Source: Phaeosaccion multiseriatum
Lineage: Eukaryota > Protista > Ochrophyta, other classes
DNA: 64,000 nt
Direction: 5' to 3'
Assembly: GCA_965112735.1 (NCBI GenBank)
Contig: OZ218950.1
Location: 3,038,001 to 3,102,000 of the forward strand
Below are positions 1 to 64,000 of this stretch, in pieces (positions within the stretch are counted from its first letter, which is position 1; every line of letters begins with the position of its first letter). The notes under the pieces were generated by a model, which saw only the letters and a program-made list of their open reading frames with translations, did not search any database and was not told the origin of the DNA. The translations under genes were made by a program, and so were the position numbers.

Positions 1-155
1 AGCTTTGGAAGCTGGGGCAGAGCAGCGATTGTGGAAGTGCCCAATTCTTTAAAAATGCAGCTGGGGGTAGTCGAGTAAAGGCCCGCTGATCTCCGGAGCG
101 TGCATAGCATTGCTGAGAAGAGCAGTTTCAAGATTTGTTAAGAAGAGCAACTGGA

Positions 156-845
156 ATGCGGTGGCGAGCTTTCGCGAGTGCGGGCTTGGTTCAGATTGGG
201 GCCCATGGCGCTCAAGCTTTTGTTTGTGGCTCTTCCCTCGCGTCATGTGTAGCTTCGTATTTATACGGTACGTCCCTTGCCCTTCCCTGCGTCTCCCCAG
301 TGGGCGTCCTCCTGAACCCCATTCTTCTTCTTCTTGCTCCGGGGAACACAGGTAACATCAGCAGCCGACGATGCCTATCAAGCGGGAGCGTCTCGCCTCC
401 CCGGCAGCACACACTAGCCTGGAAAACGCCAAACAAGGGAATGATTAAGTTCCAAGCGTATGATGGCGAGCTACTACGGACAGCGGCTTTGAGGGAAGGC
501 CTTGTTTCGCCACATAATGAAAAAGCCAACGTGATCAATTGTCGAGGCCTCGGAACCTGTGGGACCTGCTCCGTCGAAATCGAGGAGCCCATCGGAGACC
601 GCAATAAGGTGGAAGACTTTCGCCTTTCCGTTCCACCGGGGCACAACAAAGAGTCGTCCAAGGCCTTACGCTTGGCGTGTCAAATTGTGGTGCGAAAAGA
701 CTTGACCATCACCAAACGAGTTGGGTTTTGGGGACAGTACAAGGAGATGGCAGAGCCTTCCGAGCCAACCAAGCCTTTCGGACAGCTAGAATATGTTCTA
801 GATCGCACGTCGTCAAAGTCTTCGGGCGGTGGGAACGAAAACTGA
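156..845 (+). CDS. 2Fe-2S ferredoxin-like protein, probably plastid-targeted
   Basis: NCRGLGTCGTC (Cx5Cx2C) plus LRLACQ supply the four cluster Cys, followed by GFWGQ. The N-terminus MRWRAFASAGLVQIGAHGAQAF resembles a signal peptide ending in the heterokont A-F motif. Probable in-frame intron ~268-351 (GTACGT...CAG). Confidence 0.85.
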   Translation: MRWRAFASAGLVQIGAHGAQAFVCGSSLASCVASYLYGTSLALPCVSPVGVLLNPILLLLAPGNTGNISSRRCLSSGSVSPPRQHTLAWKTPNKGMIKFQAYDGELLRTAALREGLVSPHNEKANVINCRGLGTCGTCSVEIEEPIGDRNKVEDFRLSVPPGHNKESSKALRLACQIVVRKDLTITKRVGFWGQYKEMAEPSEPTKPFGQLEYVLDRTSSKSSGGGNEN

Positions 846-1735
846 TGCGTCGAAACAAAGAATCCGTGCGTTGATGCCCCCCCCCATGTATGTATGGAGG
901 AGGGAGGTGGGAAGAGGAGGCATCGACATCTCGGCAACAAACCTCATCGACCCATTCACCGTCCCACAGGAGGAGGATTCTTGGAGGTGAGAGATGTAGA
1001 CACGGCTGGGTTTCCCGCGGCCCTGCTGAGGTCACTCTGTTCGAACGTGTTCGAGGAGTATTCCCCGGTCGGCCCCAGGCATGCTTTCTCTGGCCTCCAG
1101 TAAGTCAGAAGCCAGGGGGGGGCTACGGTTGCGGCCAGAGACGAGACACTGCACCTAAAGCCCACATCAGGGCCTCGACTTTTTAGCCAGAGTAGGGTAT
1201 GCGAGAGAGGAGAGCCGGGAAAGAGGGTTGGGTAGGAGGGCATGCATCCTGGGGAGCTTCATAGCATACTCGCTTGAGATGGTCGATTGTCAACCTCAGT
1301 CAGACGGAAATAGAGTAGAATTAAGAGTCCAGGAGGGTATATGAACTAAGTTTCGAGCTTGGGTCTACGTCTCATGGGCTCTCTTCCAACTGTTGTACCC
1401 TACCCTGGCCAAAGCTCGACACCCCGTGCCCCAAAGAGGAAAAGGGTACGCTCATAATGTAAGTACGAAGATCCTTGCACCAACTTCTTCAGCCGCGGGG
1501 CCGGCCTGGCCTCCGGCTCCCGCACCATATCCTCTTATCCTCATGGGATGGAAGGATGGAATGAGAATAGAAAAGAAATAAGTCAATAAATAGCCCATCG
1601 GCCGTGCCCCCAGGGCCTGAAGCCCTAAATGAAAGAAAAGCGTTGAGCAGGGACGAAGAAGAAAGACTCATTTGTGGGGGGAGATTGCCCCTGTCGTCTC
1701 CGGCAGGGGCACCCAAGTCCAGCTACGAGACAAGA

Positions 1736-3342
1736 ATGTTCTCAAATCTTCGCAACAAGCGACAGGACCATAGACTGCCGCAAGAGGGGGAACCGCTACA
1801 GGAAAGTCCTCAGCAGGGGCCTGTGGAGCAGCCTCCTCCCAGCAGCCGCGAAACGGAGTCCAGAAACGGCGGCACCAGCAGCAGTGGGAGCGGACACTCC
1901 AGCCGCGCACCCTCTCTCCAAAAGTACTCTGCTGTCAGCGAGCGTCAGGCGAGGCTTGCGGCTGCTGCTTCCACTGGGATTGCGGTTGCTGCGTCATCAT
2001 CGTCACACTACTCGAGTTTCCATACTGCTTCCGCCACTCCCTCCCCATCCCGGTCTCCGCCCTTTTTTCGCAGTCACGGCGATGGTGAGGAGGTTTTGCC
2101 AGTAGGGAGTGGCCTCGTGGAGGAGGATATGAGCATGGGGGGTGTCCAGCAGGAGAATGGTGGTCTGAAAGCAGCTACGGATGAAGGGCACATGTCCATA
2201 GCGGCCTCGGCCACGCCTGATGGGCCACTTTGCCAACATCGGAGGTGAGTGAGTGTCCGACTGAGGGACTAATTCGAAGGAGGAGATGGCTCTTGCAAGG
2301 ATGACAGGGACTTTGACTTTCCCTTTGTGTCCGCCTCCTTGCCCTCCCTCGCCGTGCGTCTCAACCAACAACGTTGTCCGATTAGGAGTGGCGTCCTGAT
2401 GAGCGAGCATGTACACCCGCTGCGGACAGCAGCCTTCCAGTCTCTCTCAGACGCCTCGACAGCTGTATTGAGTCCTCCACTTTTAGGAGAACTACAACCA
2501 CCACCACCATCACCACCACCACGACCACCATCACCACCACCACCACCACCAGTAGCAGCAGCGGCAGCGGCAGCATCGGCAACATCGGCCGCAACACCAG
2601 CAGCAGGAACGGCAGGAGCAGGAGCAGCAGCAGGAACAGGAGGAGCAGCCTCACTTTCCCAGAGACATGAGCTCGCAAGGTTTGTTCCTCATCTGGCCAG
2701 AAGTAAAGTCCCTTCGACGGAAACGCAGGCAAGGAGCAGCTCCGGCGGTGACGGTGGCGCTGGTGACGAGCATCCCGAGCATCCCGCTGGGGGTGGGCAT
2801 GAGAAGGCGGGCTTCGGGCTCAAACTGCAAATGCCGTCCATCCATGCGATCCACTTCCCTATTCCCAAGCTACACTTTGGAGGGCGCTGCGTTCGCGACC
2901 CACACGAGAACGACCCTCACCATGGCGAGCCCGGCGAGGGAGGGATGGGAGTGGTTCCGGCGGCGGCGGTGGGTGGGCGAGGGCCAGGAGCATCGCACGG
3001 GTCGTGGAATGCGGCCGCGAACGCTGGGGGCGGGAGGAAAAGCGTGTCGGCGGTTTCATCATTAGGGTCTGTAGGGGGCATCAGCTCCACTAGTGGGGGC
3101 ACCCGCCTGTCCTACAAGTTCACTGACAGGGGATCTTTGGTCCTGAAGGTGAGCTGCAGCCCTCTGGTATTCACCCACAGCATCAACACCAAGCCAGCCA
3201 AGCCTGGCTGTGTGTACTCGAGCACGTTTCATCCTCTTATGCCCTCTTCCGGACTGGTCATCACACTCCACCGTTAGTTCTCTTTCGCATACTGACAGAA
3301 GAGCTTCTGTCTGACGTACCTCTGCCTACTTCCTCTGCTTCT

Positions 3343-3394
<52 letters not shown>

Positions 3395-3937
3395 AACACT
3401 CGTGTGATTCTTTGTCATGTTGTCTCTTCCCCCCTTGAGCAGAACAGCGGCTTGCGCATCGGTCAGCGCGGCCTTCGCGAAGGCGCAGCCTCCGCGCTCC
3501 CCAGCGCGGGCCCCAACGGAAGTATTGTTGGGTCTTCTTTGGGCGGTCTTTCTAGCGGGGGGACGGACGGGGCTGGAAGGCGGAACTCGTCCATATGTTC
3601 CTTGGGGGGCGGGCATCGACCCTCCCTCCGGAGATCGGAGTCCTCTCGTCTCAATATGATTCCAGACAATCTCGTGTACTTGTGTCAGTTGGGGGTAGGG
3701 GCCAGTGGAACTGTGTACAAGGCCATTCACGCAAGGTAAGAGAAATGGAAGGTCAAACAGAGCTTTGGAAGGGAGGGGGGGGCGGTGCTCAGTTTGTGTG
3801 TGTGTCGCAGGGAGGGAGGGGGTCAATTTGTGTAGGTGTGTGGGTGTTTAGCATGCCTTTATTGGCAATATTGTGATAAAGGCCCCCACGCCCTCCACCA
3901 TCAGCACGACTGATTGCGGTGAAAGGAGTGCTCAGCA

Positions 3938-3984
<47 letters not shown>

Positions 3985-5994
3985 CCTCTGTGTGTGTGAT
4001 TGATTGGGCGATGACCTTGCGTAGGACGCTCAAGCTTTTCGCTGTCAAGGAAGTGCCAATTAACGACAAGGGCAGGAGACATCAAATCGGAGCAGAGCTG
4101 CGGATGCTTTTGCAGAACCAGAAAGATCACAGGCGACGGGTCTCACACTTTGCGGATACGATTCTTGTCGAGGAGGCAGAAGAGGACGACGAAGAGAGGG
4201 AAGGAGGGGGCGATGATGGGGAAACGGCGGCAGGAGGAGCAAGAGGTGAGGGACAGGTGCACCAGAGGTATGCCCAGTACCCTATTGTGAAAGCGTTGGA
4301 GGCATTTAAGGCTCTCGAAGATGACGACAAGGAGGACGAAGACGGAGATGATGAGTATGCTGAGATCAATGAAGAGGACGAGCAAGACGCTCAGAGAGTG
4401 GTTGCCTTTTACGACGCTTTCACCATGAAGGACGAGAGCTCAGTCGCAATTGTGATGGAGTACTGCGGGGGGGGCTCCCTTAAGGACCTTATGCACGCTG
4501 TTGGGGCACTCGATGATCTCACCTTGGCGAGCATCGCGCTGGACACTCTGCACGGTTTGCGCTTCATCCATCGCCAGCGCAAGCTGCACAGGGACGTCAA
4601 GCCTGCCAATATGCTTCTAGATGACTCCGGGGGGGTCAAGCTGGCGGACTTTGGGCTGGTTCGGGAACTCTCGCGAGAGGCTCAGGGGAAGACTGATGAC
4701 ACGGATTGCGGTGAAGGGGTAGGCGCCGCAGGAGAAGAAGATCTGGCCGAGGAGGAGGATGAGGATGCTATGGATGGGTCCAGACAAGAAGCATTGCTAA
4801 GAGCAGCAGCAGCAGCTGGAGAGGAGGAGGGGGGGGGAGGCTCCTTTAGGAAGAAGAAGGGAAGAGAAAGTCACAAAGCGCACACTTTCGTGGGCACGGC
4901 TGTGTACATGTCTCCGGAGCGGCTGCAAGGGCTGCCCTACAGCTACCCCAGGTTAGTTGGCGACGGTAGAGGGTCAGGAAATCACCGCCGAGAGGAGGGG
5001 AGGCATGTTTGGTTTCCAACGTCGAGGGGCCCGCCCTGTTCCTTTTTTATTCACGAAAGGCGGGTGAGACAGGATCCATAGCTTCGCCTACGCCGAGACT
5101 CTCGCTGTCCCCCCGCCGCACAACGTGCAGTGGTGAAGTGGGCGGTAGTGGGCGGCTCAGCTAGACTCGTGTGCATTGTGACCTTCTTCAGCCCGCCCGG
5201 TCTTCACCGCATCCCCTCTTCTTGTTTGCTGTGCCCACTCCTCTTCCGCTCCCTCCTTCCGTGCTGTGGCTGCTGCTCCTCAATGCTCTGGCGCCTCATT
5301 TTTTTGCCCCACCCCACCCCACCCCACTCCACAATGATGATCCTCAGTGACATTTGGGGCGTGGGGCTGTCTCTTCTGTCCCTTGCCCTGGGTCGCTTCC
5401 CCCTCATGGTGCCCAAGAAGAACTTGTACTGGCATTTGGTGCAGCTCCTCTGCGCCGAGCACGTATCAGGAGCCGCCAAAAGACAGGTGCGTTGGCGTGT
5501 GTGCGTGTGTGTGTGCGCGCGCGTGTGAGTGCTGCGTTTCTTTGAAATAGGGGTGGAAGCGAGGACACTTGCATGCAGCCCCGGCCCGGTGTATGGGGCT
5601 TTGCGGGTTTGCTGGGCTCTGTCGCTCGTCGCGCACTCTTAGGCATTTGTAGTTCTATTGTGTGTGCTTTGAGATGTATATGTTGTTTGTGAGAGAGAGA
5701 GAGAGATTGGGAAAGAGAGAGAGAAAGAACACGCTAACCTTAGACCCCACCCTGTATTCCTTTATCCGTTTTTTGTTTGCCCTTGATCGTTGGGACCCAC
5801 CCACGTTCTTGACTTCAGTTCGATCGCCAAGAGGGGAAAGTGCCTTGTGCTGAAGCCAGCACGGACACGAGCAACACTCCGCGAGAGCCTGTGGACGTGT
5901 TTCTCACCGAGCACAACCGCGAAAGCTTGTCCCCTCTCTTCATAGATCTCGTTCGAAAGGTAAATGCATACACCTTATATATTCGATTTCAATC

Positions 5995-6025
<31 letters not shown>

Positions 6026-7111
6026 TGCCAAACAATTCCTGTCTCTCTTACTACGCCCCCCCTCTCCTCTCTCCTCTAGTGCCTGCACAAGGATCCTGAT
6101 CAAAGACCGACCGTGGACGATCTCCTCGGCCACCCCTTTGTGGCGGGTGCAGCGGCTTCGTCTGGGGCTTGCAGCGGGGTAGACCTTGAGGATATGGGCA
6201 AACTTGCGGCCTCGAGACGATGGAGTCACTCCACCTCAGATGGCGCCAGTGGTTGGACCGCAGACAGCTTAGACGGCCGTCTTCCAGGCTCCATCTCTCC
6301 TAGAGAGATGCTTCGCAGGCAAAGCAACATGAGCTCGCTGGAAGAAGGGGGAGGTGGGAAGGCAGCAGAAGGATGGATAAAAGACAGCTTGGCGTCGTCT
6401 AAGGAAGGAAGAGACAGCATGGGGTCAGTATCGTCCGTGACATCATTGGGGTCGGCAGTATCGTCATCCTCATCATCAGGAGAAGGGGGTGAACCACAGC
6501 GACGTCAGTCCATACACAAAAGCAACAGCGGCACCTGGTCGACCGTTGGTGGAGAGAGGCGCCTTAGCGGAGGGAGAGGATCTGGGGGGGGCAGCGGTTT
6601 CAACAGAAGGAGCATGGGGGGAAGCGATGCGCTGTCTTCAGGGCGGAGGGCGTCCATGGTGGATCGATTGCAGGAGGTGCATCACATCGCCTTGCTCGTC
6701 TGCGGCTTCCATCACCGCCTGCGACGAAGCCTCCTGTCGCGGTTTTCTATACAAGAGCACTCGGGTCGCTCGCTCAGCTCGAATCACGACAACTCCAATC
6801 GCTCGCTCGGCACCAGTCATGTACGCGGGACTCTGTCTTCGGGCGAGAATCAGCACAGTGCGAGAACCCTCACGAGTAACGGCGGAACAATGGGGACGGA
6901 GGACGATGGCGACGAGGGCGGTGAGGTGGACGCCCCGTTGGAGGAGATACCTCTCTCGTTCGAGGCTTTTACGATGCTTGGAATGCAACTCAACTTGCAC
7001 CCACAAGTAGTCAGCCGGACCTTCCAGCGGGCGTGGGAGAGGACGCTCAAGGGCGAGTTGTCGCTCAGCGAGCAGCAGCAGCAACAACAGCAGCAGCCGG
7101 ACATGGGATGA
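1736..7111 (+). CDS. MAP kinase kinase (STE7/MKK)-like Ser/Thr protein kinase, multi-exon
   Basis: Motifs across exons: LGVGASGTVYKA, FAVKEV, IVMEYCGGGSL, HRDVKPANMLL, KLADFG, AHTFVGTAVYMSPERL (STE7 signature), SDIWGVGLSL, LLGHPFV. Long low-complexity N- and C-termini. Start codon is approximate. Confidence 0.88.
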
Positions 7112-7212
7112 ATTCATGATTCACCAATAGAGGGTATTGAAGAATAGAAGAATGAAGAAAAAAAAATTAAGAAAGAGAAGAGTAAAGAGAGATGAGGGAG
7201 AATTCATTGAAG

Positions 7213-7247
<35 letters not shown>

Positions 7248-7253
7248 CTGCTG

Positions 7254-8304
7254 CTATCGAAAGATGGAAGGGTCGACGGCTTCAAAGCGCAAACGCGCCC
7301 TCACGTCGTCGAGCTTGTCTGCCCACATGCGCTCGTAATACACGTGCATCAGCGGGGTGCAGCGCCTTCCCGCGTGCAGCGCCCAGGGAATGAGCTGTCG
7401 CAGTCGGCTCTCCTTCTTCCCACGTCCCTTCTTGTTACTGCTGCTGCTGCTGTTGCGGACTGAGAGTGGTCCCACTACAGCGCTGAGGGCAGCGACAGGC
7501 AGGCCCGTCTGGACCATCTCCAGCCACTTGAGAGCAACCTCTCCCTCCACCGTGGGGGGCATGCCCGACAACACGTGCCACAGGTCGTGCACCTGAGAGG
7601 GGTGGTGAGGGGAGGCAATTTCGATGGTTTAGTTTTGGAGTGTGGTGGACTGGGGCGCGGGCGTGGGTGCGTGTGTGTTGTGTGCGTGGGGGGGGCGGGG
7701 AGGAGAGAGGAGGCAGGTTCGGCAGATGTTGCGGCATGTGTTCTGTGAAGCCCACACGAATGCACCGCACCTGTCTGTATCTCGTCATGACGTAAGCAAG
7801 CTCCTCGTCGTCTACAAAGCGCACTGGAGAGCGGCTGTCCGGGCTGAAGCCGTGCGTGCCCATGAAGCGAGCATAGGCCCCACCCAAAGTGTCGGCGTCC
7901 AAGCTGCGCAAATACTCCATGTTGACAGTCCTCTCGTTGATCAGAGGACGAGCGGCCAGAATCTCTCGGCCGCCGGGGCTTAAAAGCATCGAGCGGTGCA
8001 GCCTTTCCAACGCAACTTCCCCCGTCACCTCGCCCAGTACCGCAACCATGTCGGCCTTCTCGGGATTGGCCGCTGCCGAGAAAGCAGAGTAGCCTGTCAG
8101 GACCAGTCTCTGCCAAGAAGAGGTTGGGTAATGGCCTTCGTATTGCACATGCTGACAAGGAGATCCTGCGGCGGAAGGGGGACGGTTGGATCCCGCAACA
8201 GCTGCAGAGGTGGGGGGCAAGAAAGAAGAGCGGAGGGAGGAGGGAGAGACCGACTTCGGAAGAGGGAGGGCACGCTTTAAGCCTTGAAAGACCCTCGTCG
8301 CCAT
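7254..8304 (-). CDS. COQ4: Ubiquinone biosynthesis protein COQ4, mitochondrial
   Basis: ADMVAVLGEVTG, GREILAARPLI, RFVDDEELAYVMTRYRQ|VHDLWHVLSGMPPTVEGEVALKWLEMVQTGLP (HDxxH-x11-E metal motif). One intron 7593-7770. Basic, Ser-rich presequence. Confidence 0.95.
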
Positions 8305-8452
8305 TTTTACTGCCTTTTAAATTAGAGGGTGATGAGGACGACGAGCGAGTCTCCGATGATATCGATCCTCCGCATCCAAGAACTCACAAATGGCACTGGC
8401 CCTCTCCATCTTGAAAGGGGATCAAAGGGATCTAGAAGCACATATCCCAAAC

Positions 8453-10981
8453 ATGATGGGCAGTCCGCGGAAGCAGCGACAGCAGCTGCCTCCGGTGGCG
8501 CTAGTGCTGCTGCTCGTTGTGAGCGCACTCACAATCCCAGCAATTAATGGGTTCAGCACCAGCGCAGGTGTGAGGAGCAGCACAGGCAGCCGTGCCAAGA
8601 GGGACCTCGGCTCGGTTAATGTTGGGTCTTTCGCTCCCTTGAAGACGTCACTGCAACATCGGGTGAAGGCACAAACTAGTGTAGGCTTGGCAGCGGCGTG
8701 GAGTCGGGACTCCGGCATTGCCAGCAATGAGGTGGGTCTCCCTCCCTCCCTCCTTTCTTTGACTGAAATCCTCCTGTCCTCCGCTCTATACTCTTTGGCT
8801 GCAGAGCTACTACGATAACTCTAGTTTGTAATGCCAAGTGATCGAGCCGCCACATCAAATCCCCCCCGTCTTTCTTGGACCTCCGATCAGAAATCGACCA
8901 AGTTGGATGCTTCCACGCGCCTAGCCGAACAGCCTGACAACTTGGCTGAGTGGCTGGTGGAGCATGGAGGAGTAGTAGGACCAGGTGAGTGGTGAGGCGT
9001 GGGCTCAGATCGTGGTCAATGACGTCCGATCCGAGACTACTCTCTCTCTCAAGTACCGTCTTATCCTCTTGCCGTCTTCTACTGTGACTGACTCCGCGTC
9101 GCTCCTTCTCTCCTCTTCTCTCTTCCTCCTCCCCCTCCTGCTGCTACCGATACTGCGCTATCAACTCCCTCCCTGGTCCCCTGCACCCCTATCCAGTGAG
9201 CATCGACGATGACCCAGAGGGCCTCAAGGGGTGGGGCCTCAAAGCATCCAGGGACGTGGAAGAAGGCGAAGTGTTGGTGACGGTGCCGCGGAGGCTGTGT
9301 CTAAGCACAGATCGGTTGGGAGAAATGGGCTTGTATGGTGTGCAGGGGTCACTCCGAAGTAAGTAGATGTACCGAAGACGAAGGGCATGTCTCCTTCCTC
9401 TTTTCTTGGCGCCTTCTCCTGTCTCTCTTCCTCTCTTTTTGTCCCCCCCTCCCACCCCCCACCCCCTATCTTTATATCTCCCCGCGTGTGTGTGATTGTG
9501 TGCCTTGATCGTTTACGCCTTCTCTCCTTTCTGCACGTGCAAACCCTCGTCTCTCCACAGAGCTGTGTGACGCTGTACCTATCTGCTACCCTGCCGCTGC
9601 GCTGGGCTTGGTGTTGATAAGTGAGCGTACTCGAAAGAACTCCACATGGAAGCCGTACTGGGAGAACCTTCCCAGAAGCTTCTCTGGAGTTCCTCTGTTC
9701 TACCACAACTCTGACGTCATTGCCATGATTACAGACCACATGAAGAAGGATGTGGCAGACAAGTAGGTGGAGGGGAGGGAGGAAGGGAGGGAGGGAGGGC
9801 GAGCGGGGGGGTCGGGGCTAGTGGGAGGTTGGAAGTGGAGGCTTTGGACCATATGCTTCCTCTAGGTGCCTCATCTTCCTCCGTTTTCCGCGGCATCTCT
9901 CTCTCTCTCTCTGACCTTCTGCCCTGCGCTACCCCCCCCCATGCGCACAGGGCAAAGTTCTTGATGGAGTTCACCAAAGAGCACCTGATGGGCCTGCCGG
10001 GCAGTAAGGACGACGTATTCAGCAGCATGCGCATGGACGCCAACTCCTTCGGTTGGGGCATGACGGCAGCCTCCAGCAGGGCCATCTGGCTCGAGGCCGC
10101 CCCTGTCGAGATACCCCCGCCGCCCTCGGTGGTGGAGGATATCAAGAAGCTCACGACAGAGGCCAAGGCAGCGGGGGTGGAGATTAGTCGGAGGGAGCTG
10201 GCGTATCTCACCTACATGGCCGAGAGAGAAGCAGACAAGGAGGCGTGTGAGGTGTATCGCGCGGAGGCGAGGCTGCATGGCCGGACCAAGGCGGTGGTGC
10301 AGCGTTATCAGAGCGGCATTCGTAGCGATGGGTTGGACATGGATGTCATGACTAAGGCTGTTGTTGACCCCGCCAGGGAGGGAGAGGCGCTTGCATCGAG
10401 AAAGTCGCTGGAGATGGTGCCGTTCATTGACATGGCGAATCACAAGTGAGGGAGGGCACGGGTGACTGCTGCGACTTTTTCTTAGAATGGAGAGAGAAAG
10501 AGGAGAGAGGTGGTGGAAAAGGGTTTTGCTTGTTTATCTCCTCTGTTGACCCTTCTCTACCACATCCCCTTCACCTCATTTCATTCGGCACCTTCTTCTC
10601 TCTGTCCCTCTCTCTCTTCACGTGTCTCGTTCTCCCTCCGGCCTCACTAACATACTTACTATATACTAGTCCGGAGCCAAATGCCAAAGTGGAGAGCATC
10701 CCCGACGCCGAGAAGGGACCTGCCTCCGGAGTGGTGAGGCTTGTGGCGACCAAAGCCGTCAAGGCCGGCGAGTGGGTGGAGATCTGCTACGGGCCCTTCA
10801 GCAACGATGTCTTGCTGCAGAACTACGGCTTCACTCTGGTGAGGAAGAACAACGGTGCTGTGGCTGTCCATTCGTGTTCGAGAGGAAGAACGGTGTGCAT
10901 GTTGCTGGGGGGAGTTGTCGTCGCTTTCCCCGCTGACCATGCTCTCTTGCTCTCTTGCTCTCTTGCTCTCTTGCTCTCTTG

Positions 10982-11052
<71 letters not shown>

Positions 11053-12980
11053 GCCCCCCCGCTCTTTCGTCTCTCTTGTTGTTGGATCTCTGGCAATAGT
11101 CGCCCAATCCTTTCGAAGCCGTGGTCGTGGACTTCCAGCCCGCCATTCTCAAGGCGGCCAGAGCGACGGCCAAAATCGCCGATGAGCCGTTTGGTGCGTA
11201 TAACAGAGCGTTTGAAGGAGAGGAGGAAAGAGGGGTGAAATGAAGTTAGACACAGTGAAGTACAGAGAGAGTGCATGCCAACAGAATCAGCGATGGATGG
11301 GGCGGCAGTACGGCGGCAGTACAGGAGAGGACTGGCACTGTGCTTGTCGGTACCGAGACACAGACACAAGACAGCAGTGCATGTGTTGTGTGGTTCTCCC
11401 CCAAGAAGCTCTCTGTGGTGGACCTCAGTGTGTGGCTGTGGCCTTATCTTATCTTACCTTATCTTATCTTATCTCCCTCTCTTTTCACTTCCGTTTGTGA
11501 CCTTCTCTCGCTCTTGTGTCCGTGTGAATGACTTTCAGGAGGCGTCGGGGGAGACGAATACATTGACCACTGGCAGTCCAAAATGTTCCGGAAAATAGGA
11601 CTCGCGGGTGAAAACGCGGATGTGGTGAGTGCGCGTAAGGCGTGCGTGTGTGCGTGCGTGTGTGCGCATGTGTGCGCATGTGTGTGACAGTCAACATATT
11701 TCCTGTCCTCTCTCTTCTCTCTCTCCATCACTCTCTCATGGTGTGCCCTCCCTCCCTTCCTCGCGGTCCATATATATGCTGCTGCCTGCCTCCCTCCCTC
11801 CCCTCCCTCAACCGTTTTCAACAAATAACCAAAAAAAGGGCATCCGCTTTGGGCCTCAGCCAGGCAACCCCGACCAAATGGTGGACGGCAAGCTTCTGGC
11901 CGGGCTTCGAGTGCTCTTCGCGAGAGGTCCCGAGGAGCTCAAGGGACACACAGCCGCGTCTCTGCAGCGAGTGGACGGCAAGATTAGCAACTACAATGAG
12001 AGAAGGGTGCTGCAGACCACCATCGGCCTCTGCGCTCTTCTGCATCGGAAGCTGAGGTGCGAAGTTCGTTGCTTACCTAAGTGTATTAGTTACCTAAGTG
12101 TACGTGGGTGTACAGGGGGAGACGTCATAGGGGGGGGGGGGGTGGAGATGGATGGAGCCGCCCCTCCCTTCTTTCTGTGTGTCTTTCTTGTCTGTCTGTC
12201 TGTCTGTCAGTCTGTCTGTCTGTCTTTCTTGCTTGTCTGTCTGTCTGTGTCCGTGTTTCTGTCAGTCAGTCTGTCTTGTCTGTTCACTCGGTCACTCACT
12301 CACTCAATGAATGATTGGTGCATGAGGCGACCAACCATCGGAGGTCTTGTGCCTAGACAATTGCACTCCCCCCTCCACAAGTCCGTAACCCCCGTAACGC
12401 CATATTGTTTGTTTCTCTCTTGTCTCTCCACCCCCGCCTCAGTGCCTCCGGGTCAGTGGAAGCCGACGAGGAGTACCTGTTTGGGAAGAAAGAGGCCAAG
12501 CGAAGGGCGGCGCAAGGGGGTGGTGCTGAAGGGGCCGCTGCGGGCGGGGCAGTTGCTGAATTACCCGGCGCAGAGAATCAGGGCATCGAGATTCCTGCCG
12601 CCGTTGCAGAGAGGCTAAAGGAGGGCATCAGCGTTGGCGCCAGCAGCAGCAGCAGCGGCGGTGACAGCACTAGCGACGGCAGCAATAGCGATGGCAGCAG
12701 TAGTGAGAAGGATAAGAGTGGTGTCATGAGCTTCTTCAAAGACCCCTTTAAGCAGAAGGCAGGGGCAGATGGGTCCCCCTCATCAGGTAGGCACACGCAC
12801 GCGCATGCACACGAACGGATGTTGAAAAACGAGCCCTCCCATCACCCCCCCTCTTCCCCTCCCCGCCCCCTTCCTCCCCTCCCCTCCCCTCCCCTTCGCC
12901 CGTCTCCGTTGCCTCATATCTATCCTCTCTTTTTGTCGCCGCCCCTTCCGTCCATGTATCTCTGCGTGGAGTACAGGTGG

Positions 12981-13034
<54 letters not shown>

Positions 13035-13645
13035 CGCTTCGAGTGCTGAGCGTGTGCTGGAAGCCGTCATTGTAAAGGAAGAGGGTGGAAGTGACATCAC
13101 CCCTACTGCCAAGGCTGAGGAGAGCAACGACCAAGACAAGGGCAGCAGCAAAGACGGAGGAGACGCGAAGGACGAGGACGAGCCGCTGCAGGCCGGGGGC
13201 TACCGCGCAGCCCTGACGTGGGACCGAATCCAAGCCGTGAACTACCGCTTGGGACAGAAGCGGCTACTCAAGCAAGCCCTCCGGAGCTTCCACGACCTCA
13301 TCACCCCACTGGGCGTGGTCAGGGGATCAGAGTAAGTTGGTGTGGATGTATTGGGTGTGGGGGGAGGGATGGGGGGAGGAGCACATACACACCACCGTGG
13401 GCGGCGGTACGGTGCTCGTGATACATAGAGTATAGACGGGTATCTCGCATGGAGTGAGTGAGGCCGTTCCTTCCTTTCTTCCTGCCTCCTCCTCCTCCTC
13501 CTCCTCCTGTGCTGCTGCTTACTGCCTGCCCTTGCCCCCCCCCCCCCCCCAAAGCGACACTGCGGAGATTGAGAGCAAGCAGAAGGTGCTTGACCACCTC
13601 GAGGAAATCAGGGCTCGCGTCAACAAGATGAAGAAGCCCAAATAA
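8453..13645 (+). CDS. SET-domain protein lysine methyltransferase, Rubisco-LSMT-like, probably plastid-targeted
   Basis: Signal peptide then ING-F. Motifs LAEWLVEHGG, GWGLKASRDVEEGEVLVTVPRRLCL, WKPYWENLP, MVPFIDMANH, ICYGPFSNDVLLQNYGF, and C-terminal AVNYRLGQKRLL. A donor at 13332 (GA|GTAAGT) joins in phase to the last exon ~13555-13645 (DTAEIESKQKVLDHLEEIRARVNKMKKPK*). Confidence 0.88.
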
Positions 13646-13811
13646 AATAACTCACAAGGAAAGGAGCAGTAAGTATAGAAACGCTGTTGGGTGGCGCCTC
13701 TGGAATGGGCTACTCCAGCATGCGGTAGGCGATAGCCCGGCGCGACGAAAAGAGGCGGAACAGGATGTCGTGTCGTGTCTTAGTTCCTGTGTATCAATAA
13801 TGTAATAGACG

Positions 13812-16800
13812 TCACCTAAGTCTTCTCCCCCTCCCCCCGTCTCGGTCGTCATCGCTACCCGCCCGCGCAGCTCCGACCCCGCGATGATGTCTCTCTCTGT
13901 TTCTATCTCTGTCCTTCCTCCCCCCTCGCTCTCCGCCCTTCCATCTCGTCTTTCCTCCTGCTCCCCTCCTCCGCTGCGACAAGGCAACCACCAGTTGTGC
14001 GGTCTCTCCCACCTCCTCACACCCCACTCCTTCTCCGTCGAAAGGAGCGCCGGTGTGAGACCGTCCCATTCTCCCCCTAATCTTGCCTGCTACTTGCCGA
14101 GCAGCGCGCAACACCACCCCAGCGCCGCCTTCGTCTTTGTGCTTCTTCGTCTTCTTCTTCACCCCCCCCTTCCTCCTCCCTCTCCTCTTCTTCTCCCCCC
14201 GACCCTTTGCATCTCTCCTTCTCGACCTCAGCGCACCGTGGAGAACCCCACCACTTTCCCCTCCTCCTCCTCCTCCTCCTCCTCCTCCTCCTCCTCCTCC
14301 TCCTCCTCCTCCTCCTCCTCCTCCTCCTCCTCCTCCTCCTCCTCCTCCTCCTCCTCCTCCTCCTCCTCCTCCTCCTCCTCCTCCTCCTCCTCCTCCTCCT
14401 CCTCCTCCTCCTGCTGCTGCTGCTCCTGCTCCTGCTCCATTCAGGAGCCCTCCCCCCCCCCCGCCAGTCAAGGGCATGAGCGATAACTTACCCCTCGCAA
14501 GTCCGACGGCGGCATACTGATACCCCACCCCTCTCCCCCTCGTGCCCCCTCGGGGCTCAGAGCTCGATAGCTCCGGCGTCAGTGACAAGAAGAACAGCAG
14601 CCAGCAGCCCAACAAGGCTTGCTCCAGAACAGCCACAACCCCTGCTTCTACGGAGAAGAGCGGTAACCTCCCGCCTCCCCCACCTTGTCCACCCTCTTGT
14701 CCACCCTCACCACGGCTGCTGCTGCTGCTGCTGCTTCCGTCGCCATCTGCTGTCTTGCCACTCCTCTCCGGTGATGCTAAGTTGGCGAGAACGAACATGA
14801 CCAGGAGCGCCACCCCGACGCAGGCTTGACCCGCCGCCGCAAGACGAGACAGCCACAGCCACCTTGTGGAGCAGCGGGCAAGACAATTCAGTCAGTCAGT
14901 CAGTCAGTCAGTCAGTCACATGGAGAAGGAGGGAGGAGGGCAGCAGCCAGGAAGGAGGAAAGGTCGGGAGGTGAATGTCAGGCTGGACTCAATGAGGGTG
15001 GCTTTTTTTCATAGGGTGGGGTACAACTCAAAGGATTATGGACCCATCTCTTCCTTACCGTCGAGCTCTGCAGAGGCCATAGCAGGAAGACTCGGGCGTC
15101 TGCAGGGCGATGCGGGCAAAGGTATACAGCAGCTCCTTGGCTCTCCACAGGAGCAGCACCTGCCCACGGAAGGAAGAAGGCACCAGAAGGTAGCAGAAGG
15201 CCCCGGCAGGGAGACGGCAGAGCCCGAGGAGGAGGGGACAAACAGAGTGGGGCGAGCGGGGGGAGAAGGGCAATAGACCGAGTCAGCAAAGGGAGGAGGG
15301 GGTGGGGGAGGGAGGGAGGGAGGGAGGGAGGGAGGGCCACGAACCTCGACCCAGCAGGCAGCGAAGAAGGCAGAGGCCAGCCCTGTGTGCAGAGGAGTAA
15401 AGATGTTTCGTCCCTCTGTGGCTCCAACGGCCGTCAGCAGGCCACAGGTCGCCAGGCCAAGCAGAGTGAAAGTGCGAAGAAGGCGGCGTATCCTGGATGG
15501 TGAAGGAGGGAGGGAGGGAGGGAGGGAAGGAGAGAAGGAGGGAGGAAGAGAGGTCAAACACTGCCCCCACATACCAGAATATCCTCTACCCTACTTGTAT
15601 GCTCGATGGAGCGGGCCGGAGGAGAGGGGCCTCACGCCGCTCATTCCATTCACATACCATTCACTCACATACCATTCACATTCCACCCACATACTGTATG
15701 TACTCACTCACCGAGGGGGCGGGTGGCCAGTCTCCTCCAGCGTGCGTGAGTCGAGGGAAACGAGGAGCTTCTCCCGGAACACGTGAGCAAAGGACAGGAT
15801 CACGAAGAGCGCCACCGCGGCACACAGCGAAGCGCCAACGGTGAAGACGAGCCCACCGGGGCCGTACTTGGCCGCCATACTGCGCGTTGAGGTAGAGGCA
15901 GAGAGGTGTATGAACCAAAAAGATGGTAAACATGCTGTTTTGGGCTTTGGGGCTTTAGAGCCGAGGGGTAAGAAGCACAGTTTCTCCCTCTTACTCAAGC
16001 TTTTACTCAAGCTCTTACTGGGCCTCACCTGAGGGTGGGCAGTCTTGTGACATGCCTGAAGCACAACCAGCGTGTCCGCTTGGCAAAGGCCAGCACCACC
16101 CACAGCACCGTGCCCCCGCCGGTGCAAAGTAGTAGGCAGGGTGCGCACCCGGCGTTTTCCGACTCGAGGCAGCCCACCCCGAGGCCAATGCCCTCGTCGA
16201 TGTCGAAGCCGCCCGCTCTGTTTCCCTCCGAGTCATAGGCGCTGTCGTCACTCGCCCACTCCTCTCCGCCAGCCGAGTCTCCATCATTGTGAGGGTCGTC
16301 TCCGTTCATCCCGCCCCTCTCTGTCGGCACGAATTCGTCGTCCGAATCCTAGAGAGAGGTGGACGGAGGTAGGGAGGGGGGGAGGGTGAGGTGATGGAAT
16401 CAAAGGCTTTAGGCCAGGAGGGGAGGGGGAGAAGGTGAGTGAGCATATACCTCCATGAGCTGCCCAACAGCTATCATGACGTGTATCATCGCGCCACTAA
16501 CTCACCTTTGTGTGATCGAACTCGTAGTACTCATCGCCGGAGAAGAGTCGGTCTCCTTCGCCGGCGTCTGAGCTGCTCTCGGACGGCATACCCAGCACAA
16601 ACATGCCATCCCCGTCTCCCCCCGTTCCAGCAGCAGCCGCAGCAGCGATGGCTGCAGCGGCGGTCCCCCTCTTACTACTCGAAGCATCGCCGGCGCCTTG
16701 TGCTACACCGCTTCCGCCTCCTCCTCGGAGGAAGTTGACCATAGTTGATCCGGCTGATGTGGGCGGGGTTGCGCGAGGATCTTCCCATCTAGAGGTCTGC

Positions 16801-17000
16801 AGCAGAGCGTTCCACCAATAATGGCACCCTGAGAGAGAGAGGGAGAGAGAGAGTGAGAGAAAGGGATCCTCCCAACTGAGCTGCAGAATGTACATTGCAC
16901 CTGTATTTTCGTCATAGTGCCGGCTCCAGGTTCCTCTGCTGATGCGGGAGGAGGTGTTGTATAAAGCCCTTGCCTTTCTCCCCCGAAGGAAGTCAGACAT
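13812..17000 (-). CDS. WW-domain + Frag1/DRAM/Sfk1 (TMEM150/PGAP2-like) multi-pass membrane protein
   Basis: Spliced WW domain GTWSRHYDENTG|CHYWWNALLQTSRWEDPR. Then LPTLS|MAAKYGPGGLVFTVG, LLGLATCGLLTAVG, PLHTGLASAFFAACW and VAVLEQALLGCWLLFFLSLTPEL, matching the Frag1 family layout. The 3' end through the (GGA)n tract is uncertain, and an alternative start exists at 17090. Confidence 0.7.
14260..14411. repeat. (CCT)n microsatellite, ~50 units; reads as poly-Gly in the minus-strand ORF
   Basis: Directly visible perfect trinucleotide run. Confidence 0.95.
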
Positions 17001-17217
17001 AGAGAAACGAGTGACTACCGTAGAGGGAGAGCCGGCCGATCTCTGGCAGTTGAAAAACGACAATAAGTCAATGAATTGAGTTGAGGTCATTGCCGGCCCA
17101 GCCGATCCGCTATCCTCTAGCGATAGCGCGCAGAATTAGCGCGTGAGCAATGGCCCTCCCCTCACATTCCTCTTCTCCCCTTCTTCTACAGTTTGTACCC
17201 TCTCCACTCTCCACCCT

Positions 17218-19611
17218 CTAACAATCCCTCTCCTCCTCCTGGCGACTCCATGAGGCTTCTTCCTCCTCCTCGTCCTCCTCGTCCTCCTCCCCCGCCTCCT
17301 CTTCCTCCCTCGCCTCCCAAGCATCAAAGTCAACGGCGCCCAACACATCGAGGTGGTGGAAGCGGAGGGAACACAAAAGCCGCTCGGGGAGCTCTTGTCT
17401 GCTGAAGCCTTCGAAGACCCAGCCCAAGTCCTATCGGTCGTCAGAAGAGCAGAGGGAGGGAGTATTCATGGCAAGAACAGAGGGAGGGAGGATTCATCAG
17501 AGGGAGGAGGCGTGCGTGTGCACGTGAGAGCATGGAATGGGAAATTGTCGCGCAATCGTGGATTAATGCCCGGGGTGTGGGCTGGGCCGGAAACCATTGG
17601 TGTGGAGGAGGGGGGCCAACGAGAGGGGCTGAGTACAACAGCCCTATCCTATCCCCACTCACCACCGAGACTTGCTCCGTAAAGTTCTTCACCATGCCAA
17701 GTATATACAGCGCCGTCTTGGAGGTCGTAATATCAGTCTCCACCTCTATCCACCCCTCCCCGCGGTGGTAAGTCGTGTCAATTTTGTGACCAATGATGGC
17801 GGGCTTGCCAGTGATGGACTTGCGCACAAGCCAAGGGCCCTCGTGGCAAATGGGGATGATTTTCAGCCGGTCGTCCCTGAACGAAAGCGCGGAGCAGCAC
17901 ATAAGACAGAGCGAGCGAGCGAGAGAGAGAGAGGGAGGGAGAAGAGAGAGAGGCGACGAGGAGACCGGACACGGGTCGAAGAGTGAAGGAAGGGTTGAGG
18001 AGGCTTCCCCTACCCAAAGTACGCGTGGGAAAAGAGGCACGCGGGTCCATGTCGAGGTCAAGAGGATCAAGGGGGTATGAGTCGCATGTGAGGGCGAAGC
18101 AAGCCGCCGCCGCATAGGCGATATTCACAGCAATCCCCCCCCCCCCCTCCCCCCCACTCCACTCCCACCTCGCACCTGCGCTGCTGTGCGCCAGGCCCGT
18201 CGTCCAGGAACTCTCTGAGGAGCCCGTCCATGGTGGGGTCGTCTGTGTAGGGGTCGCCTGTGGGGGTGGGAGATGAATACATGATGGCATGGGCACGGGG
18301 AGAGTCGTGGCCAGTTGGACGACATGAGCTAAACAGGCAGCCAACAGAAGGTAGCGAGGGAGGTTCCTTTTCACGCAAACGGTACTATACATACCTGGTC
18401 GGCCGTGCTTTGGTGAGAAGTATCCGGCGAACGTACCTAGATCGAACATACAGTACACGAGGATTAATTGGGATTTGAGTATGTCAGTAGCTAATTAAGG
18501 ACAGGCAGTTAGTGTACGGCTTGTCTCTCTTGTTACCACGCGTGTATAAGACCTTACCCCAGGGAAGGCAGAAGTTCAAGCACAGCACAAAGGGCATGCG
18601 ATCTCCTGCCCGCCGCTTCCAGCGCTGAACGAAGCCGTTGGGGCGGTTGCCCAGGCAGTGGTGCCGCTCCTCGGACACCAGCAGGTCCAAGCCAAGAAGC
18701 TGAGAGGGGACAAAGACGAGAAGGGCGGTTACTCAGGCCAGCGTTTCAACACATCATCATCATACGGAGAAGGAAGGTATATGGGGCTATCACGTGTTAC
18801 GTACCGTATATGCAGGCTCTTGGGAGTGGACTTTGACGCCGTCCTGCAAGTAGTCCGCGCCCCGAACAGAGAAGACCTCGCCACCGGGTTGCTCCCACAC
18901 GTTGTGGTGCTTACCCTGCTGCTGCGTATCTCCGTCTTCCGTCTCGCTGTCTCCTCCCGCTTCTACACCGTCTTGGGCTTGCCCCCCCTCGGAGAGCATG
19001 GGGATGGAGGTGCCTGGAAGGGAAAAGGCATTTACTATGTGAGCTTCTTTGCGCGACAGCCATAACAAATAGAATGCATGTATGCACCCCTCCCCCCTCC
19101 CCTCTCTGACTAAACACCCCCACGTACTTGGACAGAAGTGCCTCATTCGGTCGCCGAGGCCCCTGGTCGGAACATCAACGCGCCCACGCCGCACCATTTG
19201 GAGTACCATTCCTCTCCCTGACCACTCTTCCTCATCCATGTTGGGAAGAGCCAAGACGTTCTGGTCTTCTTCTTCATCTTCTTCTCCCTCTTCCGCCGTC
19301 TCGAAGCCGTCGCTGGTGGTAGAGACGTCGTCATCCGAGCCCCCTGCTGGTTGGCTCAGGTGCCGACGGTGACCATGTTTACTCTTCCTGCCAACCCCGG
19401 GGAGGGGAAAGGGTGAACTACCGAAAGGTTCAATCTTCGAATGAAGCCCCCTGGCTTACCTCTGGCCTTGACACTTTGCCTCTCTCTCGAAACCAGGCTC
19501 GCTCCGGCTAACGCTAACATTGTGCAGACTTGCTGCGTGCTTCAACAACGTGCCAACCGAAGCCTTCTGAGAGTGCTTCTCTGGACTGTTGCTGAGGCTG
19601 CTACGTCGCAT
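17218..19611 (-). CDS. EDR2 C-terminal (DUF1336) domain protein
   Basis: NVWEQPGGEVFSVRGADYLQDGVKV, LDLLV, FVLCLNFCLPWG, FRDDRLKIIPICHEGPWLVRKSITGKPAIIGHKIDTTYHRGEGWIEVETDI, DLGWVFEG...ELPERLLCSLRFHHLD. First exon from ATG 19611 splices in frame via GTAAGC at 19459. Confidence 0.9.
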
Positions 19612-20209
19612 CAGCTCCTCTATATGTGCTTCAATAGAGTTCTAACTGTGTCTCCTCCTTTCGGTGAGCCCTCAGGCAGGGCCCCGGGCGGTAGCTCAGG
19701 CGCTGGGCCGGGCGTTAGCACGTCAGCCTCCTCTCTGTTGCTCTACTCCTCCTCCGTTTTTGCCATCTACTTCTCTTCTTAGCTGCTGCGGGGCTGTGCG
19801 GGGCTGTCTCCCAGTACTAATCTCTTTTTTATTTGTCGCCTCCCCTCAAAGCGTGAATGGTGTGGGGGCAAATCGGATCAAATCCGTGTCAAGTTGGGAG
19901 AGTTGGCGACTGCGAAACGTACTCAAAGTGCGGGAAGGAAACCCTTCCCCTTCCCTCGTGGGGGCGGTGAGACGTTACTTTTAGACAATCATAGATGGCA
20001 CTTCAGGGTGTAAAATACAAATCCTTCCTTCCTCCCCTTCCTTGCTGCATTTGGTATGGGACCGAGGCTCCGCAGCCCTACCAAAACCAACTTGAACTTC
20101 CTTCCACAATTTCCCTTTCGTGGTGAGGTTCTTCACTGCTGGCTTAGCATGACCCTGTATACAACAAGCTCAGTACAATACCCAGGGGCAGCACACACCC
20201 CATATACTC

Positions 20210-21773
20210 TTAGGACAGCACAATATCAAAGTCGTCGTTCCGCCCGCTCTTTCCCTTGCCCTTCTTCTTCCGGGCCTTGGACTCCTGCGCCTTTGGCTCC
20301 TGCGGCTCTTGACCATGACGAGCATGCTGTTCTCGACTGGCTTGCTTTGCGGTCGTCGCTAGTGGCACAGCTTTGGCGCAGAAGAAGGCTACCTTAGGAC
20401 TGCACGCGACGTTGAAAGCGAGGAGGAGGAGGAGGAGGAGGAGGAGGAGGAGGAGGAGGAGGAGGAGGAGGAGGAGGAGAAGCAGCGTCGGCAGCAGTAT
20501 CGTTGTTGCCTTAGCGGCCCATACGCTTTACAAACGGGTGCCAACTTCGAGTAGTAGTAGTAGCGGACCTGTTCTTCGTTTCGACGAGCTCAAATCCTAC
20601 TCTCTCGAGCAGGGCGTTGAAGGCGCCCCGATCCATAGCGCGCGAGTGCGTGAGGCACAGCAGTGGCAACATGAGGAAGAGGTGCCCTCCCTCCCGCAGC
20701 ATAGCCCGATAGCCGCGCAGCATGTCTCCCCGCCTTTCCGGGGTGGGCACACAGTTCAGAACCATGCTGGACACCTGAGGGATTGTGAAGGTTCATGCGT
20801 TCATTCGTGTACAAAGAGGGAGGGAGAGGGGAGGCAGCCACGCAGAAAAGGGTGAGCAGCTGTGCTTTGAGACCTTGGCAAGGCACATGTGGAGTTTCTG
20901 TGCGACAAGTACCCACTCAGTCACTCACTCACTCAGTCACTCACCCACTCACTCACTCACGCACTCACTCACTTCATTTGATAAATGTTTTTGGAGTAGC
21001 CTGGGAACTTGAATCACCAGTTTGGCGTATTTCCACACCAACGAATGAGAATGTACCACCGCTGCACACACGTACCGCCACCCCCCCCCCCCTCGTCTCT
21101 ATCACTCACCAATACGTCATAATCTCCCCTCTGCGGCAGGTCGAAGAAATCGATCTCTTCGATATCCGGATGCTGGGATTTCAGGTCCACTGCCCTGACC
21201 TCTAGCCAAGGGATCCGCAGCAGACGAGGGTTGATGGCACCCACCTCCAGCGTCCGCAGGGGAGGCTCCCCCTTACAAGGTCGCAGCCCTATCTTCGTCA
21301 GCAGCTGTGAATCGAGAATCGAGTGGACAAAGAGGAGCGGACAAAAAGAAGGGAGTGGTCTGCGGTGCCCGTTGCGGGGGAGGGCAAGGCGCGTTCCGCG
21401 TTCCCCACCAGAAAGGAAGCTTCAACCATTCCACACCTGAGTGCACCATTTGCTGGTGTTGTGGAAGCTAACGCTCAGAAGGCTGGCACTCTGGTACGCC
21501 TGGGTGCCTCCGAGCAGATTGAGTTTAGCCCTGGGGTAATGGGTGTGGCGCGCGCAGCGGTAGAAGGAGCCGAAGGCAGTGAGCAGCGGGCACAAAGAAG
21601 GGGGCAACAGATCCAATCACATACCGAAAGGCCCTTTCCTCGCTGCCGTTGCCCTGCACCCTTGCCAGGCCCTCTTGTATCTGATGATATGTCGTGATAA
21701 TTTTCCGGGCTCGCTTCCTCGACTTCACGGGGGGGGGAGCCACCGGTAGCGGCCTTGCTCTCTTCTTACCCAT
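20210..21773 (-). CDS. BMT2: 25S rRNA (adenine-N1)-methyltransferase, Bmt2-like
   Basis: GGTQAYQSAS, HNTSKW, LEVGAINP, VRAVDLKSQHPDIEEIDFFDLP, SMVLNCVPTPERRGDML, LFLMLPLLCLTHSR, and C-terminal RNDDFDIVLS*. The last exon 20210-20399 is in phase. Confidence 0.85.
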
Positions 21774-21966
21774 ATAATACACAACGCAGAACACAAATGT
21801 ACAAGAAGAAGAAGAAGAAGAAAATAAGGAGGGGAAGGGGGAAGGGAGATGGTTGCCGTCGGATTTGGATGGCAGCAGATGACCAACGTTACAATCTCTC
21901 TCTCTCTTATATACAACGCTAATAATACAGGAAAAGAAGGAGGGAGGAAGGTAGAGTCTTCTTCCA

Positions 21967-23238
21967 ATGAAAACTGTGGAGTTCACTTTGGGGAGACGAC
22001 CCGAGACGTAAGGAGATGATTTGAGTAAAAGTAGGGAGAGTTGGAAACGAATTCAATACCGTATCCTCAATGGCGCTATAGCGGGCCTCAATGTGGTCGC
22101 CTTCATAGTCTGCGCTCGGATCGTGTGGTTAAATTACAGCACGGCCAGGAGGGCCAATGCTAAAGCGGATGAAGTAGCGGTGGCTCCCACATCGTTGGCA
22201 AGCAGCTTGTCGAAGAGAATCCACTCTTCGAAGAGAATATCTCGTGAGGTCCTCCACCGCCCGTCAATACGACTCTGGCGTGATGCTCTCAAGTTCAACG
22301 CAATTCAAGGCGTCTCAATAATGCCTGTGTCGCTGCATGGAATGATCTTCGCGGCATTGCGCATTCCACTCTACATGTACAAGGTGAGAGGGCGCGTGGG
22401 CAGTCTAAGCAGGGGAGAGGGGGGGGAGAGAGACGAAAGAAGGGTGCGCGCTGTTGCGTTATCCTTCCACCTATCTTCACGTCTTGACATAGCCACGTTT
22501 GCCTCCTTGCCCTCTCTCCCGTAGGCGGTTCAGGGCGTGTCAGTGTTGGGCGAAAGCGTGACCCTTGCTCGTCTTCATGGCATCGAGATTGCTGTATTTA
22601 TGGGCTTCATTTTACCCGTATTCACGACTCGTGTGCTGGAGGTGGCGTGCGGAGGCTGGACGAAGACTCCCTTCCCTGTGTACGCAATCCTGGCAGGACT
22701 GTCCGTCGTTGATATCTTAATCACTCTCATCGGCTTCTGCCTCTATGGTACCGTCGATCCCCAAGCTCCGAGCTTTGCCTTCTTGGTGGCGCTCGTCGTG
22801 GCGCTGTTCCGAGACGTGACCAGCGTTCTCGCGGCCATTGTTTGTTTGAAGAAGATCATTGGGTCCACTGGTAGCCAGCAGCACAACATGCATCACACGG
22901 GGTGTGCTGCGGCAGATGCCAATCATCATCTGGAGAATCTCAAGGCCATAGCGATAGGGATGTGCGGGCAAATTGCGGTGCTGGTGACTATGGTTACCGT
23001 CACTGTCGGGGTAAGCTCTGTCAGGAGCCACAAGAGCCACTACCTCTTCACCATCGTCCTATTAGTAGCGACTACAGGGATACTATCCTTCGTCCAACAA
23101 GACGCGCAGCTGGTGAAAACAAGGAAGAAAGTTGGCCCAGCACCATCAGTCTTACATGCCGGCCCCACGCACCATCCGCCACCCGGGCCCACTTTACCAA
23201 CCTCTACGAGCATCAAAGAAAGGAGCGACCCCGGCTAA
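21967..23238 (+). CDS. Orphan seven-transmembrane protein (GPCR-like topology); 5' end uncertain
   Basis: Two ORFs joined in phase by intron 22384-22524, with seven hydrophobic stretches. The in-frame ATG at 21967 is followed by TAA at 22009-22011, so the start is unresolved. Confidence 0.6.
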
Positions 23239-23689
23239 CCCAAGTCTCTCCCCACCATGCTTGTGCGGCACAGCATGCGAGGGATAGGCGGTGGCGGCAA
23301 GGCCAGCAGCGAGGTGCATGAGCTTACAGGAGAGGAATTCTAGCTACTTGGGGCCATCCAAAGAGCGGAGCCCAAAGGGGGGGGGAGGGGAGGAGCCCAC
23401 ACCTGTACATACACACGATCATAGCCTAGCGTAACTACTTAATCTACTGCTATCTACTGTCAGGTTCCCGCCCGGCCTTTCGGCATGGACCTTAGGAAAA
23501 AAACAAACAAACAAACAGCTAATTAATGTTTGTAAAGCTTTGGGTCCTTGCTCCTGACCTGGACTCCTTCTTTCATCACTGAGTGACACCGGCTTACTCT
23601 CTCCTGTGACTGCCGCTCCGCCTCGGTCCATATACGGTTACAGAATTCCTGGCGCGCCCAGATGGTCTACCTACCCGGTGTCAGGTGGT

Positions 23690-24448
23690 CTACCGGGCCG
23701 CGCCTCTCGGGGACTCCGCGGGACTCACAAGGTCGGTGACGAGGTCGACAAAAGAGGAGACTGGTGAGAATCGTCCCTCCTCCTCTTCCTCCTCGTGTTC
23801 CTCTTCTTCCTCCTTCTTGTCTTCTTCCTCCTCCTTGCCGTATGATTGGTCATGACCGCCCTCCGCCTCCTCCTCCTCGTCTGCAGAAGCCAGGAGGTCT
23901 CCTGCCCAATCCACCAGCCCTTGAAACATGGACACAGGAACGTTCTCCCCTCTGTCCTCGGACGTGCTCTCCCGCCTCAGCTTGTGCAACACCTGCTGGA
24001 AGATGCCACCACCATCACCATCACCATCACCAGCAGTTGGTGGTACAGCAGCAGCAACAGCAGCAGCAGCAGCAGTGCCTCCTATGTCGACAGCAACATG
24101 GCCCTCCTCCTCATCCCCTGCACGAGACGCCTGCTGCTGCTGATGCTTCTGCTGCTGCTGCTTGTGCCTCTTGACCCGCTCCTTTTTGTTCCTCCTCATG
24201 GACAGGAACTTCTCATATTCCATGTCCATGTCCATGTCCATACTTTGCTCCTGTTGCACGCGGAGGTTGGCCTCTCGCAGCACCCCGCGCTGCTTCTCTA
24301 CGCCGCCCTTCTCCCCTACTACTTGACTCTTCCTCCTCCTGCTCCTTCCTCCTCCTCCACCACCGCTGCCAGCACCACCAGCAGTTGGTGATACAGCAGC
24401 AGGGGAAGAGCTCCGGCGGCCCCGTCTGCGCACCCCTGCTGCGGAACG

Positions 24449-24482
<34 letters not shown>

Positions 24483-24621
24483 GCTGAGTCATCGCTCTTG
24501 TCCTTCGCCTCACTGAAGAACGAGGACTTATGCGGCGACGACGGAGACATCATCACCTCGCTCACATCGGGCGAGAGCGGTGCCGTCCGCCCGCTCAAAA
24601 GGCCCACTCCTCCTCCTCCTC

Positions 24622-24656
<35 letters not shown>

Positions 24657-27600
24657 ACTGCTGCGGTACTACCACCCCCCCCAACTTCATCGATCCAGTC
24701 CAGCTCGGTACCATTCGGCTGCCTCAGCCGCCTCAGCCGCTGCTCTCGCCGCCTTTTCCACCGCCAAACAGCCCTGCGCAACACACCCTTTGCTCTGAAC
24801 ACTTGAATGGCTTGGGGCCGCCACGTGCTCCTGAGCTGTCCGAGGGCCTCAGCGCCGGACTCTTCGTTGGCGATGAGGATGGAGGCGAGCTTGAGCAAGG
24901 TAAGGCGGAAGGAGAAGTCGAAGCTCTCATCTGAGGCGATGGCCTCCTCGTATTCCTGTTGTTTGTGTGCGTGCAACTGTGTGTGTTATTGATTTGGAGG
25001 GCCTTTTTTTCTTTCAACGGCACGTCGGCGGGAGATGAAGCGACGAAGCTCACCCTGCCCTTCCGTAGGCCAGCTCACTTGTCCACCTACCCACACATCC
25101 ACCCACCCACCCACCCTCCCACTTCTCGCATCCACTCATCCTCTCATCCTCTCACCTTGCCAAGCAGGCCGTTACCATCGCATCCCAGCGGGGCCGGGAG
25201 GGCGAGCAGGAAGGGAAGGAGCTTATTGGGCTCCAAGAGGCCCAATCCCTCAGGGTCAAACACCGCCCATGTGACCTGCATGTCTCGGAGTGAGCCCTCC
25301 ACGCTTGCCCTCTCTGTACTGTTGATGATCTCGAACGTCTCTACGATGACCATGACAAAAAGGTTGGTGAGCACGAACTTCATGAGTATCACAAAGATTA
25401 GGAAGAAGGCGATGATGCCTGCCTTATGTAGGCCTGAAGGGGGAGGGGGGGGAGGGGGGAGGGAGGGAGGGAGGGAGGGAGGGAGAGCGACGGAGAGAGA
25501 GAGGAGAAGGAGCAGGAGGGAGATGAGGATTTGGGTCCGTGTACTAACGAAGGTACAGAATGACCCCTCCCCCCCGCCCCGACGAGACTCCCGCCTCATG
25601 TTCAGCCGTTAGTTTTTTCCTCACCAGAGTCTACGTTCTTCACCACACACACACACACACACACACACATACGCACATGCACACGCGCGCACACACATAC
25701 ACATACGCACACAAACGTACACACTCACGCATACAAAACAATCACACAGCACGCACACACACACACACACACCCAAATGTTGTCTAATTTTGTCTTGGCC
25801 TTCCACTAAGTTACCTGAGTCTCCATTCTCCACCACAACCTTGGCAGAGCTTGCCCAGCCTTCTCCTGTGGCCACGACAAAGAGCAGCTGCAGAGAGGCC
25901 CACAGGCTGTCGAAATTCTGAAACGTATCGAGGCCGTCGTCGGAGAAGTTGGTCCCATGGAACAGGGCCACGCCGGCATGTGCGAATATGAAGATGCCGA
26001 TGGACACCATGACTGGGAGGGGATGGGGGAGGCGAAGCACAGGACACGATACGAGAAGAGGGAGATGGTCAGCCGGGTGGGTGGGTGGAGTAAGTGGAGA
26101 AGAAAGGTCCTGCCTGGCTGACTGACACTCCTGGCTGACAGTCCTGGCTGACAGTCCTGGCTGACAGTCCTGGCTGACACTCGGCTGACGAGAGCCCCGA
26201 AAATGGCCGAGAGAGAGAGGTCACTCACCAAACACCAGTGACAGAGTGTGCAGCGGATACAGCGCCGCCACCATGATGGAGGAGAAGCGGGGAATGTGCG
26301 CGAGCAGCCTGGAGGAACAAGTGTGTGAGCAGCCCGCAGGGTTCGTTAGATACACACACACGCACACACACACACACGCGCGCGCGCACACGCGCACACA
26401 CGCACACGCAGTAAGATACTCGCTCCACAAGTCATCCATCCGACCTCACCCCACCCCTCCCGTAGTCGTGAGCCGCACGCCCGCCAGTTGCGGGCGGATA
26501 CACACACACACGACATGTATGAACACGTCACAAACATACACAACATGACTGAATGAATGTAGTTGGACAGCTACACACCTAAGAATGCGGAACACTCTCA
26601 AAGCCTTGAGGAGTCGGAGCAGGGTGGGTCCCTGTCCACCGCCCCCGTCCCCACCGCAGCCCCAATCCGACCGACTGTTGAGCACCACATCCACGAGGCC
26701 CGTGGCGGTGATGGCAAAGTCGAAGCGGTGCTGATTGGTACCGAAATACTTAAAGTGCCCCAGGCCGAGCAGCTTCACACAGCATTCCCCAGCGTACACG
26801 GCGAAGAATACGAGGTTGCTGAAGTAGATGGTCGAGGAGAGGGCTTCCGACGCGTCGTTCCGGTCCAGGGCGAGGGTGACGGTGTTGGCCAGGAGCACCG
26901 TTACCACGACACGGGTGAACCAGGGGCTCGTCACGACTCGGAGGCAGGGCTCACGCCAAGGGTAGCGATCCGCTGCGAGGGAGTCCCTGTGGCGGTGGTG
27001 GTGGTGGTGGTGGTGGCGGAGTAGTCAGTTAGTCAGTCGGTTATGGATGGCGTCGTTCAAGACACAAGGATGAGGGAAAGGGGGGGGGGAGGGGGGTTCA
27101 CCTGCATACATCTGCTTCTGAGAGACTGGAACTGGCCGCGAGATATACGCTCCCTTCCTCTCTCACTCTCTCACTCACTCACTCACTCACTCACTCACTC
27201 ACTCACGCACTCACTCACTCACTCACTCACTCACTCACTCACTCACTCACCCACTCACTCACTCACTCACTCACCCACTCACTCACTCACTCACTCACTC
27301 ACTCACTCACTCACTCACTCACTCACTCACTCACTCACTCACTCACTCACTCACTCACTCACTCACTCACTCACTCACTCACTCACTCACTCACTCCCTC
27401 CTTCCCTCCCTCCCTCCTTCCCTCCCTCCCTCCCTCACTCCCTTCTCACTTGATGATGGGGCGCACGGTAGACAGCCTAGCAATGTAGTCCTGCCACCGC
27501 CGCTCCTCCTGCGAAATGAGCTCCCCTTTAGCATTCATACTCTTAAAGGCCAAGAAGGCCTCAAACATAACCCCGATAAAGAGGTTTGTGCCATAAAAGC

Positions 27601-30600
27601 CAAACACGATTATGCCCACAAAGAAGTACCAAAAGGCGTTCTTCGAGGCGTTAGCATCGGGTTCGTAGTCCACTCCCTCGGTGCTCATGGCGTTGATGAG
27701 GACGTCGACCCATCCATCAAGGGTGCTGGCGATGAACATGCTTACCATCGAGGACCACGCGTTGTCAAAGTTGTACAGCTTGAGGATGGGAAGGGGGGAG
27801 GAAGGGAGGGAGGCAACGAGTGAGAGGATAAGAGGCAATGCATCAAGACCTTCTGTCCCCTCCCTTTTCACACGCCCGACCTGCACGCGCACACACACGC
27901 ACGCACTTACCGTGTTAGTCCATGTGCCTGTGTACGTGGTGACGCTCCCGTCCTCCGCCTCCCACTCGCCCGAGCACGGAGGGGAGGTGTCCGTGCCGTA
28001 GCGGTAGCTGCCCGGCAGGAAGTCATCATTGCCTTCGCAGTGATAGAATTTACCTTTGAACAGCTCCATGCCCACCTTCAGCGGATAGAGTGGATGGGTG
28101 ATTGGTTGGTACTCAGTAAGGCACTCGAGCGAAGGGTGTTGGACAGACCCTCCCTCCAAAGCAAGACAGGAGCAGGACAGAAGAAGCGCACCACACATAC
28201 ATGCATGGTGGTGTGGGATAGCCAATACGACCAAGAGCATGGTGGTGTGGGATAGCCAATACGACCAAGAGCATGGTGGTGTGGGATAGCCAATACGACC
28301 AAGAGCATGGTGGTGTGGGATAGCCAATACGACCAAGAGCATGGTGGTGTGGGATAGCCAATACGACCAAGAACATGGTGGTGTGGGATAGCCAATACGA
28401 CCAAGAGCATGGTGGTGTGGGATAGCCAATACGACCAAGAGCATGGTGGTGTGGGATAGCCAATACGACCAAGAGCATGGTGGTGTGGGATAGCCAATAC
28501 GACCAAGAACATGGTGGTGTGGGATAGCCAATACGACCAAGAGCATGGTGGTGTGGGATAGCTAAAACGACCAAGAGCATGGTGGTGTGGGATAGCCAAT
28601 ACGACCAAGAACATGGTGGTGTGGGATAGCCAATACAACCAAGAGCATGGTGGTGTGGGATAGCCAATACGACCAAGAGCATGGTGGTGTGGGATAGCTA
28701 AAACGACCAAGAGCATGGTGGTGTGGGATAGCTAAACACCGAAGAGCAATCCTCGTTTGCCGTCATATGTGCGGCGAGCTCTTCTCATAGGCGCCCATCA
28801 GAGACTGATTGAAGCAGAGAAAGGCAACCAACCGACCAACCCACCAGCCAGCCAACAGTAGATCACTTACGATGCTGTAGGCGAAGAAGATGGTTCCAAT
28901 GAGCATTGCCAGTGTAGCACAGCTCCGAATGCTGTCGTACAGAGCGAGGATGAGTAGCTGCAGACCCTCCACTCGATGGAGCAGTCGCAGCGGCTGCAGC
29001 GATCGCAACACCACGAGTGTCTGACCGTACCCGCGCCACCCCTCATCATCGTCACTATCGGCACCACCGTCACTCGAGAAGGCCTTGTGCTCTTGTATTC
29101 GGTAGAGGACCTGGAGGGCGCCGCATATGGCAATGAACATGTCCAGCATGTGCCACGGGTCTCGCAGGTAGGCTCCAGGGGCGGCCCACCACGAGAGAGC
29201 GGTCACACGCAACCACACCTCGGCTACAAACACGCCAGCCAAGGCGGAATCCAGCACGATGAGTGGCGAGGCGAAGGGGTCTGTGTCACTGCTACTGCTG
29301 GTGCTACTGCTGGTGCTGGTGCTGGTGCTGGTGCTGGTGCTGGTGCTGGTGCTGGTGTTGGTTGTATCGTACGATGCGCCAACTATGAGCGCCATGCAGA
29401 GGCACTGCACGATAATCACCGCCACCATCCCGTGCTCGAACCAGGCGCTGCGGAGGAGAGGCACAAAGCCGCAGGAGTGGCGCCAACACGACTGTCTGAG
29501 CCGCATCTCCCACTCCATCGCGGTGCACCGTTTGCCAAACACTCGGTCCAAGAACGCCCACCAGGGTGTGTGATTGGCGCTGTCCATGGCACTGAAGAGG
29601 GCGATGAGCTCTCCTGGCTGCCGCTCCTGGGCCTTACGTTGCCGCTGCTCGGCGTCCAGGGCTTTGGCTGAGGAGAGAGGTAGAGGGAAAGGGGAAAGGG
29701 GGAGGGGGGAGGGGGGAGGGGGGAGGAGGGAGGGGGAAGGGGGAAGGGGGAAGGGGGGAACGGGGAAAGGGAAAGGGAAAGGGGGAGGAGGAGGAGGAGG
29801 AGGAGGAGGAGGAGGAGGAGGAGGAGGAGGAGGAGGAGGAGGAGGAGGAGGAGGAGGAGGAGGAGGAGGAGGAGGAGGAAGGGGACGATATATCAGAGAG
29901 CCACACGCACACACACACACATACAGGCACACACACAAAGATGCACACGCGCACACATACCCGCATACACACACGCACAAACATGACATACATAACATAC
30001 CTGCGGCTACCCGATCACTTCTCTCCGACTGAAGCGCGCCCGAGCTCCTCCTCCTCTGCGCAGCCGCCCACCCCACCACCGCATCCTTTGCTCTCCCTGC
30101 CACCGCCCCTCCGAGGGAGGCTCTCCGTCCTTGGCCCGGGCTGACGCTGCGCCCCCCCCCCCCCTCCGCCGCCGCCGCTTCAAAGGCAAGAAGTGCCACC
30201 GAATCTCTCCTTGCGCCGCTGTTGGACATGCCAACCCCGGCGCCGACGCTGGCGATGCGCGACAAAGAGCCGGGGCTTCTACTCGGACTGCGACTGTGAT
30301 TGTCGCCGCCACATAGGCTGCCTCTGCTTTGGTCGCCTCTACTCAGGCCACTTAGGCTGCTTCTTCTTTGACTGAGCTGGCGTGGAGGTGGAGAAGCAGA
30401 GCGCCCTCCCGCCCCCCACCCACTTCCGGCACCTGCCGCTGGGGACGGAAAGGAGGAAGGTCTCAAGAGCTGCTGTGACGACGGTGACAAAAATGGCACA
30501 GCTGCAGCTACTGCTGCCTCGCCCCCGGGAGATGCGTAGAGGTCCAGCCTGGGGCTACTCCCTCGCCTCCTTCCTCGGCCGGTACTCGCGCCCGTTCCCT

Positions 30601-31496
30601 CCCCGCCCCCTTCTCCCCCTCCTTCTCCTCTTGCTCTTCCTCTTCCTCCTCCTCCTCCTCCCCCTCCATCACCGCCTGTACTGTTCCGCCTGTCCCTACT
30701 TCTACCCCTGCCATTCGGAGAGCTGCCCGCCTCCTCCCTCAGTCTCAGCTGTTTGTGCTCCTCGCCTTTTGCTTCTTGATCGCGGTCGGCCTTACTGCTG
30801 CTGAGACCCTTGAGACTCCTCCTGCGGCCCTTGCTCTGGCTGACCCTGCGCCTGCCCCTGCCCTTGCTGCCGCTACATACCTTCCACTTCCACAGCGCTA
30901 GCCGCAGGAAGTGCCGCCTCTTGATCCGGAGCATGTTGTCTTTGAATTGCTGAGCTGCGTATCGCTCCTGCAGAGAGAGAGAGGGAGAGAGGGGGGGGGG
31001 GGGGAGGGAGGAAGAGGGAGGGAGAAGCAGAGACATATGCGTATGGGAAAGGGGTGGGGGAGTGAAGGGTATTACATCACATACACATCACGCAGCTCTA
31101 TTCAGGCGAGGGAAGGTGTTCTTAGGGGCTGAGACAGGTGAAGAATGGGGTACAGAGTGAGGTACTCGGCTCGGCGGGGTGTGGCATCAGGGTCAAGGGC
31201 AGCAGTACTAGCGATATGCACACCCCTCGCACACACACAACACACACATGCACACATACACACACATACACACACGCACACATGCATACACACATGCACA
31301 CACATATACCGCACCTGTGTCTGATCGCTGGCCCCCTCAAGCACGATGGCGAGCACGAGATTGAGCAACACGAACTGACCAAGCAAGATAAGCACGACAA
31401 AGTACGTGCTGGAGAGGGTAGACTTCGTCACACTCATGGTGTGGAACATGATGGCGTTCCAATTCTCGCCAGTCAAGCAGAAGAACACCTGAAGGG

Positions 31497-31531
<35 letters not shown>

Positions 31532-34500
31532 GAGGAGGAGGAGGAGGAGGAGGAGGAGGAGGAGGAGGAGGAGGAGGAGGAGGAGGAGGAGGAGGAGGAG
31601 GAGGAAGAGAGAGGAGGAGGAAGAGAGAGGAGGAGGATCCTATCAGCGGGTGTCCTGTGAGCGATCGAGTGAGCGCCCCCCCTACCTGCATAAAGGCCCA
31701 CAAGAAGGAGTCGAAGCGATAGTAGTCCTTGTTGTCGTCGTCGATAAGGTCGGTGGCAGGGATGGCCTGCTGCCACTTGGCGGGGTCCGTGGCGTGCCCG
31801 AAGAGGAGCTTGCCCAGTATGGAGAAGAGATACATGAACATCAGCATCAGCATCAGGATGGGCCACATGTCTCTCGCAGAGCGGTTCACCACGCCTGTGT
31901 GGGTGAGGGAGGGAGGGAGGGAGGGGAGGGAGGGGAGGGAGGGAGGGAGGGAGGGAGGGAGGGAGGGAGGGAGGGAGGGAGGGAGGGAGGGAGGGAGGGA
32001 GGGAGGGAGGGAGGGAGGGAGGGAGGGAGGGAGGGAGGGAGGGAGGGAGGGAGGGAGGGAGGGAGGGAGGGAGGGAGGGAGGGAGGGAGGGAGGGAGGGA
32101 GGGAGGGAGGGAGGGAGGGAGGGAGGGAGGGAGGGAGGGAGGGAGGGAGGGAGGGAGGGAGGGAGGGAGGGAGGGAGGGAGGGAGGGAGGGAGGGAGGGA
32201 GGGAGGGAGGGAGGGAGGGAGGGAGGGAGGGAGGGAGGGAGGGAGGGAGGGAGGGAGGGAGGGAGGGAGGGAGGGAGGGAGGGAGGGAGGGAGGGAGGGA
32301 GGGAGGGAGGGAGGGAGGGAGGGAGGGAGGGAGGGAGGGAGGGAGGGAGGGAGGGAGGGAGGGAGGGAGGGAGGGAGGGAGGGAGGGAGGGAGGGAGGGA
32401 GGGAGGGAGGGAGGGAGGGAGGGAGGGAGGGAGGGAGGGAGGGAGGGAGGGAGGGAGGGAGGGAGGGAGGGAGGGAGGGAGGGAGGGAGGGAGGGAGGGA
32501 GGGAGGGAGGGAGGGAGGGAGGGAGGGAGGGAGGGAGGGAGGGAGGGAGGGAGGGAGGGAGGGAGGGAGGGAGGGAGGGAGGGAGGGAGGGAGGGAGGGA
32601 GGGAGGGAGGGAGGGAGGGAGGGAGGGAGGGAGGGAGGGAGGGAGGGAGGGAGGGAGGGAGGGAGGGAGGGAGGGAGGGAGGGAGGGAGGGAGGGAGGGA
32701 GGGAGGGAGGGAGGGAGGGAGGGAGGGAGGGAGGGAGGGAGGGAGGGAGGGAGGGAGGGAGGGAGGGAGGGAGGGAGGGAGGGAGGGAGGGAGGGAGGGA
32801 GGGAGGGAGGAAGGGAGGGAGGGAGGGAGGGACTGAGTCATATCATGGATCATACCGGCTCGGTAGTCACATCATTTGCTTATGTCTTCCGAATATACGT
32901 GAGTGAGTGGGTGAGTGGGTGAGCGAGTGAGTGAATGAGTGAGTGAGTGAGTGCGTTCGTTCGTGGAGTGAGTGAGTGAATGAGTGAGTGAGGAGCTTAG
33001 ACAGTCACTTACCTATGATCGTAGTCAGCGTCTTGGCCATACGCCCCGTCCGAAGCACGCGCACAAGCCGAAGAAGGCGGACAATGCGCAGCGAGGTCAA
33101 CGTGGAGCCCGTCGTCCCTGCCTCATCCCCCAACACGCCCCCCGGGGACACACTTGCCCAGACAAGCAGGGTGAGCTCCCCCACGCTCACCATACACACG
33201 ACAAAGTCGAAGAGGTTGAGCTTGGAGGCGAAGTACTGACGCGTGCCGAGGACACGTATCTTGACCACCATCTCCACAAGGAAGACGGAGGTGAGGCACA
33301 GCGTGAGGATGGTAATGGCCCGGCCCAGGGAGTCGGAGATGCCGTGCCCACCGCAGGCCAGCACCACTATGTTGAGCAAGATGCACACGTGAATGAAGCG
33401 GCAGAAGGGGGACAAGTCGCTCGAGACAAAGGCCTTGAGGCGACGATTGGAGCTCCCTTCCACCGCCCGAGTCTTCGCCCTCCCGAACCTCTCCCGGAGG
33501 CTTCTCACGGCGGGAAGAGCCATGAACCGACCACACCAGCCCCTCCACCCTCCCTTGTCGACCTTGTCACCGCACTGCTCCTGTGTGGCTCCGAATTCCG
33601 TGGCCGGCGCGGCGAGCATATCCTGTGCCTTTCTTTGGGCGGCTCCGATGCCCCCCCTCACTTCCTTGAGCCTATCCACAACGCTCTCGCGTACCTTGGC
33701 AAGGGAGTCTCTACGGCCCCTACCGCGGGTGGGGCGTTGTGTGCTGTACAAGCCCTGGTGGTGTGGTGGTGGTGTTGTTGTTGTCAGGCAAGTGAGTGAT
33801 GAAGAGAAAGAGAGAGACAGACGGAGGGGAGGCGAGGCAGTCAATGCCGACACTAACGTTCTGTCCCCTCCCCCTTCTCCTCCTCCTCCCCCCCCCCCTC
33901 CTCCTCCTCCTCCTCCTCCCCCTTCTCCTCCTCCTCCCCCTCCTCCTCCTCCTCCTCCTCCCCCTCCTCCTCCTCCTCCTCCTCCTCCTCCTCCTCCTCC
34001 TCCTCCCCTTCCTCCCTCTCCCCTTCCCCTCCCCTCCCCCTCCTCCTCTCCCTCCCCCCCCTCCCTCCCCCTCCCTCCTCCCCAAACCCCCTTACCTTAA
34101 CGTCACCCTGTCTTAGCGCCCTGAGCCGCTTGGCAATGGACACTTTCTTAAACTCCAGCAAGATGGCCGCAATCACCAAGTTCACCACCACATAGGACCC
34201 AGTCACAATGAGCACGAGGAAGAACCAGAAAGTGGCGCTGCTGGTGACTCTCTGAGTGAGGTCCATGACTCCTTGCCAGCCCTCTAAGGTGGTGACTGTG
34301 AACAGGGTGAGCATGCTCCAGCCCATGGTGTCGAAGCTCACCTGTTTAGTGGGTTTGGTTTGGTTTGGTTTGGTGTGTTTTGTGGTGTTGAGGTTTGGGT
34401 TGGGTTCGGCTTGGTTCGGCTTTCGTGTGGTTGTTGTCAAGCAAGCAAGAAGAAGAAGCAGCAAAACGCAACTCACGCAAGCAAGCAAGCAATTCATCCA

Positions 34501-35992
34501 AGCAAACAAGCAAGAAAAAAAGGAAGCACACGCATCAAAGCAAGCAAATAAGAAGCAACAAAGCAAAGCAACAAACCTATTACCTCCTCGATACACACAC
34601 CAACACGAAACGAAGTGAGCAAACTTGCCTTGTTTTGGGAGGGGTTCTCGCCTGTGAACTGGCAGGAGGTATAACCGTCGGTCCGGTCAGCGCAGGTGTA
34701 TGGGTCATCCACACGCCCCACCGCTCGACAGAAGGGGCCGCTGTCTTCGTAGATCGGGAGGCAGATTTGCTGACGTATGAGAGAGCGAGAGAGAGAGTGT
34801 TGGTTGCGGGGTCAGGGGCGTGAACAAAACAACCATACGTGAGTGAGTGGGTGGGTGGATGGGTGGGTGCGTAGCTGTGATGGCGCGTGGGTGCGTGGAT
34901 GGTCGGTCACCTCTGCCTCTTACCCGCTGCTGACGACTTCCCTCCCTCCCGCCCTCCCCATCTGTCTGCCTGCCTGCTTGCCTCTATGCCTGCCTCTATG
35001 TCCCTCACCTCTTCCAGGTAGTCTGTATCTTGGAGGCGGCGCTGCCCTGAAACTGTAGAGCTCTCCTCGGATCCCATCACTGCTCCCCCGTCCCCTCTTT
35101 TGTCCTTGTCGTCACTGTTGGCTGTGTAGAACCCCTCTGTGCCCTCGAGAGGAAGCTCTCCTGCAAAGCGTCCGTCTGTCCATTCCTCCCTCCCCCCTGG
35201 ATGACGTCCCCACTGCTGCAGTCCCCACTGCTGCCCTTGTGTGGTCTCCTCCAAGTCCCATCTCAAAGATGGCTCCATCCTGCTGCTACTGGATTCCAAG
35301 TCCCGCAGCAGTAGACCGAGCCCTTCCGCTCTCGCCACCCCTCCGCCGTCGACCTCAGAAGAAGAAGAGGACGAGGACGACGTGAGGGAGCAGCGATAGG
35401 CGAGCATGCCCTTCCATAGAGACACAGCCATGATGCTGAAGATACTAAGATACATTACGAAGATGCACACGATGGTGCCCAGCGTTCGAGTGGCGTGGGA
35501 CAGTGACGAGACGACGAGCTGCAGCCGAGGGAAATGTTGCACACACCGTGCCGGTCGGAGACTCTGAGGGGAAGAGGGAGATGCGCACGCACGCACGCAC
35601 GACGACGAGAGCAGAAGGGGTGAGGGGTTCCGCACAGCAGCAGCGCATTGGCAAGCCAACAAGGAGCGCAAGCAAGGCAGCAAGACAGCAAACAACAACA
35701 CAAGAACAGTGCAAACCACGCAAGATGCAAGCAAATCAATCTACTCACGCACCTGCGCCACTCGCAGAAGCTTGTTGGAGCGCAGTTCGGGACGCGTTAA
35801 GCGTATCCAGCCCTCCATGACCACCGCTGCATCCAGCCAGTTGGCGGGGTCATGCAAGTAACCCACGGGGCCGTAACCAAGGGCCTTGAGGAGCAGCTCC
35901 AGCGTGAAGGAGGCAGTCAGGCCGCAGTCTAATGGGTATCTGTGTGTGTATGTGTGTGTATGTGTGTGTGTATGTATGTATGTGTGTGTGTG

Positions 35993-36045
<53 letters not shown>

Positions 36046-36999
36046 GGAGAGGGGAGAGAGGGGGGGGGATGGGGCACAATGGATGAGATGGTGTTCATGC
36101 TCTTGCTCCCTCCTTCGCTTCTCGGTACCCTGCCCTGCTGCTGCTTACCTCCAAGCAGGCTCCTCTTTGTCTAAGTCGGGGTTCTCCATAGCGATGACCA
36201 CGCAGTTGAGGATAATCAGCAGGAGAATGAGTCTGGATGAGGAGGAAGAGGAGGAAGAGGAGGAAGAGGAGGAGGCGAGGAGGGGGGGGGGGCAGGGGGT
36301 TGGTCCAGCTATCCATGTGTGTGGTGGTGCTGCAGAAGAGGAAGCCAACCGCAGTACGCGGACTGTTTATGTGGAGGTATCGCACCTTTGGACCTGCTGG
36401 TTATCAATAATGTGGCGTGCCTTCTTTCCGAGCCTGGTTCGTGCCAATAGCTCTGATGCTCTGGACATGGACGAGCAGCACCTCTTGAGCCCTGAGTTAC
36501 TCTTTGCCGCCCTCTTCTTCGTCCTCGAGGTTGTTGTGAGCAAGAACCTCCGTGTGGTGCTCGTCCCCCTCCGCCAAGTAGAGGAGACGGACCAGCCGTT
36601 GCTGCTGCTGTAGCCAGGGCCTGAACCTCTTTCTGTTGGAGCGGCGGCTTGGTCTGGACTAATGTTGGAGATCCTTCGGTCGAGTTCCTCCTCAAAATCT
36701 CCACAACCACCCCCACCTGTCTCTCGGTGTCCATGTTCCTCCTCCCCATCACCGGTCTGCCATTCGTTGTCCTTCCTCCACGCGGATCGCCAGTTAGGCC
36801 GGCTGCGACGCCCTCCTCTCTTCCTCGTCCCACCATCTCTCCCTCCCCCCCTGGCGGCTGCGGTGGCTTCTTCTGCTTGTGCGACTCCCTCCTTCTCCTC
36901 TTCGCTTGAGCTGCAATCGTCGTCAAAGTCATCAAACGAGGCGATCGGAGGGCGTTTCGACCTGCCAAGGCGGGACCTCCCTCTGAAGGTGTGCATCAT
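23690..36999 (-). CDS. Four-domain voltage-gated cation channel alpha subunit (Cav/Nav-like)
   Basis: Four S1-S6 repeats. P-loops TTLEGW (34282), LTGENW (31465), STLDGW (27716), ATGEGW (25861). S6 motifs VNLVIAAI, LNLVLAIV, TNLFIGVM, TNLFVMVI. S4 LRIVRLLRLVRVLR and LRLLKALRVFRILR. C-terminal EF-like WAVFDPEGLG and an IQ-like basic helix. Confidence 0.95.
26113..26188. repeat. 13-bp tandem repeat (CCTGGCTGACAGT), ~5-6 imperfect copies, intronic
   Basis: Directly visible inside a channel-gene intron. Confidence 0.85.
27165..27395. repeat. (CACT)n microsatellite, i.e. (GTGA)n on the sense strand of the channel gene
   Basis: Directly visible, ~55 units, intronic. Confidence 0.95.
28203..28745. 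repeat. 34-bp minisatellite (GCATGGTGGTGTGGGATAGCCAATACGACCAAGA), 16 copies, intronic
   Basis: Head-to-tail units starting at 28203 with unit 16 at 28713. No spacers. A few variants (GCTAAA, AACATG) and a degenerate last unit. Confidence 0.97.
31907..32832. repeat. (GGGA)n tract, ~925 bp, intronic
   Basis: Near-perfect tetranucleotide run abutting the 3' splice site (CAG at 31895-31897) of a minus-strand exon. Confidence 0.97.
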
Positions 37000-37488
37000 G
37001 CTACGTGATCCTCTGGGGACGTTCGTAAGGATCCGCGCTCGTCATCGCGGCTCCTCCCTGACCAGCCCATCACCTCTGTGTCCATTGTGACGAATCGGCC
37101 ACCCCTTCTCTAGATCTCTTTTTGTTTGCTGCTCGTCCTGCATTGCATACGGCTACCGCAGTTCGCTCTAGTGTGGCTTCGTTTGTTGCTACTGCTCCTT
37201 CCTATAGCCCTAAGCTGTGGCTGCTTGCCACGGCGTAAGAACCCCTTGCTGCCGAAAGAACCCCCCCTGTGCCGTCCCTCTATTGAGTTTGCCGGGCGTC
37301 CTGTCTACTGCTGTTGTAGCTCGTTCAAGTCCCTGACATCCTTGGAACTACTACTACTACCTAATAGTTTTTGTGCTCTGATAACCCGGCCTTAACAACA
37401 AAAACCTTTTCTTCCTTTACATGCAGAGAAAACTGTGTCAATGAAAAAATGAAACGGTTTTTGGCGGGAGAGCAACCCATGGATGAGA

Positions 37489-37678
37489 TCGACCCTGGAC
37501 AAAGTTACAGTGTGCGCCGGCCATAATCAGTAATCAGGCTGGCTGGCGCCAACACTCAGTAATCAGGCCGGCTAGCGCCGGTCATAATCAGTAATCAGAC
37601 CCGGCTGGCGCCATAATCAGTAATCAGGCCGGCTGCGCCGGCCGTAATCAGTAATCAGACAACCTTGTCCAGGGCCGA
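37489..37678. mobile_element. MITE-like element A (190 bp)
   Basis: TIRs TCGACCCTGGACAAAGTT / AACCTTGTCCAGGGCCGA (16/18 match). Flanks ATGAGA / AGGAGA (5/6 TSD). The interior has 5 TAATCAG(TAATCAG) blocks alternating with GCCGGC/GGCGCC palindromes. Confidence 0.75.
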
Positions 37679-38017
37679 AGGAGAGGCAGTCAAGGCGCCA
37701 GATGATAAATGTATTTACACGTCAATAGTATTCCGCAATGCCAAATGCATCACGCGCGTCCTTCGCCTGGACCGCAAGGTTTATCCCCCCCCCCCCTCTG
37801 GTGCCTCTCTCTCCCTCACATGAGTCGCCCCATACCAAAGTCGAAAGCTGAGCGTGTGGGATGCGCACACCTCGCCGTCCTACATTGCCCTCACACATGC
37901 TCGCTCCGCTCCGTCTTGCCCTCTCTGCCCGCCTGCCGCCCCTCCACTCTCTCCAACCCCACTCTCTTCCCTCTTATCCTCTTCCTCCTCTTCTCCTCTC
38001 GGCGGCCGTCCGCCTCC

Positions 38018-39165
38018 CTAGCCCGCCTCCTCCACCCCTCCGCCACCCTCCTGCGCTTCGCTTCCTTCTTGTGTCTCGCTCAAGGTGTTCTCCTCGACGC
38101 GCCATAGACTGGCGCAGAAGAGCATAATCATCTTGCCCTTGACCTGATTGATGACACGGTTACGCGAACAATCAGAGCATTGCATGGGCCCAGGGCCACC
38201 AGTAGAAGCATGAAACATGCACAGACAAGACAAGAGGCAAGATGCGTGTGAGCTTCTCCTGTGATGCAACAGGTCAGTCACAGCGGGGGTCAAATGAAAG
38301 CGGGCAGAGGCACAGCTCTTGTGGAGAATGAGTGTAGTAGTGGTAGCACAGCTCTTCTGGAGAGTGAGTGACAGGTGCTGTCAATGGGGGCGCTTGGGCA
38401 ATGCATGCCGGATCATCTCCCCCTTCCTCCCCCCCCTCTCTCCCTCCCTCCCTCCCTCCCTCTCTTACGTCTACGATGTCCTCTGCGGCGAGGAAGACCA
38501 TGGCTCCAATCTTCCTGGCCACGCTCACAGCATACTTGGCGTTACCCAGCTTGTCCGCCTTGTCTGTGGCGTCCCGCACCACAAGGTCCCAGTTCACCAC
38601 CGACGGGTTGACGGCATGGCACACGCGCAGGAGGAACATGCCGTTCGACAGACTCCCGTCGCTACAGGTATACAGGAGAGGGAGGCGAAGGGCGGGGAGG
38701 GGGGAGGGTGTCAATAAGTGATTGTGCTGTCTCTGTCTGTCTGTCTGTCTGTCTGTCTGCCTTGCAAGAGAAAGAAGAAATTCCCCCCACGCTCGCCTTG
38801 CTTGCACGTTTGCTTACTTGAAGTTCCGGATCTGCTGTCCAGCCTTTTCGCACGCCCACTTGACGATCTCCGGGTCCGCTATTCTCTTGCCGTTCTTGCT
38901 GAGGCTCTGCAGGAGGTTGAGGGTGTGCCGTTGCATGACCTGTTGTGTAGGGGGCGCGATACCAGGGAAGGAAGGAAGGAAGGAAAGAGACGTATGAAGG
39001 AAGGGAAAGCAGGCCGAAGAAGCGACTCGAAACTCTTGCATTCCTCATTGTGTGTGTTTGTGTATCCTCCCCCCCCCATCCCTATCCCATCCCCATCTCC
39101 AGCCTCATCTCTGCTTGCTCCTCTGTGCCTTCCTTTCCGCTCTCGTGTACACAAACACACACTCT

Positions 39166-39215
<50 letters not shown>

Positions 39216-42200
39216 GCCACATGATGGCGAGGGTCATCTTCCTGTTTCCGTCGATGATGTCCAATCCCCCGATATTGACCACTCGAAGGTCCATGGCCTT
39301 GGCCGTTTCAATGACGTAGTTGCCGTTCTCCACCTTCTTGTAACGGTTCTTGGGATTGATGTTGACGCGCTTCCACGACACCACGCCGGGCTGCACATAG
39401 TCCATCACTCGAAGGATGCTCGTACCGTCCTATAGGAAACAGAAGGGATGGAGGAGGACAGCAGGGGAGAGAGGTGCAAGGACAATGCTGATGATGATGG
39501 TGAAGATGATGATGATGGAGGCACAGCCACGCAGCCGTGTGTCGCCTCTCGCTGCCCTGCCCATCCGCTGCCATCGCGACGTCAATCGATCGCCTGCCTG
39601 GAGGATGAAGAGTAGGGCAGTTCCCCCCTCCCTCCCTTTCGTTTCTTCCTTCCAAGGAAGGAACCGCCACCCTCTCCTCCCTCTCCTCCCTCTCCCTCCT
39701 CCCCCTTCTCCCTTTCCTTCCTCCTTCCTCTCCGTGCCTCCTTCCATCCTTCCTCACTTTCCCGCCTTCCTTCCTTCCTTCCTCCTCCTCCTCCTCCTCC
39801 TCCTCCTTCTTCTTCTTCTTCTTCTTCTTCTTCTTCTTCTTCTTCTTCTTCTTCTTCTTCTTCTTCTTCTTCTTCTTCTTCTTCTTCTTCTTCTTCTTCT
39901 CCTCCTCCGCCCTACCTGCACATCAGCGAAGAGGTTGTTGATGTAGAGCGTGCCACCCCCCGACTTCTCGTCCTTCTCCAGGGCCAGCGAGTTGATCCAC
40001 ATGCGGAACACCTTCTCCTCGCGAGTGTCACCCTCATCGTCCAGCTGAGAGAAGGGAAGGGAAGGGAGGGGAAGGGTGGGGAAGGGAAGGGAAGGGAGGG
40101 AAAAGGGGGGCAAACCATATCATAACAATCCGTGAGGAAGAGCAGAGGGCAGGCAGAGGCAAGTGGAGGTAACACAGAGGGATGGGTAGGATAGGGGGAT
40201 GCGGCAAGCGAAGCACGCAAAAAGAGCAAGCCAGAGAGCAGCATAGTAAGCATCTTTATGACGTACGTAAATCTCCACTCCTCCTCCTCCTCCTCCTCCT
40301 CCTTCCCACTCACGTCTTTGCTGGCATAGTTGGCCACGAACTCCTGCAGCTTCTCGTCCTCCACCTCCAGCTTCGGGTTGGTGTTGAACAGCTGTCCAGG
40401 GGGGGGGGGAGGGGGGCGGAGGGAAATCTCAGCGGCGCTCACTCACTCTTGTCACTCGGCTCAAGCAGAGTAGAGTATGAGACAGTCAAGCCAGTACAGT
40501 ACCAGTCGGGGAGTCAACGAAAGAGAGAGTAGAGTTGTATGCGTCCCACCAGCCAGCCGGCCTGTGATAGCCTGCCAGCCCGCCAGCCCGTCAGTGTCCT
40601 ACCCCTTGCACTGGCCCTGGCCCTGGCTGTGGCTGCACATACGACTGGTGTCCCTTCCTTACCTGAGCCACAAAGGCGAGCATGAGCTTCCTGTTGGCGC
40701 TAGTGATGTCCGAGGGGCGGATAAAGGTCTCCACCCCCATGGCCTTGGCGCCGGTGATGACATGATTGGCTCTGGCCTCGGGGTCGGAGGCAGGGCAATG
40801 GGGGCAGTTCATGGGGTCCAGCTGGAAGGAGGGCGCGGCCAGAGGGGAGGGTGCAGCAGTTGGTGATACAGCACCAAGACACAAAGCGAGAACCTCACCG
40901 CGCACCTTCCCACCTTTCACATGTCTTTCACGTAACTTCCACGTGTCTCGCCACTTTCTCTCTCCCTCTCTCCCTCTCATTCACTCTCCCACCTCACTAC
41001 TTCACCCACTCCCTCCGTCCGTCCCTCCCTCCGTCCGTCCCTCCCTCCCTCCCTCCCTCACCTGATGCAAGAGCGTGGCGAGCGCCTCCCCATCCGCAAG
41101 GTCCTTGCCAAAGTTGTTCACTCGCAGGGGGCTGTTGGCCCGCTCTAGGTGGTGGTTGAACCAGCGCACGAGCAGCGTCTCCGGCTGCAGCTTGACAAGG
41201 TTGTCCATGTCCTCTCCCTCCTACACACGCCCCAAACAGCGGCCAGAGCAGAGCAGAGCAGGAGTCAGAGCCGTGCAGTAGCCAGGCGAGAGGGGCATCG
41301 CAGCCAGAGTGGCAAAGCAGAGAGCAGGAGAGCACAAGTGCCAATGAAAGAGGGTACAGTACAGGGCGTAGTCCAAGTAGACTGAAAAGGGTATATCGCA
41401 CGGCAAAAGGTCCTCTAAACACAAGCTGTGCTTCCTCTCATTGGGTTTCCTCTTCCCTGTGTGTGCCCCCCTCCGCCCTTCGTGCCATACCTCGAGAAGA
41501 CAGACGAGCTCCGGGCACGCTGCTAGACTGATGGAGCTCAGCAGTTGGATGCGGATGATCTGGACGCCCAAATAACAGAGGAAGAGAAAGGGAAGAGAAA
41601 GGCAGGGGAGGGGAGTGCAGGTCAGAAGTGCCTCCACTCAAAACACAAGAATGTTCTGACGATTGACAATTGTAGGCAGAGGACGGACGCAGACACACAA
41701 AAGTCCACTCCACACTACCCCACCCTCCCCTCCCCTTCCCCTTCACTCCACACTACCCTCCCCTCCCCTCCCCTTCCCTTCACTCCACCCCACCCTACCT
41801 GCCAAATGAGGCCGAGAATGAGGATGGGGTTTCCGTCAATCACATCCTTGGCGTTAACGTTGGTCACCACACAGCCAATGGCTCGAGCAGCGTTAAGGGC
41901 GAGGTTCATGTTCTCAATCTTTTGAAAGATGGATAGCTTGGGCTTCTTAACGGAGGGGATGTTGAGGGCACGCATGTCTACTGTGTCGTACTCCGCCATA
42001 TTGATGAGCTTACACAGCACTTGAATCGTGAAGGAGGAAGGAGAAGGGAAAGGAAGGGGGGGGAGGAGGGGGGCGGGTGGGGGAGTGGAATTAGGGTCTC
42101 TCCAACAACCTCTGTGGGGTGGTTGAAAGCAGAGGCGGACTGCAAACGGCAGGCATGCAAGGGAGCACATACCAAGACAAACAACACCCCCATAGATATA

Positions 42201-43398
42201 CACACATATGCACACGTATGCACACCACGTAACGTGCATGTACACACGCGCACACCAACACACAAGGCTCCCTTCCCTTCGTGCGTCTCACGCACCGATT
42301 CCATCCGCAACTTCCGAGAACAGCCCCTCGGTCTCTGCGTCAATGGGCAGTCTGGGCTTGACGAGTTCGTCGTTGCTGAGGCAGTTGTTGATGTGCTCCG
42401 TGAAGGCGGACCTCTCCTCGTCGCTGTAGCTGTGGTAGGCGCTACCCCCCCCCGCCCGCTTCTGCATGCCGCTTTTTAACAAGTTCGACTTGGACGCCGT
42501 TGTGGATAGATCTGGGGAGGGAGAGAGGGAGAGGGAGAAAGAGAGAGAGGGGGGGGGGGGGCAGGAAGCATCGGTCTTTGGTTAATGGGGTCAAGAGAAC
42601 CCCTCGATCGGTGTGGTCATTGTGTTAAGTCTCGCCCGGCTTCTTCATTCATTCACCTTTTACGGCCCCAGACGGTCTCCGGGCCGGCTCCGGCGTCTTA
42701 GGAAAAGGAGCAACATCAGGAACGACAACAACGTCTTCTCCGTCGTCTCCCCTCAGGCCAGTCACAACACGCACAAACTCCGGGAACTGGATGGAGCCGT
42801 CTCCGCTGGTGTCTGAGTCCTTCATAACCGCCTTCACTTCCTCCTCAGACGCCTGTGTGGCCGAGTGAGGGTCGTGCGTGTGGAAGGGCGTGTGTGGAAG
42901 GGTGTTATTGCTATGTAGAGAAGGGTATTGCGGGGACATTGGAGCCTAATGGGTTATTATAACCTAGGGGGTGTCTGCCTTTGCGGAGCGTCTGTCTTCT
43001 CGGCAGTATCGTCGCTGGCATCTGCTGCTGCTTCTGCTACTGCTGCTTGGTGAAGCGTGGACCCTTCGACAGCTGGCTGCTGGCTGACCGGCATGGGAAC
43101 AGCCCCCCCATTCCTCTGGCTCCCTTTTTCTCCACACACACTTGTTCTCAGATCTCGTCCCGCTTTCGGGAGAAGCAGCAAGCGGCCCACACGGCGTACA
43201 AGCAAGTGAAGAGCCTCAATCAAGCAAACTTACATTCTCCCCCAGCTCCGCGAGAGCCTTGGTGAGCTCTCCCATGTCGATGCTCCCGTCCGAGTTGGCG
43301 TCAAATTGGGCGAACGATCTCTTGATGTTCAGGGTTTGCTCCTGGGTCAGAGAAGCAGCAAGGTCCTCCGGTATCAAGTAGGAGGTGAAGGACGCCAT
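38018..43398 (-). CDS. Fimbrin/plastin (2 EF-hands + 4 calponin-homology domains)
   Basis: EF-hands FDANSDGSIDMGEL and SDTSGDGSIQFPEF. CH-domain motifs HSYSDEERSAFTEHIN, LCKLIN, ENMNLALNAARAIGC, LILGLIWQ, LLVRWFNHHL, TREEKVFRMWINSL, KKVENGNYVI, GNAKYAVSVARKIGA. Confidence 0.96.
39781..39907. repeat. (CCT)n(CTT)n compound microsatellite, intronic
   Basis: Directly visible next to a donor site of the fimbrin gene. Confidence 0.9.
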
Positions 43399-43805
43399 CG
43401 TCCCACCGCTGTGTGCCTCAACTGCCGCTGCTGCTGCTCTTTCAGCCTTCCGGAGCAATTTTGTCTGAAAGTGATGTGATGGAAAAGGAAAAAGCCGCTT
43501 GGCACACCCTCCTCTCTCTTCCTATGATCGTGCGAAGTCGTCCAACTGATTGTCAAGGTGATCTATTTATATGTGTGCTTGCTTGTAGCTATTTTTGTCT
43601 AACTCCTCTCGATTCAATGCAGCGATGATGCGGGCTCCGCAAGCAACTGGCACTCCAACTCGTCGGCCCCCTCGGGTTGGCGGCACTGAGCTTCCTTTCT
43701 CATTCCTCTCCCGCCACACAAGGGGCCTACCTCAAAATCTCGTGTCTATCTCTGGCTTCGAGTTGCCGGCAGCCCTTCTTTCCCCGAGAGGAAGAAGAGG
43801 AGAGA

Positions 43806-44120
43806 ATGAAGGGTCAGAAGAGGAAGGCCGAGAGAGGAGGAGGCGGGGTGGGAAGAGGCGGCAACAGTGGCAGTGGGAGCGGCAGCCACAGGGCTCAGCC
43901 GGAGAAGAGAGGGGCGTTTCCACCGCCGAGAACTGGCAAGATGAAGCAGCAGGACAAGATGAGGGGGAAGATCAGCAGGCCAGAAGAGGAGGAGGAGGAG
44001 GAGGAGGAGGAGGACGAGGAGGGAGGCAGCAGCAGCTCAGAGGAGGAGGATGGCGAGGAGGAGGAGAGAGCAAAGACGAGTAAAGCAAGCGGCAGCAGCA
44101 GTGAGGACGAGGACAGTGAA

Positions 44121-44155
<35 letters not shown>

Positions 44156-45777
44156 GGAGGAGGAGGAGGAGGAGGAGGAGGAGGAGGAGAAGCCTCGTCC
44201 AAAGGGCCCTGCGAAAGACGCTGTCGCAGCAGCAGGCAAGCCCAAGAGCAAGGGTGAGTCTGCACCCAAGGAGGAAGAAGTGCCACCCTGCGCCGATTCG
44301 TTCGCAGAGCTTGGAGTCACGGACGTGCTGGTGGAGGCCACGACGGCTCTCAAGTGGGCCAAGCCGACCGAGATTCAGAGTCAGTCCATCCCCCTGGCTC
44401 TCAGCGGGCGAGACGTCATCGGCCTGGCAGAGACGGGGTCCGGGAAGACGGGGGCCTTTGGCATCCCCATCCTCCAGGCCCTCTTGCAGACGCCTCAGCG
44501 GCTGTTCGCATGTGTGTTGGCACCCACGCGAGAGCTAGCCTTCCAAATCAATGAAGTTATGGAGGCGCTCGGGTCCGGCATCGGCCTCAAGACGGCGTGC
44601 TTGGTGGGGGGCATTGACATCATAACGCAGGCCATTGCCCTGGCCAAGAAGCCACACATCATCATCGCCACTCCGGGAAGGTGGGTGGGGAGATGAGTGG
44701 ATGTGGGTGCATTACCGTCAGAGGCCGAAATGCGTTTGTCGACTGTGCCCTTCCCCCCTCTCGAAGGCCCCTGTTCTCTCTCTCTCTCTCGTTCGCCGCC
44801 AACCTGTCCTGTCTTTTGCCTTTTCCAGGGCTGGTGTCTTTGAATCAATCAAACTCACAACCCCGTTCTTCCCTGCCCCCATCTGGCTTCCCCCTCCCCC
44901 TCTCCATCGCAATCCCAATAACAGACTCGTAGACCACCTTGAGAACACCAAGGGCTTCAACTTGCGATCGCTCAAGTTCTTTGTGTTGGACGAGGCGGAC
45001 CGCTTGCTCAGTATGGATTTTGAAGAGGAGATTGACAAGGTCCTGGGCGTAATTCCTCGGGAGCGGAGAACGTTCCTCTTCAGCGCCACCATGACCTCAA
45101 AGGTGGCCAAGCTGCAGAGAGCGTCGCTGAGAGACCCGGCCAAGGTGTCGGTGACTAACAAGTTCAGCACGCCTGCTACACTGGTGCAGCAGGTGGGTGA
45201 GAGAGGGGAGAGGGAAGGCAGAGAAGCAGTGAGTGGGGGCGAGGAAGAAGACATCAGTATCCTCTGCTGCTTGGGCTTGCTGCTGCTGCTTGCTCTCAGC
45301 TCCTCAAGACCTCTTTTTCTCATTGCCCTCCCCTCTCCGCCTCCTCCTCCTCACTTGCCTCTTGCACATCGAAACCGTCGCATCCTATTCAACCCCTCTT
45401 CCTCTTTTTCCACCCCTGGTGCAGTACATCTTCATCCCTGCCAAGTTCAAGGACTGCTACCTGGCCTACATTCTCAACGAGTTCGCAGGGCAGAGCGCCA
45501 TTGTGTTTGTGGGCACGTGCAACAACGCGCAGAGAGTGGCTCTGATGCTGCGCAACTTGGGCTTTGGAGCGGTGTGTCTGCATGGGCAAATGACTCAGCC
45601 CAAGCGCCTCGCAGCGCTCAACAAGTTCAAGGGCGGGGAGGTGAGCCCTTTCCACACACCAGCAGCGACTGGCGGCCGCGTGACTGCTCTACGAACATTC
45701 TGCTTCTTCCTGCCCACTTGACACACGCTGCCTTAGAGGCCTACCCCCACCCTTCGCTACCCTTCGCTCTCTCCTTT

Positions 45778-45813
<36 letters not shown>

Positions 45814-46765
45814 TGGCGCCCCCTCACCCTACCCCTTTCCACACGTGTTCTGCGAGAGTTTGCTTGGCGCATCGTGTAACCGCATTCTCTTTCTGTCTTT
45901 TCTCTCTTGTCTCTCTTCTGTTTTCGGTACTGCTCAGCGAAACGTGCTCATCGCTACTGATGTGGCGGCTCGAGGACTCGACATTCCCAACGTCGACATG
46001 GTGCTAAACTTCGATATTCCCAGCCATGGGAAGGTAAGATAGACACGATTCACACTGATTTAAGACACAGAGTTCCTGTCTGCGTCTTTGGCCCGTCTTC
46101 ACTCGCCGCTACCTTTGCGTCCTTCTCCTCACTCTTCTCTCTCCCTCTCTCTGTGTGTGTGTGTGTCCCCTTCAGGACTACATTCACCGTGTGGGGCGCA
46201 CTGCTCGCGCTGGTCGCGCTGGGAGGTCCATCGCCTTCGTCACCCAGTACGACGTAGAGGTGTTCCAGAGAGTGGAGGTGAGTCAGGTACCAGCCAGAGC
46301 CAGGAGCAGATTACGTTCACTTCATCTGCGGGTGTGTGGTCTCTACGGCAACGTGTGGGATGTGGTGCGTGGGCGTGCACCTGTACCCCACCCCATACCC
46401 CTCTGACATTTGTGAATCGTGTGTTACTGCTTTTGCCTTCTTACTTCGTCCCTTCCCAGGGTCTCCTCGGTCGTAAGCTGCCTGCCTTTGAGACCGATGA
46501 GGACACTGTGCTTGTGCTGCTTGAGCGCGTCAACGAGGCTCAGCGAATCGCCACAAGAGAGATGAAGGAGATGGAGATTGAGAAGAGGGGGGGTGGAGCG
46601 AGGGGCAGGAAGCGAAAGGGAATGGGAGGGGACCGAGAGGGGAGCGGGGACGCCGAGGGGGGAGATGTGGAGAGCGCAGTGCGAGGCTTCGGCAAGAGGG
46701 GAGGAGGGAGGGGCGGGAGGGGTGGGCGGGGGGGAGGGGGAAGGGGTCGCGGGGGGAGGCGGTAG
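43806..46765 (+). CDS. RRP3: DEAD-box rRNA helicase RRP3/DDX47
   Basis: Q motif [28 protein letters not shown]|[65 protein letters not shown]. Acidic N-terminus and RGG tail. Confidence 0.95.
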
Positions 46766-47187
46766 CGCGGACGAGGAGCGCAGCTTGGCTGCGACGAGAG
46801 CGACGCATGGCAAGGAAGAGGAGCAGCAACAGTTGGTGATACGACAGCAGCAATGGGAGGTGGAATGGACCCAGGAGCTGGCAAGGAGACACGGCGAGGC
46901 GATGGCTGAGCTTGAGCCACCTACACCTCGCTCAGGCGAGGAGCGATGGGAAGCGCGAGCCGAAACCCGCGATGCTACTGGATTGGTGCATTTTATTTAC
47001 ACTAAGGTGGCTCTTTCTCAGAACGCATGCTTCTCTGCCTGCTCACCCCTCCTCAGAGCGAGAACAAGCAACGGCACGTCAGTCTTAGGCCTTCGTTCTT
47101 TAATCCCGCTGTATAAACATAAGCTATGTACACTGTGTGTGGGTGTGTGTGTGGGTGCCTTTCACGGCCGAACGGAGTTGACGGTTG

Positions 47188-48536
47188 CTACTCTGCTGCT
47201 ACCAAGAATGCTCCCTCTGCGGGGGGCTGGGTGGGGGCGGACACGGGGAGAAAGCACTCCTTCGGGTCGGCGAGAATCTCGTCCTCCCAAGCCCAAGCCC
47301 CTCCTCGCGGGCTTGACGAAGAGTAGGAGGAGAAGGAGGAGGAGGAAGAGCGGTCGTAAGACGGCGAGGAGGAGGAAGAGGTCGTGATCGAGTACTTGTC
47401 GTCGGGAGACAGCGAGTCGGACATGAGCCAGTCCCAAAGCCTCTCCAGGAGGGCCCCGCCTGAGGTGTCGCCACCGCTGCTGCTTCTGACCCTCGCTTCC
47501 CCCTGCTCCTGAGCGCTGGGGCAGTATGCGGGCACCTCAAAAAAGTTGTCCTCGAATGACATTGGTCGGAACACGCCATAATCGGCCCCGTGCACGCCTA
47601 GCGGCCTAGGCCTATTTTGGAAAATTCCCCGGCCTAGCGAGGGCCGTAGGCCCTCGGCCTATTTATAGGCCGCCTAGGCGGCGGCCTAGGCGGGGGCCGG
47701 AGGCCCGCGGCCTAGGGCAGACGCCAACTAGGCGCAGGTCCAGGGCGGGAATATGCTCATATGCCCCTGGGCTGGCCCGGAACCCGCCCAAGTGTCGTCA
47801 GTTTTAAGCAAATGTATTGCATGGGATAAGCGAGGAGTAGACTTGGTTCGTGTTGTCTCTTTCCGCCTCGCTGGCCCTACGAGGAGCAGGCTTACAGGTG
47901 TGCTGCTACCCACTGGCGCGCGCACGCACGCGCCCACGGTCACTGGGAGGCTGCCTAGAGGCGGGCTATAGGCCGCCTAGGGCTGAAAAGTGAGCGGCCT
48001 AGAGCGGCCGGAGGCCGCCGGCCTAGGCCTATTTCGGCCGAAGGCCGAGCGGCCTAGCGGCCTAGAGCCTAGGCCGCTAGGCGTGCACGGCCGGGGCCGA
48101 CCAGCCATAATCCTCCTGGTTCTTGTTGCCCTGAGTGATGGGTCAAAGCAGATGGACAATGAGTGGGACTGACAGGAAGGAAGAAGACTCAGGGCATCAG
48201 CCCGAGAAGCTGCAGGACAGTCTCACCTTTTGGTCAAGGGGGGTGACAACGCGTGTCGGCCGCTTGGGATGCTCCACTGTTTCGTAGTACTCGTGATCTT
48301 GAGTGACCCACTTGTTCGATAGGACGCTGTTCACCACCTGTGTGCCTTCGTAGGCGCCTCCCACAAACCAGTCCTGGGTGACGATACCGACGGGTAGCTG
48401 AAGGTACTCGCATGGACTGCCTGGTTTTGCTCATTGAACACCCAGCTATCGGTCCCACGAATGAGAAAGCTGGAATTTTTGCAGCATGCTCAAGCGCGGA
48501 GCGTCGTAATATTTGAGGATTTGCTGCGGTGGTCCT
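47188..48536 (-). pseudogene. Disrupted gene for an At4g14100-like (ependymin/LolA-fold-like) protein
   Basis: Reconstructed: LKYYDAPRLSMLQKFQ/FLIRGTDSWVFNEQNQ/CEYLQLPVGIVTQDWFVGGAYEGTQVVNSVLSNKWVTQDHEYYETVEHPKRPTRVVTPLDQK|GNKNQEDYG[MITE B]VFRPMSFEDNFFEVPAYCP. Two frame breaks at ~48410-48470 and an insertion in the last exon. The family call is from remembered motifs. The 5' exon may extend past MITE C to ~48970. Confidence 0.6.
47582..48100. mobile_element. MITE-like element B (519 bp)
   Basis: Perfect 24-bp inverted repeat CCGTGCACGCCTAGCGGCCTAGGC (47588-47611 / 48067-48090) with outer ends TCGGCCCC...GGGGCCGA. GCCATAA(TC) is directly repeated at 47575 and 48104. Subterminal CCTAGG/GGCC arrays surround a unique core. 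Confidence 0.85.
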
Positions 48537-48634
48537 GTGCTCTCTCCGGCCGGAGCGCTCGCTTAAACAGTAGTTTGGGGGGAAGCAAGGGGGTGGGCCG
48601 GGGGGGGGCATTTGGGTGTCTCTAGAAAGCCTGA

Positions 48635-48908
48635 TCAAACCCTGATACACTATCCGCTCTCGCCGGCGCAGCCGGCACGCCATCCGCTATCGCCGGCGCC
48701 AGCCGGCGCGCTATCCGCTATCGAGGGCGCCAGCCGGCTTTGGGGGGGGGGGGGGGGGGTTGGGGGCGTGCTATCCGCTGTCGCCGGCGCCAACCGGCGC
48801 GCTATGATCCGCTAGCTATCGGCCGGCGCCAGCCGGCACGCTATCCGCTATCGCCGGCGGCTGATAGCGCGCTATCGAGAATGTGGGCGATAGTGTATCA
48901 GGGGTTGA
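48635..48908. mobile_element. MITE-like element C (274 bp)
   Basis: TIRs TCAAACCCTGATACACTATC / GATAGTGTATCAGGGGTTGA (19/20 match). Perfect 6-bp TSD GCCTGA (48629-48634, 48909-48914). Internal CTATCCGCTATCGCCGGCGCCAGCCGGC repeats. Confidence 0.88.
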
Positions 48909-49129
48909 GCCTGAGGCGGCCTGGCTGCGGCCGAAAGCAAGAAGCCGTGCGGGGGGCGATCCGAAACCATTTCCGAAGAGGGGAAAAGGGAATTGAAAAA
49001 ATTAAATTAAAAATTAATTTTAAAAACATAATCATGAAGCCAGGCAGCACTCAGCGCACAGGGAAAGAAAGACCCGGAGGGGGGGGGGGGGGGAATTGGT
49101 GCGCAGGGAGGGCACTCATTATTGTTGGC

Positions 49130-49488
49130 ATGTCTAGCATGCCTGGGAGAGGTTCCCACGTTGGTGAGCGGGCGCGCTCTCGGTCCCGTGTATTGTTTAG
49201 CACGCTCGTGCTTTACCTCTTCGGATTGCCCTCGCCAGCAGCAGGAAGTCCTCCAGCTTCCTTCGGTTTCTCCCCATCCGCTCACCATGTAAGAAGGAGC
49301 GCCCCTCGTGTGACTTGGGTCTGAATTCTTCACTTTGCCCCCATGAAGAACTGGCTGCGTAAAACCCCTTCCTGCGCTCCTCCCCCTTCTTTGCTGCATC
49401 ACTGGTGTGCCTTCACTTGGTCCGTGGAACATGATCGCTCATGCAAAGTATTTGTACCCCCCTGATCTCCCAGACGCGCTGGAAAGGT

Positions 49489-49520
<32 letters not shown>

Positions 49521-52500
49521 ACAACAGGTCCCACCAGCAATTGATTCCGATGGGGCGAGGTTCAGTGCCCTCTCCTACCTCGTAGGAGGCCCCTCGAAGG
49601 TCTCCACCTTCTTCGAGAGCAAGTACGGGGCGCATTTCCTGCATCGCAGTGCCTTGGGCAGAGCTTCCGTGACTCAGGCATACTTGGACGCCAATAGCAC
49701 TTCGGCCGCTGCTGCTGCGGCTGATGGTGCTTGGAAGAGCAGCACCCACGCGTTGTACAATGGCGGTCTGGGCGTATCGGCCTCCGGATCCACGGTTCTG
49801 GTGAACACCTTCCCGCTTTCTGTTGCTGAGGTGAGGAAAGATGCCCAGCCACACACAAAAGAGCGGCACCAGCCAGGCCAATTCTTATCCCTTCTTCCCT
49901 CCCTGCCTGCTGCCCGTCCGCGCTGCTGCTTCCCACCCAGCGTGACCTGGAGCCCCTCATCCGCCAGAACGAGGTCCAGTTCAGGAGCTGGGGAAGCAGC
50001 ACGGCCATGCCCGCAGATATGACGTACGAGGCCTTTGTGAAGTTCGTCGAGGAGGACAGGAAAGGCTCCGCGGTCATCACGGTTCAGAACGAGGCGAGCA
50101 TGTCGAGTCAGCTTCAGAAGTTCCACCGCGAGCTCCAGGAGCAGCTCAGCCTTCCTGTGAGGTAAGCGCGCGCCCTCCTCTTTCTCTCACACACACTCAC
50201 TCTCTCTTTCTCTCTGTCTATCGGTCTCTGTCTCTCTTCCTCGGCCGTATCTCTTCCTCGACGTCATAGCGAGAACCCCCCCCCCGTAGCAAGTGTCGTG
50301 TCTTGACTTATTGCCTGACGAAGTGGGTCCTGTAGGGGGTGTATATCTGGCCTCCTGCCAGCCTACGTGTCTGCCTGCCTGCCTGCCTGCCTGCCGGCCG
50401 GCCGGCCGGCCTGCCTGTCTGTCTGCCCACTTGCTTGCGGCCTGTATGCCGGGCTGCCAGCCAGACTTCCGCCCCGGGAAACATGGCTTACGCATTGCAT
50501 GTCGTCTCGCTCACCCGCCTCTCCTCCCTTCCGCTTCTTCCTCCTGCTCTTTCTTCCTCCCTCCCCCCCCCCCCCTTCTCCCTGTCTCCCCCCCTGCGTA
50601 TGCCTGCCGGCCTGCCACTCTGTCCACCCATCTGCCCCTGCCTACGTCCCCGACATGATCGGCGCTCTCTGTCTGTCTACCGCACCCGACCCACCCCACC
50701 ACCAGCATGAACGTTTGTAAGTCCGCCACGGCGTTCTTGGAGTGTTTTCCTTTCACCTTTTTGTCTTTCCTCCCGAGCAGGACAGTGTGTAGTGCCATTG
50801 ACAGCAGGGTGTAAAGAGTGTAACTGAGTATCCGCCACAGAACGTTATCAGACGCAGAGGCGAGAGCCAATGGCCAACAAAGGAGACCTACAACGCCATG
50901 AGAGGAGAGAGAGAGGCAGCAGACTCGTGCATTCTCTGAACCCCTTTTTCTTTTTTTCTCCCTCGCGATTTGCCACACACAGATCACTCCGGCCCTGAAG
51001 CAGTGGCGCTCAAGCCGCACACAGACATGTACGATGTCTTCGTGGTGCAGCTGCAGGGCAAGAAAGAGTGGGAGCTCTGCATGCCCTTCGCTGATCTCCA
51101 GGAGGTGAGAGAGCGCGAAACAGGGGGGTGTGAATGGGGAGGTGGGGGGGGGGCGCGCGGGGGGGGGGGGGGGGGCAAGCAAGGCGCCAGGGAGCGAGAA
51201 CTGTCGAGATGAATATCGGTCTTTCTGACTCTATCTTGCCACAGCCAGTCATGTCTGACCTTCATCCTGCCTCGTCCTCGTCCTCTATACCCTTCGCACC
51301 TCTGTCTGTCAACCCAATGCTTTGACCACTTGCAAAGTGGCAATCCTCCCTGTCGTTTGCTCGCTAAATGTCCCTCTTGCTCTCCCCCCTCCCCGCCACA
51401 CCACCCACCCTTCGTCTCGTGTCGTGGCGCCTCTCGCAGGAGCGCAGCAAGTACCCTTCCCACCCCTTTACAGCGGCAGACTTCTCCGATATGGTGAGGA
51501 AGGAAAGTTGCACACATAACAACCAACTCCCTCCCTTCATCACCCATAGGCTAGACTCTGATCTTTTTGCTGTGCCTGCTCTTGCTTTTGCTGCTGTCCA
51601 GAGTGGTTGAGGTTTAGTCGTCGATGCTAATCATCTCTCTCTCTCCTTGTCCTCTGTCTCTCCCCTTTCGTGACTCAGATGGAGGCAAAGATGGGGTCCA
51701 TCGAGGGCTGCACGACGCACCTCATTCGAGACTCGATGCGCTGCTCGAATGTCAGCATGACTGTCGGGGACTCGCTTTACCTCCCCAAGGGCATCGTACA
51801 CTCGGCCACGGTAAGCCCACTTCCGTCGTTCCGTCGTTCCATCGTTCCTTTCTTTCTTCTCTCCCTTCGCTCGCTTCTTCTCCCTTCCTCTGCCTCTTCC
51901 TTCCTTCCTTCCTTCCTTCCCTTTCTCTCGTCCTTTTCTTCCCCTCTTCCGCCCTTGCTTCCCTCCTTCCCTTTCTCCTTCCCTCCCTCCTAGTCCACCC
52001 TCCGGCCGCCCTCACTCCTGCCCTCCCACCCACTCTCCATCCCTTCCTTGCGTCCTTCCCTTCCTTCCCTTTCTTCCTTCTCTTGCCTCTCTCCCTTCCC
52101 TGTCTACCTCTCATCAATGTACCCTCCCTTCCGCCGTCCCTTCCTTCCTGCTCGCCTTCCCTCCTTCCTTCCATCCCTCCTTTCCTTTACTTCCTTCGAT
52201 CCATCAACTGTTCCCATTCCTCCGTGTGTCCTTTGTGCGTTCCCTCCCTAACCCCTTCCTCCCTCCCCTATCTGCGTGCCCACTGCGCATACCTGTTGCC
52301 GGCCCTCTTCGCCACTGCTGAAGACGTCTCGAGGGTACAATGTCTCTACCCACGTGACCCTCGCCCTCCACCGTGACAACCTCGCCTTTGGTGACCTCCT
52401 CCGTGCTTCCCTCTTGGTACGTGAGACTTGCCCCCCCCCCCCCCCCGACTCGCTTGTGGTGGCTGCTCGGCTCCAACCCGTTGAGGAGGCGATGTGGCAG

Positions 52501-55500
52501 AGTGCACTATGTTGGTCTGGCTGTCGTTGACGTTTCCTTTGTCAGACTGTTCTTGTTTGAAAAGGGGGCACAGTCCCATATCATCTAGCGTGTCTGCCTG
52601 CAAGATCTCCCCCTTAATAACCCCTGTATAAACCCCCCCACCCCCCGCCCCCCCTCTCTCTCGCAGTCGTACAGCCAGGAGGTCTCTGTCGAGCCCCGGC
52701 TCTACGCTGCCGCCTTCCGCGCCATCGACAAGATTGTGCACTCGCCGGTTGAGGGTCTGGGCTGGCGGCGCGTTCTTCCCACTTCCATCCTGCCTTGTGC
52801 CACGACAGCTGCTGCCTCGCAGATGGCACCTGACGCTGACGAATCGTGTTCTTCCTTCGCCATCACGTACTTGACCGACGCCCTCTCCAAGATGGTTTCC
52901 GAGCTGACCCCACGCGCATGCGAGGCAGTCAACAACGTGGAGGACCAACTGGCCAACGAGCAGTACGGTCTTGAGAAGACATTGCCCTATCTTGCCGAGG
53001 CGACAAACGACTCCGAAAAGGCCCTCGACACCTTCCTGCAAGCCTTCTTGTCCGCTATGACCGACGAGCGAGGCCGGCGTCTACAAGGAGCCGTCACTCT
53101 GCTGCTGACAGACGCGTGAGTGAAGTGAAGGAGGTCCAGTTGTACATTTGTCCATACGGCATACTTGAGGTGCAATCCATGCCACATCCCCCTCCCACCC
53201 CACCTCACACACGCACGCACGCACCTCGTTGTTTAATCCTCTCTCCTTCTCCCTGTCCGTCTCAACCTGCCTGAGTATAGCGAGTGGGCGATACGAGCTG
53301 ACCGACTGGGAGGGCTCAAGAGAGAAGTAGAGGACAACGGAGACGCCATCGAACACCACCAGCGAGAGATCATCGATTCGATTCGGCCTCCGTATTGTCC
53401 TCTGGAAGACGTTTTCCAAGACTCGAAATTCGACGCGAACATACACCAAAACGGCCCGCGACGGAAGCTCGGTCCTGACGCCAGCAGCGGAAGCAAGTCC
53501 GCCGCGAAGCGACTACAAAGAGACTTCGATGACATGACGCGCAAGATATTGGAGGAAGTGGAGAACCCACGCATAAGCGGCATCGAGTACCCCGTCATGA
53601 AATCGTGAGTGGGGGCTGAGTTTGGCTGGGCGGGGATGGGTCGGGGGGAAGAAGGCATGCGGCGAGCCATGTATGTCTGCCCACCACTCGCACCTCCCTC
53701 CCCCCCTTCTCTCTCACTCTCCACCATGCATCTCTGTTCTTGATCTTTGAACTGGCTGTGTGCGTGGCCGCATGTTTCCAGGATGGTCCAGCGTTCCCGA
53801 CGACGTCTCAGCCTCCCAGAGGAGGAGAGGGCAACGGCGAAGACGTACAACGAGCATGGAGAGGACGACGATGACCCCATGCACCACCCGCACCGAAAGT
53901 TGGAAGAGATTTCCTCGGAATGCTCCGACGTATGCGACGTCGTCGCAGATATATGCGAAGTTGGATGTGAAACGTTACGCTTGGCAGCAGAAGTAGCAGA
54001 AGGCGTCTGCAACGTCGCTGCCGATCTTTGCGCAGCACCCTGCAAGATTGGGGGAAAACGCTGTTCCTGTGATGGCTCTTGTACCCGTGAGTGATTTCGT
54101 CCACTGAACTGGGGCCCCCTCTGCGGCAAGCATCCTTCTCTTCTCCTCACAAAGCTTCCCGCCCATTCTCCTATCTCACAGGAGACTGTGACGGGAGAAA
54201 GATTCTGAGCTGCGATGCGGGCGGGCGCTGCTTCCGAGGTTGTAACGGGGGCTGCCTTACGGGTGAGTTGGGCGCAACAACTTTGGTCTTCGTCTTCTTG
54301 CCCTTCATAGACTAACGAACACGCTGCTTCCCTCCCGTCTGCTCTGCAGGCTGCAACTTTTTAGGGAAGAACTGTGACTCGGGATGCACGCGCAGCTGTG
54401 ACCGCAGTTGTGTCCGCACGCAATCTTGCGACCAGGGTATTACAAGCTGCGACGGACAACCGTAAGTTAATAGCACACACATGTACACGCGGCGCGAACT
54501 CCAACTTTGCTGTGAACCCGAGCCCTTTTGGTTGCAACACGCCCACATTTTCTCCTCAGGTGTTCTAGCTAAGCAGCTCTCTCCACCCCAACCATGCTAA
54601 CCTATCCCCTCCCAACCCGTCCTATTCCAGTTGCTTTACACAGTGCAACTCCTATTGTGGTGGCCAGCAAAACTGCATCAATTATTGCGAACGGGCGCGG
54701 GGAGACTGTACAAGTGCAACGGTCACTCCACTCTTAGATCTCGAACAAGAATGCGGAGATTTCTGCGAGCAAAGCAAGGGAGTGTGTAACGTAAGTTAAA
54801 AGGCGGGGCCAATGGAGGCGCGTGCGTGGGGCTCGAGGCGAGGCGAGGCGAGGCGAGCCTAGCCCCCTCCCACTAACTCTCTATCTGCTGTGTATGAGAT
54901 CCTCCTCCCACTAACGAGTTGTTGTTTGTTTGTCTGAGCTTACTAGCTGCAGCCAGTGTGTCTGAGCCTCCTCCCCTTTTCTCTCTGTATGTCTCGCCTC
55001 TTTTTTTGCATCTCTCTGCGTGGTGGTCCCGCACAGAGCGTCTGCAAGACTATTCAGGGAGTCATCAGTTATTTCAAGGATGATGGGGTCAACGAGAACA
55101 TGACGAGCGCACCACCACAGATCAAAAACGGATTTAAAGACCTTCTGGGGCATGTGGTGGACTGGATGCAGGTACGTAAGTAGCTATGAATTGAGGGCGG
55201 GTGATCCTTGCTTGGAAGTTGGAAGATACGCCCCCCCACCCCCCACTAACGTGCCCTCCCCCTCTCGGCTTTCAGTCGGAGATTCAACTTTTCGGTGAAT
55301 GCCAGGCGGACACATTTCTCTTCATGTACAAGGGAATAGTGCCCACGTTTGCCTGGCTGGCGGACAACCGTCCATGGAACAAGGTCATGGAGGATCCGCG
55401 TCCGCTGGACGGGTTAGAGCCTCGCGACTGCGGCAACTTCTACGCGGTAGCAATGCTCGTAACTCTCTTTTTGAGTCCCTGGAACGCCGTGGGTCAGGGG

Positions 55501-56311
55501 CTGGGCCCCTTGTCTATGCTTGGCCCCGGTACGTCTCAGGGTAGGCTTTTCCTCTTCCTTTATTATATACCGCTACTAGCTAAGGAAGGGGTCAAGGGGA
55601 AGAACGTCGCCCTTCTCTTCTTTATTGTTATGTGCTTGCCATTTCATCTTGCCATATCATTGTCCTGCCCCTTGCCTGCACTGCCTGCCTAGGCTTCTTG
55701 CTCGGCATGGGGGGCGTTGAGTTCACCATTGGTTTGGGATCGGCGGCGACCAAGGCGTTTCACACCGTCCTGCTCGCGACGCCTGGTTTCAGGGACTACT
55801 TTGGCTTTGGCGGCGAAAGTACCGTCGAGGCCGTCGAGAGTATTGGTGCCTTCGCGGCAAACGATATCGATTTCACCATCGGCTTTTGGTTGGACAGCGG
55901 CACTTCCCTTCTCGATGTTTTCAGAGACCCCTTGAGTCTCTTTGAAGACCCCTTGAGTCTCCTCCGAGGGGATAAACAGAAGTTGGTTGCGACCTTTTCC
56001 ACGTGTATGTCGAGAGCCATTGGAGCCGACGGGGTAGGCCCGTCGAGTGGTGCGGCTGTCTCCATGGCAATTCTTGGATCAGACAAACTGGCTGGGTGGA
56101 GCACCGTGGTCGGAGCGGGGATTAACTTTAACTTGCTGACTGGAGGAAGAGTACCCTTTGAAGTTGGATTGGCGTTCGAGTTCGTGGGCGGGATAGACGC
56201 TGGTCCTTTACAGCTCTTTACAATCTCAGCTGAGGTGAGTTGGATATAGCTATCGTCCCGCCGCGCTGGGGTAGGTAAGGCCGACCCCAAAAGTTCTCAT
56301 CCCCTCACCCT

Positions 56312-56345
<34 letters not shown>

Positions 56346-59300
56346 GGCCCTTTCTCTCTTCCGGTTGGGGGTCTGGAACGCACAGCTGGAGGCCGACTTG
56401 GGCACTTCGCCCCTCACCTTTGAGACGTCCCTGTGCCATACGTGGGCAACAGATATCGGCGATCTGGCGAGCGAAGTGAGTGATGACATCAACGCCAAGA
56501 TACAAGACCTCCTAAGCTTCATCCAAGGAGAGGGGGTTGTTATCGAAGGCAACGGGCTGACGGACGCCCAGCAAGCCAACCAGGACCAGTCGCGAGAGGA
56601 ATTCGGGGGACTGCTCAACACACTTGGCGTCTCCTTGCTGGTGAGTTGTGAGTGGTGAGGGACATGGTTGGTACTACCTGCCTGCCTGCCTGCCTGCCCT
56701 TATACCTGCCTACCTGCCCTTATGCCTGGCCGTGTCTGCGGTTAGCTTGGCCATGCGCTATTCTCCGTACACACCGTATTGTGCACTCGCTCACTCTCGG
56801 ATTGTTTCCCCTGTCTGCCATCCGCCCCTACCCCCTTCCACCCTCCGCCTTCCGCCCAAGCAGGGATGCAAAACGGAAGGGCAGGAGTGTAGTGGCGGCC
56901 TTGAGTCGGGAGAAGACCTTGCCGCTTTCTTTGAAGAAGAGTACTCTGGAGCTAACCTGGAAACTCAGACGGGGCCGGTTTGGGGTCTCGAGGCTCAAGC
57001 GCAATGGTGCTGCGGCGACATGACCTGTGGGTTTGTCCCAGGTGCCGACCCAGGATCCCAACGACGTACGTGCCAGAAATGTGGCATTCAATTTCACGGT
57101 TGCAACCCCGATGCAGACCGCCCGTGTTGCTCCGACACCAACATTTGCGTGCCTCGAGCGGTATTGGAGATCCAGGGGGAGGCTCAGCCCACGCCCCTGC
57201 ATGACGCTGACTTCTATTGCATCGTAAGTATCAAGCAAGTTGTTGCTTGACCGGTGGACTGACTTGGCTACTCTGTGGGGGGATCGAAAACTTTGGTGGA
57301 TATCTTCTAGGGGCTGAAAGTACGACTTTCCGACGCTGTCTTGGGCGGCAGTGACGGCGGGTGCACAAGCCAACTCTGACGTCCGTCACTCCCTTCCTTT
57401 GTTGCTCTTTATCTTCCCCGCCCTCCCCTCCGTGCATGGCCTTCTTTTCGAAGCCGTGCGTCAGATCACTCCCGAGGATCAGTTCCAGTGGCCGCTCTTC
57501 CTCTTCTAGTCCTAGTACTATTCAGTACGCGGACACCTTTTTCTCCTTCTCCGAGTATTTTGGGGAGGGGTTGCACTATGACTCTACCTTCCACAACTAT
57601 GAAAACGAGGAGCAATACCCCTACCCTCTCATCGACTTCAACGAATGCAGGGAATACGAAGACCCCAGGGACGGATTCGGACAACAGAATACCTGCTGCG
57701 ACCGCGCTTCGAGCTGCGACACGGACTGCGACCAGATGGACCCCAGCAACGGCTACAATTCGAGGCGGCTTACGGGGGTGGAGGAAGTGGAGGAAGTCGA
57801 GGGTGCCTCTGTTAGTCCCTCTTCCCAAGGCCCTGACAGTCAACCACCAGAGTCTGGGCAGGCAACAACACCACAGCGCCAGGAGAGCCTGGAGCAGCAG
57901 GAGCAGCGGCAGGAGGCGCTGCAAAGTCAAAGAAGAAAAAGAAGAGCTTTGTTGCTGCAGAGTCAAAGAAGAAGAACTTCCTTGGACTTACTCAACGAGG
58001 AAGTGTTCGAGAATAAGTGGGAAAATGGTGAGACTCACCAGATGAGGGAGGTTGCGAGAGAGGAGAGTGGGGAACAAGGGGTGCATGTTTGCTTTCACTT
58101 TTGCTTCGCTATACTCCTTCCGCTGTCTTCTCTGGCAATTGAAACAAGCCTCATTCTCCCTCCTCGTCCTGAAATGTGCTGCCGTCCCTAGCCACCGATT
58201 CAGTTCCTGCCTCCGACAAGGAGGCTGACGAAAACTTGATCCAGCTCATCAAGACCGAGTTCGAGAGCAGAGAGTGAGTTGAGTGGGGGGGGGGGGGGGG
58301 GAGGGTAATGGTTGGACTGCTCGTCGAAGTCAGCGGCCGGCCGTGATTCACTCACTTGGCGAAGCAAGAAGCTTTGGTTGACTCTCCTTCATCTCCTCTG
58401 CGGAGCATCCTGCTGTACGCACTCCTGACTCATCTTGCCTCTGTGCGACAGGCCCGATGACATTCCACCCGAGGAGAGACCGGCCGAAATCCCACTAACG
58501 TTTGAGGCTGCCCTGGAAGACTACGGAGGCCTTGCTCCTCTTGTCGGCCTCGACGAGCCCGGACGTCCCACTAATATAACCTTCAGCGTAAGTTGCTTCT
58601 GCTGGCTGCTTCGGCTGCGCGGACACACACACAGAAAGAGAGAGGACAACACGAAGCTTTTTGCCTAGCTACTTTTGTTCTCTTCTCTCTTGCCTCTCTT
58701 GCCTCTTCTCTTCTCCCTCCCCTGCCCTGATCCCCCGCCCGTGCCGCACCCCCCGCCCCACACCTCCCTCCCGCACTCGCAGGTGCCCGTTGTCACGTTC
58801 GAGGACGCGCCATACTCGGCCCAATACGGTGATTCCGTAACGTTCGACGCGAGCGGCACCTACGATCCGGACGGGAGGGAGATGGTCCTGGGCTGGCTTG
58901 TCGCAGATCGAAATCTCGGCTGCGAAGGCCTCGTGTGCACCTTCCTGGCCTTTGAGGTAGGGGTGCTCGAGGTCAGCCTTGAGGCTTGCAACACGGCCAA
59001 GCTCTGCAGTCAAGCCGAGACTATGCTGACCGTTGAATCGCCGCCCCCACCGCCGGCTGGACAGGTGAGGTACAGGGCAGCTAGAGGGGTATGGGTGAGG
59101 TCGGTCGGGCGATGCGGTGAGAGAGAGCAGCAGAGCGGTGGTAGAGAGGAGGAGGGTGCGACATGCATGGGCGGAAAGAGAGGAGGGGAGAGAGAGGCAT
59201 GGGGTGAGAGAGGAAGAGGGCGAGGGGGAGAGAGGGAGAGACAGGAGCGAGTGGGTAGAGCAGAGAGAGGGGGGGTAGAGGGAACACCGAGAAGAAGTCA

Positions 59301-61376
59301 TGATGCAGAGGGGGAGGGAGAGTGGGAAACACATGGATGCATAGCTGTATAGCGTATTCCCAGCCTGTGTCCCCCCCCCTCCCCCACTCCGCCACATATA
59401 ATTTTGTGCGTGTGTGCTTCGCTTGCTTGCCTCACCCCATGATGTGATCTGATCGGTTGTCATCAGGGGGAGCCGCAAGCTCTGGTGCTGGACGCAGGAG
59501 AGCCTTACACCATCGCCAAGCCTATGGGCGTAAATTCAGTAACATTCCAAGCCCAGGCGAGCGGGGGTGCCCAGCCTGCGCTGTACCGCTGGCTTGTGGA
59601 CGGCGTCCAGCTGGAAGGGGAAGGATGCAACACCTCCCAGTGCACGTACACCCCCTTAGACACTGCCCCGGTGGGGGAAGCGCTGCGGGTGGAGGCCATC
59701 GTCTGTACCACTGAGGCAGTGTGCACCTCCGACCTTTCCTCAGTGACCATCCTCACAGACAACGACGACATCAACAATCCAGGCGGCAGTGGTGATCCCA
59801 TGATCTTCGGTCTTCAGCAGCAAGTATTTCTCTTTGAGGGGCGTGACGAGCGCTGGTACAATGGAATTACGAGTCCCAGGGTTGACCTGAACTGGAAGCT
59901 GAATGCCTTCCTGGAGTGTGAGAACGGCCTCAACCCGGTGAGTGAGTTGCGCTGCCTGCTTGTCCTCGGACTACAGAGTCTCTTTCTGCTTCCTACACTG
60001 ATTTTGCTGTTTTTGTTTCCTCCTCCTCCTCCTCCTCCTCCTCCTCCTCCCCCACCCACCTGCCTGCCTCAGACGTACTTCACTGCCAACGCCATGTCGC
60101 TCAAGAACAAAGACGGTTCCGTGGCGGACCGCGTCCTTATCGAGGTGATGGACAGGGACGTCTTCTTCCCCGGCTGCCCGCTCGACGAAGAGGTGGAGTC
60201 CTGTCTGGCCGAGGGCAACCTGCGCGTTGTGCTCAACGAGGAGATCATCACCAAGCCTGGCGCCTATGCCCTCAGCGGAGGGGGACTAATGTATGTATTC
60301 AACGCGTACGGCCCGTGCACCTACAAGCGAGACGTGCATATGGAGAACGACCTGCTCACCGAGAAGAAGCGTTTGACTGAGGCGAAGCTCCTAGAGCGGC
60401 GCCGCCGGCTGGTGAGTGAGTGAGTGAGTGAGTGAGTGAGTGGGTGAGTGGGTGAGTCGAAATCAAGTGACGCAGGCAAGCACGCACGACGGAGCCGCTC
60501 TCGCTCAAAGCCGCACAAGGAGGGAAGCCTTTCTTGCTCGTCTTTGTACACACAGCGAACACCCCTGACGGAAGTTGATACCTTCGTGTATATGTGTAAG
60601 TAACTGGTGCTTAACTTTGTCCCTTTTGCTCGCCCGCCGTAGACGGATCTTGATCCCTCAGGCCATGATGCGCTGGCCCTCGTTCACTCTCGCCTGTCCA
60701 AGTTCGAGGACGGGGCGGCCTGCCTGCCTTGGTACGACGAAAAGATGAAGACCGGCGAGCTGTACCAAAAGAACGGCGGCTGGGCCTCCGTCTACATCGA
60801 GACGGTGGACTCCTTCGACTTCCACATTGAGTGTGAGTAACCTGCTTCAATTGGCTTGCATTAATTTTGATTCCAGAGGGCGTGGCTGTTGCGTTTCCCA
60901 TCCCACGTGAGGCTTCTTGATTTCTTGCCGGTGTTTGTCCCGATACACACCTGACATACCTTGTCCTCCGGCCGACCTCGGAGGCCCGCGACTTGCGAAT
61001 TGAAGCTCTAATTGCCTGCCCCTGCCTTGCTTGGCTTCGACTTCGGATGTTATCGACCTGACCAACTCATACGTTCCTCCGACGCCGACCGTTACACGAC
61101 CGTTACCCCCCCCCACACGCGCACACGATAGATCGCCAAGAGGTGGAACGTTGCCACTCGCATTCCATAGACACTTTCATTGTCGGCTACCCCACCGACA
61201 CCGACACCGACCTGACCGAGTGGCAGGGCGTGCTGGGCGAGACGAGGCAACTCAAGTACAACACCTTCACGGGACAGCCCATCCTGCGCGGCCGCGAGCA
61301 GGTTCTCAGTGGGTCCGACGCCTCCTACGAGGTTGAGGGCCCGTGGAGTTTCGACTTTAAGGCCCGCAAGCAGTGA
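49130..61376 (+). CDS. Giant (~2100 aa, ~27 exons) secreted multidomain protein: signal peptide, cupin_4/JmjC oxygenase, Cys-rich region, knottin-like, PKD-like, GDP-type VWD/root-cap-like C-terminus
   Basis: All exons can be joined in phase with GT-AG junctions and no internal stop. Hydrophobic VLFSTLVLYLFGLPSPAAG leader. JmjC motifs TFFESKYGAHFLH, SMNVYHSGP, PHTDMYDVFVVQLQGKKEWELC, VGDSLYLPKGIVHSAT, STHVTLAL. PKD-like VTFDASGTYDPDG. Tail motifs GSGDPMIFGLQQQVFLFEG and GVLGET...SYEV. Confidence 0.8.
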
Positions 61377-62176
61377 GTCGATGCACAAGGAAAAGAAGAG
61401 ATTGCATTACTTTTATTACGTAAGAACAATGTGGTAGTTTTGATTTTTATATATATAAAATGGTGTTTGTTTAGGGTGGCAAACCAGGCCTAATCATGCC
61501 ACTTCCTGCATGTACCAAGAAACAGCTGTGACTTACCACCTCTGCCTTCTGCCTATCCTGATACTCCTCAGCGCAGCGGCTACCTCCCACACTCCTCCAG
61601 ACGGACAGTGCTTGCGCTGCACATGATCACACTGCAAGAGGAGTGAGAAGGGTCCATCGTCTCCAGCCGAACGGTTAAGAGAGAATAGGCTCGATCGTAA
61701 CCGTACTCCGACTTGTTCGTTTCTCTCATTGCGTGCGCCGTCTCCCTCTCTCTCCCTCTCTCTGGGCATACATGTCAGAGCAGTCGAGTGTTGACGCGTC
61801 GGCCCGATGACTTGGGTCCTGAGAGCGGAGGGGGGGGGGGGGCGGACGCTCCACACTCTGTGTTCCGCTCACTCTCCAGGGGCGAGGGGAGGGGCATCCA
61901 TCGTCCGTAGTTGTGCTATGTGGGGCTTTGCGGGCACGCCACACAGCTCTGCATCGCTTCACCGTAAACACCACGGTTCTCCTGCTGCGGGGCGGGTCGT
62001 CGAGAGATAACAGGGCCTGCCAAACGCCACACTTTCACCCGCTTTCGATGTGTCGAACACCAACAAACAGTGCTGCCTCTCCTCCTCTGCTAAGTCCAGC
62101 CGCCACTGGGTGTGCCCCTTTTCGAAGGAAGCCCTTCGAGAATAAGGGCCGGTGCTTCAGTGCCCCCCCCCCCCGC

Positions 62177-62215
<39 letters not shown>

Positions 62216-62244
62216 ATCAAGGCTCTTGTCCCTCCGTCCCTCGC

Positions 62245-63764
62245 TCAGTTGAGGCCCGCGTCGTGCAAGCACTTGGTAACAATCGCAAAGTCTGCCTCCC
62301 CAAACCCTTTCAGCATGGCCGTGTCAAACACCCTCCCCGCAGCGGGCAGGAGGGGAAGCTTCAACCCTACGCTCTCCACTGTTGCTCGAATGAGCTCCAG
62401 ATCCTTCTTGAGGTTTCTGATGGGGGCGAGTGACTTCTCCAGCGCCTGTGAGGGCAAGGAAAGCAGCGTGTATTCGTTGGGTAGGGGGGGGTCGGCCAAA
62501 CTCACGTGTACCTTCATTTTTGGGGTAAAGGAGATGGGGCGAAGAACAGACGAAGCTTGCGGAAGATGGCACTTGGCTCACACCCCCCTCCCCCCACCTC
62601 AATGAGATGGGAAGCTGGCAAATACTGGGGAGTGGGCCATCAAGACAGGCAGGGACACGCTTTCGCTAGACTGGTACCACCCTATCTGATTCCTCTTCCT
62701 TGCTTCTTTCCTTTCCTCCCGTACGTACCTCATTGCCCTCTTCTTCTGCCCGAATGAGATCCTCGAGGTTCTTGGAGAGCATCGTGGAGTGGCCCCAAGA
62801 CACGCTGAGGAGGTCCAGCAGCTTCCGCGTGTCGCTCACCCCGAGCGAGCGCGCCAAGGTATAGGCCTCGCACGCCGCCACAGTCTGCACAATCACTAGC
62901 ATCTGGTTCACGAGCTTTGCAGCACAGCCAGCCCTAGCGCAGGAGCAGTAGCAGCAGTAGGAGTAGGAGTAGAGGCAGTAGGAACGGAGGTGAAAGGGGT
63001 GCGTCTACTTGGGGCAGCCACTGAGGCGCTGTGGAAGAAAGTGAAAGTGTTTAGCCCATGCAGGACGTCAAGAGAATTTGGTTTTCATGTCTTACGACTC
63101 TCTTTTCAAAGAGATCAGCCCCCCCCCCCCTCCCGATGAATGACTCCTCAAGCTCTTGACTCACTCACCCGGTGGGTCCCATGAGGGAAATGTGCGACCC
63201 CATCGCCTGGAAAGCAGGAAGGCACTCTTGAAAATGCTCTCTGTCTCCGCCTACCATGATGCTTAGTTGACCCGACGATGCACCACCCGGCCCGCCGGAG
63301 ACGGGCGCGTCTAGGAAAGCCACCCCATGAGGGGAGAGGCCATCGCGGAGCTCCACAGAGCTCGCTGGGCTGCAAGTCCCGAGGTCAACAATGACTTTGC
63401 TCCAAGCGGGGGAGCCAACTCCTTGGTCTTCTCCCCCTCCCCCTCCTCCTCCTCCTCCTCCTCCTCCTGCTCTTCCTCCTCTGCCCTTCAGCCCTTGCAC
63501 GAGGCCGTCCGGCCCGAATACAACCTCGCGGCTGATAGCCTCACTGGGAAGAGACAGGAAGACGATGTCGCTTGCCTCCATGAGTGCAGATGGAGAGGCA
63601 GTGAGGCTGACTTGCCCAGCAGCAGGAGGTTCAAGGGAATTGCCCTTCTTGTCGAACACGCTGAGAGGAAACCCCTTCTGCGCAAGTTGCCGCACCATGC
63701 CACTTCCCATAGCCCCCAATCCCACAAAGCCCAATCGGCCCCCCAGCTTTCCTAAGCTCCCCAT
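62245..63764 (-). CDS. 3-hydroxyisobutyrate dehydrogenase / beta-hydroxyacid dehydrogenase family protein
   Basis: GFVGLGAMGSGM (Rossmann), FLDAPVSGGP, LSIMVGG, catalytic AAKLVNQML, KDLELI. A short upstream exon (ATG near 63867, GTGAGT donor) may extend the N-terminus. Confidence 0.92.
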
Positions 63765-64000
63765 CGGAAGAAGAGGAGGGAGAAGGGCCGGGAATGAAAA
63801 TCTCTTGACTTACGAGCGACCACCAAAGCAAAGCAGTTGGTTCTCTGACTCACAGATTTGGCGATTCTTCATTCGAGAAATATCAAATATGGCCCCGAGC
63901 AGGGCTCTTGCTGCGGCACTTGCAGCAACGGGAGCGCTACTGGTTGTTACCTGGAAAAGGGCGAAGCAAGCGAGACTGCAAGCATCCAGGAGGATTTTGA

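Follow-up and report, generated by a model that had tools for sequence, protein, structure and literature searches.

A 27-exon reading frame containing a JmjC domain

We analyzed a 64-kb stretch of DNA (the window) from a stramenopile alga, with a focus on its positions 49130–61376. An independently rebuilt splice model of the plus strand gave a frame running from ATG 49130 to the TGA at 61374–61376, continuous, in phase and without internal stop. The model has 27 exons, with 6,321 nt of coding sequence for 2,106 aa over a span of 12.2 kb, and all 26 introns (87–544 nt) are bounded by GT and AG. A previous sequence-only reading had claimed a continuous in-phase spliced frame at this locus, and the rebuild recovered the same span. 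Coding scores, in bits/codon, were compared with those of stop-free intron windows (n = 502), while splice sites were scored in bits. The features are as follows, all on the plus strand except the two flanks.

48975–49047, no strand: AT-rich patch, a possible promoter/TATA region, ~100 nt upstream of the proposed start and holding the in-frame ATG 49035
49130–49288, plus: E1, signal-peptide-like leader (aa 1–53), with a basic n-region, the hydrophobic core VLFSTLVLYLFGL and a small-residue site, AAG|S
49474–52416, plus: E2–E8, JmjC (double-stranded beta-helix) exons, with Pfam JmjC_2 matches on E5 and E7 and PDB matches to MINA53/NO66/YcfD
49474–49830, 49941–50161, 50706–50716 and 50983–51104, plus: E2, E3, micro-exon E4 and E5
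51440–51493, 51679–51810 and 52324–52416, plus: E6, E7 and E8
51018–51026, plus: iron ligands HxD, His262-Thr263-Asp264 (CAC-ACA-GAC), aligned to PHYD of MINA53
51063–51065, plus: Lys277, the second Lys of GKKEW, aligned with the Lys of MINA53 GEKHW
51799–51801, plus: distal iron ligand His349 (GIVHSAT), in E7, matched by JmjC_2
52667–53115, plus: E9, helical extension after the JmjC domain (aa 384–533), taken as a dimerization region; 0.27 bits/codon
53281–53604, plus: X1, helical linker rich in [RK][RK]L (aa 533–641), whose GTGAGT donor (10.6 bits) contains the in-frame TGA 53606
53605–53781, plus: critical spacer, an intron in a one-gene model or a 174-nt intergenic gap in a two-gene model
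53782–54790, plus: Cys-rich “stalk” (X2 53782–54086, X3 54182–54262, X4 54350–54461, X5 54631–54790)
55037–56640, plus: orphan middle modules X6 (55037–55171), X7 (55276–55528), X8 (55693–56234, Gly-rich, strand-like) and X9 (56386–56640)
56864–58587, plus: orphan middle modules X10 (56864–57223, 12 Cys), X11 (57526–58027), X12 (58204–58273) and X13 (58452–58587)
58783–59064, plus: X14, PKD-like domain (aa 1612–1705) with the motif FDASGTYDPDG
59467–59937 and 60073–60411, plus: C-terminal exons X15 (Ig/PKD-like part, then GDPMIFG...) and X16
60643–60832 and 61171–61376, plus: C-terminal exons X17 and X18, with the stop TGA at 61374
61391–61483, no strand: AT-rich 3′ flank, directly after the stop and before a convergent minus-strand gene (about 62.2–63 kb)

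Two of the five AT-rich patches of the window (at least 75% A+T over 40 nt) bracket this unit, two further convergent gene ends of the window have similar patches, and a 2.3-kb gap separates the unit from the upstream gene on the same strand. Four public runs hold the locus, all as DNA-like contigs that read through the introns.

The sequence-only reading had described an intact cupin_4/JmjC domain, and this was borne out. The exon carrying the HxD motif matches Pfam JmjC_2 (formerly cupin_4) with 35.3 bits (E 9.7e-9, cut-off 22), and a second match (E 0.0028, profile positions 79–113) falls on the distal-His exon. Both Pfam and the PDB (by phmmer) point to MINA53 (RIOX2), NO66 (RIOX1) and bacterial YcfD as the best matches. 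The 11-nt micro-exon E4 restores both the frame and a conserved strand, giving SMNVY, and the next exon, E5, can be aligned to MINA53 starting at “ALKPHTD”. His262, Asp264, Lys277 and His349 are all in place, so that the iron triad and the 2-oxoglutarate (2OG)-binding Lys lie where they had been proposed, in coordinates as well as in alignment. Downstream of His349, E8 contains an HxT motif (THVT), a feature of the MINA/NO66 clade (PMC2938197). The JmjC exons score 0.19–0.46 bits/codon, with the exception of the short E8, and their polymorphisms comprise 5 synonymous and 2 non-synonymous changes. By sequence, the domain belongs to the MINA53/NO66/YcfD (Pfam JmjC_2) clade.

Junctions between the JmjC domain and the Cys-rich tail

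Two exons separate the JmjC domain from the tail. E9, whose AF2 model is all helical but of low confidence, has no homologue among 1.8 billion representative proteins and carries a 6-nt in-frame insertion variant at 52841. X1 scores 0.42 bits/codon, a value reached by 0 of the 502 stop-free intron windows; AF2 folds it into two long helices (pLDDT 70.8), for which a PDB fold search returned no match. Neither that search nor Pfam on the JmjC exons detected a winged-helix domain. The first 84 codons of X1 are coding and lack an ATG, so that X1 must be spliced to E9, which places the in-frame TGA 53117 inside a removed GTGAGT donor, where it is no stop. The acceptor at 53281 is poor (−2.0 bits). 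The donors at 53116 (9.8 bits) and 53605 are among the strongest of the model; among decoy GTs, 1% reach 8 bits and none reaches 10. Since both of these donors contain an in-frame TGA, translation without splicing would stop at 53117 or 53606.

Judged by its sequence, the second junction, at 53605, looks the same as the first, that is, like a stop that is spliced out. The alternative is that two tandem genes meet here, a JmjC gene of ~641 aa (E1–E9 plus X1) ending at TGA 53606 and a Cys-rich gene starting at ATG 53783 (MVQRSRRRL...), joined in the model by chance splice-like sites. We consider this rather unlikely, although several observations speak for it: the in-frame TGA stands right at the end of X1, where the protein would have about the full length of a MINA/NO66-type protein (PMC6182338); ATG 53783, 1 nt past the acceptor 53782, is the first ATG of the open frame and has a purine at −3 and G at +4 (AGGATGG); that acceptor scores just about 0–1 bits; and the fusion is seen in no transcript or homologue. 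However, the 174 nt would have to house a 3′ UTR, a terminator, a promoter and a 5′ UTR, while the nearest neighbor on the same strand is 2.3 kb away. The 177-nt spacer (GTGAGT...TTTCCAG, GC 0.61), within which a 1-nt deletion variant occurs at 53643, resembles the other introns in composition and lacks an AT-rich patch such as is seen at gene ends here. In addition, TGA 53606 is embedded in a 10.6-bit donor, and two in-phase acceptors lie downstream, the second of which (exon start 53812) scores 7.7 bits. Finally, the second protein would bear 66 Cys and a PKD-like domain without a signal peptide: on the plus strand from 49130 to 55387 there is no other signal-peptide-like start exon, and the candidate at 55387 is an in-frame Met within exon X7, so the tail has no alternative leader nearby. 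We thus infer a single transcript, and leader, JmjC domain and Cys-rich tail are probably parts of one gene. Beyond the JmjC core, no part of the protein has a homologue that we found, so that no relative confirms the fusion, and the same leader-JmjC-Cys-rich architecture was found in no homologue. The presence of this architecture, with an extracellular-type tail, in a single frame is supported by the gene structure.

The tail spans ~1,460 residues and holds 66 of the 73 Cys of the protein, all after residue 641. In the stalk, 31 Cys occur within 177 aa, chiefly with CxxxC spacing (15 CxxxC vs 5.1 expected); its introns are consensus and short (87–169 nt), and its polymorphisms alter non-Cys residues only. 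The middle modules (55037–58587) are open frames with coding scores of 0.21–0.64 bits/codon and without relatives in Pfam, Atlas or metagenomes; X7, X11 and X12 have uncertain boundaries. X14 falls below threshold against Pfam PKD_4 (E 0.046), and its FDASGTYDPDG motif aligns to the PKD domains of ColH collagenase in a phmmer search of the PDB (E 0.006). The C-terminal exons score 0.35–0.59 bits/codon. The tail had been described as Cys-rich, PKD-like and VWD/root-cap-like; the first of these attributes holds, the second is weakly backed by X14, and the third finds no support, as the C-terminal exons gave no VWD or Root_cap match in Pfam at E ≤ 1, no homologue and no Atlas match. The reported abundance of Cys-Asp and Cys-Asn dipeptides is a true enrichment (19 vs 7.5 expected, P ~0.0005).

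The leader exon and the translation start

A signal peptide in E1 is plausible from its sequence. The E1 ORF with its GTAAGA donor is in phase with the acceptor at 49474. The window has few signal-peptide-like start exons with a donor (13–37 per 128 kb), with a chance expectation of ~0.01–0.03 for an exon such as E1, and the sole SNP within E1, at 49192, is synonymous. The leader proposed earlier looks like a signal peptide, is rare by chance and is in phase, but codon usage does not support it: E1 scores −0.31 bits/codon, an intron-like value matched by 30% of the stop-free intron windows, and its donor is the weakest of the model (5.9 bits).

These weaknesses would fit a protein in which E1 is unused and ATG 49441, which lies upstream of a poly-Gln run and reads in frame straight into E2, serves as the start. 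The product would have no leader and, whether or not it carries the tail, would be an ordinary ribosomal-oxygenase-like enzyme inside the cell (nucleolus or cytosol). We regard this as improbable, given that the ORF of ATG 49441 contains the strong acceptor 49474 (8.6 bits), in phase with E1, which implies an upstream coding exon, that past this acceptor the next in-frame Met lies well within the JmjC fold, and that the surroundings of ATG 49441 suit initiation poorly (C at both −3 and +4). The rarity of E1-like exons and the synonymous SNP also argue against it, as does E9, whose lack of relatives sets the protein apart from conserved NO66/MINA53 orthologues. An attached tail, with 66 Cys and a PKD-like domain, would point to an oxidizing, extracytoplasmic site.

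Related systems and a proposed function

Contrary to the sequence-only reading, which knew of no described system with this architecture, a similar design was already predicted in a choanoflagellate in 2010. In Monosiga brevicollis, predicted extracellular JmjC proteins of the MINA/NO66 clade are fused to Cys-rich, Ig, disintegrin and Sushi domains and were predicted to hydroxylate cell-surface proteins (Iyer, Abhiman, de Souza, and Aravind 2010, PMC2938197); the same study reported expansions of extracellular FIH1-type JmjC proteins in stramenopiles. By domain architecture, the alga protein likewise combines, in one polypeptide, a putatively extracytoplasmic MINA/NO66-clade JmjC domain with Cys-rich repeats and Ig-type beta-sandwich domains, and it has the clade markers of that study, a C-terminal helical extension and the HxT motif. 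It differs in its host, a stramenopile alga, in having no predicted membrane span and in its partner modules, which are a CxxxC stalk, a PKD-like domain and orphans rather than GCC2/3, disintegrin and Sushi.

With MINA53, NO66 and YcfD, the alga protein shares the HxD...H triad, the 2OG-binding Lys and a helical region after the JmjC domain. These enzymes are intracellular, of 370–640 aa, with a C-terminal winged-helix domain (PMC6182338), whereas the alga protein bears a signal-peptide-like leader, lacks a detectable winged helix, contains a helical exon without relative and continues into the long tail. Animal JMJD8, a JmjC protein with an N-terminal signal peptide, resides in the ER lumen (PMC5684140), thus resembling the alga protein in its JmjC domain and leader; it is however small, JmjC-only and of another JmjC clade, has no fused cargo, and that study does not establish an enzymatic activity for it. 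AspH, the collagen prolyl and lysyl hydroxylases and leprecan are lumenal Fe/2OG hydroxylases of secreted proteins, a functional analogy drawn in PMC2938197. They belong to unrelated subfamilies of the fold, and the AspH consensus, the substrate motif of EGF domains, is absent from the alga protein. To our knowledge, none of them forms a single chain with its own substrate.

As to the substrate, the MINA53/NO66/YcfD clade is known to hydroxylate His and Arg of ribosomal proteins, not Asp or Asn (PMC6182338); the self-hydroxylation proposed earlier at Cys-Asp and Cys-Asn does not fit the known chemistry of the clade. The walls of diatoms contain hydroxylated residues, 3,4-dihydroxyproline and trimethyl-hydroxylysine (PMC4557024).

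The sequence-only reading had also suggested that the enzyme is cut off at basic sites, a step for which the evidence gives no firm support. Eight [RK][RK]L motifs occur in the protein (1.3 expected), five of them at aa 520–679; the RRRL at the junction would be lost if the higher-scoring in-phase acceptor 53812 were used. This enrichment recalls the RXL processing motif at which silica-associated precursors of diatoms are cut, e.g., RRIL and RRNL (PMC4557024). Silaffins, cingulins, frustulins and silacidins are likewise stramenopile secretory precursors with basic-x-Leu sites, cleavage being putative in the alga protein, with which they share neither sequence similarity nor Lys/Ser-rich silaffin-type repeats, and there is no evidence of silica in the host alga.

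On balance, we lean toward reading the locus as one plus-strand gene, 49130–61376, for a secretory precursor of ~2,100 residues. From its N terminus, this precursor would comprise a signal peptide, an Fe(II)/2-oxoglutarate JmjC hydroxylase (aa about 70–383), the helical extension with the [RK][RK]L linker (aa 384–641) and the tail, which runs from a CxxxC-rich stalk through orphan modules and one or more PKD-like domains to an orphan domain at the C terminus. The leader would bring the whole chain into the ER, which would supply the JmjC domain with iron, oxygen and 2-oxoglutarate, as for other lumenal 2OG oxygenases. There the enzyme would act on side chains of proteins that are secreted or built into the wall, the likeliest hydroxylation targets being His or Arg by analogy with the clade. 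The tail may act either as an anchor for the enzyme in the extracellular matrix or as one of its substrates, and cleavage at the dibasic-Leu sites may later part the two.

Gene model and JmjC domain

The window comes from the nuclear DNA of a eukaryote rich in introns and has a G+C content of about 58%. The gene under study, on the + strand, is arranged with its neighbors as follows.

43.7-46.8 kb, + strand: DEAD-box helicase gene, upstream neighbor of the JmjC gene
49130-49288, + strand: exon E1, putative leader
49474-52416, + strand: exons E2-E8, JmjC domain
52667-53115, + strand: exon E9, predicted helical region
53281-53604, + strand: exon X1, linker
53782-61376, + strand: exons X2-X18, Cys-rich tail, with X2-X5 the stalk, X14 (58783-59064) PKD-like and X15-X18 (59467-61376) C-terminal
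about 62.2-63 kb, - strand: dehydrogenase-like gene, neighbor on the other side, convergent with the JmjC gene

The helicase gene and a minus-strand EF-hand/calponin-homology (fimbrin-like) gene have head-to-head starts a few hundred bases apart (43219-43800), an interval that is likely a bidirectional promoter.

An automatic exon chain was dropped, as it ran through G/A-rich intron sequence and picked weak mini-exons; the model was instead rebuilt by hand from the sequence and then checked by script. The resulting 27 exons total 6,321 nt and encode 2,106 aa without an internal stop, all introns being GT-AG and 87-544 nt long, so that the continuous in-phase spliced frame claimed by the sequence-only reading was recovered. 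For exon 2 we used the acceptor at 49474, which follows a good pyrimidine tract, scores 8.6 bits and keeps the phase of E1. Leave-one-out codon log-odds are above 0 in all exons except E1 and the short E8. The boundaries of X7, X11 and X12 in the tail are uncertain, and the frame stays open under every alternative found. At the 3′ end, the final TGA stop overlaps a GTGAGT (61374-61379), and an in-phase acceptor near 61570 would give about 18 extra residues before the next stop, making a 3′-terminal intron or an alternative C terminus possible.

The model also contains several simple repeats. A (GTGA/GTGG)n run (60412-60457) starts exactly at the donor of the X16-X17 intron and offers candidate donors every 4 nt, and a (GT)n run occupies 56316-56345 in the X8-X9 intron. 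Within a JmjC intron (51100-51299), contig depth reaches 25,000-30,000 in two runs at a G-rich tract (G-run about 51130-51175), indicating that the tract resembles a class of genomic sequence that is either highly repeated or of low complexity.

Comparing the stop-free pieces of the + strand with Pfam identified the E5 piece as JmjC_2 (PF08007; 35.3 bits against a cut-off of 22, E = 9.7e-9), while the E7 piece gave a partial match to the distal JmjC_2 profile (positions 79-113; E = 0.0028; 17.6 bits), which taken alone falls short of the cut-off. A phmmer search of the PDB with E5 retrieved MINA53, NO66, YcfD and a “cupin 4 family protein,” and in the alignment ALKPHTDMYDVFVVQLQGKKEWEL of E5 pairs with a 24-residue stretch of the matched protein; the same kind of search with E2, E7 and X1, which are short, returned no informative match. 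The Fe(II) triad (His262-Thr-Asp264 and His349) and the 2-oxoglutarate-binding Lys277 are all present, the HxD and the Lys being aligned to MINA53 and the distal His lying within the E7 match to profile positions 79-113. The iron-ligand positions first proposed, H-T-D at 51018-51026 and the distal His at 51799-51801, are exact, and in GKKEW, put forward as the 2-oxoglutarate site, the aligned residue is the second Lys. An 11-nt micro-exon (50706-50716) that had been proposed is required for the frame and is flanked by consensus AG and GTAAGT; it yields SMNVY, a motif known from MINA53-type enzymes. The HxT motif is present as THVT, HxT being listed as a feature of the MINA/NO66 clade (Iyer et al. 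2010, PMC2938197). Judged from its sequence, the JmjC domain is real and intact.

Five of the seven polymorphisms in the JmjC exons are synonymous and two non-synonymous. The indel in E9, a strain variant in public runs, is a 6-nt in-frame insertion at 52841; indels in predicted introns measure 1, 2, 4, 5, 8 and 10 nt, with one further 3-nt indel. E9 (150 aa) occupies the position of the clade's helical dimerization region and is predicted to be all-helical at a low pLDDT of 42; it has no Pfam match and no sequence relatives, and an exhaustive HMMER search with it against 1.8 billion representatives returned 0 matches and did not recover E9 itself. The single-sequence model of X1 comprises two long helices and no strands, with neither a fold match nor a sequence match in the PDB. 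A winged-helix domain was not found, E9 and X1 both being without a Pfam match, which, with single-sequence models, is a weak negative.

Putative leader exon and Cys-rich tail

E1 encodes a putative signal peptide made up of a basic n-region, an h-region with a hydrophobic core of 13 residues, and a c-region with an AAG|S site. Its GTAAGA donor matches the phase of the acceptor at 49474. Comparable start exons number 13-37 in 128 kb (both strands), giving a chance expectation of about 0.01-0.03 for one in phase within 500 nt upstream, a somewhat generous figure, as the thresholds were set after E1 had been seen. The sole SNP in E1 is synonymous. Moreover, with the 49474 acceptor in use the next in-frame Met falls well inside the fold, which favors an upstream coding exon. 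Against the leader stand the intron-like codon usage of E1, its donor, the weakest in the gene model, and an ATG at 49441 that allows a leaderless start, itself in poor context. Plastid targeting was tentatively set aside, as the predicted AAG|S cleavage has no Phe at +1. Directly past the 49474 acceptor, a (CAG)9 microsatellite (49483-49529) encodes a poly-Gln run whose length may differ among strains, since the run contigs break there.

The tail is Cys-rich, as had been claimed, with 66 Cys. Of these, 31 lie at aa 686-862, mainly at CxxxC spacing (15 observed against 5.1 expected), and the abundance of Cys-Asp and Cys-Asn dipeptides noted earlier is a true enrichment (19 against 7.5 expected). 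The EGF consensus of AspH, C-x-[DN]-x4-[FY]-x-C-x-C, occurs nowhere in the 2,106-aa model. Polymorphisms in the tail are mostly non-synonymous and none hits a Cys; in the stalk, a strain variant seen in public runs (54684-54685) is a linked double change, TAT to TGG, replacing Tyr with Trp.

X14 bears the PKD hallmark FDASGTYDPDG, which is aligned in a comparison with the PKD domains of ColH (E = 0.006); the match to Pfam PKD_4 (E = 0.046) reaches 14.2 bits against a cut-off of 27. The VWD/root-cap-like modules were not borne out: no VWD or Root_cap match at E<=1 was obtained for 59443-60420, 60643-60837 or 61062-61373, and in the same C-terminal region a homologue search with X15-X16 was empty and the ESM Atlas gave no match. 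The resemblance behind that label is confined to the short motifs GDPMIFG and GVLGETR. X14 aside, the tail gave no Pfam, homologue, Atlas or metagenome match; in particular, ESM Atlas queries with X15-X16 or X8 returned nothing usable, and no metagenome loci were found with X1 and X8.

Eight [RK][RK]L motifs were found against 1.3 expected (P<0.0005), five of them at aa 520-679, around the junction of enzyme and tail; the RRRL at 647-650 disappears if the acceptor at 53812 is used. No membrane span was detected in the whole protein, the best 19-residue hydropathy being 1.46 and none reaching 1.6, and none is predicted to separate the enzyme from the tail. Pfam gave no match to a kinase or SH2 domain.

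One gene or two

The frame stays in phase, the donors are strong and the spacers resemble introns, all of which favors a single polypeptide carrying both the JmjC and the Cys-rich domains, and we consider it probable that E1-X18 form one gene. The alternative is that the JmjC gene ends at TGA 53606, at the end of X1, and that a separate Cys-rich gene starts near 53783. Consistent with such a split, an ATG in good context is found 1 nt past the 53782 acceptor, both this acceptor and the one at 53281 have low scores, and by the end of X1 a MINA/NO66-type protein is about full length. TGA 53606, however, sits in a GTGAGT donor of 10.6 bits, whereas among decoy GTs only 1% score as high as 8 bits and not one attains 10; against this, a stop overlaps a GTGAGT at the true gene end (61374) too, so the coincidence of stop and donor does happen. 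Downstream there are two in-phase acceptors, 53782 (about 0-1 bits) and 53812 (7.7 bits), and the 177-nt spacer (53605-53781) has a length, G+C and pyrimidine content like those of other introns. No AT-rich patch occurs in it, whereas two of only five such patches in 64 kb flank the whole unit, and the upstream same-strand gene is 2.3 kb away, as against 174 nt for the split. In addition, a loose scan of the + strand from 49130 to 55387 found no signal-peptide-like start exon for the tail, even though the tail has 66 Cys and a PKD-like domain. Taken together, these results make two genes unlikely.

A stop at TGA 53117, in frame after E9, was rejected: it lies within a GTGAGT donor (9.8 bits), and the in-phase X1 has a coding score of 0.42 bits per codon, likewise over its first 84 codons, a level reached by 0 of 502 stop-free intron windows. 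As those 84 codons are coding yet include no ATG, X1 must be joined by splicing to an exon further upstream. Nor did the interval 53116-53781 yield a hidden signal-peptide exon that could serve the tail.

The four public runs that contain the locus, all from one sample, have contigs that cover introns and exons alike, with joints only at low-complexity repeats; since they span introns, they represent DNA and carry no splice information. Relatives sharing the fusion were not found with E9, X1, X8 or X15-X16 as queries. Three of the AT-rich patches lie at convergent gene ends (7126-7195, 23491-23541 and 61391-61483) and may mark shared terminator or poly-A regions. The strand's only other signal-peptide-like match is a hydrophobic stretch of X7, FYAVAMLVTLFLSPW... 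(55420-55530, aa about 960-990), after an in-frame Met at 55387, which may be an internal hydrophobic strand or the sign of a mis-set exon boundary.

Relation to known JmjC proteins and meaning

The sequence-only reading held that no such architecture had been described, a claim contradicted by Iyer et al. (2010, PMC2938197), who described one in Monosiga. There, an expansion of the MINA/NO66 clade joins an extracellular JmjC domain to Cys-rich GCC2/3 repeats, Ig, disintegrin or Sushi domains, with intracellular SH2 or kinase domains as well; extracellular FIH1-type JmjC expansions occur in Monosiga and stramenopiles, and cell-surface protein hydroxylation by extracellular JmjC proteins was predicted (PMC2938197). 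The Phaeosaccion gene would be a variant of this already described extracellular MINA/NO66-type fusion, from which it differs in having no membrane span or kinase, in its other partner modules, in its dibasic-Leu-rich linker and in its stramenopile host. A JmjC protein with a signal peptide is also known from the ER lumen, JMJD8 (PMC5684140). Canonical members of the MINA/NO66 family combine a JmjC domain, a dimerization domain and a winged helix, and hydroxylate His or Arg of ribosomal proteins (PMC6182338), whereas no winged helix was detected in the Phaeosaccion protein. By analogy with this clade, the Asp/Asn chemistry initially proposed does not match what would be expected of the enzyme. 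In diatoms, wall precursors are cleaved at RXL motifs and walls hold hydroxylated residues (PMC4557024); the [RK][RK]L motifs that cluster downstream of the putative leader in the model are candidate sites for processing of this kind.

The likeliest reading, which we favor with some reserve, is that of a secreted MINA/NO66-type hydroxylase tethered to, or co-made with, a Cys-rich matrix protein. The observations made at the outset stand, the VWD/root-cap label excepted; the self-hydroxylating precursor built on them is, in our judgment, very unlikely. On that reading, the JmjC domain would hydroxylate its own Cys-rich tail in the ER, either in cis or between the two chains of a dimer; the linker would afterwards be cleaved by an RXL-type protease, freeing a hydroxylated wall or adhesive protein. 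Such a self-contained “modify-then-release” matrix precursor would, if real, be the first of its kind and could point to the hydroxylases behind the hydroxylated residues of stramenopile cell coverings; we know of no enzyme identified for the hydroxylated amino acids of stramenopile walls. If instead the two-gene model is right, the locus would hold a divergent, possibly ER-targeted JmjC hydroxylase beside an orphan Cys-rich gene, and would be of modest interest.

To our knowledge, the extracellular members of the MINA/NO66 clade have yet to be characterized experimentally, the Monosiga ones being sequence predictions of 2010. With enzyme and candidate substrate or anchor in a single gene, the Phaeosaccion gene would be a compact test case, and a soluble, probably secreted version in a brown-algal relative would show repeated recruitment of the clade to the cell surface.

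Follow-up and report, generated by a model that had tools for sequence, protein, structure and literature searches.

In alpha-hairpinins, CX3C motifs lie on both antiparallel helices of a helix-loop-helix structure, and the cysteines are often the sole conserved residues (PMC11591084). The domain described here contains the alpha-hairpinin motif C-X3-C-Xn-C-X3-C, in the form C1-x3-C2...C31-x3-C32 and again as C3-x3-C4...C29-x3-C30. However, alpha-hairpinins are free peptides with four to six cysteines and two or three bonds, whereas the present domain is no short peptide but an internal segment of a giant algal protein with 176 residues and 32 cysteines. It has no sequence similarity to alpha-hairpinins, and its fold is predicted. 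The disulfide connectivity of CHCH and small Tim proteins is nested. CHCH, twin-CX9C and twin-CX3C (small Tim) proteins form a disulfide-held helical hairpin with equal cysteine spacing on both helices (PMC12114033). They differ from the algal domain, which lacks their Pfam match, in being small proteins of the mitochondrial intermembrane space with two bonds.

Cross-strand disulfide hairpins such as tachyplesin, gomesin, theta-defensin and hepcidin consist of a single hairpin with one to four cross-strand disulfides (PMC13001179). The tip of the algal domain bears a likeness to such beta-hairpin cystine ladders, because C13-C16 and C17-C20 each comprise three CX3C spacings on either side of a six-residue loop and the inner-left cysteines share one parity. 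These peptides are, however, cationic and only 16-25 residues long, while the tip belongs to a far longer chain. In Csp1 and Csp3, the inward face of the helices is lined by cysteines with i, i+4, i+7-type spacing (PMC7558416). The Csps fold as four-helix bundles whose thiols stay reduced to bind Cu(I), and they have no sequence or Pfam relation to the algal domain. Granulins (epithelins) have a cysteine motif that is near-identical in both directions and a laddered disulfide stack. They use CC doublets, though, and pair neighbouring hairpins rather than nested partners, whereas the algal domain has neither CC doublets nor a granulin match in Pfam.

Gene model

The window (the whole stretch of 64,000 nucleotides that was analysed) occupies G000:C1:3038001-3102000 in its genome. 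Between positions 53400 and 55600 of the window, short exons with GT-AG introns between them could be read from the sequence. The predicted features are as follows.

53281-53607, + strand: upstream exon E0, with predicted in-frame joins from 53607 to 53782 (E1) and from 53115 to 53281 (linking E0 to a JmjC_2 oxygenase gene at its C-terminal exon)
53782-54086, + strand: exon E1, acceptor CAG and donor GTGAGT; acidic/basic linker at 53783-53917, then C1-C10 from 53921
53921-54064, + strand: left arm C1-C8, within E1; putative amphipathic helix bearing the cysteine stripe
54065-54255, + strand: direct-repeat unit A, crossing an intron; C9-C15
54182-54262, + strand: exon E2, GT-AG; C11-C15 and the bulk of unit A
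54350-54461, + strand: exon E3, GT-AG; C16-C22, with the apex loop NFLGKN at 54355-54372 between C16 and C17; unit B begins here
54394-54658, + strand: direct-repeat unit B, crossing an intron; C19-C25
54631-54790, + strand: exon E4, GT-AG; C23-C31, forming the right arm, which is interrupted by TVTPLL between C28 and C29
55037-55171, + strand: exon E5; C32 (55043-55045) ends the domain and is followed by a linker to the next module
55276-56640, + strand: orphan glycine-rich module made of exons E6 (from 55276), E7 (55693-56234) and E8 (56386-56640)

Computational splicing of the five small exons of this orphan gene yields a domain of 176 residues whose 32 cysteines lie within 53921-55045. E1-E5 form a single open frame with canonical GT-AG borders at all five junctions; the donors are, in order, GTGAGT, GTGAGT, GTAAGT, GTAAGT and GTACGT, every acceptor is CAG, and CTAAC-like motifs occur in introns 2-4. 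Both the 32 cysteines and their spacings, as given for the same five-exon splice in a first-pass annotation of this DNA, were identical on recount. The model is a prediction from splice consensus, the open frame, comparison with a paralogous copy and the symmetry of the cysteines itself. Because this symmetry spans the exon junctions, it backs the exon assembly, as had been proposed before.

Symmetry of the cysteine spacings

From C1 to C32, the spacings are 3,6,3,13,6,3,6,1,3,3,7,5,3,3,3 on the left, 6 in the centre, and 3,3,3,5,6,4,3,3,5,3,6,14,3,6,3 on the right. The centre of the array is the C-NFLGKN-C loop with 16 cysteines on either side, exactly as first annotated. Compared in mirror order, the two sets of spacings have an L1 distance of 6 and ten exact matches out of 15, versus a distance of 32 in direct order. 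The near-palindrome noticed in the first pass withstands permutation: when the right-hand spacings were permuted, the observed symmetry was reached in 9 of 1,000,000 trials (P=9e-6), and when all 31 spacings were shuffled it was reached in 0 of 200,000. When the array is split, P is 0.007 (exact) for the seven outer spacings and 0.018 for the eight inner ones. For nested pairs from C1-C32 inward, the sums of residue positions (i+j) are 269, 269, 269, 269, 268, 268, 268, 269, 267, 267, 266, 267, 267, 267, 267 and 267. Equal arm spacing in opposite directions and a nearly constant i+j (range 266-269), as a nested ladder demands, are thus found for 16 of 16 pairs. The constancy of i+j is most simply read as a chain that folds back on itself in antiparallel fashion.

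A palindrome or duplication in the DNA as the cause of the symmetry was rejected, because a DNA-level search found neither an inverted nor a direct repeat beneath the cysteine pattern. An inverted DNA repeat could not yield a palindromic protein anyway.

Probable helical arms and the tip

The cysteines C1-C8 extend over 48 residues, yet at 100 degrees per residue they all fall within one 60-degree arc (R=0.94, P=1e-5 against random placement), and the best-fitting period of this stripe is exactly 100 degrees. Acidic residues point towards about 150 degrees and hydrophobic residues towards about 290 degrees, with the cysteine stripe at 23 degrees. This narrow arc argues that the left arm is an amphipathic alpha-helix whose cysteines line one side. 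The right arm has a more irregular stripe (R=0.68, P=0.02), although C29-C32 alone reach R=0.93, and its spacings of 14 and 5 correspond to 13 and 6 in the left arm. AlphaFold2 models of single exons, computed with no alignment, contain a helix at residues 3-39 of the cysteine part of E1 (53918-54085) and helices at residues 2-8, 13-22 and 36-48 of E4, in both cases with a pLDDT of about 55. A two-chain ESMFold2 prediction for the cysteine part of E1 together with E4 scored 0.02, with a partner pLDDT below 50. The helical base envisaged by the first-pass annotation is supported for the left arm, whose regular stripe agrees with the weakly predicted helix, but the broken stripe of the right arm fits it less well. 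That both outer arms are helical can be proposed from the single-exon predictions with low confidence.

The inner half of the domain (C9-C24) has a different character. Cysteines make up 22% of its residues, the remainder is rich in Gly, Asp, Ser and Asn, and the eight inner-left cysteines are all of one parity (period 2). The shared parity and the composition are more in keeping with a tip that is extended or irregular than with a helical one.

An internal direct repeat and the possible order of cross-links

The inner half contains a direct repeat, in which a 32-residue segment starting at the Ser that precedes C9 and ending at C15 aligns with one starting at the Ser that precedes C19 and ending at C25. 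The alignment scores 82, compared with 35.3 +/- 8.5 in shuffles that keep the cysteines fixed (z=5.5), and follows a common pattern of the type SCD.SC...CD..I.SCD.G..CF..CN..C. The mirror partner of the repeat unit, read in reverse, shows no similarity (z=-0.5). Since the spacings of the two units are themselves nearly self-symmetric (3,3,7,5,3,3 and 3,5,6,4,3,3), duplication of such a self-symmetric CX3C unit by itself accounts for a large share of the inner palindrome and inflates the overall one. The outer arms behave differently: they are no direct repeats of one another and share no sequence similarity, but their spacings are mirror-related, with an L1 distance of 2 in mirror order versus 18 in direct order.

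The significant direct repeat makes local pairing a live rival to a long hairpin. Units that arise by duplication tend to adopt similar, local folds. In this view, the domain would be a row of CX3C units with helices on their flanks, each unit folding independently by short-range disulfides (for example C9-C15, C10-C14 and C11-C13 in unit A, with equivalent bonds in unit B). The mirror symmetry would be a mere side effect of duplication, and a long hairpin would not exist. Palindromy is trivial for runs of CX3C, the symmetry of the inner half by itself reaches just P=0.018, and granulins illustrate that a symmetric cysteine motif does not necessarily entail nested pairing. On the other hand, duplication of a symmetric unit does not account for outer arms that are mirror-related (P=0.007) while being mutually dissimilar in sequence, nor for a one-sided cysteine stripe of 48 residues in the left helix, which requires a partner surface. 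Moreover, each aligned unit contains seven cysteines, an odd number, and no Cys-repeat family of Pfam matches any of the exons. We thus regard purely local modules as rather unlikely. What speaks non-trivially for long-range antiparallel pairing is the mirror relation of the outer arms, together with the one-sided stripe.

As to the nested order C1-C32...C16-C17 put forward in the first pass, the constant i+j supports a fold-back but not the full nesting, and the inner direct repeat explains a share of the symmetry. A nested topology is plausible on the basis of the spacings, and two topologies are consistent with the data. Units A and B could pair antiparallel and form a pseudo-twofold hairpin with a full ladder of 16 rungs, an arrangement that is possible because the nested set of pairs is closed under the repeat mapping. 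Alternatively, each unit could close on itself as a mini-hairpin of three rungs, the two sitting atop a helical clamp built by the outer arms. One 16-rung ladder and a clamp with two local mini-hairpins both fit the data.

Search for relatives

None of the five hairpin exons matched a Pfam family at E<=1, including CHCH/small Tim, Csp and metallothionein, and no exon had a Pfam match to EGF, laminin-EGF, furin-like, TNFR, granulin or other extracellular Cys repeats. E1 found no match in a set of 5.8 billion clustered proteins, in which candidates of 55-177 amino acids were eligible. Searches of the ESM Atlas with the cysteine part of E1 and with E7 returned nothing usable, and PDB sequences gave nothing at E<=10 for the cysteine part of E1, E3 or E4. 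A homologue of the hairpin domain was thus not found with single-exon queries in the protein clusters, the ESM Atlas, PDB or Pfam. As all profile tests failed, the domain lies outside every described family. It is real, unusual and lineage-restricted, and it varies a structural principle that is already known.

Several weaker leads were discarded. E7 (180 amino acids) had two weak matches among 1.84 billion representatives (E=6e-5 and 1e-3), but these are unrelated repeat proteins and were judged spurious. A scan of metagenomes for the cysteine pattern was uninformative: the in-frame matches inspected, among those listed, were Cys-dense and mostly low-complexity frames of the (TGC)n/(TGT)n type. 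Three additional weak matches in the alga's own genome lie in unrelated frames, so that two copies remain.

An inverted and diversifying paralogue

The genome (67 Mb) contains exactly one further copy of the region, about 65 kb away, inverted and with about 97% nucleotide identity.

49097 to at least 64000 of the window: inverted segmental duplication, matched on the minus strand by G000:C1:3031168-3016280 with 96.6-98.2% identity

In the paralogue of the hairpin (53921-55045), all 32 cysteines, every spacing and all ten splice dinucleotides are identical. The substitutions that do separate the copies are concentrated in the exons, with 28 in 528 exonic positions versus 3 in 597 intronic positions plus one indel of 3 nt (Fisher P=4e-7). 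This sharp confinement to the predicted exons backs the exon model independently, in agreement with the argument from symmetry. Within the hairpin, the differences comprise about 25.5 non-synonymous and 2.5 synonymous changes (pN 0.062, pS 0.022). E1 has 11 non-synonymous and 0 synonymous differences, E2 has 5.5 and 0.5, and E5 contains one non-synonymous difference; the apex loop NFLGKN is the same in both copies apart from a change of K to R. That 28 random substitutions would spare every cysteine has P=0.006, or 0.001 if the absence of stops and of new cysteines is also demanded.

The hypervariability is shared by the module that follows. E6-E8 differ by 36.5 non-synonymous and 4.5 synonymous changes, and from the hairpin through E8 there are 63 versus 7 (P=0.008), which corresponds to a ratio near 2.5. 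The JmjC exons upstream and a PKD-like exon downstream have few or chiefly synonymous changes. The RKL maturation site presumed in the first pass is unsupported by these data; the linker is identical in both copies, an identity of little weight given a background divergence of about 0.5%. Ten variable positions of the left helix centre at about 232 degrees, roughly opposite the cysteine stripe at 23 degrees (P=0.012). The cysteine scaffold is conserved, and the outer surface is diversifying between the copies.

Gene context, secretion and metal binding

Upstream of the hairpin, JmjC_2 (Pfam PF08007) matches at 50940-51209 (E=9.7e-9) and 51631-51990. A candidate signal peptide at 49130 has a basic n-region, 13 hydrophobic residues and the residues AAG; E1 itself contains none. 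Downstream, Pfam returned only sub-threshold matches to PKD_4 and to a plant Cys-rich domain, the modules contain further Cys-rich stretches, and the hydrophobic stretches of E6 and E7 are borderline (19-residue Kyte-Doolittle means of 1.2-1.5). Judged from these sequence features, secretion of the protein is likely, and with it disulfide chemistry. The latter is conditional on secretion, because the candidate signal peptide is reached only through the predicted fusion with the JmjC gene.

A cytosolic protein would call for another explanation. By analogy with the four-helix bundles of the Csps, the domain might be a hairpin or bundle of Cys-lined helices whose tip resembles a metallothionein, and it might store or sense soft metals (Cu(I), Cd, Zn). 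Csps bind Cu(I) by cysteine thiols that line the helical bundle (PMC7558416), and the antiparallel geometry of such a protein would explain the symmetry equally well. A cytosolic location would also suit the lack of a signal peptide in E1 and the in-frame JmjC_2 oxygenase upstream, whose family is normally intracellular, and the Cys content and Gly/Asp/Ser-rich composition of the inner half recall metallothioneins. However, the domain contains no His, Met, CC or CXXC and only a single CXC (C8-S-C9), no metal-binding family of Pfam was matched at E<=1, and an excess of non-synonymous over synonymous change (dN > dS) is not what a metal store would normally show. The modules that follow seem to be extracellular, given their Cys-rich stretches and the weak PKD-like match, and the N-terminus at 49130 resembles a signal peptide. 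Metal binding therefore appears distinctly improbable, and the rapid divergence of the copies together with the likely secretion favours disulfides over Csp-like reduced thiols.

A proposed cysteine-stapled hairpin

We infer from these features antiparallel pairing, disulfide chemistry, secretion and a role in recognition. The self-contained domain of 176 residues would belong to a large protein that is probably secreted, with the acidic linker before it and the variable module after it. Its C1-C8 arm would be a long amphipathic helix with all cysteines on one face. As the C-terminal arm, C25-C32, has mirror spacing, the two arms would run antiparallel with their cysteine stripes face to face. 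The cross-links could then be nested from C1-C32 inward in the style of alpha-hairpinins, CHCH proteins and twin-CX3C proteins, with many more rungs. In the inner half (C9-C24), the two homologous 32-residue CX3C units may continue this ladder up to NFLGKN, giving 16 rungs, or may form two short local ladders on the clamp. The cysteines would constitute a fixed scaffold, while the opposite face and the next module evolve fast between the copies. A fixed set of cysteines below a fast-changing outer face suggests a rigid stalk that presents a recognition surface.

The core of this proposal, a Cys-stapled fold-back domain whose outer helices are held antiparallel by their cysteine stripes in nested order, is put forward tentatively from the sequence, at a little under an even chance. 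The full version of the ladder with 16 rungs is unlikely, though a serious candidate. Unlikely to a similar degree, taken as a whole, is the joint reading: a single-chain, 16-rung nested cystine ladder, helical at its base and with CX3C spacing at its tip, that would form a hairpin spike about 10 nm long and far surpass in length every disulfide-stapled hairpin described so far. Its role would be that of a rigid, fast-evolving recognition stalk in an inverted, diversifying pair of giant genes of a stramenopile alga, and it might be made together with an ER-targeted JmjC oxygenase.

If the ladder is real, it would extend to as many as 16 rungs a design that, so far as is known, occurs solely in tiny peptides and in small proteins of mitochondria, with two to four nested disulfides. 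Such a natural, long and covalently zipped hairpin would be a rigid and hyper-stable scaffold of interest to protein designers. If the units instead fold locally, the domain would only be a new lineage-specific Cys-repeat domain. Fixed cysteines and a fast-changing face in two inverted copies resemble recognition molecules, such as those for self/non-self distinction or for the binding of gametes or pathogens; to our knowledge, almost nothing is known about molecules of this kind in stramenopile algae.

Reality of the exon chain

The exon chain could be an artefact, either because open frames were mis-assembled or because the locus is a duplicate that is decaying or no longer transcribed. The stretch is absent from RNA runs, no set searched contained homologues, and an antisense open frame of 305 amino acids overlaps E0-E1. 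This antisense frame was rejected as a real gene, since it has no Pfam family and the pattern of selection fits the frame on the + strand. A mis-assembled or decaying chain is also hard to reconcile with one open frame that results from five strong GT-AG junctions, and with copies that differ almost only within the predicted exons and have suffered no stop, indel or loss of cysteines there. The symmetry and the helical stripe are confined to this one frame. An artefact is thus very improbable.

Four public sequencing runs from one sample cover the stretch with DNA contigs, which read through the introns and contain no joints. The base differences found in these contigs over the stretch are those of the paralogue.

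Duplication and divergence of the gene

49097-64000, running beyond the window end: inverted segmental duplication, partner G000:C1:3031168-3016280 (same genome, minus strand), 96.6-98.2% identity

This duplication, at least 15 kb long and extending past the window end, contains the whole gene from the JmjC_2 (oxygenase family) exons to the PKD-like match, and its two copies are oriented head-to-head with ~56 kb between them. Divergence between them rises to 5-10 times the level of the flanks from position 53900 to 57800, with the differences confined almost wholly to exons. From the predicted 32-cysteine hairpin domain to exon E8 of the downstream orphan module, comparison of the two copies yielded 63 non-synonymous versus 7 synonymous differences; the JmjC exons contain none. 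Positions 53900-57800 are thus a hypervariable module under diversifying selection. An extra 1.1-kb segment (46443-47583) is 96% identical to G000:C1:3013168-3012053, which lies beyond the paralogous copy and off the main duplication's alignment line.

Gene extent and flanking features

49130-49250: predicted signal-peptide-like N-terminus, in which a run of 13 hydrophobic residues separates basic RSRSR from PSPAAG downstream
50940-51209, 51631-51990 and 52589-53115: JmjC_2 (ribosomal-oxygenase type) enzyme exons
53233-54150, minus strand: antisense open frame of 305 aa, overlapping E0-E1
56304-56352: intronic (GT)n microsatellite
58675-59349 and 59485-60420: sub-threshold PKD_4 and plant cysteine-rich domain matches

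The signal-peptide-like N-terminus begins 33 bases within the duplication boundary at 49097. The JmjC_2 exons can be spliced in frame onto the cysteine-rich protein through predicted junctions joining 53115 to 53281 and 53607 to 53782; the two parts may be a single gene or two genes. Downstream, the PKD_4 (E=0.045) and plant cysteine-rich (E=9.4e-5, under the cut-off) matches hint that the C-terminal part of the protein is extracellular. No Pfam family matched the antisense frame, which probably is a by-product of GC-rich coding sequence. Public contigs end at the microsatellite.

Internal repeat of the predicted hairpin

54065-54255 and 54394-54658: direct repeat of a 32-residue, 7-cysteine unit

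The repeat exceeds shuffles with cysteine positions fixed (z=5.5), and is ancient, because DNA similarity between its units is gone.
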